In this document: positions 1 to 64,000 of the stretch, in pieces
Layout: each line of letters starts with the position of its first letter
Numbering within the stretch: the stretch's first letter is position 1
NCBI RefSeq assembly: GCF_006345805.1
Contig: NC_043002.1
Location: 45,136,001-45,200,000 of the forward strand
Direction: 5' to 3'
Length of the DNA: 64,000 nt
DNA from: Octopus sinensis
Lineage: Eukaryota
Notes under the pieces: generated by a model
Told to the model about the DNA's origin: nothing
Database searches by the model: none
What the model saw: the letters and a program-made list of their open reading frames with translations, nothing else
Made by a program: the position numbers and the translations under genes

Positions 1-1154
1 TACATACGAGTTTGTTGATTTGTGTTTGTTTTCTTCCCGTTTAGGGGGAACCTGAGAAGAGAAGTAAAATGGAAATTGGACCAGCAGAAGACCACTGTTT
101 ACTCGAGTATGTGAGACCGAGAGTGGTAGTGGAGGGTATGCCTCCCATATGCTACCTGTGTGGCGAGAAAGGCTATATGAAAGCGAGGTGCCCCCAGAAA
201 GAAGAGAAGGAACAACAGATGGCACAGTCTGAGGAATTGATGGTAGAAGAAATGGTACAGGATGATGAGAAAGAGACAGCCATAACAGGGGACGAATTTA
301 CAGTAGTTAAAAACGAAAGAGGAAAGAAACAGTAAGATATCCGTCGGAGAGACAGAAAAAGAAAAAAAGAAGTAGATAAGGAGGTTGAGAAGGTCGTGAA
401 AGAGGTTGAAAAGAAGGTCGAGAAGGAGGTCGAAAAGTAAGTTGAGGAGGAGATCGAGAAGGAGCTCGAGAAAAAGGAGACAGTAAGAAGGGTACTAAAG
501 AGGAGAAAGCTTTAGGCGATGTAGAAAGACAACAGCATGAAGAAACAACGGCACTAACCAAAATGGAGAAGGATAAAGACATAGAGAAGGCGACAAGAGT
601 GGAGCAAGATAAACAGGCGAGAAGGCCGAGAAAGTACAGATGGAGTTTCTTACATATGCTAAGAGCACAGCAACTGGAAGAATGATAATGAAGTTTAAAA
701 CTGTTATAAGGGTTAAGTTGCCTACAGATACGTACGGAGAAAACGTGAAAGCCATTATAACTGATAAAGACTGATACAACAGGTTGAAGGAAATGTGTAA
801 CATTGATCCGCCGAGATTTGTAGTGGAGTTTGACCAAGTGCTGCCAGTAATGGAATTAAGCGAACTGGAACCATTCATAAGATATTTAAAAAAACGTAAA
901 GCTGCTTTAAAAAAAAAAGAGAGAGAATAAAATCGATACTAGTGGAGAAAAAACAGGAAAAAAGTATAAACTATGAGTAAAAACGTTCAAATGGTACTGA
1001 ATGAGAGTGGGGCTCATGCAGCCATTTCATTTTTCATTTTTTTTACTTTTTTCTCATCTTTCATTCGTTTTATTTTTATCCCCACTGTGGTTTTCTGTCT
1101 ATCTTTGTTCTGTCCCCGCTGTGTAAGAGCCCGAGTGCATAATAAAAGAATTAG
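1..1154 (+). mobile_element. ORF1-only (HAL1-like) non-autonomous retroelement, copy A: internally deleted, degenerate gag-like zinc knuckle
   Basis: ORF 69-335 contains PPICYLCGEKGYMKARCP (CCHC knuckle with H>Y), followed by a Glu/Lys-rich 12-bp-period segment (~385-480). The C-terminus (IITDKD*YNRLKE...EFDQVLPV) and 3' UTR (gagagtggggctcatgcagccatttc...aataaaagaattag) are homologous to the copy at 17867-19310. No RT is present. Confidence 0.7.
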
Positions 1155-1689
1155 TACAGTGTGGTATTTTTCTAGTTAAAATCCTTGTGATTCCGTAGAA
1201 GTAAGTGGTGTTATAATTGTTATAGTATATTTGTTGAAGGTTTCCACTCGTGGATGTACCTATGATTGTTGAAATTGCTTCTTTTACATACGAGTTTGTT
1301 GATTTGTGTTTTTCTTCCTTTTTATGGGGGAACCTGAGAAGAGAAGAAATATGGAAAGTGGACAGCAAAAGGCCACAGTTATGCGGCAGCAATTGGCAGA
1401 GAAGTGGACTCTGACGCTTTGGAGGTTCGTGAGGTGAAGGTAGAACCGAAGAAGCTAAAAGAGTATGAAAAGTTGTTAAAAAAAGGAAGGCAATACTTTG
1501 AAATTAATTCCACCAGATGATTTAACGAATACTGTGACAAAAAGAACTGTGATATACAAAATACTGAAAGTGTCATCCCGAAAAATTGAAATCGCAACTA
1601 TCGAAGCTATCGAAGAGTGTCTAAAAGAAGTTAAAAAGTTCACCACTTTCATCACAAAACGAAGAAGTATGGCACAGGCTCTTTGGTAA
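1155..1689 (+). mobile_element. ORF1-only element copy B, head-to-tail with copy A, 3'-truncated
   Basis: 1286-1380 repeats 1-95. ORF 1498-1689 (PDDLTNTVTKRTVIYKILKVSSRKIEIATIEAIEECLKEVKKFTTF) matches ORF 18650-19177 (PEELTSYLAKKTVMCRMLSMSSKKIEVAQIEAIEECLQDVKRLTTF). Confidence 0.7.
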
Positions 1690-2900
1690 GCCAAGTCACG
1701 TTCTCGGGTAGCTTCTGATCCTCTTGCTCGGAGTTTCCACAGCTAACATACTAAAACCAAATAGTAATATAGCAAACTCTATAGTGTGTTGCTATGTCCA
1801 AGCATTGAAGTGACTGAGTAATCCAGATTGATCAACCTTCATGAGCCAGTCTCAAGGTGTCTGCTGGTTTTCCTGATGGCAGCTGTGTTCTATAAGCTGC
1901 AGTGAAATAATTTACCCAAGCTCTTTACTGATTGCTCTATCAATGTTCAGATGATGGTTTTGTATAAGGTGAAGCGGAACCTTTACATCGCTTGCGCTCT
2001 TTTCAGCACAAAGGGCCCTAACTTTATTGGTTTGAAGTTCATTCTTGCTAATGAGATACGTTTTTCAATTCATTGAAGGATTCGTTTGCTACTATCAACT
2101 GATGATATTGTTACAAGTCGTCCATGAAATCTCACTTACGACTGTTACATGCCAGTCTTTGTCTAGAGTCCTTGGCACCCTCTTCACAGTGAGAGCAAAA
2201 AAATGGCTGAAATTGTACAACCAGTTACAATCTCTTTCTCTATCCAGTGTCATCTTGATGTTGTGGATCTAAGCGTTATTCCTGGCGTTACAATAATTCA
2301 AAAAGTGGTCATTTATCTTCCTGGAACAGCATTCTTGATAGCTTGAGTGGCATGAACCTGTAGGAATTTGGGGGTCCAAACACAGAACCACTAGGTCCCC
2401 CTTGCTTTTCTTTACTTCTCTTAATAGCTGTATGACTGCCTCTATATACTCCAAGTAACCAGCTATTCCAGCAACGTCATCATTCTGCACAGATCTAGTA
2501 ATGTAGTCATTCTTCGGGAGGAATTTTGTTAGTTGATGAGAGAAGTTACTGAAAGTATCTTTCGTTCAATGCTCAATCTTCTTAGAATTTTCTTGTTTAG
2601 AAACAAAGACACTCTCAACACACTTCAAATATCTGGAGCCTCATGCTCTTCCTCTCCGCTTTTCTGCACCTTCTACAGTAGTTGAAGGAGTTTTGAATAA
2701 CGTTTATAAGTATTTCAAAGTACTCCGCACGACTTTGGAATAGCGGCTGAACTTGCTGCCTTAACGATAGCCTGAAATTTCTTCTATCTCGGTTCATTCA
2801 AGTCGGATTCAGTCGTTGGAGATTCTGGTCTTATCAAGGTTTTTCTTTTGGCCAAGGTTCTGATTTCTTGCAGGGTCACTCAATTCATGTAATGTTAATT
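1690..2900 (-). mobile_element. Degenerate RLE-type non-LTR retrotransposon RT (Hero/NeSL-like)
   Basis: ORF 2269-2490 GIAGYLEYIEAVIQLLREVKKSKGDLVVLCLD resembles the Hero RT motif GCLEH..V.QL.REA....GDL.VLWLDL. FMDDL lies near 2110-2130 and MNFKP near 2030-2045. Many stops and frameshifts. Confidence 0.65.
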
Positions 2901-3645
2901 AAAGTGCTTAAAGCATTTTCCATTAAATGCGGCTTCCCGCTGAGATCCGTATGTTGACAAGTTGATGGATTGGAGGACTCTTGGGACATTATCCTATCAA
3001 TAGCATTTGTAGCGATCCATGCAATTAAGTCAATGTGGTTCTACAAGGGTTATTCATTATTGTGAATGATTCGTTATTTGAAAACCTAGGACTCATTTTA
3101 TATGATTTTCTTTTCCTTAATTCTACTTGAAGGTAACTTTTGGTTTGTGAATCGATATCTAAAAATTAATCGCGACGTGAATCCTAGTGAATTATTCCAG
3201 ATCTAGATAGCATCGCAGATTACATTTTTTAAAATAAATTTAGGTCAGCAGCATTAGACAGAATGCTGTGAAAAGTTTGCTAAAAACTGTTGTATATCGA
3301 TTTTTTTAGTTTCAGAAACTTTTTTGTTTTCAGATTATATTCTCGCAGACATACATGCACAATATTTATAAACTTATACACATACATTCAGACAGACAGA
3401 TATTCAGACAGGGAGACAGATATAGATAGATAGATGTATATATAGAGAGATAAAACTTACTTGGAAATAGATGTGTGGCGTTCGATCATATAATAATATA
3501 AGTAATATATATATATGCATATGTACATACATATATATATATATATAACGGGAAGCTTTATGAAAATAAACAAAAGACGAAGGCAGGTGGAAAACAAACG
3601 AACAATTGTATTAGTATGGCGCTCAGGAAATATAAATAAAACAAG

Positions 3646-3683
3646 TCTTTAACGTTTCGAGCCTACGCTCTTCAACAGAAAGA
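3646..3683 (-). ncRNA. Minimal type I hammerhead ribozyme variant
   Basis: Minus strand reads UCUUU-CUGUUGA-A-GAGC(GUAG)GCUC-GAAAC-GUU^AAAGA. Stem I is UCUUU/AAAGA and stem III is the loop-less palindrome AACGUU. The core has A6>U. Confidence 0.6.
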
Positions 3684-3986
3684 TAAGTTCAAGGTTGAAA
3701 GTTCAAGGTGAGAAATGTGTAGACGTCGTGGTATATTTTTTAAGGATTTCACATCAATGCAAAGTCACTTTGATCCGCGAAAGAGAGGTGCAGCCAATGG
3801 TAAGTATATCCAAGGTAGAGGTAAGTGTTGATAGTGGTATTGGTAGAATATAGGATGAAAGTGAGACCACGTGAGCGCATAATATATAACGGGAAGCTTT
3901 ATGAAAATAAACAAAAGACGAAGGCAGGTGGAAAACAAACGAACAATTGTATTAGTATGGCGCTCAGGAAATATAAATAAAACAAG

Positions 3987-4024
3987 TCTTTAACGTTTCG
4001 AGCCTACGCTCTTCAACAGAAAGA
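3987..4024 (-). ncRNA. Minimal type I hammerhead ribozyme variant (second tandem unit)
   Basis: Identical motif to 3646-3683. Confidence 0.6.
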
Positions 4025-4326
4025 TAAGTTCAAGGTTGAAAAAGGTGAGAAATGTGTAGACGTCGTGGTATATTTTTTAAGGATTTCACATCAATGCAAA
4101 GTTACTTTGATCCGCGAAAGAGAGGTGCAGCCAATGGTAAGTATATCCAAGGTAGAGGTAAGTGTTGATAGTGGTATTGGTAGAATATAGGATGAAAGTG
4201 AGACCACGTGAGCGTATAATATATATAACGGGAAGCTTTATGAAAATAAACAAAAGACGAAGGCAGGTGGAAAACAAACGAACAATTGTATTAGTATGGC
4301 GCTCAGGAGATATAAATAAAACAAGT

Positions 4327-4368
<42 letters not shown>

Positions 4369-4729
4369 ACATATATATGTATAATAACATGTATATATGT
4401 GTACAGGACGTCAAGAAAACGTGAACATGAAAAATGAGAACAGGAAAAACAAAAACATGGAAAACGAACTTTTTCGAACAACGAAAGGAACGAGACAGGT
4501 AACATAAATGAGACAGGTAACATAAAGAACGATCCCTTCATCAGTTGTCCCCTGTTTTATCTACTCCGCGTTTCGAACGCTTGGTGCAAGACGCGTCTTC
4601 GTTATTGTAGTTGTTCCCGCAAAGCAAATCAAATAAATTTGGCGATTTCCGATGGGTTAAAGCGGTAGCAAAAACAGGGCAGTAAGAACAAAACAGTAAA
4701 AACAAACGGTAAGGGCTTTTAAACCATAA

Positions 4730-4792
<63 letters not shown>

Positions 4793-4925
4793 ATTTTTAT
4801 CAAATTTCCTCATTCATGAATGCCAAAATTAGATAACCGGTAATACCACACATACACAAACGCGCGCGCGCCCAATTATAGGTTACATCTATGTATGTTA
4901 TATCTATGAGTTACATCTACTTATA

Positions 4926-5139
4926 TTCTTTTACTCTTTTACTCTTTTACTTGTTTCAGTCATTTGACTGCGGCCATGCTGGAGCACCGCCTTTAGTCGA
5001 GCAAATCGACCCCGGGACTTATTCTTTGTAAGCCCAGTACTTATTCTATCGGTCTCTTTTGCCGAACCGCTAAGTGACGGGGACGTAAACACACCAGCAT
5101 CGATTGTCAAGCAATGCTAGTGGGACAAGCACAAACACA

Positions 5140-5140
<1 letters not shown>
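4926..5140 (-). mobile_element. SINE 3' half with CR1-group LINE-like tail
   Basis: Matches the 3' half of the SINE at 29650-30055. Tail (rc) is ggcggtgctccagcatggccgcagtcaaatgactgaaacaag followed by (taaaagag)n. Confidence 0.8.
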
Positions 5141-5206
<66 letters not shown>

Positions 5207-5208
<2 letters not shown>

Positions 5209-5422
5209 CGGGAAGCTTTATGAAAATAAACAAAAGACGAAGGCAGGTGGAATACAAACAAACAATTGTATTAGTATGGCGCTCAGGAATATAAATAAAA
5301 CAAGTCTTTTACGTTTCGAGCCTACGCTCTTCAACAGAAAGATACACAGAAAAGAAACACATAAAGAACAAGGAGAGAAAAAATGCGTGCAGAGGTTAGC
5401 GAATCAACATGGCGATCTCATG

Positions 5423-5427
<5 letters not shown>
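5207..5427 (-). mobile_element. Dispersed copy of the 3547-family HHR element (HHR at 5305-5342, GUA cleavage triplet)
   Basis: 5207-5344 is nearly identical to 3547-3685, then diverges. Flanked by (TA)n on both sides. Confidence 0.7.
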
Positions 5428-5518
<91 letters not shown>

Positions 5519-6069
5519 AAGTATCATTAGAGACAGAAATCCCCATAAATTCATCAAATCAGAATATAAATTCGACCATGTCATAGAATAATATATTTAA
5601 TACTTACTATTCATGTTCAAAGTTATCGATTATACGTATTTCATGAGGTTGTATACTATGTTCTTGAGACACACAGTCTCTTACAGATCATCCACTTATA
5701 TACAACCCCAATCTTCAGGTCCACCTATCCCCCGTTTATAATTTTATCTATCCTTATATATTCCAACTTAAAGTTATATCAAACTATACAGATGTATAAA
5801 TAAATTCTTAGTATGTGAAAATATATAGATGTGTAAATAAATTCATTGAACCCTGCAGTTTAAGCTATAATATATTAAGAATTAAATGTGAATTACGCCA
5901 AAAATATACATATAAATGAAAAATATATACGAATGAGAAAATATATACGAATGCGGAAAAATATATACTAATGAGAAGAAAATATAAAATTATAAGAATA
6001 AAAATTAAAAATTTGTAAGGCAGTGGGGGGTGTTCTTGCTTGTTCCCAAGCTCAAAGTTCCTTCCTCGA

Positions 6070-6480
6070 GATTCTGCGACAGACCACATGTTCCCTGCTG
6101 ACTACATTGCACCAAATGCACATTTCGTCTTTCTATTTCCTCCTTTCTCACTTCGTGTACCACTGCGTCGTTCATCTCTTTTACACTGCTCATACTAAAA
6201 TGGTTTGAAGTTTTGAAACCTGAGACCCGCTCTTGCTTCTTTCGTCACTCCGACTATATCGTCATGCCTTAGCTTTCCAAACGTGCTGGTTACTGCTTTT
6301 CCGCTTTCCATTTCCTCCCTGTTCGTACCTTTGGGAAGTTTTCTCGGTTGTACTAATCTTTCGAATACCTTACTGTCCTCGCCTTTTTTGCCTTATATTC
6401 TTCGACGATTGGTGTCATCAGTAGTTGCAGCACAGGTTTTTCATATAGTGCAGCTGTATTCAGTGGTTTGTTCCATCCTT
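6070..6480 (-). mobile_element. Hero-like non-LTR retrotransposon C-terminal remnant
   Basis: Manual translation gives IVEEYKAKKAR...PKVRTGRKWKAE and AVVHEVRKEEIERRNVHLVQCSQQG, typical of the post-RT region of Hero-clade elements. Confidence 0.6.
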
Positions 6481-6696
6481 TCTTTGTTTCATTCTTTCTA
6501 CTCTACTCGAGGCTATTTCATACATAACGAAAATCCTTCGACAAGGTAAATTATATTTTTATTTTAAGAAATATTGTTAAATGCTTTTCGATTATTTATA
6601 GTTAATACAGGTATTTTTTTATATATTTATTTGATAATTAGTATAAGTTAAGATAAGTACATTTATTCTATTATTATTTTTATTATTTATTATCTT

Positions 6697-6816
6697 AGAC
6701 CTGATGAGTGACTATATTTTTAAATAGAGTTAATTTTAATCCGATTTAATTTTAAATCGAATTGATTTTATTATTATTATCTATTTGAAAATATAGCCAT
6801 GAAACGTGCATAGTCT
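6697..6816 (+). ncRNA. Type I hammerhead ribozyme motif with long stem II
   Basis: AGAC-CUGAUGA-[GUGACUAUAUUUUUAAAUAGA...UCUAUUUGAAAAUAUAGCCAU, ~21-bp stem]-GAAAC-GUGC-AUA^GUCU. One mismatch in stem III. Confidence 0.65.
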
Positions 6817-6976
6817 TTTTACTACTATTTACTATTTATTGTACTTTATTGATTTTTAAAATAAGGTTTTTTATAGTATATGTTTTCTATATGGTGTGAA
6901 TAACATCTTACTTTATTGAATTATTTAATAGAGGTTTTCTCTAAATTATATACACACATACATACATACATATACA

Positions 6977-7049
<73 letters not shown>

Positions 7050-7591
7050 TGATATTATAATCACCCATTTGAGACAGAATCCGAACCATGTAACCATCGT
7101 CGTGGAATGTCTGTTGGAATAAGATATAAATGACGTTTCTTTGCACGCTATGAATTGGTAAGAGATCCATTGTTATTTAGTGTCCAATTAGTTCTTTAAC
7201 GATTGCCATACGACTTTAGGCAAATCTAATATTGCCTATCGTTATAAAATGAAATTGTTAATAAAGAAAATATTATATGACACACCTATCACAGTTGGTG
7301 TTTGATAATTGATGCTTCAATTTTTATCAAAATTTCCTATTATTGAATTCTAAAACATTTTACCGGATAATATTTAAGATCTTTTTAAAGAATTCCAGGC
7401 AACTATTCATAACATTTAAATTATAAATTCATATTTCTTAATTATATAGGAGTGTCGGAATAACCGCTAACTTTACGCTACGAGCTTTGTAGTGGTTGAG
7501 ACAAAATAATTAAAGATTTTAGGCAATTTTTCCCCAAAGCTTGCGTGTTTACGGCACTCACTTCTGAATTTTTCTAATCAATTTATGCTAC

Positions 7592-8263
7592 GGGCGCAAG
7601 CGTGGCTGTGTGATAAGAAGCTAGCTTCTCAACCATATGGTTCCAGACACAGCCTCATTGTGTTTTACCCTGGGCAAGTGTCTTCAACTATAACCCTAGG
7701 ATGACCAAAGCCTTGTGAGTGGATTTGGTAAACGGAAACTGAAAGACTACCTATTTCTTTACTACCCAGAAGGGGCTACACAGAGAGGACAAACAAGGAC
7801 AGACAAACGGATTTAGTCGATTACATTAACCCCAGTGCGTAACTGGTACTTAATTTATCAACCCCGAAAGGATGAAAGGCAAAGTCGACCTCGGCGGAAT
7901 TTGAACTCAGAACGTAACGGTAGACGAAATACGGCTACGCATTTCACCCGGCGTGCTAACGTTTCTGCCAGCTCGCCGCCTTGAAAGAATTCCGTCGTAT
8001 ATACGTGCATGCGTGTGTGTGTGTGTGTGCGTGTGTGTGCATGCATATATGTATATACCTATGTTTGTGTTTGTCCCCCACTATCGCTTGACAGCCAGTA
8101 TTGATTTGTCCTCGTAAGGTAGCGGTTCGGCAAATAGTATTCGATAGAATAAGTACCAGACTTTGAAAAAATAAGTTCTGGGGCCGATTTGTTCGACGGA
8201 ACCTTTCAAGGCAGTCTCCCAGCAAGGCCGCTGTCCAGTGACTGAAGCAAGTAAAACATAAAA
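7592..8263 (+). mobile_element. tRNA-derived SINE with internal (TG)n, interrupted by a nested SINE
   Basis: Head ggcgcaagcgtggctgtgtg..., body ccttgtgagtggatttggt...gaaactgaaaga, tail ...gactgaagcaagtaaaa. Same family as 29650-30055. Confidence 0.8.
7747..7981 (-). mobile_element. Nested tRNA-derived SINE with Tx1-like 3' tail and 7-bp TSD
   Basis: TSD tgaaaga at 7740-7746 and 7982-7988. B-box-like gagttcaaattcc on the minus strand. Tail (rc) tgtctgtccttgtttgtcctctctgtgtagcccc...taaagaaatag. Confidence 0.8.
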
Positions 8264-8449
8264 TGTAACAGATATTCGATATTGATAGAATGTAAGTAGG
8301 CATTCTTCATGGTATTGTTGTACATAAATTATCGGAACCTGTACATAGATTGCAATCGATAATTGTATAAGTATCTTCATTTTAGTTGGCATTAGTTACA
8401 GATCCACCAACCAAAAAAAGAAAACAAGAAACTTAAGAAATCAAAGAAA

Positions 8450-8930
8450 TCAAAGATATTTGGTTGAACTGCCTTAGAGTTTACACTGACAAAACTGCTC
8501 ACATCAGATTAATATTTTTCCCCAACTGAACCTAAAGTGCATTCAACTGGTTTATATTAAGTTTCTTTCCAACTTGTCCAATACAAGATACCTTCCTCCT
8601 ACGATATCTAATTATTTATCTTTTAAGAGTTTACCGATAGGAGAACATATTGCAAGAGTGGAACAATAAATACAGTATTATTTATTTCTTATACTTTGCT
8701 TTAAAATGTTCAGTGCTTGAGCCATAGGTTAATATGACCCTTTTGTTGATATCATATCAAATAGAAGTGCATTCAACAAATTCGTCAGTGCAGCTGAGAT
8801 GTAGAAATGTTTTCAAAGATATCTGTGATTCACTGTTATCGAAGGTTTTAGTTAATCAAGTAAAGCCATATAAAACTGTTCCTATATCAAGTTTATCCAT
8901 CATCAATAAGCTATTTTTTACTTAATGTAA
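8450..8930 (-). mobile_element. Possible ancient RTE-clade RT remnant
   Basis: Minus-strand translation LYGFT*LTKTFDN...LSCTDEFV weakly resembles RTE LYMAFIDLTKAFD...GCPDKFV. Highly decayed. Confidence 0.3.
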
Positions 8931-9281
8931 CTATGAAAATGTGAAGATACTTCAGCTCTACTGTTATGATAATGTGCAACGCTCGAATCTTTTAGATTTT
9001 GTTGCTGTGTTATTGTTGTTATTATTTGGCCCAAGTCAGCCATGATTGACGAAACATATAATTAGAGATACTCTAGTGGTTATCATCCTATCCCTATTTA
9101 CAAGCATAGTACTGGAACTACATTATATAGTGTGTCCTCATTCTTTTTACATGATAGGGTATGAGGATTTTGAAAGATATTCATTGCAACTTCAAGCATG
9201 TTAAATGACCGTGTAAAGAATCCCCCTTTGTTACTGTGTTCAGCATGCAAGATGATGTGTCCGTATGCATGCATTTATGCA

Positions 9282-9360
<79 letters not shown>
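9282..9360. repeat. (AAAG)n microsatellite
   Basis: Perfect tetranucleotide run. Confidence 0.95.
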
Positions 9361-9922
9361 GGAGGAAGGAAGAATGAAAGAATAGTCTTTGCAGGTATAA
9401 GTGATAGAGTGAATGTGTACAGTTGTGTAACTGTTGCTGTACAGTACCGTGTTTCTTCTTTAACGTCATTTTCTCGATACTTATCTGGATAGTTCTAGTA
9501 AGAAATTATATGATATCCTTAGAAATAATTCTTTTGAAAACATTCTAAGTGGTCGGCGAGCAAATTTTCCCCAAATCAACGTCGTACTACCTTTAACAAA
9601 AAAAAAGGTAGATATATTGATTTGTAGAGCTGAGAATAAAAACAGCAGAGTGTTCAGGGCTGGTACCCGATCGGAATTGACCCGAGATTAAAAGAAAATA
9701 AGCTTAAAGGTTCACTTTGACAAGTGATAGTATACGCTTAGCCATCTCTCAGAACGACAGAGAAATTTACATTGTTCGGCCACAATCTTCGTAAGTCTCC
9801 GTTTTAACTCTGACCATGTAACGTTAAACGCAGGTATTTAACATAACACACGATGTACATGCACACGCGCATACATGCATACATACATAATACATATATG
9901 CATACATATGTACATGCATACG

Positions 9923-9957
<35 letters not shown>

Positions 9958-9958
<1 letters not shown>

Positions 9959-10105
9959 CCGGAGTAAACACATAAATGTGAAACAAGGTGGAAAAAAGAG
10001 TACTCAAATACCAGTGGTAGAGTAATATGCTTTATTTTAAGCAGCAGAAAATTCAACAAAATCTGTTACTCTGAGTTTCTCGTTGCCGTTCATCAGACAG
10101 TTTTT
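9958..10105 (-). ncRNA. Short element in (TA)n carrying a type I hammerhead (10063-10100)
   Basis: Minus strand reads CUGU-CUGAUGA-ACG(GCAA)CGA-GAAAC-UCAGA-GUA^ACAG. Stem I is CUGU/ACAG and stem III is the quasi-palindrome ACUCAGAGU. Confidence 0.65.
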
Positions 10106-10106
10106 G

Positions 10107-10138
<32 letters not shown>

Positions 10139-10471
10139 TTACGTAGATACATATGTACATACATGGCTACATACATACAATACATACAAATACATGCATA
10201 CATACAAGCATGCATACATAGATATATATATATACACATATACATATGTAGATACGTACGTACATACATACATGCATATGTACATAAATATATGCATTCA
10301 TACATGCGTACATACATACATACATACATACATACACACGTACATACATACATACAACATACATACTTGCATGCATACATACACACATACATACATACAT
10401 AAATTCATACATACATACATACATACATACATACATACATACATACATACATACATACATACATACATACA
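10107..10471. repeat. Compound (TA)n/(TACA)n microsatellite
   Basis: Direct inspection; explains the YIHT-repeat ORFs. Confidence 0.9.
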
Positions 10472-10762
10472 TGCCGTCATAGATGTCAGCGGTCCTGCTG
10501 ATGTAGATGTCTCTGAGAACGAAAGACAAAAAGGATAGCTATAGGCAACGGCTTCGAAACCTCCATCTTCTATATCCAGATTATAAATTCAAATTTATGC
10601 CAATAATGATTGGTGCACTTCGTTCTGTGAGTAAATGCTTAAGCGACAATCTGGAAAAGCTAGGGTTTTCAGGAAAAGAAATCATTCAATTCGCACATTA
10701 CAAATACAATCTGTATGGGGAAGAGTAAAACTATGCAAGACTTTTCTGAAGCTTAAAATGTA
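10472..10762 (+). mobile_element. C-terminal restriction-like endonuclease fragment of an RLE non-LTR retrotransposon
   Basis: VIDVSGPADVDVSLRTKDKKDSY...FMPIMIGALRSVSKCL matches the IIDV.CP.D...K..KY...PI.IGALG RLE C-terminus. Confidence 0.6.
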
Positions 10763-11913
10763 AGGTTGTTTTTTTTCTTATCTACATCCCAACGTTGGAG
10801 CTTTGTATCTTTCTTAGAATAATTGGAAATAGAAGAGAACATCCATGAATGCAAAACATTACATTTGTTCAGCTGTGCAGTTATAGAAGCGAAGAGCTTC
10901 AATAGTTAGGTGAGTCGTTGCAGTTTTGTTTTTCTTGCGAAAAGCTGAATTTCATTTCTTTTATGAGTTCTTCCTCGGCAGAGACTGCATCCTTTCCACA
11001 GGTAATGTAATCCACCTCGCATTTCTATAGCTTACGTCGATTTTTCCGTTATGTCTGTTCACGCTTTTTGTTTTAGGTAGTGCTATCCCCATCGGTCTCC
11101 GTCTAGTCCTCATCCTCATTAGAGGATGGGTGGTAATATTATGAGGTAATTCTTGGTCGCTACTAGTGACTGCTGTTGTAATTAACTCCCCTTGTTTTTG
11201 ACAATTGTAGTTGAGAGGGATAGAGGAATTTCATTGAGTGAGCGTTCCACACAGTGAAGATGGGGTAATTTTATTCGCAAACTAACGAGATGCGCTTCAT
11301 ATCGCCTTAGGTTTGACAACCAGTTAGATTTGCGCTTGATTTTATTTTCAGCGGCTTTCTGTGCACAAAGATCTTAAATTGTTTTTGTTCCACTTGCGTT
11401 GCAGCTGGATCAGCTAACTTGGATTTTCAGCTCAAAAGTATCCTTCTGAACGCCCTCAACATGTCCATGTTCTGATATTATCGTGTTGGATTCTTGAGAA
11501 CAGATCATTAGTGATTTTATCCGACTACCTATTGCTGTAAAATGTTACAAAGGCAATGACCACATATGCATACTGTGCAACGTAGGTTAACCAATAGATA
11601 GAGGTTGCTATCATCATCGATGTCCTTAGCAGTGACTCATATGTTCCTGTTACCCAAAATTACAGGACCATCTTATGGACAAGTGTATCACGGACTATTT
11701 TGACTTGCTTTAAAATATACCTGCCCTTTCCCAAGTGAAGGATATTTCACTTCAAATATCTTGCAGAGCTGTCTCCATTTCTCGTTTCGATGAAAGAAAA
11801 TTTGTTCTTGACATCCTTGTCTAGTATTTTCTAGAAGATGTTCCTCCTTTCACATGCTATACTGGCGCCTATCTTGTGTACATAATTTATTTATATAGCT
11901 TTATATCATTTAC

Positions 11914-11956
<43 letters not shown>

Positions 11957-12012
11957 TAATGATTTTATCCTAATTATATATAAAAATATATATTAATTCA
12001 CTCCTATAACAA

Positions 12013-12081
<69 letters not shown>

Positions 12082-12840
12082 AAGAGAGAGAGATAAAAGT
12101 CTATGAGGATTATGCATAAATGACAAACTATTCTCTGTCCCTTTTATTTATAGTTTGCTGTTTGGACGTAGCAGAGAACACTTAGCTATAAAGATCATGT
12201 TTTAACCATTTGCTCTGATTAGTTAATTTTTAAACGCAATTTGTCCCCTAAACAATTATGCCAAATTGCCCAGTCAACCAATCAGATTTGCTCAGATGGA
12301 TCACGTGTTCTCTTGGCGGAAAAACCCTTCACATCTCTGTGGAGCCCAGTAATTTCGTTTATGCCACATGGAAGCCATAGCTCACTTTCTCCACGTTACG
12401 ACACAATGAAATTCATCACCGCCGACACCGCCGTTGCCAGCTCTTGCTGCATCTATCACCGACAGCGACATCATAATTCATCCTCTCGCATGTAAACTCA
12501 CGAAGTGAATATGACTACTAGCGTTCCTACGATGTTTAATGTCGTTTCACATTCAAGTTGAATTATATAGCAATCTTATGTTTTCTTTATAGAACACCTC
12601 TTCTTTTGGTATAGTAGATTTTTTTCTATTCTTGTTTATGTCTCCTTACAGACGTATATATTCTAACAAATCGCTTCATAAATTTCGCACCTTTCTTGTT
12701 CAGTAAACACTGAGTTAAACTTGCAAAGCTGTTTATTTTCTCCTTTCGATTTTTAATGTTTATTTTAGCGGGTTATCAAACTATCAGTTTTGTCTTCCTG
12801 AAGTGAAAAGGAGATTTTTAAAAAAATTATTGTTTTAAAT

Positions 12841-13019
12841 GTATATTTGCCATTTAAACATAGCTAACCCTTAAGGGTGGATGCTACTGTAATTTGTAGC
12901 CCCAGGAGGACATCTCCTCCAGCTGGCTTTAGACACACAGCCAATTGTGTCCTCCTGGGGTTACAAACTACAGTAGCATCCACCCTTAGGGGTTAGCCAT
13001 ATTTAAATGGCAAATATAC
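12841..13019. repeat. 72-bp imperfect inverted repeat (35-nt spacer), probably the inverted 3' terminal repeat of the adjacent PLE
   Basis: Arms 12841-12912 and 12948-13019 (gtatatttgccatttaaa...ggaggaca / tgtcctcc...tttaaatggcaaatatac). Confidence 0.85.
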
Positions 13020-13309
13020 GTCACGATGTGTTGCAGCTACTGTTTATAACTTGCTCTAATATTTATTATTGTATTAAAGATGTTTGGAAATCTTTTATTG
13101 GGATGTTACTAACCTTTAGGGGAAAGAAGTTTTTTTTTTCTTCTGGTGTGTGAGCGCTTTCGTTAAGCCTTTCCAAACACAAGTATTCTTAAAGAGGAAG
13201 TAGTTAATTTTTGTGGCAGCCGTTGTATGATTTCCGGTTTATTTTTGAACTTTTGGTTTTAGTCATAAATATTCATTTACAATTGTTTATTATATAGTGT
13301 GTTGGCTAT

Positions 13310-13700
13310 TTTCGGCTTAATTTCGGATTTAGAATTCTTATAAAGTATTCTTCTTTTGCCTTTCGCAGTTGTACATTTTCATTGTTTATTTTGTAAAGTG
13401 GAAATATTGTAAATTTTCCATTTGCACAGATATCTAGATGTTCTCTGCATGGGAGATTCCTAAGAGATGAATTCCTAATTTGTTATTTATGCACATTTAC
13501 ACGGCTGGTCAGTATCCTTCCTGTCTTCCCAATGTAGTTTTCATTGCATCCTGATCCTCTGATGCAGTAGCTAAGGTTTTTTGTTTGTAATTCATGTTTG
13601 CATTCACTTTTGATTCCTACCCATTCTTGAGCCTTTTGGTTGTCCTTTTTTCAATTAATCTGCATGTCTCACAACGGGTGTCTCCACAACTGGTTACTTT
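13310..13700 (-). pseudogene. Penelope-like element GIY-YIG endonuclease remnant with Cys-rich linker (Neptune-like); absent from the ORF track
   Basis: Manual translation gives KVTSCGDTRCETCR then NLSYCIRGSGCNENYIGKTGRILTSRVNVHK*QIRNSSLRNLPCREHLDICANGKFTIFPLYK...RKAKEEYFIRILNPKL. Confidence 0.8.
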
Positions 13701-13861
13701 TTTAATTATACGCTGGAGATTTGGTGACTGATGTGGAATTGGGGGATATCATTTGGCTGAGTACAGGGTGTTGCGGTTTTCAGGATTGTGTGTGACTACA
13801 CACGAAATATTTGTATTTTGTATATATATATATATATGCATACTGTGCTTATGGTTGTGGC

Positions 13862-13892
<31 letters not shown>

Positions 13893-14132
13893 AAACGTTG
13901 CTATATTTTTCTGTTGGCATGTTTTTTTTTCTATTCCCATTTTCCTTTTGTCTTTCGTAGATATTCGCTTCGTGATCACAAGATTCGAAATTCGATCCAA
14001 ATACGTAGCATCTTGAACAAGAGTCTTTTACAATAGCCTAGAGTCAACCCAAGCTATATGAGTGAAACTGTGTTGACGAAAAATCTCATGAAGCGCCTAT
14101 GACCCGTTGACAGTCAAAATATAGCTTTTCTA

Positions 14133-14580
14133 TGCAATGTTAATACCAGTTCCAACATGCTAAAAACACGTTCAGTCTTGTAAAAAAAAACCATTCACCG
14201 TGTTTTGTCATGGGGAAAAAAATCTCGCTGTAGACATACGGTGTAAGTACACCCAAATCAGCTCGCAGCGCCATCAGTCCAGACTGTGAAATGCCAGCAG
14301 AAACCGGACGGTGGCGCTGCGAGCTGATAAGAGAAACAATCTCTCTTATGTTTTTCCAGTTAACATACGTCGGCTTGTAGCGCAAATCGACGGCTCATTG
14401 TAATTAAATTATGGGATGAGTGCCTTAAACGGCGATAAGTAAAACAGCAATGTTAATACCAGTTCGAATATGCTGAAAGCAAATTCGGACTTGTAAACAA
14501 ACCATTCGCCTTGTTTTGTCATGGCGAAAATTTTTCGCTTTAGATATATGGTGTAAATACATCGAAATCAGCTCGCAGTG
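14133..14580. repeat. Diverged ~135-bp direct repeat (two copies, ~314-bp period)
   Basis: gcaatgttaataccagttc...aaatcagctcgcag at ~14133-14268 and ~14447-14579. Confidence 0.75.
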
Positions 14581-14819
14581 AGATGCAAGAGTAGTTATCT
14601 GCTCTTCAGTCACCTCTGGCTTCACTGTTTTTAAAATCTTTTATTTCTTGCTGTTGGGATTTAGTTGTGACGCTACCACAATCTTAGCCAAAGAGGTCTG
14701 GATGTTTTTGTCTTTTTTTTTTGCATTCTCATTGTATGCTAATAGTTGGTATGCATTAAAATCTTGAAGGATAATATGTTAGTAAAACAATATGGAAGAC
14801 AAATCAATGTAATTATGTA

Positions 14820-15172
14820 TTTATCATCTTTATTTGTCTCGTCATTGGATTGTGGCCATGTGGGAGCATCACATTGAAGGGTTTTTAGGAACAAATTAAC
14901 TATGTTACCTATTTTTAAAGTCGGTAGTTATTTTATCGGTCGTCAAGCGGTGGGGCGGACAAGCGTAGACAGAAGGACATGCATATACACACATGTAAAA
15001 GAATATATACGATGGCTTCTTCAGTTTCCGTGAATCAAATTTACTCAAAAGGTATTAGTATGCGCGGGGATATAATAGAAGACACTTGCCCAAAGTGACG
15101 CGCAGTGACATTGAACCTGAAATTACGTGGTTCCAAAACGAGCCTTTTGACCACACAGCCACGCCTGCGCCT
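14820..15172 (-). mobile_element. Degenerate tRNA-derived SINE
   Basis: Contains agaagacacttgcccaa...cacacagccacgcctgcgcc, same family as 29650-30055. Confidence 0.7.
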
Positions 15173-15807
15173 ATTAGTAAACTTAAATATGAAAATATAA
15201 GATACTTAAGTTGAATCTTAAATTCTACGGTGGGCAATGAAACAAAAGCACGTACTCATATCTGGAAAAATACAATTCTCAAAAAAAAAATGAAACAGAT
15301 TCAAAATCAGTGCAAAAACATTGGAAATACACTTGTTGATCAGTTTATCTATAAGTATCAATGTAAATTTATAAACTAGGAAGAGAAGCATGGTGTTTTG
15401 AAACAGTTGTCTGTAAATAGTCTCTTCAAAGATATGTTCACTTCTGTAATGGAAGCTAATATCTCTGATTACATAATCTTTCTTTCATATGCCAAACAGC
15501 CACATCAAACATGTGAAATTTTCCCTTAATGAAAACTTTGATGGGAATGTTCCACATATAATCCTTGTACTGATAAATAACATGCGCTAAATATAAAGAG
15601 TATTCCCTATGTTCATCCCATAACAGTTTCTCTTATGGACGTCATTGTGTATTGGTTCGGCAACATTAAATATATGCATATATATGTCTATGTATGTCTG
15701 TATATGTGTGTGTGTATATATATTTATATATAGATATATATATGGTTTTATTATAATAAATTCATAACACACACGCACATACATACATACATACATACAT
15801 ACATACA

Positions 15808-15843
<36 letters not shown>

Positions 15844-15880
15844 TATATATGTTATATATATATGTATATATACATATATG

Positions 15881-15987
<107 letters not shown>

Positions 15988-17366
15988 ATATGTATGTATG
16001 TATATATATTGTATTAATGTTATGCATTGTCCTGAAATTAATTTGAATCTAAAATATTCTTTGTTAGTTTAATGTAATTTGACAATATGTAAATATATAC
16101 AATTAAAGTTATTTTAGAACAATAACTTCTCTTTGCAGACGCATTCACATATTAATAATTTGAACTTCGTCATATTAATCTATCTATTGAATAGATATTT
16201 GCTTATTACAAGGATCTTACTTTATTATCTCAAATTCAAAATCTAATTTAGTTTGAATAACTAACTGTTATTTTTGTATTGTCGATTGCATTAAAGAAAT
16301 TCCATTTCAATTTTCTGTTTTTTTTGTTGGAAACGTTTCACTACTTTTGATTTGTATATTAGTTATGCATATTTTTGCAGCATATTATTCTGACTGTATT
16401 TCAATTCGGGTATTATCCTCGCACTAGAGATAAATACAGTCAAATGCAAGCATGCGTATTATGCATTTTTACGCTTTCTTAGTTTCGCATAGATACGCGT
16501 AGAAGAAGAGAAACAGTATTTGGGTTGGAATGGCAACTACCAACGAGACACATTGTTTACGAATAATGCTTGAGATGTCAGCAATGCTTGTTGATATGGC
16601 TTTTAACGTAGTGGTTGGGCTTCTTTTTACTCGTAATATAGTTTTGTCAAATGGGATGACTGATACAGTTTTATCAAATCGGATGCTTAATGTATCTTTA
16701 CCAAATGGGAAGCTTGACTAGAAATAAGTATAAGAGTATTTGATTGTGAGAGAAAGAGTATGTGTATGCGCATGTGTGTGTATATGTGTTTGTGTAAGCA
16801 CGCATTTGTATCTGTATGTGTTTACGAGATAGCACATGATATGTATATTCCAAGAAATGTCATATTTAGATTCATGAAACTGTATTCTTCCTTAGCATCA
16901 GGCTTATCATTCTGAAGACGATTACAGATTACAGATTACCTTCTACTCTAGTCACTGTGGAATTCGAATTTTGATGATCTCTCAGAGACAATATTTGGTT
17001 TCCTGTTATAGTCATATTCTTTTTGTATCTTACCTTCAAGATTAAAAGAAACCAGCCAAACAAGGAGCCTCTAACGCTCGATCTGCTAGAAACAGAAGCT
17101 AGATCTTCCGCAAACGCACACAACCTAGAATAATATAATTCTTGATGCAATAAGTCTGAATAAAAGACAAATCTCTAACGACTTGCCTATCTTCCAGAAC
17201 AACATAAACATACACGGCTGCGAATAAACGAAGGAACCCCTGTAGGATCACTCTACTTGCTAGAAATAGCCACCGAATATCACTCGAGCTACAACATACT
17301 GTCTTTAAAATGGGCACTATGGGTAGATTATGTTTTCTAGCGTATACTGTTTGGAAAAAACATTAA

Positions 17367-17673
17367 CGCAAGTATGACTATGAGGCCAAGAAGCACGCTC
17401 TACGGGCAAATGTCTTCTATATAGTCCTGGGCCTACTATGGGATATGGAAACTGTGACGAAGCCCGTTGTGTGTGTGGTGTTTGTCCCGCATAGCTACTT
17501 GAAAACTAGCATTAATTTGTTTACGTTCCTATAACTTAGCAGTTCGGCTAAAGAGACGGAAAGAGTATTACCAGACCTCAACATAAGTACTAGAGTTGAT
17601 TTGACCAACTAAACCTTGCGAGACAGTGTCCCAGCAAGGCCGCAATTCAATGACTGAAACAAGTAAAAGATAA
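17367..17673 (+). mobile_element. Degenerate tRNA-derived SINE
   Basis: Contains taacttagcagttcggc...gtcccagcaaggccgcaattcaatgactgaaacaagtaaaaga tail. Confidence 0.7.
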
Positions 17674-17866
17674 AGCTAGGAGGGCTTACTTTATTATGGT
17701 CGATATGGAGTTAGACAATGTTGTGTCTCGTCGACACTTATGCCCTTCTTTGAACTCACTGTATATGTCACTTTATAACTTGGACCTATAACAAGGTTAT
17801 AACAATGCAAATATAAATCAGAAACAACACGTAACAAGCAATATATTTTGTCATTGATTCTTACGA

Positions 17867-19310
17867 CTGTCTTCGCCAAACGCCTGCACACACTATAACA
17901 TAGAGGAGACAGTACAAGGACAGACAGAACACCACAGTGGGGACAAAAACATAAAACGAACGAAAAATGAAAGATGTATAAAAATAATAAAATCAATGAT
18001 GATGAAATGGCTGCATTGATCCCCACCCTCAAGCAGTACCATTTAACAGTTAAATTATACAAATTAACATAGCTTTCTTACACTCTTTTTTTTTACCTTT
18101 GAGCAACTTTTTTGTTTTTTCAATTTTGAAAATCTATTTTTTCTCGTTTTTTCCAAAAAGATTTACTTACTTTACTCTTTTTAACAGTGTCAAATATTCA
18201 TACTCCACGACCGATGGTAATTCGTCGAATTCAATTTGACTACTTCCGAACAGTTCTTTCAGTTTCTCGTATCTTTCCTTGTCAATAATTATTCCCTTGG
18301 TGTGTTCTGTATATTTCTCCGGTATATTTCTCGCTTTCGTGTGTCCCTTTTGACCACATAAGAAACATCTTGGTGGTCTTTCTTCCACCACTACTCTTAG
18401 TCTGACGTCTTCTGGGAGAATGATCTCCTCTGTGATCTCATACAGGTCTTTTAGGCTCACTTGTATGGTCATCTCGAGGTCATACCCCCAACAATTAACT
18501 TTTTTGGTTCTCATAATCTTCAAGATTTTCACATCATCCTCCATTCTGTGCATGACTGCTGCCACCAGCCATGTTTCTTTAATCTAGGAAAGTACTCTGC
18601 CAATTCTTACTCTGGTGGCGCATTTGCCAAAGTAAGTCGGCAGAAGTGCCTATTCCTGTGTCCCCATCGGCACAGTCGAGTGGTTTATTACGTCCTCTTC
18701 GTTGCCAAACCTTACTTCCACTGTGCCGTACTTCTTCCACTGTGCCGTACTTTCTTCCACTGTGCCGTACTTTCTTCCACGCGTATAAAATGTAGTAAGC
18801 CTCTTTACGTCCTGGAGGCACTCCTCTATTGCCTCTATTTGGGCAACCTCTATCTTTTTAGAGGACATAGACAGCATTCTGCACATCACTGTCTTCTTCG
18901 CCAAATAGCTAGTCAACTCTTCCGGTGAAGTCAGCCTCAAACCGTCTCCTTCCTCCTCCATCAATTTACTGCCCTCCTTCCACTTTCTGGGCTCCATCCC
19001 AATTTCTCGCACTTCCTGGGAGCTGGTAGACACTCCTTTAATCGTGGCTGATACGCAACTTCCAGATGGTTCATGCTCTATCTCTCCTCTCTTCTCCACC
19101 TCACCCACATTGGGGAAGAAAACAAATCCAAAAGCAGGCAAAAACAGCAACAATAGTTCGAAATTCAACAAATTCAACAGATCCCAGGTCTACCCACACG
19201 GGGAGACCCTCAACAAGCATAACAAACAAACGGCCTACTTCAGAATCACAAGTGATTCAACCAAAATTTCTACCAACGCGAAAAAAAAACACGGCACGGT
19301 GACTCTCACT
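17867..19310 (-). mobile_element. ORF1-only (HAL1-like) retroelement copy C, near complete (5' UTR, frameshifted ORF1 with zinc knuckle, 3' UTR)
   Basis: ORFs 18650-19177 and 18167-18565 (PPRCFLCGQKGHTKAR). 5' UTR and 3' UTR are homologous to 1170-1350 and 1002-1130. Internal ~19-21-bp tandem (cttccactgtgccgtactt) at ~18714-18780. There is no room for an ORF2. Confidence 0.75.
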
Positions 19311-21139
19311 GACAGTGCGCATGCGCCTTTATACGGTGTAGGACAGTTGCCTTGCTATCCCACAGGGGTGTCAGGTTTTCACAACAGACAACGACAGCAA
19401 CAATCTATGCTCGTTGAATAACAGATACAACGTATCAATTTTCGCAAGAGAGAGCAATGTGAGCAACATAAAGCAAGTTGTAACACATAAGCAACTACAA
19501 ACAACGTGAGGAAATTACCTTTTGTATGTCCTGTTTATCACATACGAGTCGGCGTATCGTTGACTTGACGTAAAATCATTGAGCAGAAGACCCCAAAACG
19601 CAACACACCTTCTCCTGGTGACCCCTGAAATCTAATAATGTCCGGTACTCCCATCTCTCAATTGGCAGCATTTGCACAAATAATCTGTCTGTAAATTTCT
19701 AATTTCATAATTAGGTAATTCAATTGATCGATTCCTTTTACTTTCCACAGCCACGCGTGCCCCTTAACACAACCATGACAAAACCGTACCTTTATATAGG
19801 CTTACAATTCATTTTATTTTCGTTTTATTAAATTATCGACTATTTTGATGGTTCCGGTATATATTTTACAGTATTTATTTGCATGAATGTGCGTAAATTA
19901 AACCTCATTAATATCGATAAAACGAGTCCTAGGGATTCGATCGGCAACTAAGTCTTTTCTTATGAAAAATGCATGCATCACTGAATAAATTATGTTAGTA
20001 AACCAACTCATATTATTTTCTTATGCATATTACATTAATGAACAATATTTACATTGAAGTTCCTCTTTAATTTGTTTAATTATAACAGTTGTCATTTTTA
20101 TTGTCTGAAATATCTTAAAAGTCTACTTCTTCCAATGAAACTAAAATAACCTTTTATTTTTAATTCGGAAAACTTATTAAAAACTTGGTTAACATATAAA
20201 CATTAACAACGTACACGCTACTTTAGAAATAAGTCCTTTCTACTGTTTGCTATTTACAGTTAGTTGGAATTAATACTGCCTGTTGAACGTTAAATAATTC
20301 GTTATAACACGACGTGGTTCTAGGTGGATATATGCTATTACCATTAAGCCAACATTTCCACGCCTTATCAAGAGTGCCAGATGTGACTCTGTTTAGACAT
20401 TCCTAGAAATAATTTAAAATTCAATTTCAGCTCATTTATTACTGTTTTAATAATTGTTATCGATCACAATTATTTACGTATCCCCATATGTGTAACAAAA
20501 CATTTTAAAATGTTTCTGTATTTTGCTTAATAAACAATGCATTATTTTTCTTTACTATGCAGATATTGGTTCTGCTATTGTCTTGCTTAGCATTTTCAAA
20601 ACAAAACCTCGATAGTAATCAAGTTTTCAAGAACAGAAGGATTAGAATTTATTTAACAAGTTTGACGAAACAAAACATAAAAAGTAATTTGTGATACTAA
20701 TCTTTCTGTAGTCAACTGAAATCACTGAAAACATGAGATCGTATTCACTTTGTTTTAAGGACACCTGCAAATGATGAGCAATCTATTGTACAGTATTGAT
20801 TTTCATATATTAGAATCTAAAAATAATTTTGCCTCAATACCCATTCTCTACATCGCTTGATACTCCTGAGAATGTGTTATCATTAGTCAATACTTAACTT
20901 TTTTTCTGATTCACTTTCTAGATAATTTTTACTTATTCATCTATGAAGCTTTCGGGGATAGAAAAAAACATAGATTTCATAACTGAAATTTACTCTCAAA
21001 AGGAGTAGGGTCCATTTTACCATTACTTGCCTTTTTAAAGAAAGAGATCTTGTAGTATAAGAATGGGATTTGTGGCCGAGATTCTGAGCAACTAGAAAAT
21101 AAAAATCTTGTATATATACATATATATACATATATATAT

Positions 21140-21444
21140 CACGTGATCACGTGACCGACCAGTCCATCAGATGTAGTTACACATCGCTGGTCACAATGCG
21201 TTCGCATTGTTTTAGCCTTCGAATGACGCCACCCCGCTGGCTAAGCGAGCAGGCCAACAGAAGAAAGAGTGGGAGAAAGAGTGGTGAAAGAGTACAGCAG
21301 GGATCACCACCCCCTGCCGGAGTCTCGTGGAGCTTTAAGGTGTTTTCGCTCAATAAACACTCACAACGCCCGGTCTGGGAATCGAAACCACGATCCTACG
21401 ACCGCGAGTCCGCTGCCCTAACCACTAGGCCATTGCGCCTCCAC
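21140..21444 (-). mobile_element. Young tRNA(Arg-like)-derived SINE
   Basis: Minus-strand head gtggaggcgcaatggcctagtggttagggcagcggactcgcggtcgtaggatcgtggtttcgattccc has A and B boxes. A related copy lies at 55630-55928. Confidence 0.85.
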
Positions 21445-21492
<48 letters not shown>

Positions 21493-21496
<4 letters not shown>

Positions 21497-21560
21497 ATGC
21501 GCAATGGCCTAGTGGTTAGAGCAGCGGACTCGCGGTCGTAGGATCGTGGTTTCGATTCCC
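21493..21560 (+). mobile_element. Isolated SINE tRNA-like head, inverted relative to 21377-21444 and abutting a LINE
   Basis: gtggatgcgcaatggcctagtggttagagcagcggactcgcggtcgtaggatcgtggtttcgattccc is followed directly by LINE sequence. Confidence 0.8.
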
Positions 21561-23816
21561 ACAAAGCAGATTGGAAATCGATCCAAAAAGAGATCCTCAG
21601 AGAGGACTGGCCGGAATGTCTCTCCACACCAGACATTGACATGAAACTAGAATGTTTCATGTCTTCTGTGCCAGCCGTATGCCAGAAATATGTCCCAGAG
21701 CACAAGGCCAAAACAAATAGGAGCAAGATTCCAAGAGACAGGAAGATCCTCATGAGACGACGGACGAAGGTTGCAAATCGTCTCAACCAACATCCCAAAA
21801 GTAGCGAAACGTCCGCCTAAAAACAACACTGATGGAGATCGAAAAAAGGCTGCAACAATCCTATGTGAAGGAGAAAGCAGACAAAGAAGCCTGGGTTATA
21901 AAAAAACATTAAATCAAACCCAAAGGCCTTCTTTCATTACGCGAAAGAAACAGTCTCAGTGCACTACAAGATAGGACCCCTCCTCCAAAAGGATGGCTCC
22001 CTCACAGACAGTCCAACTATGATCAGTGAGATGCTGAATGACCAGTTCAAAAGTGTCTTTACCACCCCGTTGGAACACAGACAAGTGAACGAACCAGTGG
22101 ACTTCTTTGCCGCCTCACCTATAACCAGCGAGGCGGTTACAATAGAATGTATTGACATTAGCGAAAAAGATGTCCTACTAACCATAGATGAAGTGGACAC
22201 AAACTCAGCTGCTGGTCCAGACGGTTTCCCAGCCATCCTCCTCAAAGCGTGTAAGCATGCCCTGGCAAAACCCCTCAAGATTCTCTTCCAGAGCTTTCTT
22301 GTGAATGGCAAACTGTCAAGCAAGCTGAAGGGGGGAATAATATGCCCAATACATAAAGGGGGAAGTAGAGCAGATGCCAAAAACTATAGGCCTATCTCTC
22401 TGACTTCACACATCAGCAAAGTCATGGAAAGGATAGTCAGAAAGAAACTAATCGCATTCCTTGAGGAAAATAACTTGCTGAGTAATACCCAGCATGGTTT
22501 TCGACTAGGTAGGAGCTGCATGACCCAGCTCTTACAGCATTATGACTGGGTGTTGAGGCAGTTACTCAACAAATCAAATGTGAACGTAATCTACCTTGAT
22601 TTTGCAAAAGCTTTTGACAAGGTGGATCATGGTATGATATGCCACAAACTACGTGACCTCGGCATAGCTGGAAAACTTGGAGTGTGGTTGCATGACTTCC
22701 TGAAAGATAGGAGTCAGGCAGTAGTGGTTAATGGAGCCACCTCTATGAACACACAAATAGTGAGCGGTGTTCCACAGGGCACTGTCTTGGGACCACTGCT
22801 TTTTATAATGGCCCTCTCAGATATGCCCTCAAATGCCCGGATAGCCACTCTGGCCAGCTATGCAGACGATACGAAAGTCTTGCAGAAAATACAGAACCCC
22901 AGCGGTGTTGCACACCTGCAGCAAGAGTTGGACTCAATCTACAGATGGGCTGAGGATAATAATATGCAGTTTAATGATGAAAAATTTTAGGCCCTGCGCT
23001 ACCAGCATCCAAAACTGAATATTAAACTTACGGGATACACCGGTCCACAGGGAATTTCAATCCCAGAGCCTAAGTCTGTAAGGGACCTGGGTATCGACAT
23101 GAGTGATGATACCCCTTTCCAAGTGCACATTACCAGGATGGTGACAAAGTGCAGACGACTGGCTGGGAGGATCCTAAGAACATTCAGAACCAGAGATAAG
23201 GAAACCATGATAGTCCTCTGGCGGACATTCGTCCTCAGTCGCCTGGATTACTGCTCACAGCTATGGTCACCCACCAGTGTAAAATTAACAGCGGACCTTG
23301 AAGCAATCCAGAGAAGATTCACAAAGAAGATCGTCTCTTTGCAACAGCTCAGCTACTGGGAAAGGTTGGAGAGAAGACGGGAGAGGTATGCAGTAATATA
23401 TGTCTGGAAGATCCTGGAAGGAATTATGCCAAGGTTTGACATTGTAAGCTACACCAATGCTAGAATGGGACGACACTGCATAGTGCCAAAGATCCCAGCA
23501 ATGCCATCACGCTTCAGGACCAGCTTCTGCAACAGCCTGGGTTTCAAGGGCCCACAGCTTTTTAATATTCTCCCAAAGAGTCTGAGGAACTTGCACAAAG
23601 TAGATGTAGCGGTTTTTAAATCAAAGCTGGACATCTTCCTGTCAAGAGTTCCAGATGAACCTACCTCACGGCAAGAGGTGCAAATGAGAGTAGCTGTATC
23701 AAACTCCATTCTTCACCAAGTGCCACATATTAGACGAGGTTCGTCGCTATAACAGTGTAGCACAAAACGGCGGTGCATCAGCATGGCCGCAGCTCTGAGC
23801 TGAAACTTGAAAAAAA

Positions 23817-23817
<1 letters not shown>
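21561..23817 (+). mobile_element. 5'-truncated CR1-group LINE (RT in ORFs 21959-22990 and 23099-23752, one in-frame stop)
   Basis: NYRPISLTS, QHGFR, YLDFAKAFDKVDH, GVPQGTVLGPLLF and YADD motifs. The 3' end ggcggtg..cagcatggccgcagctctgagctgaaac is followed by (TA)n. Confidence 0.95.
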
Positions 23818-23864
<47 letters not shown>

Positions 23865-25006
23865 CGCTACATGGATAGTCAGGAATCGGGATAGCTAGTG
23901 TAACCAGAACTCTTTGTTGAGAAAATCCTTTAAGAAATAGTATTTTTGATCGACAAAATACTAATGATGGAGATTTTTATCTTGAAAGGGAATGATTGGC
24001 GATATCGTTCAACTAAGGATGTGGATCATCTCGGGAGCGCGTGTTTGCGCCTATTAGAAGTCGAAATGCATTGATTTTGTAACGCAAAAGAACTAACAAT
24101 ATATTCGATGTGTTGGATATGGAAATAACTTTCTAGACGATGTGAAGGGATAGAAACAGTAAAACACTCGATCAAATGTCTTTCAGTATATATTTCTATT
24201 CGTCTAAGTTCTGAGTTCAAATCTCCCAGAAAATGACACTGCTTTTCGTTCTTCTTGAGTCGATGACATAATTTCCAGTTATATACAAGGATCGATCCCA
24301 TCGGTTCTAGAAGCGTTGATTCAATCGAAATAGTATTATAGAGTGAGTATAATATTTCTCTCAAACTATAATAAATAGCTTTATAGAGTGAAAAAATATT
24401 TCTCTCAAACTCAGCGCTTACTCTCAGCCACATAAATACACGCCCACACAGGATTTTTGAAAAAAACACCCTCACCTTTCTTCCTACCGATACCCTCCCC
24501 TTTTCTTCATCCTCCCCGTCTCTCATTTCTACAATCACATATTCAAAATACTGGAGTGGACCGTTACTACCAGACCCTTAGTTATTTTTCTACGCTCATT
24601 TTTGTTGTTACCATGTAGGGCAATGACAAAAAGGACTAACTAATCTGCACCACTCTAATAGGACTAAAAGATAAGTCTGTTTCTATTTATTCCGAAATTT
24701 TTTTCCCTTTCGTTTTGGGGTTTTTTCTTTGTTTTTTTTTCTGTTTGTTTGTTTTTTTGCACCATCTCTGATGCTCGCAAACCGAATATGGCATTTTCAG
24801 ATTTCTAGTACAAAAAAGGTCAAGCTACAGTCTTTCGTTCAGCTATGTCTAATGACAGCTAAATTTCCTTCTTCCCTAAGGTCTTTTAACACGAAACCAT
24901 TTGACAACCTGGATTTGTTACTTTCTACTGTATAAATAATATACCTTCTCTGCTACTTGATATATGAGTGCCTGTTTTTTCTGATTTACGAAAGTCATTG
25001 AACAGC

Positions 25007-25092
<86 letters not shown>

Positions 25093-25260
25093 ATATTAGG
25101 GAATAAATCAAATTTACAGGGAAAAAATCAGATTTAGGATTAAATCGATTTTATAGTAAAATATTATAAAATATTATTCGAGACAAAACCACTATTTTGC
25201 AAAACAAACAAGGAAAGACTTAATCAATACATAAATTTTAATAATAGTCAAAAAAAACCG

Positions 25261-25303
25261 CCACTACAATCGTTTCTTGTCTTGATCGACAATCTTCAGG
25301 TGG
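25261..25303 (-). ncRNA. Type I hammerhead ribozyme (left arm of palindrome)
   Basis: Reverse complement of 25351-25393. Confidence 0.75.
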
Positions 25304-25350
25304 ACTTCCAATAATTCAGTGTCAAATTATGACACTGAATTATTGGAAGT

Positions 25351-25393
25351 CCACCTGAAGATTGTCGATCAAGACAAGAAACGATTGTAGTGG
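25351..25393 (+). ncRNA. Canonical-core type I hammerhead ribozyme
   Basis: CCAC-CUGAAGA-UUGUC(GAUCAA)GACAA-GAAAC-GAUU-GUA^GUGG. All core residues and three stems are present. Confidence 0.8.
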
Positions 25394-25477
25394 CGGTTTT
25401 TTGACTATTATTAAAATTTATGTATTGATTAAGTCTTTCCTTGTTTGTTTTGCAAAATAGTGGTTTTGTCTCGAATA

Positions 25478-25510
<33 letters not shown>

Positions 25511-25600
25511 TTGAATTTGTATATAAGTACGAACAGTTGTATTTACGCTGTGAAGCCGTTGTTTTTGTGACCTATGTATAAATTATGTGTACTTGGTTGT

Positions 25601-25661
25601 ATTATACTGATGATGGATTAAAAGAGTTTCCTTTTAATCCTGAAATTAATTGATATGTAAT
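25601..25661 (+). ncRNA. Type I hammerhead ribozyme in a ~270-bp element between (TA)n tracts
   Basis: AUUAUA-CUGAUGA-U-GGAUUAAAAG(AGUUUC)CUUUUAAUCC-U-GAAAU-UAAUUG-AUA^UGUAAU. Stem III has a palindromic AAUU loop. Confidence 0.75.
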
Positions 25662-25776
25662 TAAAACTTTTCATGAATCTTTTTGTTTATTGCCTGAATT
25701 TGGCGCGTATTTACGGTGATATTTTAAGGTAGCTTCTTTAAGCATGTGGCTAAGCTGTGTACTTACTCGCTTGCCC

Positions 25777-25814
<38 letters not shown>

Positions 25815-25932
25815 AATCAAGGAACGGCCATAATAGGCCATTCACCCACTAGAAATAACAGCCAAAAGCTTCAACCGCAAAAATAACATCAATTCCGTAA
25901 CCAGGAGAAAATTAAAAAACATTTACCCTGTA

Positions 25933-26038
25933 ATTTCTATACGATGCACCGTTTCATCTACTGTTTAATGGTAAACTAACCTGATTAAATTAAATCAAGC
26001 CAATCTACCATAGGCCCTTAGATTCATCAGTAAGAAAT
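25933..26038 (-). ncRNA. Type I hammerhead ribozyme with large stem II insertion
   Basis: AUUUCUUA-CUGAUGA-AUCUA...UAGAU-GAAAC-GGUGCAUC-GUA^UA(A)GAAAU. The full 8-bp stem I partner is intact in the tandem copy at 26421-26428. Confidence 0.7.
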
Positions 26039-26690
26039 AGCCAAGTCGGAACAGATATTTTTCACGAGGCATTCCCGTCCTTGCCTCGGCAATATCTGAC
26101 CTAAAATTTTCAAATCATCGCACTCGCGCCAAATTTATCGGCAGCAAATAAATATAAGCCGCCGATTCCATTACGGAATTAACCAGAAAATTCATAATTA
26201 ATCAATATAGGGTGGCAAAAAAATTTTGTAGAATTTTTTTGCCACCAGCGGCCTAGTGGGAAAAAATTAAATAGTCATAGACCATTTTTAAGTTCAACAT
26301 CACAATCAAGGAACGGCCATATAGGCCATTCACCCACTAGAATAACAGCCAAAAGCTTCAACCGCAAAAATAACATCAATTCCGTAAACCAGGAGAAAAT
26401 TAAAAAACATTTACCCTGTAATTTCTTATACGATGCACCGTTTCATCTACTGTTTAATGGTAAACTAACCTGATTAAATTGCTGGTGGCAAAAAAATTCT
26501 ACAAAATTTTTTGCCACCCTATATTGATTAATTATGAATTTTCTGGTTAATTCCGTAATGGAATCGGCGGCTTATATTTATTTGCTGCCGATAAATTTGG
26601 CGCGAGTGCGATGATTTGAAAATTTTAGGTCAGATATTGCCGAGGCAAGGACGGGAATGCCTCGTGAAAAATATCTGTTCCGACTTGGCT

Positions 26691-26788
26691 ATTTCTTACT
26701 GATGAATCTAAGGGCCTATGGTAGATTGGCTTGATTTAATTTAATCAGGTTAGTTTACCATTAAACAGTAGATGAAACGGTGCATCGT
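26691..26788 (+). ncRNA. Inverted hammerhead copy truncated at the GU of the cleavage triplet
   Basis: atttctta-ctgatga-atcta...tagat-gaaac-ggtgcatc-gt, after which homology stops. Confidence 0.65.
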
Positions 26789-27224
26789 GTCTTCGGCCTG
26801 GTTGCTATTCTACAGCTAAAGATCAGATACACTCCTCGTAGATTCTGAAGACTTAATCAATTTCAATAACATAATACACTGCGGTATGTATGTTAGTATT
26901 GCACATACATACACACACGCGCGCGCATTTACATATCTTAGCACATGCAAAATCTCCCTACCCACACAGACACATACAGACATTCATACGCAAACATATA
27001 TATATACACAAACACACCCATACAAGCGCACTCAAACATTCAAACGCACATGCACACACTCACACACATTCATAAACACACAGCGACATGCATTCACACA
27101 CCCACATCACCTAACCTATCGATTGCACGTCCGTCCGTACTACTAAATCCTACAACTGCTACTAATCTGTTAGATTCACTCACTCACACACACTCGCATA
27201 AATGCAAACACACATGCACACAGA

Positions 27225-29433
27225 ACTTCGACTCAGAGATATTGCTTGGGCTGAATTCAAAAATCCTGATTCGACAGCAGCTTTTGAGGTGTACAAAACT
27301 CAACGAGACCGAGCCGTGAAAATTGAAAAGGAAGAACGCTTCAGATATGACTACAGAATCGCGGCAAACGCCAGTCGCAATCCAAAAACCTTCTTTGCCC
27401 ATGTCCAACGGAATTCCCGCTTGAACAACCAAATTGCAACGTTGGTAGACTCAACAGGCGAATCGATTGAGGACCCTTATTAACAGAGTCAATTATTTGC
27501 CGAGGCTTTTTCAACTATTTTCAAACAAGATGATGGTCGTGAACCCCCTCCATTTGATAGATCGGTACCTCCAATGCTTTGATTGGTCATCACGCGGGAC
27601 GAAGTCGAACGCGTTATTCAAGGTCTCGATGTCAACAAGGGTCACGGCGCTGACGGCATACACCCACGAGTTATCAAAGCGTTGGCTCCGGTCATCTGCG
27701 AGCCCTTAACACGTCTATTCAATATGTCATTGGCGACGGGTGTTATACCTGCGGACTGGAGAACAGCGATAATTTTCAAGAAAGGGAGCCGCGAAGACCC
27801 GCTAAACTACCGACCGGTTTCCCTTACTTCAATAATCAGCAAGATGTTCGAAACCATGCTTAAGAAAAGTATGATGCGCCACCTCCAAAACACAGCCTCT
27901 ATCTCTGATTCCCAACACGGCTTCGTGCCGAAGAGATCATACTTAACCAACTTACTGGTAATGGAAGAATTGGTGATGCGCATCCTCGATGATAGTGATG
28001 CTGTTGACATCGTTTTATTGGACTTTGCCAAAGCTTTTGACTCGGTAAACTACCGCCTATTACCTGTCAAGCTTCAAGCATATAGTTTCCATCCGGATAT
28101 TGTACGATGGGTTGGTGCCTTCCTCTCAGATCGCTCCTTCCAAGTCCAAGTTAATGGTTCGCTGTCCGACGTCTCCAGTGCGAGCAGTGACGTGCCTCAA
28201 GGTTCAGTGCTTGGGCCCTTATTGTTCTTAGTCTTCATAAATAAATTACTTTCCCGACGACCTCACGCAACACACCCTTCTATTTGCCGACGATGTCAAA
28301 CTGGTCGCTCCTCGCGGTGATATAGAGGATCTTCGTCGATGCCTCCACCAAATTTGGAGATGGTCTAACGAATGGGACCTGTGTCTGAACGTGTCAAAGT
28401 GCTGTCATCTGCCTGTTGGCTCTCCTCCTGCAACTCAACTTGATTTCGAGCCGGGTCGTCTGCTGCTGGAGAGGACCGACCAGGTAAAGGATCTGGGTAT
28501 CTTGGTGGATTCCTCCTTTTCGCCTTCGGCCCAGTGCGTCCATGCTGCCAACAAAGCACGCGGAATTCTGTTCTTGATTCGACGGTCATTCGGAATGCTC
28601 ACAGCAGCCATATTACTACCGCTCTATGTCACGCTGGTGAGACCCATATTGGAGTACGGGATTCAAGCCTCTTCTCCTTATCTCCTCAAAGACATACAGC
28701 ATCTCGAAAGAGTCCAGAAGCTGGCTACCCGCATGGTTCTTGGTCTCAAGAATTTGTCTTATGAAGAAGCTTAGTGATGAAGAAGCTTAGAGTTTTAAAT
28801 CAGAATTCGAAAACATTTGCTTGTAGACTTTGAAAAGAGACTTCGTAGAAAGATGTTGTCTTGGTATTTCGACCCAAAAATTTACCGACCAATTTTGGAC
28901 GTAATACCTGAGCTTGAAATAGTTTAGCACCGTCTCTCACTATGCGGTTGCTTTAAATTCATGTGCTTCGTCCGCTACGTAATAATCACTTTCGTCAAAT
29001 GGATTTTTCCTAGGTCTCAAGCATTTGTCTTATGAGGAAAGGCTGAAAACGCTCGACCTTTATTCTCTAGAAAAACGACGACGCCGTGGTGATCTCATTC
29101 TTGCTCACAACATCATAAGCGGAAAGTGTAACCTCTCGAAAGAGCTGTTCTTCACTCCTGCTCCAGAGCGTCGGCTGCGGGGTCACTCCGAAAAGCTCTA
29201 TCTGCGACGATTTCATCTCAATCGAAGGAGAGGGGCTTTCTCCGCCCGGGTTGCGGATCCGTGGAATAAGCTGCCGGACGAGATAGTGAAGATGCCGACG
29301 ACCACTCGGTTAAAAATCTCCCTTGACCACAAGTGGTCTGAACTCTTTACATGAACACCACCCCGTACATAACTAAATGTCCCCCTACATGGCCTTGCTT
29401 TTTGCTTTTTGAGCCAAAAAACTAACTAACTAA
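27225..29433 (+). mobile_element. 5'-truncated CR1-group LINE, second family, frameshifted, with (CTAA)n tail and a ~244-bp interruption
   Basis: NYRPVSLTS, QHGF, LDFAKAFDSV, VPQGSVLGPLLF, FADD (frameshifted), LERVQKLATR and SLEKRRRRGDLI motifs. Tail aactaactaactaac. Confidence 0.9.
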
Positions 29434-29649
29434 CATATACTACATTCCCACGAACCGCCCCCTAAATTGCAAACACGTTAATCGCCACCCATACACACAC
29501 ACACACACATAAAAAACATATACACACATATTCTCCACATACGCAAGTATCACACTCTCTCTCTCTCTCTCTCTCTCTACTCTCTCTCTCTCTACTCTCT
29601 CTCTCTCTCTACTCTCTCTCTCTCTCTCTCGGAAAAAATTATGTATACA

Positions 29650-30055
29650 CTCTTTACTCTTTTACTTGTTTCAGTCATTTGACTGTGATCATGCTGGAGC
29701 ACCGCTTTTAGTCGAGCAAATAGACCTCAGGACTTATTCTTTGTAAGCCTAGTACTTATTATATCAGTATCTTTTGTCGAACCACTAAGTTACGGGGGCG
29801 TAAACACACCAGCATCGGTTGTCAAGTGATATTGGGGGACAAACACAGACACACAAACATATGCACACACACATACATATATACATATATACGACGGGCT
29901 TCTTTCAGTTTCCGTCTACCAAATCCACTCACAAGACTTTGGTTGGCCTGAGGCTATATTAGAAGACACTTGCCCAAGGTACCACGCAGTGGAACTGAAC
30001 CCGAAACTATGTGGTTGGTAAGCAAGCTACTTACCACATAGCCACTCCTACGCTT
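29650..30055 (-). mobile_element. Full-length tRNA-derived SINE with internal CA/TA repeat and CR1-like tail
   Basis: Head rc of cttaccacatagccactcctacgc, B-box-like gggttcagttcc, tail rc gactgaaacaagtaaaagagtaaagag. Confidence 0.85.
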
Positions 30056-30079
30056 ATATAGAAATAAATAAAAATTATC

Positions 30080-30280
30080 CTTTCTTCTACAATAGGCACA
30101 AGACCTTAAATTTTAAGGGCAGGACTGGCAGATTACATTGACCCCAGTGCTCACCTGGTACTTATTTTAATTGAACCTGACAGGATGGCAGGCAAAGTCG
30201 ACCCTCACACAGTTTAAACTCAGCACGTAGAGGAAATCGAAATGCTGCTAAACGTTTTAGCCGGCATTCGAACGATTCAG
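30080..30280 (-). mobile_element. Degenerate SINE related to 7747-7981
   Basis: gattacattgaccccagtg...ctggtactt...aggcaaagtcgacc. Confidence 0.65.
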
Positions 30281-30459
30281 TATTACCATTTCAATTAAGA
30301 TCACTGCTGAAAACTATGACTATATTAATTAGAAAATGTATGCTTATGGATCAGATTATATATTATAAGCAGAAAAAAAGTACAGAGGGAGTAGGGAATT
30401 TAAAAATGCAGGTGGAGGGCGAACGCTCTATGAGTGCCTGTGTATGTGTGTGTATGAGG

Positions 30460-30495
<36 letters not shown>

Positions 30496-30624
30496 AATTA
30501 AATCGAATCTTCGATACGCTCTCTGTTTCTCTCTCTTACTCTCTGTTTCACTCAAAATATAAATACATACATACAAATGTATGTACATATGAGGTCACAA
30601 CATTTATTATACAGTACTATATTT

Positions 30625-30950
30625 AAGAGATGAGGAATTATGTACATTATTTACATTAGATGGATATTTGTCCTCATCTTCTATGTTGTTAACACAATGT
30701 TTCAGCTAATATACCCTCCTGCCTTCATCAGGAGTCTTGGGAAAATTCCGAGCCTGGGTTCTCATTCCTAAGGTATTTTTCGATGTTATTATTATTATTA
30801 TTATTATTATGGGCACTGCCTGGAATCGAACTCGCGATCTTGGGGTTAGTGACCCGCGCTCTTAACCACCGCGCCATATGCTGGAGGCTGGAGGATATAT
30901 CAGCCGAAACAAGATGAGGACAAATATCTGTCAAATCTAAATAATGTACA
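30625..30950. mobile_element. Inverted-repeat element with degenerate hammerhead (30691-30736, minus) and tRNA-like internal segment (~30812-30880)
   Basis: IR tgtacattattta...gtcctcatctt (30641-30680) / aagatgaggac...aaataatgtaca (30911-30950). Minus strand reads GACUC-CUGAUGA-AGGC...AGCU-GAAAC-AUU-GUGUU. A plus-strand partial ggctgg..cagccgaaac is also present. Confidence 0.6.
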
Positions 30951-31491
30951 ACTTTTATATATTATATTTACAGATATGTATACTTACATTAGAGAAAGAG
31001 AACGGGAGAGAGCGAGAGAGAGAGAGAGAGAGATTATTTAGAGGTGGTTTTCGAGGTTGCGATATATTTGGTTCACAACCCTGTGAATGAAAATAGTGAA
31101 GGCTGTCTTCTGGATATGAACCACGCATTTTCTGTAGTTATAAAATGTATGATAACTCATACATCAAAGTAGCTTACAGACTCTTCTGTCAAATTGGACG
31201 TTTTTATGGTGCAGCCAAAGAAAATTCACTTTTAAATAATGTATTTACATAGTTCTCGTTGCTTTTACATTAATATTCTAAATGTAAACACACAGCACTT
31301 GCACACAAACGCGTGCGTATGTTCCTGTTGGGATTATAACGTGGGTTCTTACGTATTTAGCGTAGTGAGCTATGAAATTGAAATTGATTAAGACTGCAGA
31401 ATCTAAGAGGAATATGTCTGATCTTTAGTAGTAGAATAATAACTATGAATGTTTCCGACTTACTCTGTATATTTATGTGTGTAACTGTATA

Positions 31492-31535
<44 letters not shown>

Positions 31536-32501
31536 TCTATATATATATATATGTATGTATATATATATGATATTATATAATATATATAACATTTTCTCGG
31601 TGCAGTATAAGACGTCTGTATCAGTAACAGAAATACCATCACAAAGGTGGAAACAGTTTTCCAATCATGGGCCTCACCTGAGTTTTATTGAGTTTTAGCA
31701 GTGGTTAGGTAGCAAGATATTAGGTAATGATATTGTTTTCTCCTTTGTATAGCGATTGTATCTTTATTTTTTAAAGGGGATACGATTGGCATGGCTACAT
31801 TGGGTAATGTTTTCCAATACCCTTTCATGGAATCAGTGCAGGTTTGACGTAAATTGTCTCGTTTGCATGTTGGCGTCGTTTGGTTGCAGGAGTTTAGAAA
31901 TGAAAAGTGGTGTGTGTGTGATGGGGAGCGTAAATCGAGCATTACTGTCGTGGCGTGAAAACCATACGAACTCATATTCACATATTTGATTCTGTGTTTT
32001 CTTAAATTAAATATCAATCATGACACGTTTACCCACTGAAGTTAGAATCAGCAGCCATCTTACGATAGCTAACAGTGAAAGTCACTACCTACATTATTTT
32101 AGAAAATGATATTCTATTATAAAAAGAAAAAACTTTTCTTTTGACAGAAAGTTATTTGTTAAAAAGCATTTAGCGATATGAATTGGGATATTTCATAGTT
32201 ATCGCTAGTAATTAGGATTACAACTAACTGGATTATTCGATAAATTAATTGTTCAAGTTATAGAATATTATTCAAAAAATTGTCTATTCGCTCTCTCGCT
32301 TTCTTTTTTCCGTAGACTGATTGCTTCTCTATAGACTGGCCAGAAAGCAGTCATTTTGGCAGTAGCGCAGGACATTTAATATTTGGGCATTTTACGGCCA
32401 GTTTGCTACAACTATCCACCTCACTTCACGCCTAGACCTTACAGTGATTATTATAACAACCACGACCACTATGCAGGTCATTTCTCTAACAAACATATTC
32501 C

Positions 32502-33230
32502 TATTAGGGGTGCCAAAAAGTAATGTTGCATTTCATATAATTAATTCAAAACAGCATAAAACAAATCGTAAATATATATATTCGTCCAAAATATAATTGC
32601 CATCGTTAAAAACATAATTTTCCTATCACAAAACTAGTTTTTTTCATTCCTCGAACAAAGAAAAATTAAGTTCTTTCGTCTTTGCATCCGGTTACTTTAC
32701 CACTAGCAAAGTATTCGAGTGATCTGAATAAGTGAAAATCTGATGACGCTACTTCTGAAGAGTAATGAGGATAAAGTAAAGCTTTCCAACGTAATGAATT
32801 TATCTTTTCTTGAGCTCTCTTGTTCAACTCACTGCTTCATTCTAGGAGAATAGCTATTGAGGTACCCACTTCCGTTGTCTATACACTTTCCCAATCCGCT
32901 TGATATGATCTTGCACGGTGGATCAAGGTTTATGAAGTCTTCGGGATGACTCACCGATATTTTGACGCGGATCCTTTTCAGTTGCTGTTTCCTCTGCATC
33001 ATTACTGAGAACAGTTGGCTTTCCTGACTAATACTTATCCAAAAAAATCTAAATCATCATCTGCGAATTTGTTAAACCACCTTTAGCATTTCTGAATTCT
33101 TACACCATTAGGATATACAGTATCTATATTTTCCCTTGTACGTGTTGCACTGTTTCATTTGCGAAATTCGTTAAGTATGCAATTCCAACTACACAGGTCA
33201 TTAAAGTCCATGTCTTCCATAGCTATCAGA
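32502..33230 (-). mobile_element. Degenerate mariner (Tc1/mariner) transposon remnant
   Basis: TA followed by TIR-like ttaggggtgccaaaaagtaatgttg. Minus-strand WKALLYPHYSSEVASSDFHLFRSL resembles mariner HPPYSPDLAPSDFHLFRSL. N-terminal HTH RWFNKF lies near 33065-33085. Confidence 0.75.
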
Positions 33231-33844
33231 TAGGGCATGTATACACACAACATGGGTCCATATTAACGTTTGGTCATTAACTCTATGCTGGTTGGTTGAT
33301 TGCAAGGACATCTTTCATCGGCTTGTTAACTATTTTCTGTATGACATCAGAGTATTTGCTTGAAAATACTTCTAATACATTTTGTTTCTAGTTATACAGT
33401 CCAAACTCTTTCTTTTTCTGAGTACGAATTTAACCAAGTTTGCCATATTGTCTGAACATTAAAACATAAACGGACTCATAAGCTGGAATCCCAAGCCATA
33501 TGTAGCTTTCGCAATAATTACAGCCATATGTTATTTTGCAGTTTGCGCATTTCTAGTTATACCTGTTTTCATTCATTGCAACAACTGAACTTTAGCTTCG
33601 AAGCGGACTCTTCTTTCAGCTATTATCAATAAGAGATGCGTGTTCAGCTGAATGAATATTCAATGCAGAAAAATGTTTCTACCAGTTTTCCTAATATCGA
33701 GTCGACTTTTCCTTTTCGTGCCATTCTGGAAAATTCAATTCATTATATTACACAATATCTATGCTCAAATATGCGCATTTCTGGGTAATAATATATCTTG
33801 CTGTTTTTATAAAATATAAAATGATGTATATATTATCTTTCACT

Positions 33845-34210
33845 ATAGGTGCAGGTATGTTTCTATGGTTGACAACTTTGCTTCCGAACCACGAATTTTC
33901 GGGTTCAGTTCTACTGTGTATAACCTTGCATAACTGTCCTTTATTATAGCCTCTGGACGACAAAAGCCTTTGGCAGGGATTCGCTTGCCGAAAACTGAAA
34001 GAAGACCATCTTATCTGTATATATGTGTATGTTTGTGTCTCCTTGTCTGGATATCCTGCGATAATTGTATACAAGTATCATCCTCATACAAGTAGTGTTA
34101 TTTGAGTCCAGTCTTCTAGGAACATATATCCGGCCTTGGAGAAATTATCTCGCTTGGAAACATCGAAGTCCGTCTGACCCATGCAAGCGCGGAAAAATAA
34201 TCGTTAAAAC
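33845..34210 (+). mobile_element. Degenerate SINE (same head, different 3' tail)
   Basis: Head ggtgcaggtatg...ttgcttccgaaccac, body caaaagcctttgg...aaactgaaagaag, tail ccgtctgacccatgcaagc. Confidence 0.6.
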
Positions 34211-34295
34211 AATTATGATGTGAAGGAGAAAAAGGAAAGGAAGGCGATTTTCTTTCTATACAAACAAATCCAGCTGAGTTGAGATAGTTGAGATA

Positions 34296-35284
34296 GAATT
34301 TCTGTTTCGCACATCTTCAAATAATCAGAAATACATTGTTTAGCATTACAGCACCCAGAATTATTTTGAATTTGCGAAAAGGATACTATTTTATGCACCT
34401 CATAAAATATACAAAGATGAACTAAAAGTACAGCAAGATCAAAGGAAAATCACGAGAGGATCTCGCTCCAAATAAGTCTACTTAGAAAATAGCTAGCACC
34501 AGGAGCTTCAATTAGACAGACAGATTCTTCTCTTTCTGTATTACCGTGGTCAAAATTGAAGCTTGCAAATCACACCCTAACAATGTATAGTGTCTAATAC
34601 TTCTCTGTCAGGATGGGCCTTATCAGCCGAAGCAAAACCTACAAATAGGCAATATTTTTTTCTCTCTCTTTCTCTTTTGTTGCAGCTTCATGTTCAACAA
34701 GTTAAACCGTCGAGCTGTCAATATATATGAAAGGATTAGAGTAGCGAGCTAACAGAATCGTTAGCAAACCGGACAAAATGCTTAGCGGGATTTCATTTGT
34801 CTTTACATTCTGACTTTAAATTGCAGGTCGACTTTGCCTTTCGTCCTTCCGGATTTTCGATAAAATAGGTACCAGTTAAACAGTGGAGTCGCTGTAACCG
34901 ACTTACCTCACCCCCGAAATTGTTAACATTGAACCAAAATTTGAAAACGATATATATGAATAGACTGGCAGATAAATGAATTAATGGGTAGGCCGACGGA
35001 CGGACGAATAGATGGATGGATGGATGGTTGGACGGATGAGTGGGTAGGTGGACAGATGGATGGTGGGATAGATAAATCTAAAGATAATTAGGTAGTAAGT
35101 CTATTCTCGGAACTATTTTCCATGTAAACTCGCCTGATAATTCTACTGGTACTCACTTAAAAATCCCTTCACGAAAATAGTTTTTCGATGGCGATTGATT
35201 CAGAATATGAAAATACCGAGTGAATTTCTGTTTCGCACATCTTCAAATAATCAGAAATACATTGTTTAGCATTACAGCACCCAG
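34296..35284. repeat. Exact 63-bp direct repeat (34296-34358 and 35222-35284)
   Basis: gaatttctgtttcgcacatcttcaaataatcagaaatacattgtttagcattacagcacccag occurs twice. Confidence 0.9.
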
Positions 35285-35340
35285 CAGTCATAGAAGCAGT
35301 ACTAATTAATGGAAAAATCGGTCAGTAAATTAGATATTTC

Positions 35341-35428
<88 letters not shown>

Positions 35429-35733
35429 ATAGATAGATAGACTGACAGATAGATAGATAGATAGATAGATATACACAAGTGTGTATGAGTGTGCATAGAA
35501 GAATATATTACACAAAGAAATTCCAGCTTTGATTTTCACATTTTATTTACAATCTTATAATAATATAACATAAGCTAATATAAATGTCCATTCTGCCTGA
35601 AGTAGTACTTTCATGCATTAAACTATGCAATTTTCATGCTGAATAACACCTACATTGCAAGAAATAAGAGTTAAATCCCTTAGGGCTGCATAAAGCACAC
35701 AATTTATATACACTGACAAGGGAAAAAGCTGAA

Positions 35734-35779
35734 GCACTGGACCGGTTTTGTCAGTCAGTTTCAGACACGTCAGCAGTGC
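35734..35779 (-). ncRNA. Degenerate hammerhead-like motif
   Basis: GCACUG-CUGACGU-GUCU-GAAAC-UG...CG-GUC^CAGUGC. Stem I is 6 bp, but the core has A9>U and stem II is essentially absent. Confidence 0.35.
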
Positions 35780-35931
35780 CTACTCCATTATTCGGATGGC
35801 TTAGCTGAATGCGCCTGTCAGTATACATATTCACCATATAAATTTATGGCCGATTTACAAAAATGCTAATGTGTACACTGAAAATTAATATAAGCAACTA
35901 GCCGCAATATAAAAGCCTTACAGGAATATAC

Positions 35932-35983
<52 letters not shown>

Positions 35984-35984
35984 T

Positions 35985-36341
35985 GAATGAATAATCCTAT
36001 GTTTGTCGTCAGCATGGAAAATTCGTTTAACCGAAACCTGGGTAGCAAATTTACGTCAGAAACTAACCATTATTCAACATTCAGGGATAGTAAAAAAACG
36101 AATTAGTACAGGGCTAAGTAAATTAGTTTGGCGTCTTAAAGACAACAATATAAATTTCAAATTAGATTGGTTCATACTGTCTGTATCCTTTCCTTTTGAT
36201 AAGGGCAGGAGATTTTGTAACATTTGTAACTCTGAACTCTTCCATATTCTCTTCTCTAAGGTTCCCCTAGTAAACACACTCATAGAAAAATCATACAAAT
36301 GTAAACACTGGCAGAAACATACTTTCTACTCATATAAATGA
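35985..36341 (+). pseudogene. Penelope-like element GIY-YIG C-terminal remnant
   Basis: STGLSKLVWRLKDNNINFKLDWFIL...CNICNSELFHIL...LVN..IE..YKCKH matches the PLE T.LS..VW.LK...W.I...C.LC..EK..I...LN...E...C.H pattern. Confidence 0.7.
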
Positions 36342-36619
36342 TAACGATAGTCACTGTGGTTTGAACAATTAGCTTTACGTCCACCCCACTTCTATAGCGA
36401 AATTCTTTCCTAAGCCTTCGAACATTCTTTCAATCAACGTACCCTTCCCTCTCCACTGATTCCCTACCTATTATTCCTTTAACCCTTCTCTTCCTACAAT
36501 CTATCTTTGACGTCAATTCTTCTAACGGTTTTTTTAAAAAACACTCATTATCGTTTTGTTTACCACGTAGGCAGTCATCGAAATTTTTGTTTGTCTTGTT
36601 GTCGAGAGAGGCTCCCTTT

Positions 36620-36701
36620 CTTTCCTGATGAGAAGATTGCATAATGCACCCCTTATTCCTTTGGAATGAAAACATGTTGTCTTCGAAACATATGTCGAGA
36701 G
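36620..36701 (+). ncRNA. Canonical type I hammerhead ribozyme in the 3' region of the PLE
   Basis: CUUUC-CUGAUGA-GAAGA...UCUUC-GAAAC-AUAU-GUC^GAGAG. The core is intact and stem III is the palindrome ACAUAUGU. Confidence 0.8.
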
Positions 36702-37343
36702 TAAAGGAATTTTGTTAACATCTTCGTTCGACTCCATTCTTTCATTTATTCATATATATATATACATGCATATATATATACCTATATGTAAGTATATATA
36801 TATGTATATATATATATATATATATACATACATGCATATATATATACCTATATGTATGTATATATATATGTATATATATGCATATATATATATGTATGTA
36901 TATATGCATGTATATATGTAAATACATGTACATATATATAAATATATATATATGTATATATATATATGTATATATATATATGTATATATATATATGTATA
37001 TATATATGTATGTATATGTATGTATATATATATATATATGATATATGTATATATTATATATATATATATGTATATATATATGTATATTATATGTTATGTG
37101 TATGTATGTATATAATATATATATATATGTATATATATATGTTATACAAGAGAAGAAATTAAAAACATCACCACACGAAAGGAGAAAACCTTACTAATGA
37201 TAAATATATGAAGAAAACAGACACGTAATCACCAATGCAATATCCATTTTAAGAGGAAGTTATCGTGGTTGAAACAGAAACATCAATATGAGCTCGCAAA
37301 GGAAGAAAAGCAGAAGTATCCAGATACAATAAATGGAATTATT

Positions 37344-37546
37344 ATACTTTTAGGAGGATTGCCGGGAATCCATCGGGGCCAGTAGCTGAGTCTGTTTTCA
37401 TTTCATCTATAGCCTTTATTACATCGTCTTCCTTTATATCGATGTAATCTATCGTCGCTGCCTCTGATTTTATATCTGCAGTGGTAAAGAAGTCAGTTGG
37501 ATTGGTGATTTGGAAATGCCCAAGGGGTGGAGTGAAAACACTCTTG

Positions 37547-37550
<4 letters not shown>
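37344..37550 (-). mobile_element. Internal fragment of the CR1-group LINE family at 39453-43136
   Basis: ORF 37342-37551 (FKSVFTPP...DSATGPDGFPAILLK) is nearly identical to 41326-41525. Confidence 0.9.
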
Positions 37551-37599
<49 letters not shown>

Positions 37600-38244
37600 T
37601 TATATGAAAATGTGTTGAAAAGGCACCTAAATTCCAAAAACTCGTATATATTTGAAATACATTTATTTACATATATACCGAACTAGTTTAAACGATATTT
37701 TTGGTTCATCAATGGTAAAAGTAAAAACTTAAGATAAATTTAGCATTATGAATTAGGAGGACAGGTGTAAGTTTTAATATTCATAACAGTCAATCATATT
37801 AAAACTGTATATCAATTTGTTTGAATGTACAAAGTTCATTAATTTTAGTGGTGCTCCACAAGTCATACTGAAAAAAAAACGATGGAGAAATGACAATAGT
37901 AAAAAAAGTAATTTGGTTTACAGTTTCTCTGATCCTCTTCTAGTAGACGCTTTCGCTACATATATATATATATATATGTGTGGTGTGTGTGTGGGTGTGT
38001 GTGTGTGTGTGTGTGTGTGGGTGTGTGTATGTGTGTGTGTGGTGTGTGTGGATGTTGTGTGGTGTATGATGTATGTATGTATGTATATATAATATGTATT
38101 ATGTATATACATACCTATATATCTAATATAGGATAAACATATTCGAAAAAATTCTATCAATGGCCAGCATATTAAAAAATACCTTTAAAGGCTTACTTTT
38201 TTGGACGTCTCTAAATTCTAATGCCAAATATACCAAAAATATAT

Positions 38245-39085
38245 ATAATATATAATATATATATATATTATATATAATCTATATATATAATCTATATATA
38301 TATCTATAAATACTATATATATATATAATATATCTATTAAATATATATATAATAATATATAATATATATATATAATATTATATAATAATATATATATATA
38401 ATATATATATATAATATATATATATTCTAATATATATATATAATATATAATATATAATATATATATATAATATATATATATATAATATATATATAATATA
38501 ATATATATAATATATATATATAATATATATATATATAATATATATATAATATATATATATATAATATATATATAATATATATATACTATATATATAATTA
38601 TATATATATAAGATATATATAATATAATATATATAATATATATTATATATAAATATATATATATATATATAATAATATTATATATATCTATATTATATAT
38701 ATATATAATATATATATATATATATAATATATATATAATATATATATAATATATAATATATATATATATAATATATATATAATATATATTATATATATAT
38801 CTATATATATATAATATATATATATAATATATATATAATATATCTATAATATATATATAAATATATATATATATAATATATATATATAATATTATATAAT
38901 ATTAATAATATAATATATATATATTATATATAGAATATATATATATATATATAATATATATATTATATATATAATATATATAATATATAATATATATATA
39001 TATATATAATATATATCTATATATATATAATCTATAATATAATATATAATCTATATAATATATATATATATACTATAATATATAT

Positions 39086-39130
<45 letters not shown>

Positions 39131-39326
39131 CTATATATATATATATAACTAATATAATATATATATATTATATATTATATATATATATTAATAATATATA
39201 TATATATATAATATCTATATATAGATATATATATATATATATATATCTATATATATATAATATATAATCTATCTATATATAATCTAATATATATATATAT
39301 TATAATATATATATAGAATATATACT

Positions 39327-39373
<47 letters not shown>

Positions 39374-39452
39374 CTATTATATAGATATATATATATATAA
39401 TATATGTATATATAATATATATATAATAATATATATATATATATAATATATT
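38245..39452. repeat. ~1.2-kb imperfect (TA)n/(TAA) array
   Basis: Direct inspection. Confidence 0.95.
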
Positions 39453-42400
39453 ATACGATGAAAGAAGTCACCCCCACCTGGTGGACGCCCGGGAGGAGGT
39501 TTTGAATGAGAAACCTGCGGGAAGTGAACCCAGGTGCAAGTTCTCCAACCGGCAGCAAGGGCCATGAGACGGAGAACCCGGTGAAGAGGTAGAGGGAGGA
39601 AGAAGAACTAAAAGAAGGACTGGAAGAGCTAAAGGAAAAGAAAAGCTCAAGCAGGACCAAAGTGTGAAACAACCAGAAAAGAAGTGGAACCGCAAAGGAT
39701 GGAACCAAACAGCGCACACGGTGTGTATGTTCTACCTGAGAGGTTCCTGCTGGCATGGAAAGGAAGGTGCAGGCTGCCGCTTTGCACATCGGGGACCCTG
39801 CCACAGAGACACGAGGCAGATGGACAAACCATCAACACAAAGAAAAGGGATGGACCACGCACCACCTGCCCCAAAACGGAGGTACGCAGATGTTGTGCGC
39901 GCCACAAACAGCCAACATGATGTCGAAAGAGCAGCTGCTGAGCAACAATCTTTTTTGTGCATGGCACAAAAGATTGTACAGCAGCTGACCTGGCTTCATC
40001 AAACCCAAGCCCGCAGGTGGGACTACCCACTATATACCAGACCACCACAGCAAAACAGACACAGGATGGACACCGCCGGCAACAACGTACACCTCACCTC
40101 GATACTCCTACTGACATCAGAGGACTGCAAACCCTCAGTAACAGGACAAGAATCCCGTTCCTGAGAGACTTTGTTGCATGCAATCAAGCCTTATGCATAG
40201 CACTTACAGAAACGCACCTGAAAACCGACATAGCAGATGCGGAGTTACACATACCACAGTATGCTGTACTACGGACCGACAGGAAAGAAAGGAGTCATGG
40301 AGGTGTTGCTATGTAAATCCGTGAGGACCTCACACCCCAGGTCCTCTTGTCATACTCAAACTCGGTGTGTGACACACTAATTGTACATATTAGGCAACTT
40401 GATGTAGTTGTGTGTGCTACATATCGCCCTCCAGATGCCCCAAGCCATGTGGGCAAGTTTGAAGACTGCCTTATAAAAATAGAAGAAATTCTAACCACAT
40501 TAGAGCAACACATAGGTGTGCTTCTTATGGGAGACTTCAATCTGCCAATGTCAGATGGCCCGAGGGCCTTTCTCTCCCAGGAATGACAAGATGTGAACGA
40601 GGACAGGCGAGGTCCCTCCTGAACCTCATCAACACCCTGTACATGGAGCAGGTAATACTCCAACCAACCAGGGCAGTAAACACCACGGATCTCTGCTTCA
40701 CAAATGACATGGATCTCATCCATAATGTGAAAGTGACACCGACACTACTCTCGGATCACAACATGATAGAGCTGACCATGTACGGGCCAAAAGAGAGCAC
40801 GGACATGCAGCCTACAAGAAAACCTCAAAATCTTTCCAGCTTGAACTACCATAAGGCAAACTGGAAACAAATTGAGAAAGAGATCCTCAACAAAACTGGC
40901 CTAATGTCTCTCCTCGCCAGACATCGACGTGAAACTTCAACAATTCATGTCTGTAATGCAGCCATATGCTACAATGTGTCCAGAGAGAAAGGCCACTGTA
41001 CCAAGACCAAATCCCCAGAGAGAGGAAAATTTAATGAGACGGCGTACGAAATTTTAAATCGCCTAAACAAACAGATTGAAAGCAGTGAAAAGTCCCGCCT
41101 AAAAATAAAACTGTTGGAAATCGAAAAATGTCTGCAACTCTCCCATGAAAAAGAAAGAGCAGACAAGAAGCCTGGGCTATAGAAAACATAAAATCTAACC
41201 CCAGAGCTTTCTACAGGTATGCCAAAGAAACAGCTACAGTGCACTGTAAAATAGGGCCACTCCTCGAAAAGGATGGCACACTTACAGGAAAACCAATGAG
41301 GGTAAGTGAAATACTGAATGAGCAATTCAAGAGTGTTTCACTCCACCCCTTGGGCATCTCCAAATCACCAATCCAACTGACTTTTTACCACTGCAGATAT
41401 AAAAATCAGAGGCGGCGACGATAGATTACATCGATATAAAGGAGACGATTGTAACCAAGGCTATAGATGAAATGAAAACAGACTCAGCTACTGGCCCCGA
41501 TGGATTCCCGGCAATCCTCCTAAAAGCATGTAAGAGAGTCCTAGCAAGACCACTGCAGTTCCTCTTTCAGAGCTTCCTTGCAGCTGGCAAACTTCCAGGA
41601 AAACTGAAGGAAGGTAAAATATGCCCCATTCATAAAGGAGGTAGCAGAGCGGAAGCCAAGAACTATAGACCTATCTCTCTGACCTCACACATCAGCAAGG
41701 TCATGGAACGAATAGTCAGAAGGAAGCTGATCACCTTCCTTGAAGAGAATGACTTGCTGCCCGACACCCAACATGGTTTCCGACCAGGGAGAAGCTGTTT
41801 AACTCAGCTCCTACAAACACTATGACTGGGTGCTTGAAACGGCTGCTCAACCACTCAAATGTGGAAGTGATATATCTCGACTTTGCAAAGGCCTTTGATA
41901 AAGTCGATCATGGAATGATATGTCACAAACTGCGTGATCTCAACATAGTTGGAAAACTGGGAGAATGGCTTCATGACTTTCTGAAGGATAGAAGTCAGGT
42001 GGTAGTAGCCAATGGGGCCACCTCCATTAACACACAAATAGTGAGCGGTGTTCCGCAGGGCACTGTTCTGGACCACTACTGTTCATAATGGCCCTCTCAG
42101 ACATGCCCTCAGCCACGCAGAGAGCCACGATCACAAGTTATGCAGATGATACAAAGTTTCACAGGCAATACAGAACCCTGAGGACACTAAACACCTGCAA
42201 TGTGAGCTGGACGAAATATAAAGTGGGCTGAAAAGAATAGCATGCAGTTCAATGCTGGAAAGTTTCAAGCTTTATACTATCAGCATGCAAAACTGAATGC
42301 AATACCCAATGAATACACTGGACCCGGAGGGATTGCAATCCCAGAGGCACAATCAGTGCGTGACCTGGGTATTCACATGAGTGATGACGCGACCTTTCAT

Positions 42401-43136
42401 GTACATGTTGCTAAACTGACAATGAAATGTAGACGGCTGGCTGGATGGATTCTTAGAACCTTTAGAACAGAGAACAAAAAACCATGATGGTCCTCTGGAA
42501 GACACTTGTCCTAAGCCACTTTGACTATTGCTCTCAGCTATGGTCACCAATCCAGTGTCAAGTTGATCACAGAACTTGAGGCGATCCAACGAAGCTACAC
42601 AAAGAAGATAGCCTCTATGCAGAATGTAAGCTACTGGGAAAGACTCAAGAGATTAAAATTATATTCTCTGGAGCGTAGGGCGGAAGATATGCCATAATAT
42701 ACATCTGGAAGATCCTGGAGGGAAGTGTCCTGAACTTTGGCATCGAGAGTTACGCAAATGCCAGAACTGGGCGCCACTGCGTGGTGCCTAGGACTCCAAA
42801 CCTGCCATCAAGATGTAGGACAAGATTCTGTGATAGCCTGGGCTTCCGAGGCCCACAGCTCTTCAATATCCTCCCGAAGAACCTGAGAGACCTGCATGGG
42901 GTGGATACAGATGTCTTTAAAATGAAGCTGGATCTCTTCCTGTCAGGTGTCCCAGATGAACCAACTTCACGGCAGGAGGGGCAGATGAGGGCAGGGCATC
43001 GAACTCTCTCATGCACCAAATAGCAGTTGCTAGAAAGCCTCCATGAAGTGAAACCAAGTAGCAACACCAAATGGCGGTGCCCCAGCATGGCCACAGCTCA
43101 TAAGCTGAAACTAGAATCAATCAATCAATCAATCAA
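39453..43136 (+). mobile_element. Near full-length CR1-group LINE: ORF1 remnant with CCCH zinc finger, APE endonuclease, RT, (TCAA)n tail; many 1-nt indels
   Basis: ORF1 has CMFYLRGSCWHGKEGAGCRFAH. APE motifs IRGL, IALTETHL, RTDR..SHGGVA, YRPP, GDFNLP, DLCFTN and SDH. RT motifs NYRPISLTS, DFAKAFDKVDH, GVPQGTVL and YADD. Confidence 0.95.
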
Positions 43137-43225
43137 TATATATATATAATATATATATATATATATAATATATATATATATATAATATATATATATAATA
43201 TATATATATATAATATATATATAAT

Positions 43226-43627
43226 ATTTGATTTTGATTTTGATTTTTCCAGTTTCAGCTAATGAGCTGTGGCCATGCTGGGGCACCGCCATTTGGTTTG
43301 CTACACGGTTTACCTCACGGATGTTTGTTGGCAAACGCCATCTGGTGCATGAGAGAGTTCGATGCAGCTGCTGCTCTCATCTGCACCTCCTGCCGTGTGA
43401 AGTTGGTTCATCCGGGACACCTGACAGGAAGAGATCCAGTCCTACTTTAAAGACATCCGCATCCACACCATGCAGGTCCCTCAGGTTCTTCGGGAGGATA
43501 TTGAAGAGCCGTGGGCCTCTGAAGCCCAGGCTATCACAATATCTTGTCCTACATTTTGATGGCAAATTTGGAGTCCTTGGTACTACACAGTGGCGTCCGG
43601 TTCTGGCATTTGTGTGACTCTCGATGC

Positions 43628-43631
<4 letters not shown>
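43226..43631 (-). mobile_element. 5'-truncated copy of the same LINE family, tail-to-tail with the previous element, (AAAATC)n tail
   Basis: Reverse complement of ~42736-43116; (TA)n on both sides. Confidence 0.9.
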
Positions 43632-43675
<44 letters not shown>

Positions 43676-44121
43676 GCTTTAGCCAAAAGTATTAGGCCAC
43701 CCCAATGTTTTGGCGTGCTGCTATCTCAATGTTAATGGAACTCAACCATGCACATAGTAGATTATGGTACATTTCACAATATGCATTAGTTTTAATAGAG
43801 TCTGTCGAAGCCAGTTGTAAAATGGGAGAATGAGAAGCTATGTCGGCCGTTTAGGTTAAGAAAAAGGTGTAATATGATATGCGAGGTCAGTGACCCGGGC
43901 TAGAAATTGTCTGCTAGGCTAGTTTCTAGGTAGGCTGGAGTAGGGTGTAGGAGATAATTTATTATAGTAAGCTTGGCGTAATGGTAAGTAAGGAGAGTTC
44001 ATAAAACAATTAAAGGTAAGGGAAGAAGAAAGAAAAAATAAATCAAATGTAAGGGTGAAAAATAAAAGAATACAAGCTAATCAGATATAGGGGCGCTTAC
44101 GACTTGTCGGACACCCTAGAG

Positions 44122-47061
44122 TAGGGGTGGGCAACCCCTGGCACGCATGCCAAACAAGGCACGCCAATAACTTGTTTCTGGCTCGCGAAACCCTCCCTCT
44201 AGTAACCTTCCATTAAACGCCTTTCTTTCAATATATAGCGACTTTTTATTGCTCAGATCCATTTTACATTACAAATTAGGCCTACTTTTATTTAATGATC
44301 TCCTCCCAGATCCGACCAGTGTTTTGGCTTCAGGCTCCGCAACTGGTATTCGTTGACAAGACAACCACCTCACCTACATGTTCAAAATTCCCTTCGATGC
44401 GCGCTACATCAGTGACGTCATCATTATGCTGTATTCTTGCAGTGCTGAATAGTGTAAAGTGGGTTAGCGAATGAATGACAAGCAAACGCTGAGGCTGTTT
44501 AAAGTGCTATCTCTCCCCGCCCCCACCCAGCTATGCTAGTGGACTTCAGTGGCGTATTTTTTGCGGGTGAGTCATCGGCATGGTTTTATATCTTGTGTCT
44601 TGCGTGACTGCAGGTTTGAGTGATACTAATCTTGTGTGACAACAAGTTTGATTATGCTGCCTATACGAGTGTAAAATATGCTCCATAGTACATATATCCA
44701 GTCAGATTAGAAATCCTTTTGAGAATTGATAAGTCTTCTAGATATTTTTCTTTGTAATACAGATCCGTTCTATATGTTAAACGTAAGTTGAAAAATACAC
44801 TTAGCTTTATGCAGTTCTTCCCTGAATTTCCTATCATGCTATTTGTTATGACATGAACACAGTAAATATACTTGTACAGCTTGAATACAATAATATCACA
44901 ACATTTTTCAACAATTTCTAATACATAAGCCAGTACTGTATTGTAATTTTTGTTACGCAGATCATTTGATGTCCATCGATGTTCAAGTGACTAAATCATA
45001 TTCAGAGGACCACGGGTCGATGCTGCTAAATTCAGCCTGCATGCAAGTCTGGGTACAGTTAGTTAACCGTAGTAATGTTTTCGTCGTAGTTGTGTGTACA
45101 TTGTGCATATCGAGTACATGTATTGCATATGTACAAGATTATGCATATACTGGATTGTTATTTCGGGCTTGAACTGTTGCATATGTCATCGCTTCTTGAA
45201 ATGATTTACTGTAAACGTCAAATTATTCGCTGCCATAAAATTTCGCGATTTGTTGCATGTTTTGTTTTTCTTAACCGATCTTTACGCTGGACCATCCTTT
45301 AATTTTGTGGGGATAGCAAACTTTTTTTATTTCAATAAAAAACTAATAAAAAGTAAAGTGGTTTGTTCAAACTTATTACTCACTTAATGACATTTTACTT
45401 TTCTTCTTACTCCTTTTTCACGTATATCATTATCTCATGCATTTTTTTCTGCACTTTATACATTGTGAAGAATGTCAGGACCGCCAGCTAAGAAACGATG
45501 TCGTTCAACTGAAAGAGGTTATTAGAGAATTTCAAAAACACTAGACTGAAAATTTAGGTATGATTAAGAAAAATAATAAAGCATTTTGTATTTTCTATTT
45601 CGAAACTGTTGTTTGTAGAACTGTAAAAAGATATTTTGAAAGTGTTCAGAAGAACTTAAGCAATAAAACTGAAGCGGAACAAAGAGAATTAATTTCTCGT
45701 GAACTCAGTAAAACAAAAAAACAGGCTGATATTTTTATAAACTTTATCTGGGTAATCCCAATTCCAACTTAGTTGCTGTTAGTTATGAGGTTTCAAAAGT
45801 TATTGCCCAACATGGAAAGCCAATCAGTGGCTGGGAGTATATTAAAGAAGCTTGGCTAGAGTGTGCACCTTTCCTTTTTGACAATTTTTCAGAAAAGGAA
45901 AAAATTATTCGGCACATTAAAGAATTGTCTGAGAGTAGAAAAACAGTTAAGGGTAGAATACTTAAGTTGGAGAAGAATACTTCTGAACAACTGACAAAAG
46001 ATTTGTCTTCATGTAAGTGTTTTTCTATTTGTATTGATGAAAGTACAGACATTATATCAACAGCTAGGTTAGCCCTTTTTTCTCGATTTTGTAAAGGTGA
46101 TGAAATATGGCTCCCCTTCTAACACTGCCTGAGCATACTACCGGGGCTGAAATATATAAAGCAGCTGTGAACGAATTCTCTTCTCGACAAATTGACATTT
46201 CAAAAGTAGTAAGAAACAATTTCAAGTTTTACTAAATGAGGTAGAATTTGTGTATAAAGAACTGAAAATGTACGACAATGTTCGATGGCTTAGCCTAAGT
46301 TTGGTACTGAAACGATTTGTTGAATGCTTGAATGAGACAAAGCTCTTTCTGAATGACCAACATGTTTCTGACCAAGAATTGTTTGACATCATGTAGGTTT
46401 GTAAACTAATGTAATTTGCATATTTTTGTGAACATTTGAATGACTTGAATGTTAAATTACAGGACCCTGGCAAGACACTTGATGTTATGTTTGGTGACAT
46501 AAAGGCTTTTGAAATGAAACTAGAAGTTTTGAAGCGGCATGTGGACAATGAGAGATTTAGATACTTCCCAAACCTAAAGAGGTGCATCATTGATCTCTCA
46601 AAAGATGACAGAACAAAAGCTGTTTGTAAACATTGAGTCAACTGTTGAGCAGTTTTTTATAAGGTTTGCTAAATTCAGGAAACTGGAAGAGACAGCAAAA
46701 TTCACGAAGTTCCAAACATTATCAAACTGAAAGAACTAAACTTACAAAAGTTTTCATGGATAAACATGGCTGATTTTGAAATGCAGTTGATTAAAGTTCA
46801 AAGTATCTCGATTTGGAAACAAAAAGTTATTGACCTTAGAGTTGATTTAGAAAATACTGAAGAAACGACGATTAGAGACAGGAGTACCACAGAGGAGTGC
46901 AGAAAACGATATATTAAAGACTTTGAATGTCATTCCAGAAAATTTTTCCAGTTTAAAAAACTTTGCAACAGTACTAATATCCATGTTTTCCTCAACATAT
47001 GCCTGTGAATCATTGTTCTCAGTGATGAAGTTTGTCAAGTCTTGTAATAGGAGTAACCTGA
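44122..47061 (+). mobile_element. hAT (Charlie/SPIN/GTF2IRD2-like) DNA transposon with decayed transposase (~45472-47061); right end missing
   Basis: Left TIR-like taggggtgggcaacc preceded by ccctagag (Charlie-type target). Transposase motifs MSGPPAKKR, FSICIDESTD, VRWLS..LVLKRF, LNDLNVKLQ and STYACESLFSVMK (hAT dimerisation domain). Confidence 0.85.
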
Positions 47062-47953
47062 CCTAGAAAAGAAGTCTGGAAACCTAAAATATTAAAAGCA
47101 TATAATTTACCACCTTAGGGTTACAAAGTCCGTAGGTAAGATGGTGAACTAGTACAGGTCTAGGGAGTAAAAAATTTTTTTCATGGGTAATTCCAAAATA
47201 AGGGGGAACCAAGATGTTTTAAAAGTTATGAAAAGAAAATATAAAAAAATAATAATACAAGGAAGCTTACTAACATGACTATCAATGAGCATTACTTATG
47301 CTAACGAAAAACCTCAAGTTAGAATGTATCAAAACATTACCGTAGGGTGCTTAAGATAGTGTACTCACAGAAATATTACAGAGAACCCCTCCTGTTGTCC
47401 GCAATGGGACTAGTTAAGTCCAGTGATGTCTACAATTGGTCAATTATATTTGAACAGAGGGCATAAGTTTAAACCGTTACAATAGATATGTAAATTAAGA
47501 TGAATGAATAACAAAATCGCCAGGTCTGGTCGGTGTTTGTGAGAGATGCAGCATTGAGGATGAATGAAGCCAGCTCAACCCACCCTGGGTGAATGCTGTC
47601 TCAAGACAAGACAAGAATAGCAATATAAGTAAAGGGTACGGGGGGAGCAGACAACGATATAAGTGGTTCGGGGCCCCTTAAGTCCTGCAGCTTATCGATA
47701 TAGCATACCTGAAAAAAACGGCTAAATGGACACTAGGCAAGACTTGTAGTTAAGGGGATGCAACTAGTACAGGTATTGGTAAAAAATTTATATATAAAAA
47801 CTGCTAAAAATATTGGACTTAACATCATATATAGCAAATTATGGTGAGAATTAGATGTATACAGGTACCTAAGAAAATTCTATCTTGTAGGTACACTAAA
47901 ATGCACAATGCTAAAGCCACTAACATTTTGGGCTTCCAGACTTCTTTTCTAGG
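47062..47953. mobile_element. ~890-bp segment bounded by a perfect 20-bp inverted repeat, truncating the hAT
   Basis: cctagaaaagaagtctggaa (47062-47081) / ttccagacttcttttctagg (47934-47953). Confidence 0.55.
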
Positions 47954-48006
47954 CCATGTTTTCTTTCCTTTTCCTTTTTCCTTTTGTTTATTTTGGATGC
48001 TTTTGT

Positions 48007-48120
48007 TTTACTGATGAAGCACCGTGCCTTGATTCAAAGGACCTATGAAGATGAAGAATTTTATTTTCGCAAATATTTGTAAACATTGATCGGCACCGGA
48101 TGCGTAAACGACCATTAGAT
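48007..48120 (+). ncRNA. Degenerate hammerhead-like motif
   Basis: CUGAUGA-A-GCACCGUGCC...GGCACCGGAUGC-GUAAAC-GACC-AUU. GAAA is disrupted by an extra U. Confidence 0.35.
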
Positions 48121-48224
48121 TTGTTATGTCACATGAATGTTATGCTATGTTTTGTATTAAATAATAAGCTATAAATGTGGTCCAATCGATGGGCTTATTG
48201 ATCTGAGGTTTTCTCCATTTTCTG

Positions 48225-48261
<37 letters not shown>

Positions 48262-48325
48262 CAACGACACTCAAAATATATAACAGAATGGAATTGTAGT
48301 GCTCAAATGAGCTGTATACACTTAG

Positions 48326-48587
48326 TAATCCGAGGGGAAGCAATGTGAGCAGCAACTAGAGGAACATTACAAAATCCACAGAAAGATCAACCACATACAT
48401 ATATTCATATTCATTTATATCTACAGAACAGATATAAATACAGAACAGATATAAATACAGAACAGATATAAATACAGAACATATAAATGTAGATATAAAT
48501 GAATATGAATATATGTATGTGTTTGATCTTTCTGTGGATTTTGTAATATTCCTCTAGTTGTTCCTCACATTGCCTCCCCTCGGATTA
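48326..48587. repeat. 100-bp-arm inverted repeat enclosing a 17-bp tandem array
   Basis: Arms 48326-48425 and 48488-48587. The loop is (gaacagatataaataca)x3 plus a partial unit. Confidence 0.9.
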
Positions 48588-48613
48588 ATATGTGTGTATA
48601 TATATATGTATAT

Positions 48614-48648
<35 letters not shown>

Positions 48649-49125
48649 GATATATATATATATATATGATATATGATATATATGATATATGATATATTTG
48701 ATTTATATATATATATATGATATATATATATGATATATATATGATATATTTGATTATATATATATATATGATATATATATATATGATATATATATATATA
48801 TGATATATATATATGATATATATATATAGATATATATATATATATATGATATATATATATATATGATATATATATGATATATATATATATGATATATTAT
48901 ATATGATATATATATATATATATATGATATATATGATATATATAATATGATATATATATATATATATATGATATATAATATATATATGATAATATATATA
49001 TATGATATATATATATATATGATATATAATATATATGATATATATATATATATATGATATATATATATATATGATATATATATATATATGAATATATATA
49101 TATATATGATATATATATATATATG

Positions 49126-49163
<38 letters not shown>

Positions 49164-49198
49164 TGTGTGTGTGTGTGTGTGTGTTGGTGTGTGTGTGT

Positions 49199-49241
<43 letters not shown>

Positions 49242-49269
49242 TAAATATATACATATTCATATATGTATA

Positions 49270-49384
49270 AGTTTGCTTCCCAACAACATGGTTCAGCTCC
49301 ATGTCTTCCATTATAGCCTCGGGCCTACCAAACCCTTGTAAGTGGGTTTGGTACACGGAAACTAAAAGAAACCCACTGTGTGTA

Positions 49385-49454
<70 letters not shown>

Positions 49455-49640
49455 TGTCCTTCCCCCACGGCTTGACAACCGGTGTTTTTGTGTTTTTTTC
49501 CCCGTAAATTAGTGGTTCGGCAAAAGAAACGATAGAAAAAGTACAAGGCTTAAAAAATAAATATTGGGGTCGATTCGCTCGACTCAAATTCTTCAGGGCA
49601 GTGCCCCAGCATATCTGCAGTCTAATGATTGAAATAAGTT
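49270..49640 (+). mobile_element. tRNA-derived SINE with internal (TG)n
   Basis: gtttgcttcccaac...ccttgtaagtgggtttggta...gcttgacaaccgg...gcagtgccccagcat tail. Confidence 0.75.
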
Positions 49641-51078
49641 TGTGACAATTACGTAAATTATTCCCATTCAAAAATTTTTATATTTATTCTTTCTGTGTAA
49701 AAATATATCTACTGATCTGCACGTTATGTTAAACTGTACTACGATGGCGATGTCAAACATACCAAAACGTATGCACACAGTTTTTGCTTCCTTGAAAAGA
49801 AAGATTCAACTGTCCGTTCCCTAAGCATATTAGGTGAACTTGAGGAGCTTTTTCGTAATTATTTGAAATTATGCACTCTTCACTTTGAGGAGTACGAACA
49901 AATGACGCATTTAATTTTGAATTCTGTCACGACTTCGAAATTTCCGTTATTACCTACGACATATATAAGTATCATATTATACACAAATATCTGTGTTCCT
50001 ATATGTGTTTGAGTCTCTAGAGTAACTTCTTCACCATTTTTAAATAGCACTTTAAATTTGTGATAGTTTCGTTTGCCGTTGAAATTGTTCTTCTAAATTA
50101 TGCGACACGACATAGTAACATTTGCCTTGATTACATAGGTATTTCGACATTCAAGAAACTTTACTAGCATTAACTTAATTGTCTCTTTGGTATTCTATAA
50201 ATGTTCCTGCTTTTGATATGGTCCTGACATTTAACAGTAACAATCTTTGTGATGCACTGTAGCCATCAGCATTCCAATGATCGTAATTGCCTTTTATATC
50301 ATACCGATCTTTCACGGTAATGAAGAAAGCTTGAAATTATTTGGTCCAAACATTGTTGGATATCATGATTTGATTAGCATTTCTAAATGAAAGTGTACTG
50401 AGACTGCTGAGAGCCTTCTCTCAGAATACCTGTATATCGGAATCTAAAAGTGCAGTTAATGGAAAGAAAATAAGAGGACCGAATTAACAAGTGTTATTGC
50501 TGAATCCACAGTAACATTCCTAATAGTAATTTTTTTTAATGAAACATCTATTACACAGATCACTTACCGTAAATACCTTTGGTTTAATCATCTGCTGTCA
50601 GAATAAACAAACGTATAAGCATGATTCGTTGCAATAAGTAAGAAAAGAACGAATCTCTTCATTGTAAAGTGTTTTGTTTTTGATGAGATGTCTTTGTATG
50701 TAACAGACGTTATTTTATGATAAAAACAATGAATAGACAAAACTGATTTGATGAGTTAAAATCGTTACATAGATAAACTTCACTCGTTTAAATATGGATT
50801 TCTTTTCAATACTCGTAGGACTAAATTTTAGCAAAAGAGGTGAATATAGTCGATTGAATAGATTTCTTTATGTTACTGATGTCAAAACATGATCTTCCAT
50901 GAACGACGAAGTTGACTCCAGTGGGATTTGAAAGTAGCGAGTCGAAAAAGTAAAGTAATATACTTGGATACTCCAACATCCATTCGTTAAAATTTTTGGA
51001 AGTGCTGTCTCATCGGGAATCAAAATTGATTCACAGATACAGTCCAACGAATTTAGTACTTGCTACACTCCTATTCAA

Positions 51079-51151
51079 ATATAGAACGCTCAGTCAGGAG
51101 AGAGTTAAACTAAATATCTAAAGGTTTCTGGTTCAATACCGGGTTTCGGCA
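51079..51151 (+). pseudogene. tRNA-Phe pseudogene
   Basis: gctcagtcaggagagagttaaactaaatatctaaaggtttctggttcaataccgggtttcggca aligns to eukaryotic tRNA-Phe (GCTCAGTTGGGAGAGCGTTAGACTGAAGATCTAAAGGTCCCTGGTTCGATCCCGGGTTTCGGCA). The 5' acceptor strand is lost and the anticodon is mutated. Confidence 0.75.
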
Positions 51152-52081
51152 TATGGTGGTTAATCTGCTTCCTTCAATGGTATCCCAGCATGACCGCCGT
51201 CTAATGACAGAAACAAGTAAAAGATAATTAGACATATAATTGTAAATAATTGAGTTAACATCTTTTCTACAGGTTGTATTTATTCTTTTGACTTGAGAAG
51301 GATAAAAGCCAAATCCCAGCGAGATTTAAAGACAAATGGTGAAAACTAAGCAGAGTAGAGCATCTAGCTCAGCGTTCTTGTATTTCGAATTTAATATAAG
51401 GAGAGCAATTTCTCGGTTTCGTTCGTTTAAATATTAAATCTACATATGTTCTGGTTGATTTCTCTCTCGCTATCTTTTTTATTTCAGTACATCTTTCACA
51501 TGTTGAATTTACAAAACCATAAATACATTAGACATTTTTACCCATCACAAAATTTTATTTTTTGTGTAGAAGCTGAAGGTATATGTGCACTTGAACAGCC
51601 GTTTAGATATAGCTCCGATGTCTACACATTGTTAACTTAAATTACAGTTAACAGCTTTTAACAAGAGTTGTTTAACTTCATGCCAGTCCCTGGAAATTTG
51701 CACTACGATCAATAATGTCCATTCTCAATCATCTAGTCATGTTTTATGCATAATGTATCTAAAACTGCATTACACAATCTATTCTTCCTTAGGTATGACC
51801 TGGAGGGATTTAGCTATTTCCCGCAGACACGGAATACATAGATGGCGATCCAGATGGGTCAAACATTTAACAAATTTCGATTAATAATGCAGTATAAGAT
51901 ATAAAAGAAATGAAGAGGCTTCAGGAAATGAAATTCTACACTCCATGAAATTTGACAACTTTAAGAGAATCCGAATAACAAGCCTGAGCTTTATACATAC
52001 AGTATCTCTTTTCATAGTAAAAACTCACTCCCCCACCCTATCATTCTTTCTCTGTCAGTCTGTCTCCTTCGCTTTCTCTCA

Positions 52082-52130
<49 letters not shown>

Positions 52131-52138
52131 TACATATA

Positions 52139-52493
52139 TACAGAACAAACGTTATACTTACATATACGATCGTCCATACATACATATATATGCACGTATG
52201 TACAAGGCCAGTTCAAATTGCCCGCCAACCACCTCATATGCACGATATGGTCAAAATAAACACCGCAGTGAATATAGTGACGAATTATATAAATTTATAA
52301 ATAAGGATAATATCGGTATTATCAAGTGGTCAGCATGGGAATAAATACCATACAAAGGTAATACATTTTTTACAACTAAAAATAAGGGTGTCTGAGAGAC
52401 ACCACCATGCCGAAATAGCAGTCAAATCCCTGACTCTAAGAACCACCTTAAATTTTCATATCGCACCATGAGATAAGTATAACGTTTGTTCTG

Positions 52494-52547
<54 letters not shown>

Positions 52548-52870
52548 TTATGCGTCCATCTAATATATTCAACCGATGAAGGCAGAGATTATTTGGAGCA
52601 AAGCTAGAAATCCAGGATCTTGAATTATTCAGTAATATTTTTTGCTAGTCTATTTTGTCCCTCTGTCTTATCTCATGGTGCGATATGAACATTTAAGGTG
52701 GTTTTTAGAGTCAGGGATTTGACTGCTATTTCGGCATGGTGGTGTCTCTCAGACACCCTTATTTTTAGTTGTAAAACATTTATTATCTTTGTATGGTATT
52801 TATTCCCATGCTGACTACTTGATAATACCGATATTTAAATATCGATATTATCCTTATTTATAAATTTATA
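52139..52870. repeat. Nested inverted repeats (52288-52477 / 52667-52870 and 52139-52160 / 52474-52495), PLE-terminal-repeat-like
   Basis: The ~190-bp arms are near-identical by eye; (TA)n lies in the spacer and at the flanks. Confidence 0.85.
52567..52625 (+). ncRNA. Hammerhead motif with U4>C core change
   Basis: AUUCAA-CCGAUGA-AGGC...AGCUA-GAAAU-CCAGG-AUC^UUGAAU. Stem I is 6 bp and stem III is AUCC(A)GGAU. Confidence 0.55.
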
Positions 52871-52871
52871 G

Positions 52872-52902
<31 letters not shown>

Positions 52903-52904
<2 letters not shown>

Positions 52905-53790
52905 GAACAGCTTAAAGACCAACGCTTTTACAAGAAGCTAAAGAAAAACGAAAATAAAAGTACCACGAACAAAGTAAATCGTCTCAAAACATAAAAATAT
53001 CATTAGAGAGAATGAGGTAAATTATTTAACCAACTTCTAAGTGAAGACCAGTAACCTCTCTGAACAACCTAAAATTCTTTAATCGAAACAAATTCACGAC
53101 ATCATAAAAGAAAAAATATACATGTCAATCCCCAAAACCTATTCAAACCATATAAAGGAAAGATTCTCAAAACATTTCTTTTAGAAGGATTGAAGTTCCT
53201 GATTGAAAACAATCACGTCTCCTCTGACAATAACTTTTATTGAATAAAAAGAACAGTGATGGTGACAAAAGTAGCACCTATTTACGCAGAGCTCGTAATA
53301 GGTTTCTTAGAGGAGAAACTCTCATCCCAACTTATAAGAAACTTTTAATCAACAATTCTCGATTTACATAAAGAACAATCAGAAGCGATATTTAAATGAC
53401 TGCTTTATATTTTGGAACAAAAATCAAGATCAGGAAATCTTCCACTCACTTTTAAAGAATCTACATGCCTCGATAAAATTTACTATAGAATGGCACACGA
53501 AGAAACTACCATTTTAAAGTTGCAAACCGAGAAACATGATTTACGGTGCTACTTTCCCAGAATGCAAAAATTCTATATTGGGAAGACGAGTATTGGATTG
53601 TATGAGAGAGTAAGGGTACATAAGCAGCGAATTCATAATCTCTCTATTAGATTAGGTTATGAACATTTTGAAAACTGTAGCAAAAGAAAATTCGAAATAT
53701 TCCTATTGTTTAAAAATATGGGCAGAAAATAAGCATTTTCGAAAAGCCAAAGAAGAATATCTTATTCGTAAATAAATACACGCCAAAATA
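52903..53790 (+). pseudogene. Penelope-like RT plus GIY-YIG remnant
   Basis: TKVAPIYAELVIGFLEEKL and KRYLNDCFI (RT), then FYIGKTSIGLYERVRVHKQRI...EHFENC...KAKEEYLIRK (GIY-YIG), homologous to 13310-13700. Confidence 0.75.
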
Positions 53791-54229
53791 TTACTTAAGC
53801 TACTGCCTTTACTATTACAACAATTTTGAATCTACAAGATTTATTTGCTCGTACAAATAAAATCGTATTACAAGGCATTTCTAGTTTTACTTTTGATGTG
53901 TATGTGTGTGTGTGTGTGCATAATAATAAAGGAACTGTATTATCCCTTTTATTCCCTGATTACAGCTGTTTCAAGAACATAAATGATTTAACATATAGAT
54001 TAAATAAATGATTCAAGTTGGAAAACGGATTTATCGGTGATATTGATTATAAAAGGTGGACCAAAAGTCACGCACTAAGTTCAATACAATGCGGAATTGT
54101 CAAAAACATGTTTCAATTTTTCAAAAATTGAATAAAATAAATAAAATAATAATGAATACACACGTACTTGTATATGATGATCAGAATAAATGATGATGAT
54201 GATGATAAACAACATAGCATGGTATGTAA

Positions 54230-55165
54230 AATGCCACAGAACTGCTATTATTAGAAGTAGGAAGGTCAGGCTTGTGTAAGATGAAAGATTGCAATGACAA
54301 AGCACTATACATGAAATTGAAAACGAATGAAATTGAAAATAGGTGGGTAAAGAAAAGAATGCATGGTCAATTTCACAGGGATGTTGAAGATAAGACAGAC
54401 AGAGAAAAAAGATGGCTGTGGATGACTAAAAGTGATTTAAAACCGGAAACAGAGGCTCTGATCTGTGCTGCCCAAGAGTAAGCACTAAGAACAAACTACA
54501 TAAAATACAGAATAGACAGCACATCAGAAAGTGATATGTGCAGAATCTGTAGACAAAACGGTGAAACCGTATGACATATTAAAAGCCAATGTACGCCACT
54601 AGTCCAGAAGTAATATAAGAGACGCCACGACAATATAGCCAGGCTTGTCCATTGGACACTTTGCAACAAGTATGGACTTGACAGAGCAAAAAATTGGTAC
54701 GACCACAAACCTGAATGCATTGTCGAAAATAGAAATGCAAAGATCCTATGAGATTTTATGATTCAATGCGACCATGAGATTGAGAATAGGAAACTATGCT
54801 GGATCATAGACATAGCACGCCCAGCTGACAACAAGATATGCGATAAGGAAGAAAGAAAAGTCGAGAGATATGACAGGTTAGTTTGGGAAGTTAAGCAGTT
54901 GTGGTCGATGAAAAGAGTAGCAGTAGTACCAATAACTGTCGGAACCCTGGGAACAGTGAGCAAAAGTCCCGGGAGGTACGTGGAATAAAAAAGGGGCTGC
55001 AATAAGGGTGGAGCACTTGCAGAAAACAGCACTGCTTGGAACCGCTCGAATACTCCGGAAGTTGCTCAAAAAATAAGAGGCCTTACCTTTGGTCACTGGT
55101 AGTGAACAACTGACACTGTAGTACATCTCCAGCGTTAGAAGCTTTGCAAAGGCAACAATAATAAT
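54230..55165 (+). mobile_element. 3' fragment of an R4/Dong-clade non-LTR retrotransposon
   Basis: KRMHGQF, LKPETEALICAAQE, knuckle CRICRQNGETV*HIKSQC, YKRRHDNIAR, IIDIARPAD and VVPITVGTLG motifs. Short (AAT)n tail. Confidence 0.85.
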
Positions 55166-55477
55166 GTCAAATGTTTTGGTGTGTGACTTTTGGCCCATCC
55201 TTTATAATACTGAATATAAAATTAGTGCCCCATAATTATTGTGCATATTCATGTTGTTAAATGATTTTCTTTTCGGCCCAAATGTTCTTGAAAGAACTAT
55301 AATCAAAGAATAAATGTGGCATCAGTTTTTCTATCTTTTGCTTATTTTATACTCAGCAATTGAAGAAAACTTCCTGAATTTTCAGTTTGTACGAAACATA
55401 TGCTTCTATTCTACATTTGCCTAATGAGGAACGGAATGGATTCCTGGATCACCTTCTATATATAAACAGGGAGAGAG

Positions 55478-55488
55478 ACCGACCGACC

Positions 55489-55550
<62 letters not shown>

Positions 55551-55575
55551 TAGATAGATAGATAGATAGATAGAT

Positions 55576-55626
<51 letters not shown>
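55478..55626. repeat. Compound (GACC)(GACA)n(GATA)n microsatellite
   Basis: Direct inspection; a further (GATA)n follows the SINE at 55929-56003. Confidence 0.9.
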
Positions 55627-55629
55627 TTT

Positions 55630-55927
55630 TTTATTTATGCGCCCTTTTCAAGCCTAGCCAGGCTCATAGGCCCGGTTTCCCAGTTTCTGTGGTATATGTG
55701 TTCCGCCCAGCTGGGCGGGATGCCAGTCCATCGCAGCGTTACCCAAGAAACAGGAAGAAAGAGTGAGAGAAAGTTGGGGCGAAAGAGTACAACAAGGGTC
55801 GCCACCACCCCCTGCCGGAGCCTCGTAGAGCTTTAGGTGTTTTCGCTCAATAAACACACACAACGCTCGGTCTGGGAATCGAAACCGCGAGTCCGCTGCC
55901 CTAATCACTGAGCCATTGCGCCTCCAC

Positions 55928-55928
<1 letters not shown>
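55630..55928 (-). mobile_element. SINE sharing head and body with 21140-21444 but with a different 3' tail, inserted in (GATA)n
   Basis: caccaccccctgccggag...ggtctgggaatcgaaacc...gccattgcgcctccac is shared; the tail ctagccaggctcataggcccggtttccc is unique to it. Confidence 0.8.
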
Positions 55929-56004
<76 letters not shown>

Positions 56005-56217
56005 TTCGAAATTAACGACGAAAATTACAAAATGAAGAGATGGACTTAGTCCAATACTCAACGAGAGATAAAAAAAGTGGAAGTGTCTTTGACGTTTGAA
56101 GTTTGGGCTTTTTTTCAGAAAGCTAGTTAGAAGGAAAATGTATGGATGTTTGGTTGGGTGAGTGAACGAGTGATTGTGTGTGTGTGTCTGTCTGTCCGTC
56201 TGTCCGTCTGTGTGTCC

Positions 56218-56256
<39 letters not shown>

Positions 56257-56924
56257 GGAGAAACAAGTATGAATTCGAAGTCTCTTCTTACTCAGATTTT
56301 CCCGTCAAGTTTTAACCGATAACAATTGAAACTTATTCGAACGTGCAGTATACAGCTAACTTTCCTTTTGATCTTAATCATCCATTTATTCCTGACCCTC
56401 GCAGTATTCCTCAGAATTACCAATAAAAAAATGGAAAATAACGAGGTCAGTATATTAAAAACAATAAAGAATTACTCAATATTTAACCTACCCATTTCTA
56501 TAAAGATTCTCTCCAATGGGAAGTTTTTTTTATCAATAATCAATTAATAGTTTTTAAAAGAACGAACAAAACCTAAAATTAGATTGATTGACAAAACAAT
56601 AGTTAAAATATATTTGAACTTATTATTTTCAGCATAGATTATGAAGTATTGTTTTGCAATATGTATGATGGAAAAATTTCTTCTCTTAAGAAGGAAAAAA
56701 TTTTCAGCAATTGTTTTCATTTTCGAAAAGTAAACGAAGTTTGCGTGATAAAAGATTTAAACAAAGAAACTGAATACAGGCTGCAAATGTGGCATTGTTT
56801 TGCTATTATTCTTTCAATTATACACTCGTGTTACTTGATGGAATGACATATGCAAATGGCAGAAAATAGTAGATACTAATGTTGCTCGCAAAAATTATGG
56901 CGAGGGCAAAAAACAGGCACTCTA

Positions 56925-57235
56925 TCGATTACGACGACGAGGGTCGCAGTTGATCCAATCAACAGACAGCCTGCTCGGGAAATTAAATTGCAAGTGGCTG
57001 AGCACTCCACAGACACCCTTACTCTTAACCTAGTTTTCAGGGAGATTCAGCGTGACACAGATTGTGACGTGGCTGGCCCTTTGAAATACAGGTACTACTC
57101 ATTCTTGCCTGGTGAGTGGACTGGAGCAACGTGAAATAAAGTGTCTTGCTCAAGGACTCAACGCGTCGCCGAGAATTTAACTCGCGAGCTTACGATTGTG
57201 ATCCGAATACGCTAACCACTAAGCCACGCGCCTTC
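56925..57235 (-). mobile_element. tRNA-derived SINE, third family
   Basis: Head rc of taaccactaagccacgcgcc, body gtgtcttgctcaagga and gtggctgagcactccacagac. Homologous to 61730-62030. Confidence 0.75.
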
Positions 57236-57602
57236 ATTTATAATGTTGTCATAAAGATTATTCACAAGGATATCTATAAATGTTTATTTTTTTCATCCAC
57301 AGTGTTTATGTAAGTATATTTTCCAATGTGTTCGTATTTTTAAGACTATAGAGTGAAATGAGAGTAATATTTAGTTACTATTTCTCACAGAATGAGAGAC
57401 CATGAAGCTGATCCCACATTTGCTTTAGTTTTCGGATGTAGGAAGCTAGATGATTAGATATACCTTTGAACTTTTCATTATTGCAAAAAATTCATTAAAC
57501 AACGAAATTTGAGACAGAAATAATGGAGAGATAGGGTATAAGTCTCAGAAACCGATAAGATACTCTTTTCGTTGCAACTGAGAAGCTCTTTAAATATGTA
57601 CC

Positions 57603-58060
57603 TATTAGGTCATCCCATAAGTTCTGTCCGATTTTACCTTTTTAAAATTGAATAAAATTTAATAGTATTTTAGAATGTCTAATGGAATTTAAAATTACTT
57701 TTATGCATTTGTGTACATTTAAACTAATTTACAGAATAATAGAATTAAAATTTCTTTGATTAAAACCCTTTCTAACATGGAAGTATCCAAACAGCATTTG
57801 AGGCACATAATGCTTTATGAGTACAAAAGAGGAAACTCTGCCGCCGAAGCGACTTGAAACATACACTCAGTTTATGGGAAAGAGTGCTTGAACGAAAGAA
57901 TTTGCAGAAGATGGTTTGCAAAATTCAGAAGTGAAGATTTCAAACTTGAAGTTGAAGATCGAAGAGGACGTTCAGTTGAGTTTGATGATAAGCTCCTTGA
58001 GGCATTACTTGAAGAAAATCTTGCATTATAACTTGAAGAATTGGCAATAGAGCTAAATAA
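57603..58060 (+). mobile_element. Mariner transposon 5' part (TIR plus N-terminal HTH, from ATG 57777)
   Basis: TA followed by ttaggtcatcccataagttctgtccg. Translation MEVSKQHLRHIMLYEYKRGNSAAEAT*NIHSVYGKECLNERICRRWFAKFRSEDF...RRGR is Mos1/SETMAR-like. Confidence 0.85.
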
Positions 58061-58307
58061 ACCCGGCGAGATAGTCACGTACATTGTAAAACTATGTAAC
58101 TAGACATAATATTGATTTCCATCTCCCTGACATTGCCACTCCATGACTTTCTGAATATTTGAAAATAAAAATAAGAATGTTTCGAGTGGATAAAGATACT
58201 AGTTGTAAGTTCATATCCTATTACTGGTTTTGTTTTATATTCTAATCTAGTAACGTACCAACAAGTAATAGTATCAAATTCTTTCAAATCATATTCAAGC
58301 GTTTAAA

Positions 58308-58540
58308 GTGGAGGCGAGTGGCTTACTGGTTAGGGTTCTACGACTCATGAGTTCAATTTTTGGATTAGGTGATGTGTGGTGTTCTTGAGCAAAACACTTC
58401 ATTTCACTTTGCTCCAGGTCTCAGATGGAAAAAATGAGTATACTTGCGAGAAACCGGCGTCCCGTCTAGCGGAGAGTATATATATATACACCAGAGAATT
58501 CGGGAAACCGGCCCTATGAGTCTATATGGTTCGGAAAGGA
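58308..58540 (+). mobile_element. Degenerate SINE
   Basis: gtggaggcgagtggcttactggttaggg...ttgagcaaaacacttcatttcac...gggaaaccggccctatgagtc. Confidence 0.6.
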
Positions 58541-58822
58541 GCTAGCATTAAAAAAGGATGGAAAGAGTGGACAATGTAAGGGGCGGATGGTTGAGTTGGT
58601 TAGGCTCTGGACAAACTCCCAACAAGCATTTATATTACGTTTTATGTAAGAATCCTGTCGAAGTCCCTTTCATCTCTCTGATATAGTGGATACAATAAGT
58701 TCCCTTCAAGTTTCTAAACCAATGCAAGTGACTGTTTTCTCCCCCAAAATTTAAATATGAGTAACAGTATTCAAGCTGTCTCTCATGAATATTACTTCTT
58801 TGTTACTTAAGTTCCCAACATT

Positions 58823-58877
58823 TCGCTTCCTCCTTGCATCCTGCTTCCTCCTTGCACCCCGCTTCCTCCTTGCATCA
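58823..58877. repeat. 18-bp minisatellite, 3 copies
   Basis: (c/t)gcttcctccttgca(t/c)cc x3. Confidence 0.8.
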
Positions 58878-60289
58878 CATGTATTTTTGCAACCTGCTGG
58901 CCGTAGAATTCCGAAAAATAACGACTCTGACAATACCCATGCAACGCAATCCACAATTCAACAAAACGTTGTTTCTTTCTTTCTTTCTTTTTTTGCTGTC
59001 TTTCTGTTTTTTTTATTTTAGAATAAACTAGCAGTATTGCCCGGCTCGTGCGTTCTATGCACGCGCGAATTAAGCCAAACTTGGATGAAGTTCAATCAAA
59101 ATTCAATTATTTTGGTTTTAAAATCAAGCATTTAATGCCCTCTATTTTTGCGCTTATGTGTTCCATTTCCTCAATAGGAAGTACGTAGAAGCGTTTCATA
59201 AATTTTTGTTGATCAAATAATTGCATTGTTGAATTATTCTTTTAGATCAGTATTTCTCAACGGGGATTTCAGGGAGTCGCTGGCGATGTATCATGATGAT
59301 CAAAAATCCGGCCTGCTAAAATTTGGTTAAAGTGATTCAAACTGCAGACTCAACGCAAAATGGTCACATTTAATTCAAAGCGTTAAAAATGTTATGAAAA
59401 CAATTGGTATAGCCCGAGATATCGTGATTATATGTAGTGTATGTATGTGTGTATGTATGTGCATGTATCTATATGTATGCATGTATGTATGTATGTATAT
59501 GTATATATAGAATCACGTATGTATGTATGTATGTATGTAAGTATATTGGTCCTAAATACCCCCAGTAGTGGGTCCTGGCTAGGGATTTCCAGGGTTCTGA
59601 AGAGTGTGGAATCACTTCTTAGCCATTATTGTTCCCAGAACTACTCTGAACCAGTGTCGTAGCACCAGTCAAGCTCCCAGATATGGGTTAATTAGTAAGT
59701 CAGTCGGGCAGATGGATCTCGTTATCCTGTGGAACGGCAACCCATCTAAGGAACAGAAAACTTTGATTCCAAACCTACCCTAGCTGGTAGTGATATCCAG
59801 CTATGGTAAAGGCTTGGAAAGTTAACCCTGGTTGAAAAATTGAAGTCAGAGCCTCTGAGACGGTTCAACAACCTCGTTATGTCACATCCTACGACGAAAC
59901 TGATGCCAAATAGTAACGGCCGTGTTGTTCTTTTGCATCCATTAGTGATGTAGAGAGGGACACCTTACATGGGCAACAACCTGTCCCCCATATCATACTG
60001 CCCAAGCTTCGATCCTATCGGACACCCTATACTTCCAGTAGAGCAGACAAACTTCATTCATGGTCATTAATGACAGAAGGAAGCCACAAAGAGTATGTAA
60101 GTATGCATGCATACGTGTATATATATGTATGTGTGTGTTATTTTCAACTGCGCTGCCAGTAAAAATTGGCATTGGTGAGAGAAAGTTTATAACGAGCATT
60201 CGTTCTTCGCAGTAGAATTTTGAAAATACCTTAATTTGGTTCAACACCACATCGTGAACATCATCATGCGGGGAGCAGGAGAGGTGTCT

Positions 60290-60475
60290 TTTTACTTGTG
60301 TTTCTCTCTTGGCGCTTGACAACCGCTATTTGTTCGTTTACATATCTGAAACGTAGTTGTTCGGCAAAAATAAGTGTCAGGTTCAAATTTAGTACGAAGT
60401 TGATTTGATCGACTAAACTCTTGAAGGTGGCGGCCTTATGCAGCGGTTGCCTCATAACTGAGACGCGTAAAAAAA
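60290..60475 (+). mobile_element. Degenerate SINE 3' half
   Basis: gcttgacaaccg...gttcggcaaaa...gatttgatcgactaaactcttgaaggtggcggcc. Confidence 0.6.
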
Positions 60476-60505
60476 CCAAGATTAGACATTTTATCACGTT
60501 CACTA

Positions 60506-61668
60506 ATTTCTTTTATTCGGCATACAGGCCATAACACAGAGGGGACAACACAAGGTCATAACAAAAACATTTAGGGGCTGGGGTTATACCTTAGTGAAAA
60601 ATCGAATATAATGAAATCGGATGAATTTACACAGTACAATGAGATCGAAATGAATTTTTAAATTATATTTTGATATATTGCTTGGGTTCGTGTTCGACCC
60701 GCCGGTTTTTTCCTTTTTCTTTAACTTTTTATAATACCCTTTTTTAATTATTTTTTCCTTCCGTTTTTTTTTTTCCTTTTTTTCTGTTCAGACCGGCTAC
60801 ACTAGCGCGGCCACATTCACTCTCAACTTCCTTACGACATTTGTCCATCTTTTCTCAAACGCTCTTCGAGACATCGAGGTAGGCATCTTTTCTCCAGACT
60901 GATCTTTCTGGACAGGTGGTAGTTAAAAAAATCTAACCAACCCGTGTTCGGAGATAAAGTTGCCTGTCTCAATTCTTCTTCCACACGTCACCCATAAAGT
61001 CTCTTTCAATACGGCTAGTACGCAGAAAACTGAAACCTCCTTTTCCTTGTTAAAGGAGGGAGGCGGCACAATCCTGATGATAGACTCAGTCGATAACCGT
61101 GCTCTTTCCATATCTGACACCAATTGTTCAGCATAGGTTATCAGTCCCCTTAGTTCCTCAAAATGTACGAAGGCGTGTGTGACAGTTTCACTCGGGCATG
61201 TGGGTGGGATACTAGCACCATGCCTTGACAACCTCTCTCAAACTGGCAAAGCCGCTCGGTAACACAACCAGGTCAGGAATTTCTGGAAGTTGTCCAGATA
61301 CCTCGGCCCGAATGTTCTTCCGAACAGGTTGACAAGCTGTTCTTCGTCGAAGCTTAGAGTCTCCACTAGGACGTCGTCGAACATGTGCTCTACCAACCCC
61401 CTATAAAAATCCGCAGTGGTAACCCCGCTGCCAGTATTGCTCACACAGGAGAACAGGGCGAGTCCATGTCTGAACTCCTTCTGTCATTCGCTCATTTTCT
61501 GTCTCCGCGTGAACCATGCACCTACGTCAATTGTGGCAGGAAGAACTTAACATATGGTGACCACACCCGTTCACGATCCAGGTAGAGCCAGAGGTGTGTC
61601 TCAGCCTCAGCGCATACATGCGCATCATCAGCCAAGGCATTCCTAACCCACTCTGTAACGGTTTCTGG
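60506..61668 (-). mobile_element. 5'-truncated Tx1/L1-group LINE with 17-bp TSD
   Basis: TSD ttttatcacgttcacta at 60489-60505 and 61669-61685. PLQSGLGMPWLMMR..ALRLRH/LWLYLD, WLCYRAALPV and CPSETVTHAFVH (C-terminal zf-RVT region). The 3' UTR ends in aataaaagaaatt. Confidence 0.85.
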
Positions 61669-61729
61669 TTTTATCACGTTCACTATTGTCCTTTTGGTTA
61701 GTATTGCGCTTTTATTTATTATCATACAC

Positions 61730-62030
61730 ATAGCTTAGTGATTAGGATAATCATGCTTGTGAGTTCGATTCCTGGTGGCGTATTGTGTCCTTGAGCAAGA
61801 CATTTTATTTCACGTTGCTCCAGTCTACTCAGCTGGCAAAAATGAGTAGTGCCTATAATTCAAAGGACCAGACCTTTCTGTTTCTTATCTCTCAGTTTCC
61901 CTGAGAACTACATTAAGGGTATACGTGTCTGTGGAGTACCTAGACACTTGCACGTTAATATCATGTGCAGGCTGTTCTATTGGTCAGACCAACTGGAACA
62001 CTGGTCATCGTAACCCACGGAGTGCCAGTT
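61730..62030 (+). mobile_element. tRNA-derived SINE (family of 56925-57235)
   Basis: gagttcgattcc B box, tgtccttgagcaagacattttatttcacgttgctccagt and gtgtctgtggagtac. Confidence 0.75.
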
Positions 62031-62573
62031 ACTCGCTGCTTTTTTTAGCATTCTTTTTTGTTGTTGCCATTATATTTATCATGAGCATTTGTTAACTACC
62101 TTAAAAATGTCCATTTTTTATATATTTTTATGGTTAGAATTATTAGCAGTGTTCTATCTATTGTTTTTCCCTGTATAACACATTTCCAGTAAGTTACTAT
62201 AATTTATCATCCTTTAGATTTGTAAAAATTTATCCCGTCTTAAAATATAACAACGCTTAACGTTATTATTTATTCCAAATATCCGTGTGTGTATCAAAAC
62301 TTTGATTTTTTCCTGCTCCCTCCAACTTTATTACTTCGGCGCATCTTCCACCATCATCAATTTCCAATCTTCTTTTTCTCGTCTTCTCCCCCTTACAACT
62401 CCCGCGTTCCTATAATATCTATTACTTTGAACCTTGACTCCACCGACGCTCTTTCTACTTTATCCCTATCTCTCTTTTATCCATCCTAGTCAATCCTTTC
62501 CTTAGCCTCTTTTCTTCTGTCCATCGTTTCATTTAGCCTTTTCCTTCAAAAACTTCTCTCTTGGCATATCTCA

Positions 62574-62615
<42 letters not shown>

Positions 62616-62619
62616 ACTT

Positions 62620-62674
<55 letters not shown>

Positions 62675-62735
62675 CAATCAATCAATCAATCAAAACCAAT
62701 CAGAACGGCTCAATTTGTAGTTTCTGTCACAAGAC

Positions 62736-62794
62736 TTCTCTGACGGGGCATATGAAATATTTGCTATGCTGAAACACCGCTGGACATGTGAGAG
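62736..62794 (+). ncRNA. Degenerate hammerhead-like motif
   Basis: UUCU-CUGACGG-GGCAUA...UAUGCU-GAAACA...UGUG-AGAG. A9>G and a GUG triplet make it likely inactive. Confidence 0.4.
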
Positions 62795-62929
62795 ATGAAT
62801 AATGAATAACTTATTCACAAAGGACTTTGCGTTCCACATTCGTTCTTACAAAATTGCGGACTAACTAGATCAGCTCCTCTCTCTCCTCCTCTCTCTCCTC
62901 TCCCTCTCCCTTGCACTCACACACACATA

Positions 62930-63140
62930 TATTATTCAAATTTACAGAAAACAAAAGACGAAGACAGGTGAGGGAACAACAAGCAGTTGTATTAGTTTGA
63001 CACTTGGGAAGAATGGAAACGTCTTCGACGTTTCGAGCCTACGCTCTTCGACAGTAAGGGTTGAAGGGAAAAGACGAAGAGATTAAGAAAAAAGACAGAG
63101 AAAGAAAGAAATGTATAGAGATTAACAGTTCAACATGGTG
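62930..63140 (-). mobile_element. Diverged member of the 3547 HHR-element family (motif 63022-63059)
   Basis: aaacaaaagacgaagacaggtg...ttgtattagt...acgtttcgagcctacgctcttcgacag. Minus strand reads CUGUCGA-A-GAGC(GUAG)GCUC-GAAAC-GUC. Confidence 0.65.
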
Positions 63141-64000
63141 AATATATATATATGTGTGTGTGGTGTGTGTGTGTGTGTGTGGTGTGTGTGTGTGTGTGTG
63201 TGTATGTAGTGTGTGTGTGTGTGTGTGCATGTGAACACATGTGTACATATGTAGAAATGGGTGGGTGATATAGGAACATAAATAATTGGATCTGGCTAGT
63301 ATGGTTGGTGTAATTGCTACAAATTAATAGTTCGAAAGGAAAATGCACGGGATCAGAGTTCTCGTGGTGGTGGAGAATTCTGAGAAAGAACTGCGTAAAA
63401 CATCCAACAAAGAACTTTACAATTGGATATCGGGTAATTTTAGTTTGGGACTACAAAAATAGGTCGGAAATTATAGTAAGTGAGCGTATGTGTATTCGTG
63501 TTATATATAAAGGATAAACATAATATATAATTTGAGATATTCCAAAGCTGCTTAGGATATCTAATTGCTTAAATGATTGCTTTGCAACTTCAAGGTGTTA
63601 AGTACACAATAATTTTGTTTCTGTCTCCACTCCTAATAATAATTATTTATGAGTTCACTGCCTCTGAAGAACAGTGATACTGATGAATAATTTCCCATTT
63701 ATTTGTTATAATTACGATATATATTTTATTAATTTTTATACATTATACATTTTTTATAGGTTCCTATATAGAATATCTACGGCTACAAAATATTTATATT
63801 AAAAACAAAATAATTACCAGAAAAAATTAGTTTAGATGAAGACATAAAATGAAATTAAATGTTTTTTTTAAATGCTACACGACAAAATATTCGACAGAAA
63901 TTTAATATAGATAATAATCTGTAATTGAAGAAGGCTTTTTGACATAAATTAGATTAAATTTGCCAATATCTAAAATTTAGATTTAATAGAAAACTGCTCG

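What the first reader, a model, noticed from the sequence alone, without database searches (positions are those of the whole stretch)
3547..4330. Retrozyme-like 340-bp tandem whose end coincides with the predicted self-cleavage site
Seen: 2.3 head-to-tail units (periods 341 and 339). On the ribozyme (minus) strand the array begins at AAAGACUUGU (plus-strand 4330), which is immediately 3' of the predicted GUU^ cleavage, with 1 nt of ambiguity from the adjacent (TA)n. Established: non-LTR retrozymes are tandem monomers of a few hundred nt that self-cleave and circularise. Inference: this insertion is a cDNA of a self-cleaved RNA, implying the variant core was active.
Basis: partly seen in the sequence, partly recalled or inferred. 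Interest (0 to 1): 0.75.

Follow-up and report, generated by a model that had tools for sequence, protein, structure and literature searches.

The report
Shrunken Penelope element mimicking a retrozyme
This 340-base tandem is the two ends of an abundant Penelope-type jumping gene joined together with the middle missing, likely copied 2.3 times round a short RNA by that element's own enzyme; its start at the predicted ribozyme cut site is probably chance, but similar arrays have arisen at least eleven separate times in this genome, which may show how retrozymes are born.

Summary
The tandem is real (341 + 339 + 103 nt) and begins at the predicted cut site of a minimal type I hammerhead motif, with 2 nt (TA) of junction ambiguity, not 1. 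It is not an independent retrozyme family. The unit is about 200 nt of the 5' end plus 138 nt of the 3' end of a 4.5-kb autonomous Penelope-like element (RT + GIY-YIG, Neptune-type linker). Its internal junction occurs nowhere else in the genome. The cut-site inference is not supported. 1 of 100 3'-anchored copies and 1 of 11 multi-unit arrays start there; genome-wide it is 31 of 4,758. An excess of up to about 2-fold is not excluded. Two better leads emerged. (1) 21 mini-elements, 11 of them multi-unit arrays, each have a private junction, and all keep the whole ribozyme (23 of 100 ordinary copies lose it; Fisher p=0.012). (2) The core has U at position 6 in 10,525 of 10,837 copies while N7 and N17 vary. 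Cleavage and circular RNA are untested. The scan noted other Penelope-mobilised retrozymes in this genome before, but not this family.

The parts
3548..4330 (-). Mini-element array of 2.3 units derived from a Penelope-like element; 5' end at 4330 (4331-4329 ambiguous), 3' end at 3548
4228..4330 (-). Partial first unit: the last 103 nt of the element (cut site to the family's fixed 3' end); acts as the pseudo-LTR
4026..4227 (-). 5' ~200 nt of the autonomous element (start of the 5' UTR), unit 2; head-to-tail joint at 4228/4227
   Evidence: BLAST to full-length copy L068
3889..4026 (-). 3' 138 nt of the autonomous element, unit 2, re-entering 35 nt upstream of the cut site; private junction at 4026 (1-nt microhomology)
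3987..4024 (-). Minimal type I hammerhead motif, U6 core (CUGUUGA + inserted A), 4-bp stem II, palindromic ACGU in place of stem III, GUU triplet; predicted cut 3992/3991
   Evidence: sequence, descriptor, alignment and pair counts
3685..3888 (-). 5' ~200 nt of the autonomous element, unit 1; head-to-tail joint at 3889/3888
3548..3685 (-). 3' 138 nt of the autonomous element, unit 1; same private junction at 3685; ends at the family's fixed 3' end
3646..3683 (-). Second hammerhead motif, identical to the first; predicted cut 3651/3650
3505..3547 (.). (TA)n target, 3' flank of the insertion
4331..4398 (.). (TA)n target, 5' flank; shares TA with the element at 4331-4330
5208..5425 (-). Separate 5'-truncated solo copy of the same element family (GUA triplet; motif at 5305-5342), also in (TA)n
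62949..63062 (-). Diverged subfamily copy (78% identical) with CUGUCGA core and GUC triplet

Best explanation
The array is a non-autonomous mini-derivative of an abundant, co-resident Penelope-like element, made of that element's first ~200 and last 138 bases, and it was likely written into a (TA)n site in one event by the element's own reverse transcriptase running 2.3 laps on a short RNA template, stopping probably by ordinary TA-microhomology truncation that happens to fall on the predicted cut site. SHOWN: the parent is a ~4.5-kb element with RT, a C-terminal GIY-YIG domain, a CX4CxxC linker and the hammerhead motif 103 nt from its fixed 3' end; copies end in (TA)n and have scattered 5' ends; the junction of this unit is private; ten other arrays have the same build with their own junctions. 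INFERRED: priming at the internal UAUAUAU that follows the 3' end on an RNA spanning the head-to-tail joint; a short template closed into a circle or read by repeated end-to-end jumps. I slightly favour a template whose own two ends form the junction, with its single hammerhead uncut (a one-motif fragment cannot form the dimer that such minimal motifs need), over a ribozyme-ligated circle from an unseen deleted parent. In both versions no RNA end lies at the cut site.
For: Parent: HHR-to-HHR spacing 4.35-4.52 kb in 5 of the 20 long stretches fetched, plus 4.0 kb in one more. RVT_1 in 5 and GIY-YIG in 3 of 13 ORF pieces; the GIY-YIG hits and 3 of the RVT_1 hits are below Pfam's cut-off. DKG motif, CSRPRCRTC linker and the two-Cys/two-His pattern in the nuclease region (motif names from PMC8557442). 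Unit maps to the element's two ends. Junction found only twice, both in this array. 11 multi-unit arrays and 10 single-junction minis among 93 loci; no junction shared; 16 of 21 have 0-2 nt microhomology; none at the cut site. 8 of 11 arrays begin inside the 5' part, so the junction had to be on the template more than once or be passed more than once. Two copies (L249, L270) end in (TA)n at other sites 41 and 152 nt past the joint. 87 of 93 joint-bearing loci read through the cut site. 5' ends cluster at other microhomology sites: 6 at -103 and 9 at -109/-110 versus 1 at the cut site, of 100. The circular-template model for PLEs and retrozymes is proposed in PMC4209133 and PMC7229834.
Against: A modest excess at the cut site is not excluded. 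31 observed versus 16-22 expected from a uniform rate without any microhomology term (Poisson p 0.0004-0.04). 11 ends versus 2 and 4 at the two other pure 2-nt TA sites in the same genome range (p=0.008, hand tally, pools not normalised), although versus all four control sites (13, 11, 2, 4) p=0.18. For this one array, DNA-level duplication between its 103-nt direct repeats would give the same shape. The two units differ at 4 places, which one-event copying explains only by later mutation or RT error. No RNA, circle or cleavage was observed. 22 of 122 joint places were not listed; only 1 of those (L021) was examined.
Confidence: 0.6

Rival explanations
1. One reading: the template was a multimeric RNA whose 5' end had been made by hammerhead cleavage, and the RT ran off that end at 4330, so the U6 core was active.
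For: The end fits within the 3 possible breakpoints. 31 genome-wide copies start the same way, about 1.4-2 times a uniform expectation and more than at two other 2-nt TA sites (11 vs 2 and 4). The motif shows N7 and N17 variation of the kind expected under selection.
Against: No spike: 0 of 90, 1 of 100, 1 of 93, 1 of 11. ATA-microhomology sites 30-40 nt downstream have as many ends (13 and 11 vs 11). Both internal sites in this very array were read through uncut. None of 21 mini junctions uses the cut site. Position-6 changes lower activity in published hammerheads (A6C: PMC3088659, PMC7151607). Minimal PLE hammerheads cleave poorly in vitro (PMC4209133).
Confidence: 0.2
2. A single-junction mini was inserted once and then duplicated at the DNA level by unequal crossover or slippage between its 103-nt direct repeats; no short RNA template and no ribozyme activity are needed.
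For: This array starts inside the 3' part, so the geometry allows it. The units differ at 4 places. Local satellite-like amplification of pLTR sequence is the scenario discussed in bioRxiv 10.64898/2026.07.22.740005.
Against: 8 of the 10 other arrays start inside the 5' part and cannot arise this way from a single-junction insertion. It does not explain why 21 of 21 junctions keep the hammerhead when 23 of 100 ordinary copies lose part or all of it (Fisher p=0.012; p=0.0009 when limited to the last 300 nt).
Confidence: 0.15
3. The tandem is an assembly artefact.
For: Repeat copies in this assembly carry many small indels. No read or contig laid here spans the array.
Against: The units are not identical, and ten other loci show the same architecture with other periods.
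Confidence: 0.03

Closest known systems
Penelope-like elements of the Neptune/Nematis type with minimal hammerheads in the pLTR (PMC4209133, parts 1-2 of 4 read; PMC8557442, passages)
   Same: RT with C-terminal GIY-YIG, CX2-5CxxC linker, partial-tandem pLTR, heavy 5' truncation, microsatellite targets. Hammerhead with an extra base between 9 and 10.1, G10.1-C11.1, and palindromic 15.2-16.2 with no loop III.
   Different: The core has U6 instead of A6 across more than 10,000 copies. The window array has lost ~4.1 kb including the whole ORF. Clade was judged by motifs only, no tree.
Metazoan non-LTR retrozymes (PMC7229834, passages; bioRxiv 10.64898/2026.07.22.740005, parts 1 and 3 of 5 read)
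   Same: Non-coding head-to-tail units of 170-400 nt with one type I hammerhead each, low GC (38%), proposed rolling-circle insertion by PLE enzymes.
   Different: Single locus, not a dispersed family. Every base of the unit is traceable to the two ends of an autonomous element in the same genome. Minimal, non-canonical core. The predicted circle is not unusually self-paired (z +0.5). No RNA shown.
Non-autonomous Chlamys PLE derivatives such as MRC1 (PMC8557442, passage)
   Same: [quoted passage not shown]
   Different: Those are established families, mostly without hammerheads. Here each mini has a private junction and all keep the hammerhead.
Natural position-6 hammerhead variant A6C of phage Bcep176 (PMC3088659, PMC7151607; passages)
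   Same: Change at the otherwise invariant position 6.
   Different: C rather than U; a single phage motif rather than a high-copy retroelement family. A6C was assayed (slow in Mg2+, rescued by Mn2+); U6 here was not.

Membership tests
Penelope-like element (parent) | RT with C-terminal GIY-YIG endonuclease | tested here: met
   RVT_1 E 5.6e-8 best; GIY-YIG E 0.0009-0.0025, below the gathering cut-off, downstream of RT; NIIYCISC...LYIGQT motif. ORFs are frameshifted in the copies examined.
Penelope-like element (parent) | Partial-tandem pLTR, 5' truncation, hammerhead in the pLTR | tested here: met
   122 exact head-to-tail joints
Neptune/Nematis type | CX2-5CxxC linker upstream of a C-terminal GIY-YIG; microsatellite targets | tested here: met
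   CSRPRCRTC; 3,816 exact 3' ends followed by (TA)n; feature from PMC8557442
Neptune/Nematis type | RT phylogeny places it in the clade | not tested
   no reference PLE proteins were fetched and no tree was built
Type I hammerhead (minimal, PLE type) | Stems I and II, extra base after A9, G10.1-C11.1, palindromic 15.2-16.2, NUH triplet | tested here: met
   91% of cells paired; one compensatory change in stem I (55 of 500 shuffles reach it, not significant); stem II invariant; N17 = U, A or C
Type I hammerhead (minimal, PLE type) | Canonical core C3 U4 G5 A6 N7 G8 A9 | tested here: not met
   U6 in 10,525 of 10,837 exact pattern matches; a sister family next to L176 has A6 with the same architecture
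Type I hammerhead (minimal, PLE type) | Self-cleavage (as a dimer) | not testable with these tools
   needs an in vitro assay
Non-LTR retrozyme | Non-coding tandem units of ~170-400 nt with a type I hammerhead in each unit | tested here: met
   the motif is a variant core
Non-LTR retrozyme | Dispersed, self-propagating family of the same unit | tested here: not met
   junction pattern found 2 times genome-wide, both in this array
Non-LTR retrozyme | Highly self-paired circular monomer | tested here: not met
   circular MFE -40.7 vs shuffles -42.8 +/- 4.1 kcal/mol, z +0.5, 46% paired
Non-LTR retrozyme | Abundant linear and circular monomer RNA in tissues | not testable with these tools
   needs Northern blot, RT-PCR or raw RNA reads
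Non-LTR retrozyme | Target-site duplication, when present | tested here: inconclusive
   both flanks are (TA)n

The most novel reading that the evidence does not exclude
Short hammerhead-bearing RNA pieces of an autonomous Penelope-like element are turned, without any genomic parent, into rolling-circle templates for that element's own RT. The genome would then hold at least eleven independent snapshots of retrozymes being born, and the U6 hammerhead shared by more than 10,000 copies would be a working (or RT-recognised) new natural core variant.
Probability: 0.35. Interest if true: 0.7.

Novelty: new variant of a known kind. Interest (0 to 1): 0.42.

Why it matters
The origin of animal retrozymes from Penelope-like elements has been argued from co-occurrence and pLTR phylogeny (bioRxiv 10.64898/2026.07.22.740005), and the circular-template model for PLE copying is a proposal (PMC4209133). 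Here parent and derivative sit in one genome with base-level junctions, and the event has happened many times independently. That makes the birth step and the role of the hammerhead testable with simple assays. The family also offers a natural position-6 hammerhead variant, which a search that requires the canonical A6 would miss and which Rfam did not hit here. The specific claim handed to me, that the end marks a cleavage, is probably a coincidence and adds little by itself.

Tried and rejected
Rfam on the whole window and on 3500-4400: no hammerhead family, only low-complexity miRNA-type hits.

Sequencing runs: no RNA holder listed. Two runs guessed to be RNA have contigs on the hammerhead part and none across the junction; not used as evidence. 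One 90-nt contig of DNA run X1 crosses the junction in unit-2 form but has only 29 letters on the short side, under the tool's 31-letter rule, so it is not counted as a bridge. That run may be the assembly's own sample.

Splicing as the origin of the junction was rejected: the window junction has no AG acceptor at either register.

The idea that U6 is kept to lock the core in an inactive helix (U4-G16.2, G5-C15.2, U6-A15.1; probability 0.97-0.98 in the U7 subfamily) is not general: 0.00-0.82 in the six other U6 variants folded. Left as a side note.

A shared parent for the minis was not found among the 93 loci. Only the window's junction was searched genome-wide.

Lunse, Weinberg and Breaker (RNA Biol 14:1499, on PLE hammerhead variants) is not held. 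I saw only its citation and a review's summary, so I cannot say whether a U6 variant is described there. Searches for octopus + hammerhead + Penelope, for A6U and for the core strings found no paper on this variant in the held library. Supplements of PMC4209133 and of the preprint, which list many HHR variants, were not read and may bear on novelty.

Rows set aside: 8 copies of a subfamily with a 31-nt duplication and 2 copies with internal indels (L316, L343) gave false early stops and were not counted as truncations. In some searches, L273, L249 and L270 were judged not to be minis. L180 has an internal deletion that rejoins the ORF and was not counted. L004 lacks the exact joint and was left out of the 21.

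Full report
OBSERVATION. The tandem is present as described: periods 341 and 339 plus a partial unit, 97-99% alike. On the minus strand each full unit has a minimal type I hammerhead motif: stem I UCUUU/AAAGA, core CUGUUGA, one extra A, stem II GAGC/GCUC, GAAA, the palindrome ACGU instead of a stem III, and a GUU triplet. The extra base, the G10.1-C11.1 pair and the palindrome are the features listed for PLE minimal hammerheads in PMC4209133 (parts 1-2 of 4 read). Rfam does not hit it. The array's 5' end lies at the predicted cut, but the flank shares two bases (TA) with the element, so three breakpoints fit.

WHAT THE UNIT IS. A search of the own genome found many partial matches that diverge at the same point. 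Long stretches around them show hammerhead-to-hammerhead spacings of 4.35-4.52 kb in five loci, with RT and downstream GIY-YIG hits, a DKG motif, a CSRPRCRTC linker and the Cys/His pattern of PLE nucleases. By the motif descriptions in PMC8557442 (passages) this is a Neptune/Nematis-type Penelope-like element; no tree was made. An earlier scan note calls the genome an octopus genome; I did not test that. Against a natural full-length copy (L068, 4,521 nt) the window unit is element positions 1-219 joined to the last 138 nt, re-entering 35 nt upstream of the cut site, 2 nt outside stem I. The junction occurs twice in the genome, both times in this array. The family is large: 2,938 exact copies of a 32-mer after the cut site, 3,816 exact 3' ends in (TA)n, 122 exact head-to-tail joints and 10,837 copies of the core pattern across subfamilies.

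TEST OF THE CUT-SITE INFERENCE. Of 90 copies on contig C1 anchored just downstream of the site (90 of the 100 listed), none starts at it; 9 start within the 25 nt upstream. Of the first 100 copies anchored at the 3' end, 1 starts at it, while 6 start at -103 and 9 at -109/-110. Genome-wide, 31 copies have a TA flank joined at this site, out of 4,758 that carry the downstream 20-mer. Of the 30 fetched, only this one contains a hammerhead nearby or continues into the element's 5' part; the rest are short solo 3' fragments. In the common range C1 to C6:57.9 Mb a hand tally of the listings gives 11 for the cut site, against 13 and 11 for two ATA sites and 2 and 4 for two TA sites. Against all four controls p=0.18; against the two 2-nt sites alone p=0.008, pools not normalised. 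Against a uniform rate, 31 exceeds the expected 16-22. So there is no spike, but an excess of up to about two-fold remains possible. I put the chance that this particular end marks a cleaved RNA at about 0.2-0.25. Of 93 loci with a head-to-tail joint, 87 read through the site, 5 stop downstream of it and only this one starts at it. A linear cleaved RNA is therefore not the usual template.

THE WIDER PATTERN. The 93 loci (92 covering the 100 listed of 122 joints, plus L021) include 21 mini-elements. Eleven are arrays that repeat one junction 2-5 times (periods about 258-606 nt) and ten have a single junction. No junction is shared; 16 have 0-2 nt of microhomology; none uses the cut site. Eight of the 11 arrays begin inside the 5' part, which duplication of a single-junction insertion cannot produce. 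Ten of 11 were seen to end at the fixed 3' end in (TA)n; the last end of L176 was not captured by the script. All 21 re-enter upstream of stem I (from -35, the window, to about -590), whereas 23 of 100 ordinary copies start downstream of -35 (Fisher p=0.012; 0 of 19 vs 23 of about 61 within the last 300 nt, p=0.0009). The null is imperfect, because ordinary truncation joins to the target and not to the element. The joint pattern used to find the minis does not contain the hammerhead, so minis lacking it would have been found.

THE CORE. Position 6 is U in 10,525 of 10,837 matches. In the first 100 listed, N7 is U 63, C 16, A 12, G 9, and N17 is A 54, U 46, never G (hand tally); a GUC copy lies at 63 kb in the window. 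The other core positions were fixed by the pattern, so this search does not measure their conservation. A sister family beside L176 has A6, the same stem II with another loop, and a C-G to G-C swap in stem I; that single covariation is not significant (55 of 500 shuffles). Free N7 and H17 across subfamilies fit selection on a hammerhead fold (inference). Published A6C variants are slow in Mg2+ (PMC3088659, PMC7151607; passages). In the one preprint that assayed retrozyme dimers, 1 of 9 cleaved (10.64898/2026.07.22.740005, part 3). Activity is open.

MECHANISM. Shown: parentage, junctions, ends, copy patterns. Inferred: the element's nuclease nicks (TA)n, and the RT primes at the UAUAUAU stretch that follows the 3' end on an RNA spanning the head-to-tail joint; L249 and L270 end at other sites beyond the joint, which fits priming on such an RNA. 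For the minis the template must have been short and passed more than once. Either it was a ribozyme-cut and ligated circle from a deleted genomic parent, or it was an RNA piece whose own ends form the junction, closed by a ligase or by repeated template jumps, with its one hammerhead uncut. Private junctions, little microhomology and the lack of parents or cut-site junctions tilt me to the second; retention of the motif would then reflect recognition or protection rather than catalysis. Neither version puts an RNA end at the cut site.

COMPARISON AND VERDICT. It works like a non-LTR retrozyme insertion but fails membership on dispersal and self-pairing, and expression and cleavage are untested. 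It is a derivative of a Penelope-like element. A link between the two classes is already proposed in print (PMC7229834, passages; the 2026 preprint), and earlier scan notes describe several true retrozyme families in this genome. A look-up by sequence found no note on this family. What is added here is base-level parentage, repeated independent births and the U6 core. The held library gave no report of these, but the most relevant paper on PLE hammerhead variants was not available. New variant of a known kind; interest 0.42.

Noticed in passing
L176 (G000:C1:55.16 Mb), L189, L199, L229 (C4:78.78 Mb), L237, L243 (C8:39.64 Mb), L261 (C15:1.45 Mb), L263, L271, L021: Ten further tandem mini-arrays of the same Penelope-like element, periods about 258-606 nt, each with its own junction repeated 2-5 times; all keep the hammerhead motif.
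   Followed up: yes
L176:781-823: A sister element fragment with a canonical A6 minimal hammerhead (same stem II, different loop, swapped stem I pair) lies about 100 nt upstream of a mini-array; a natural control for the U6 core.
   Followed up: partly
L007 (G000:C6:45,129,277-45,129,894), about 6 kb before the window; window 5208-5425: Two more insertions of the same family close to the array: a single-junction mini and a solo truncated copy.
   Followed up: partly
L176, L199, L232, L234, L238 junctions: Five of 21 minis break at the same 5'-part position, just after a TTATATT word that resembles the target and the head-to-tail joint.
   Followed up: no
L180, L235, L263, L273: Other rearranged copies: internal deletions that rejoin the ORF, and a copy joined to an inverted piece of itself.
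   Followed up: no
L284:2024 onward: A different hammerhead-like motif with canonical core, longer stem II and an 8-nt palindrome in stem III, picked up by my descriptor.
   Followed up: no
window 21902-23752 and 27583-28774 (+), 39568-41182 (+): Long ORFs whose translations look like fragments of non-LTR retrotransposon RT and endonuclease genes (by eye; not scanned).
   Followed up: no
window 43057-43304: A long inverted repeat around a (TA)n tract, made of two head-to-head copies of a dispersed short repeat also seen near 4970-5100; it gives spurious plant miRNA hits.
   Followed up: no
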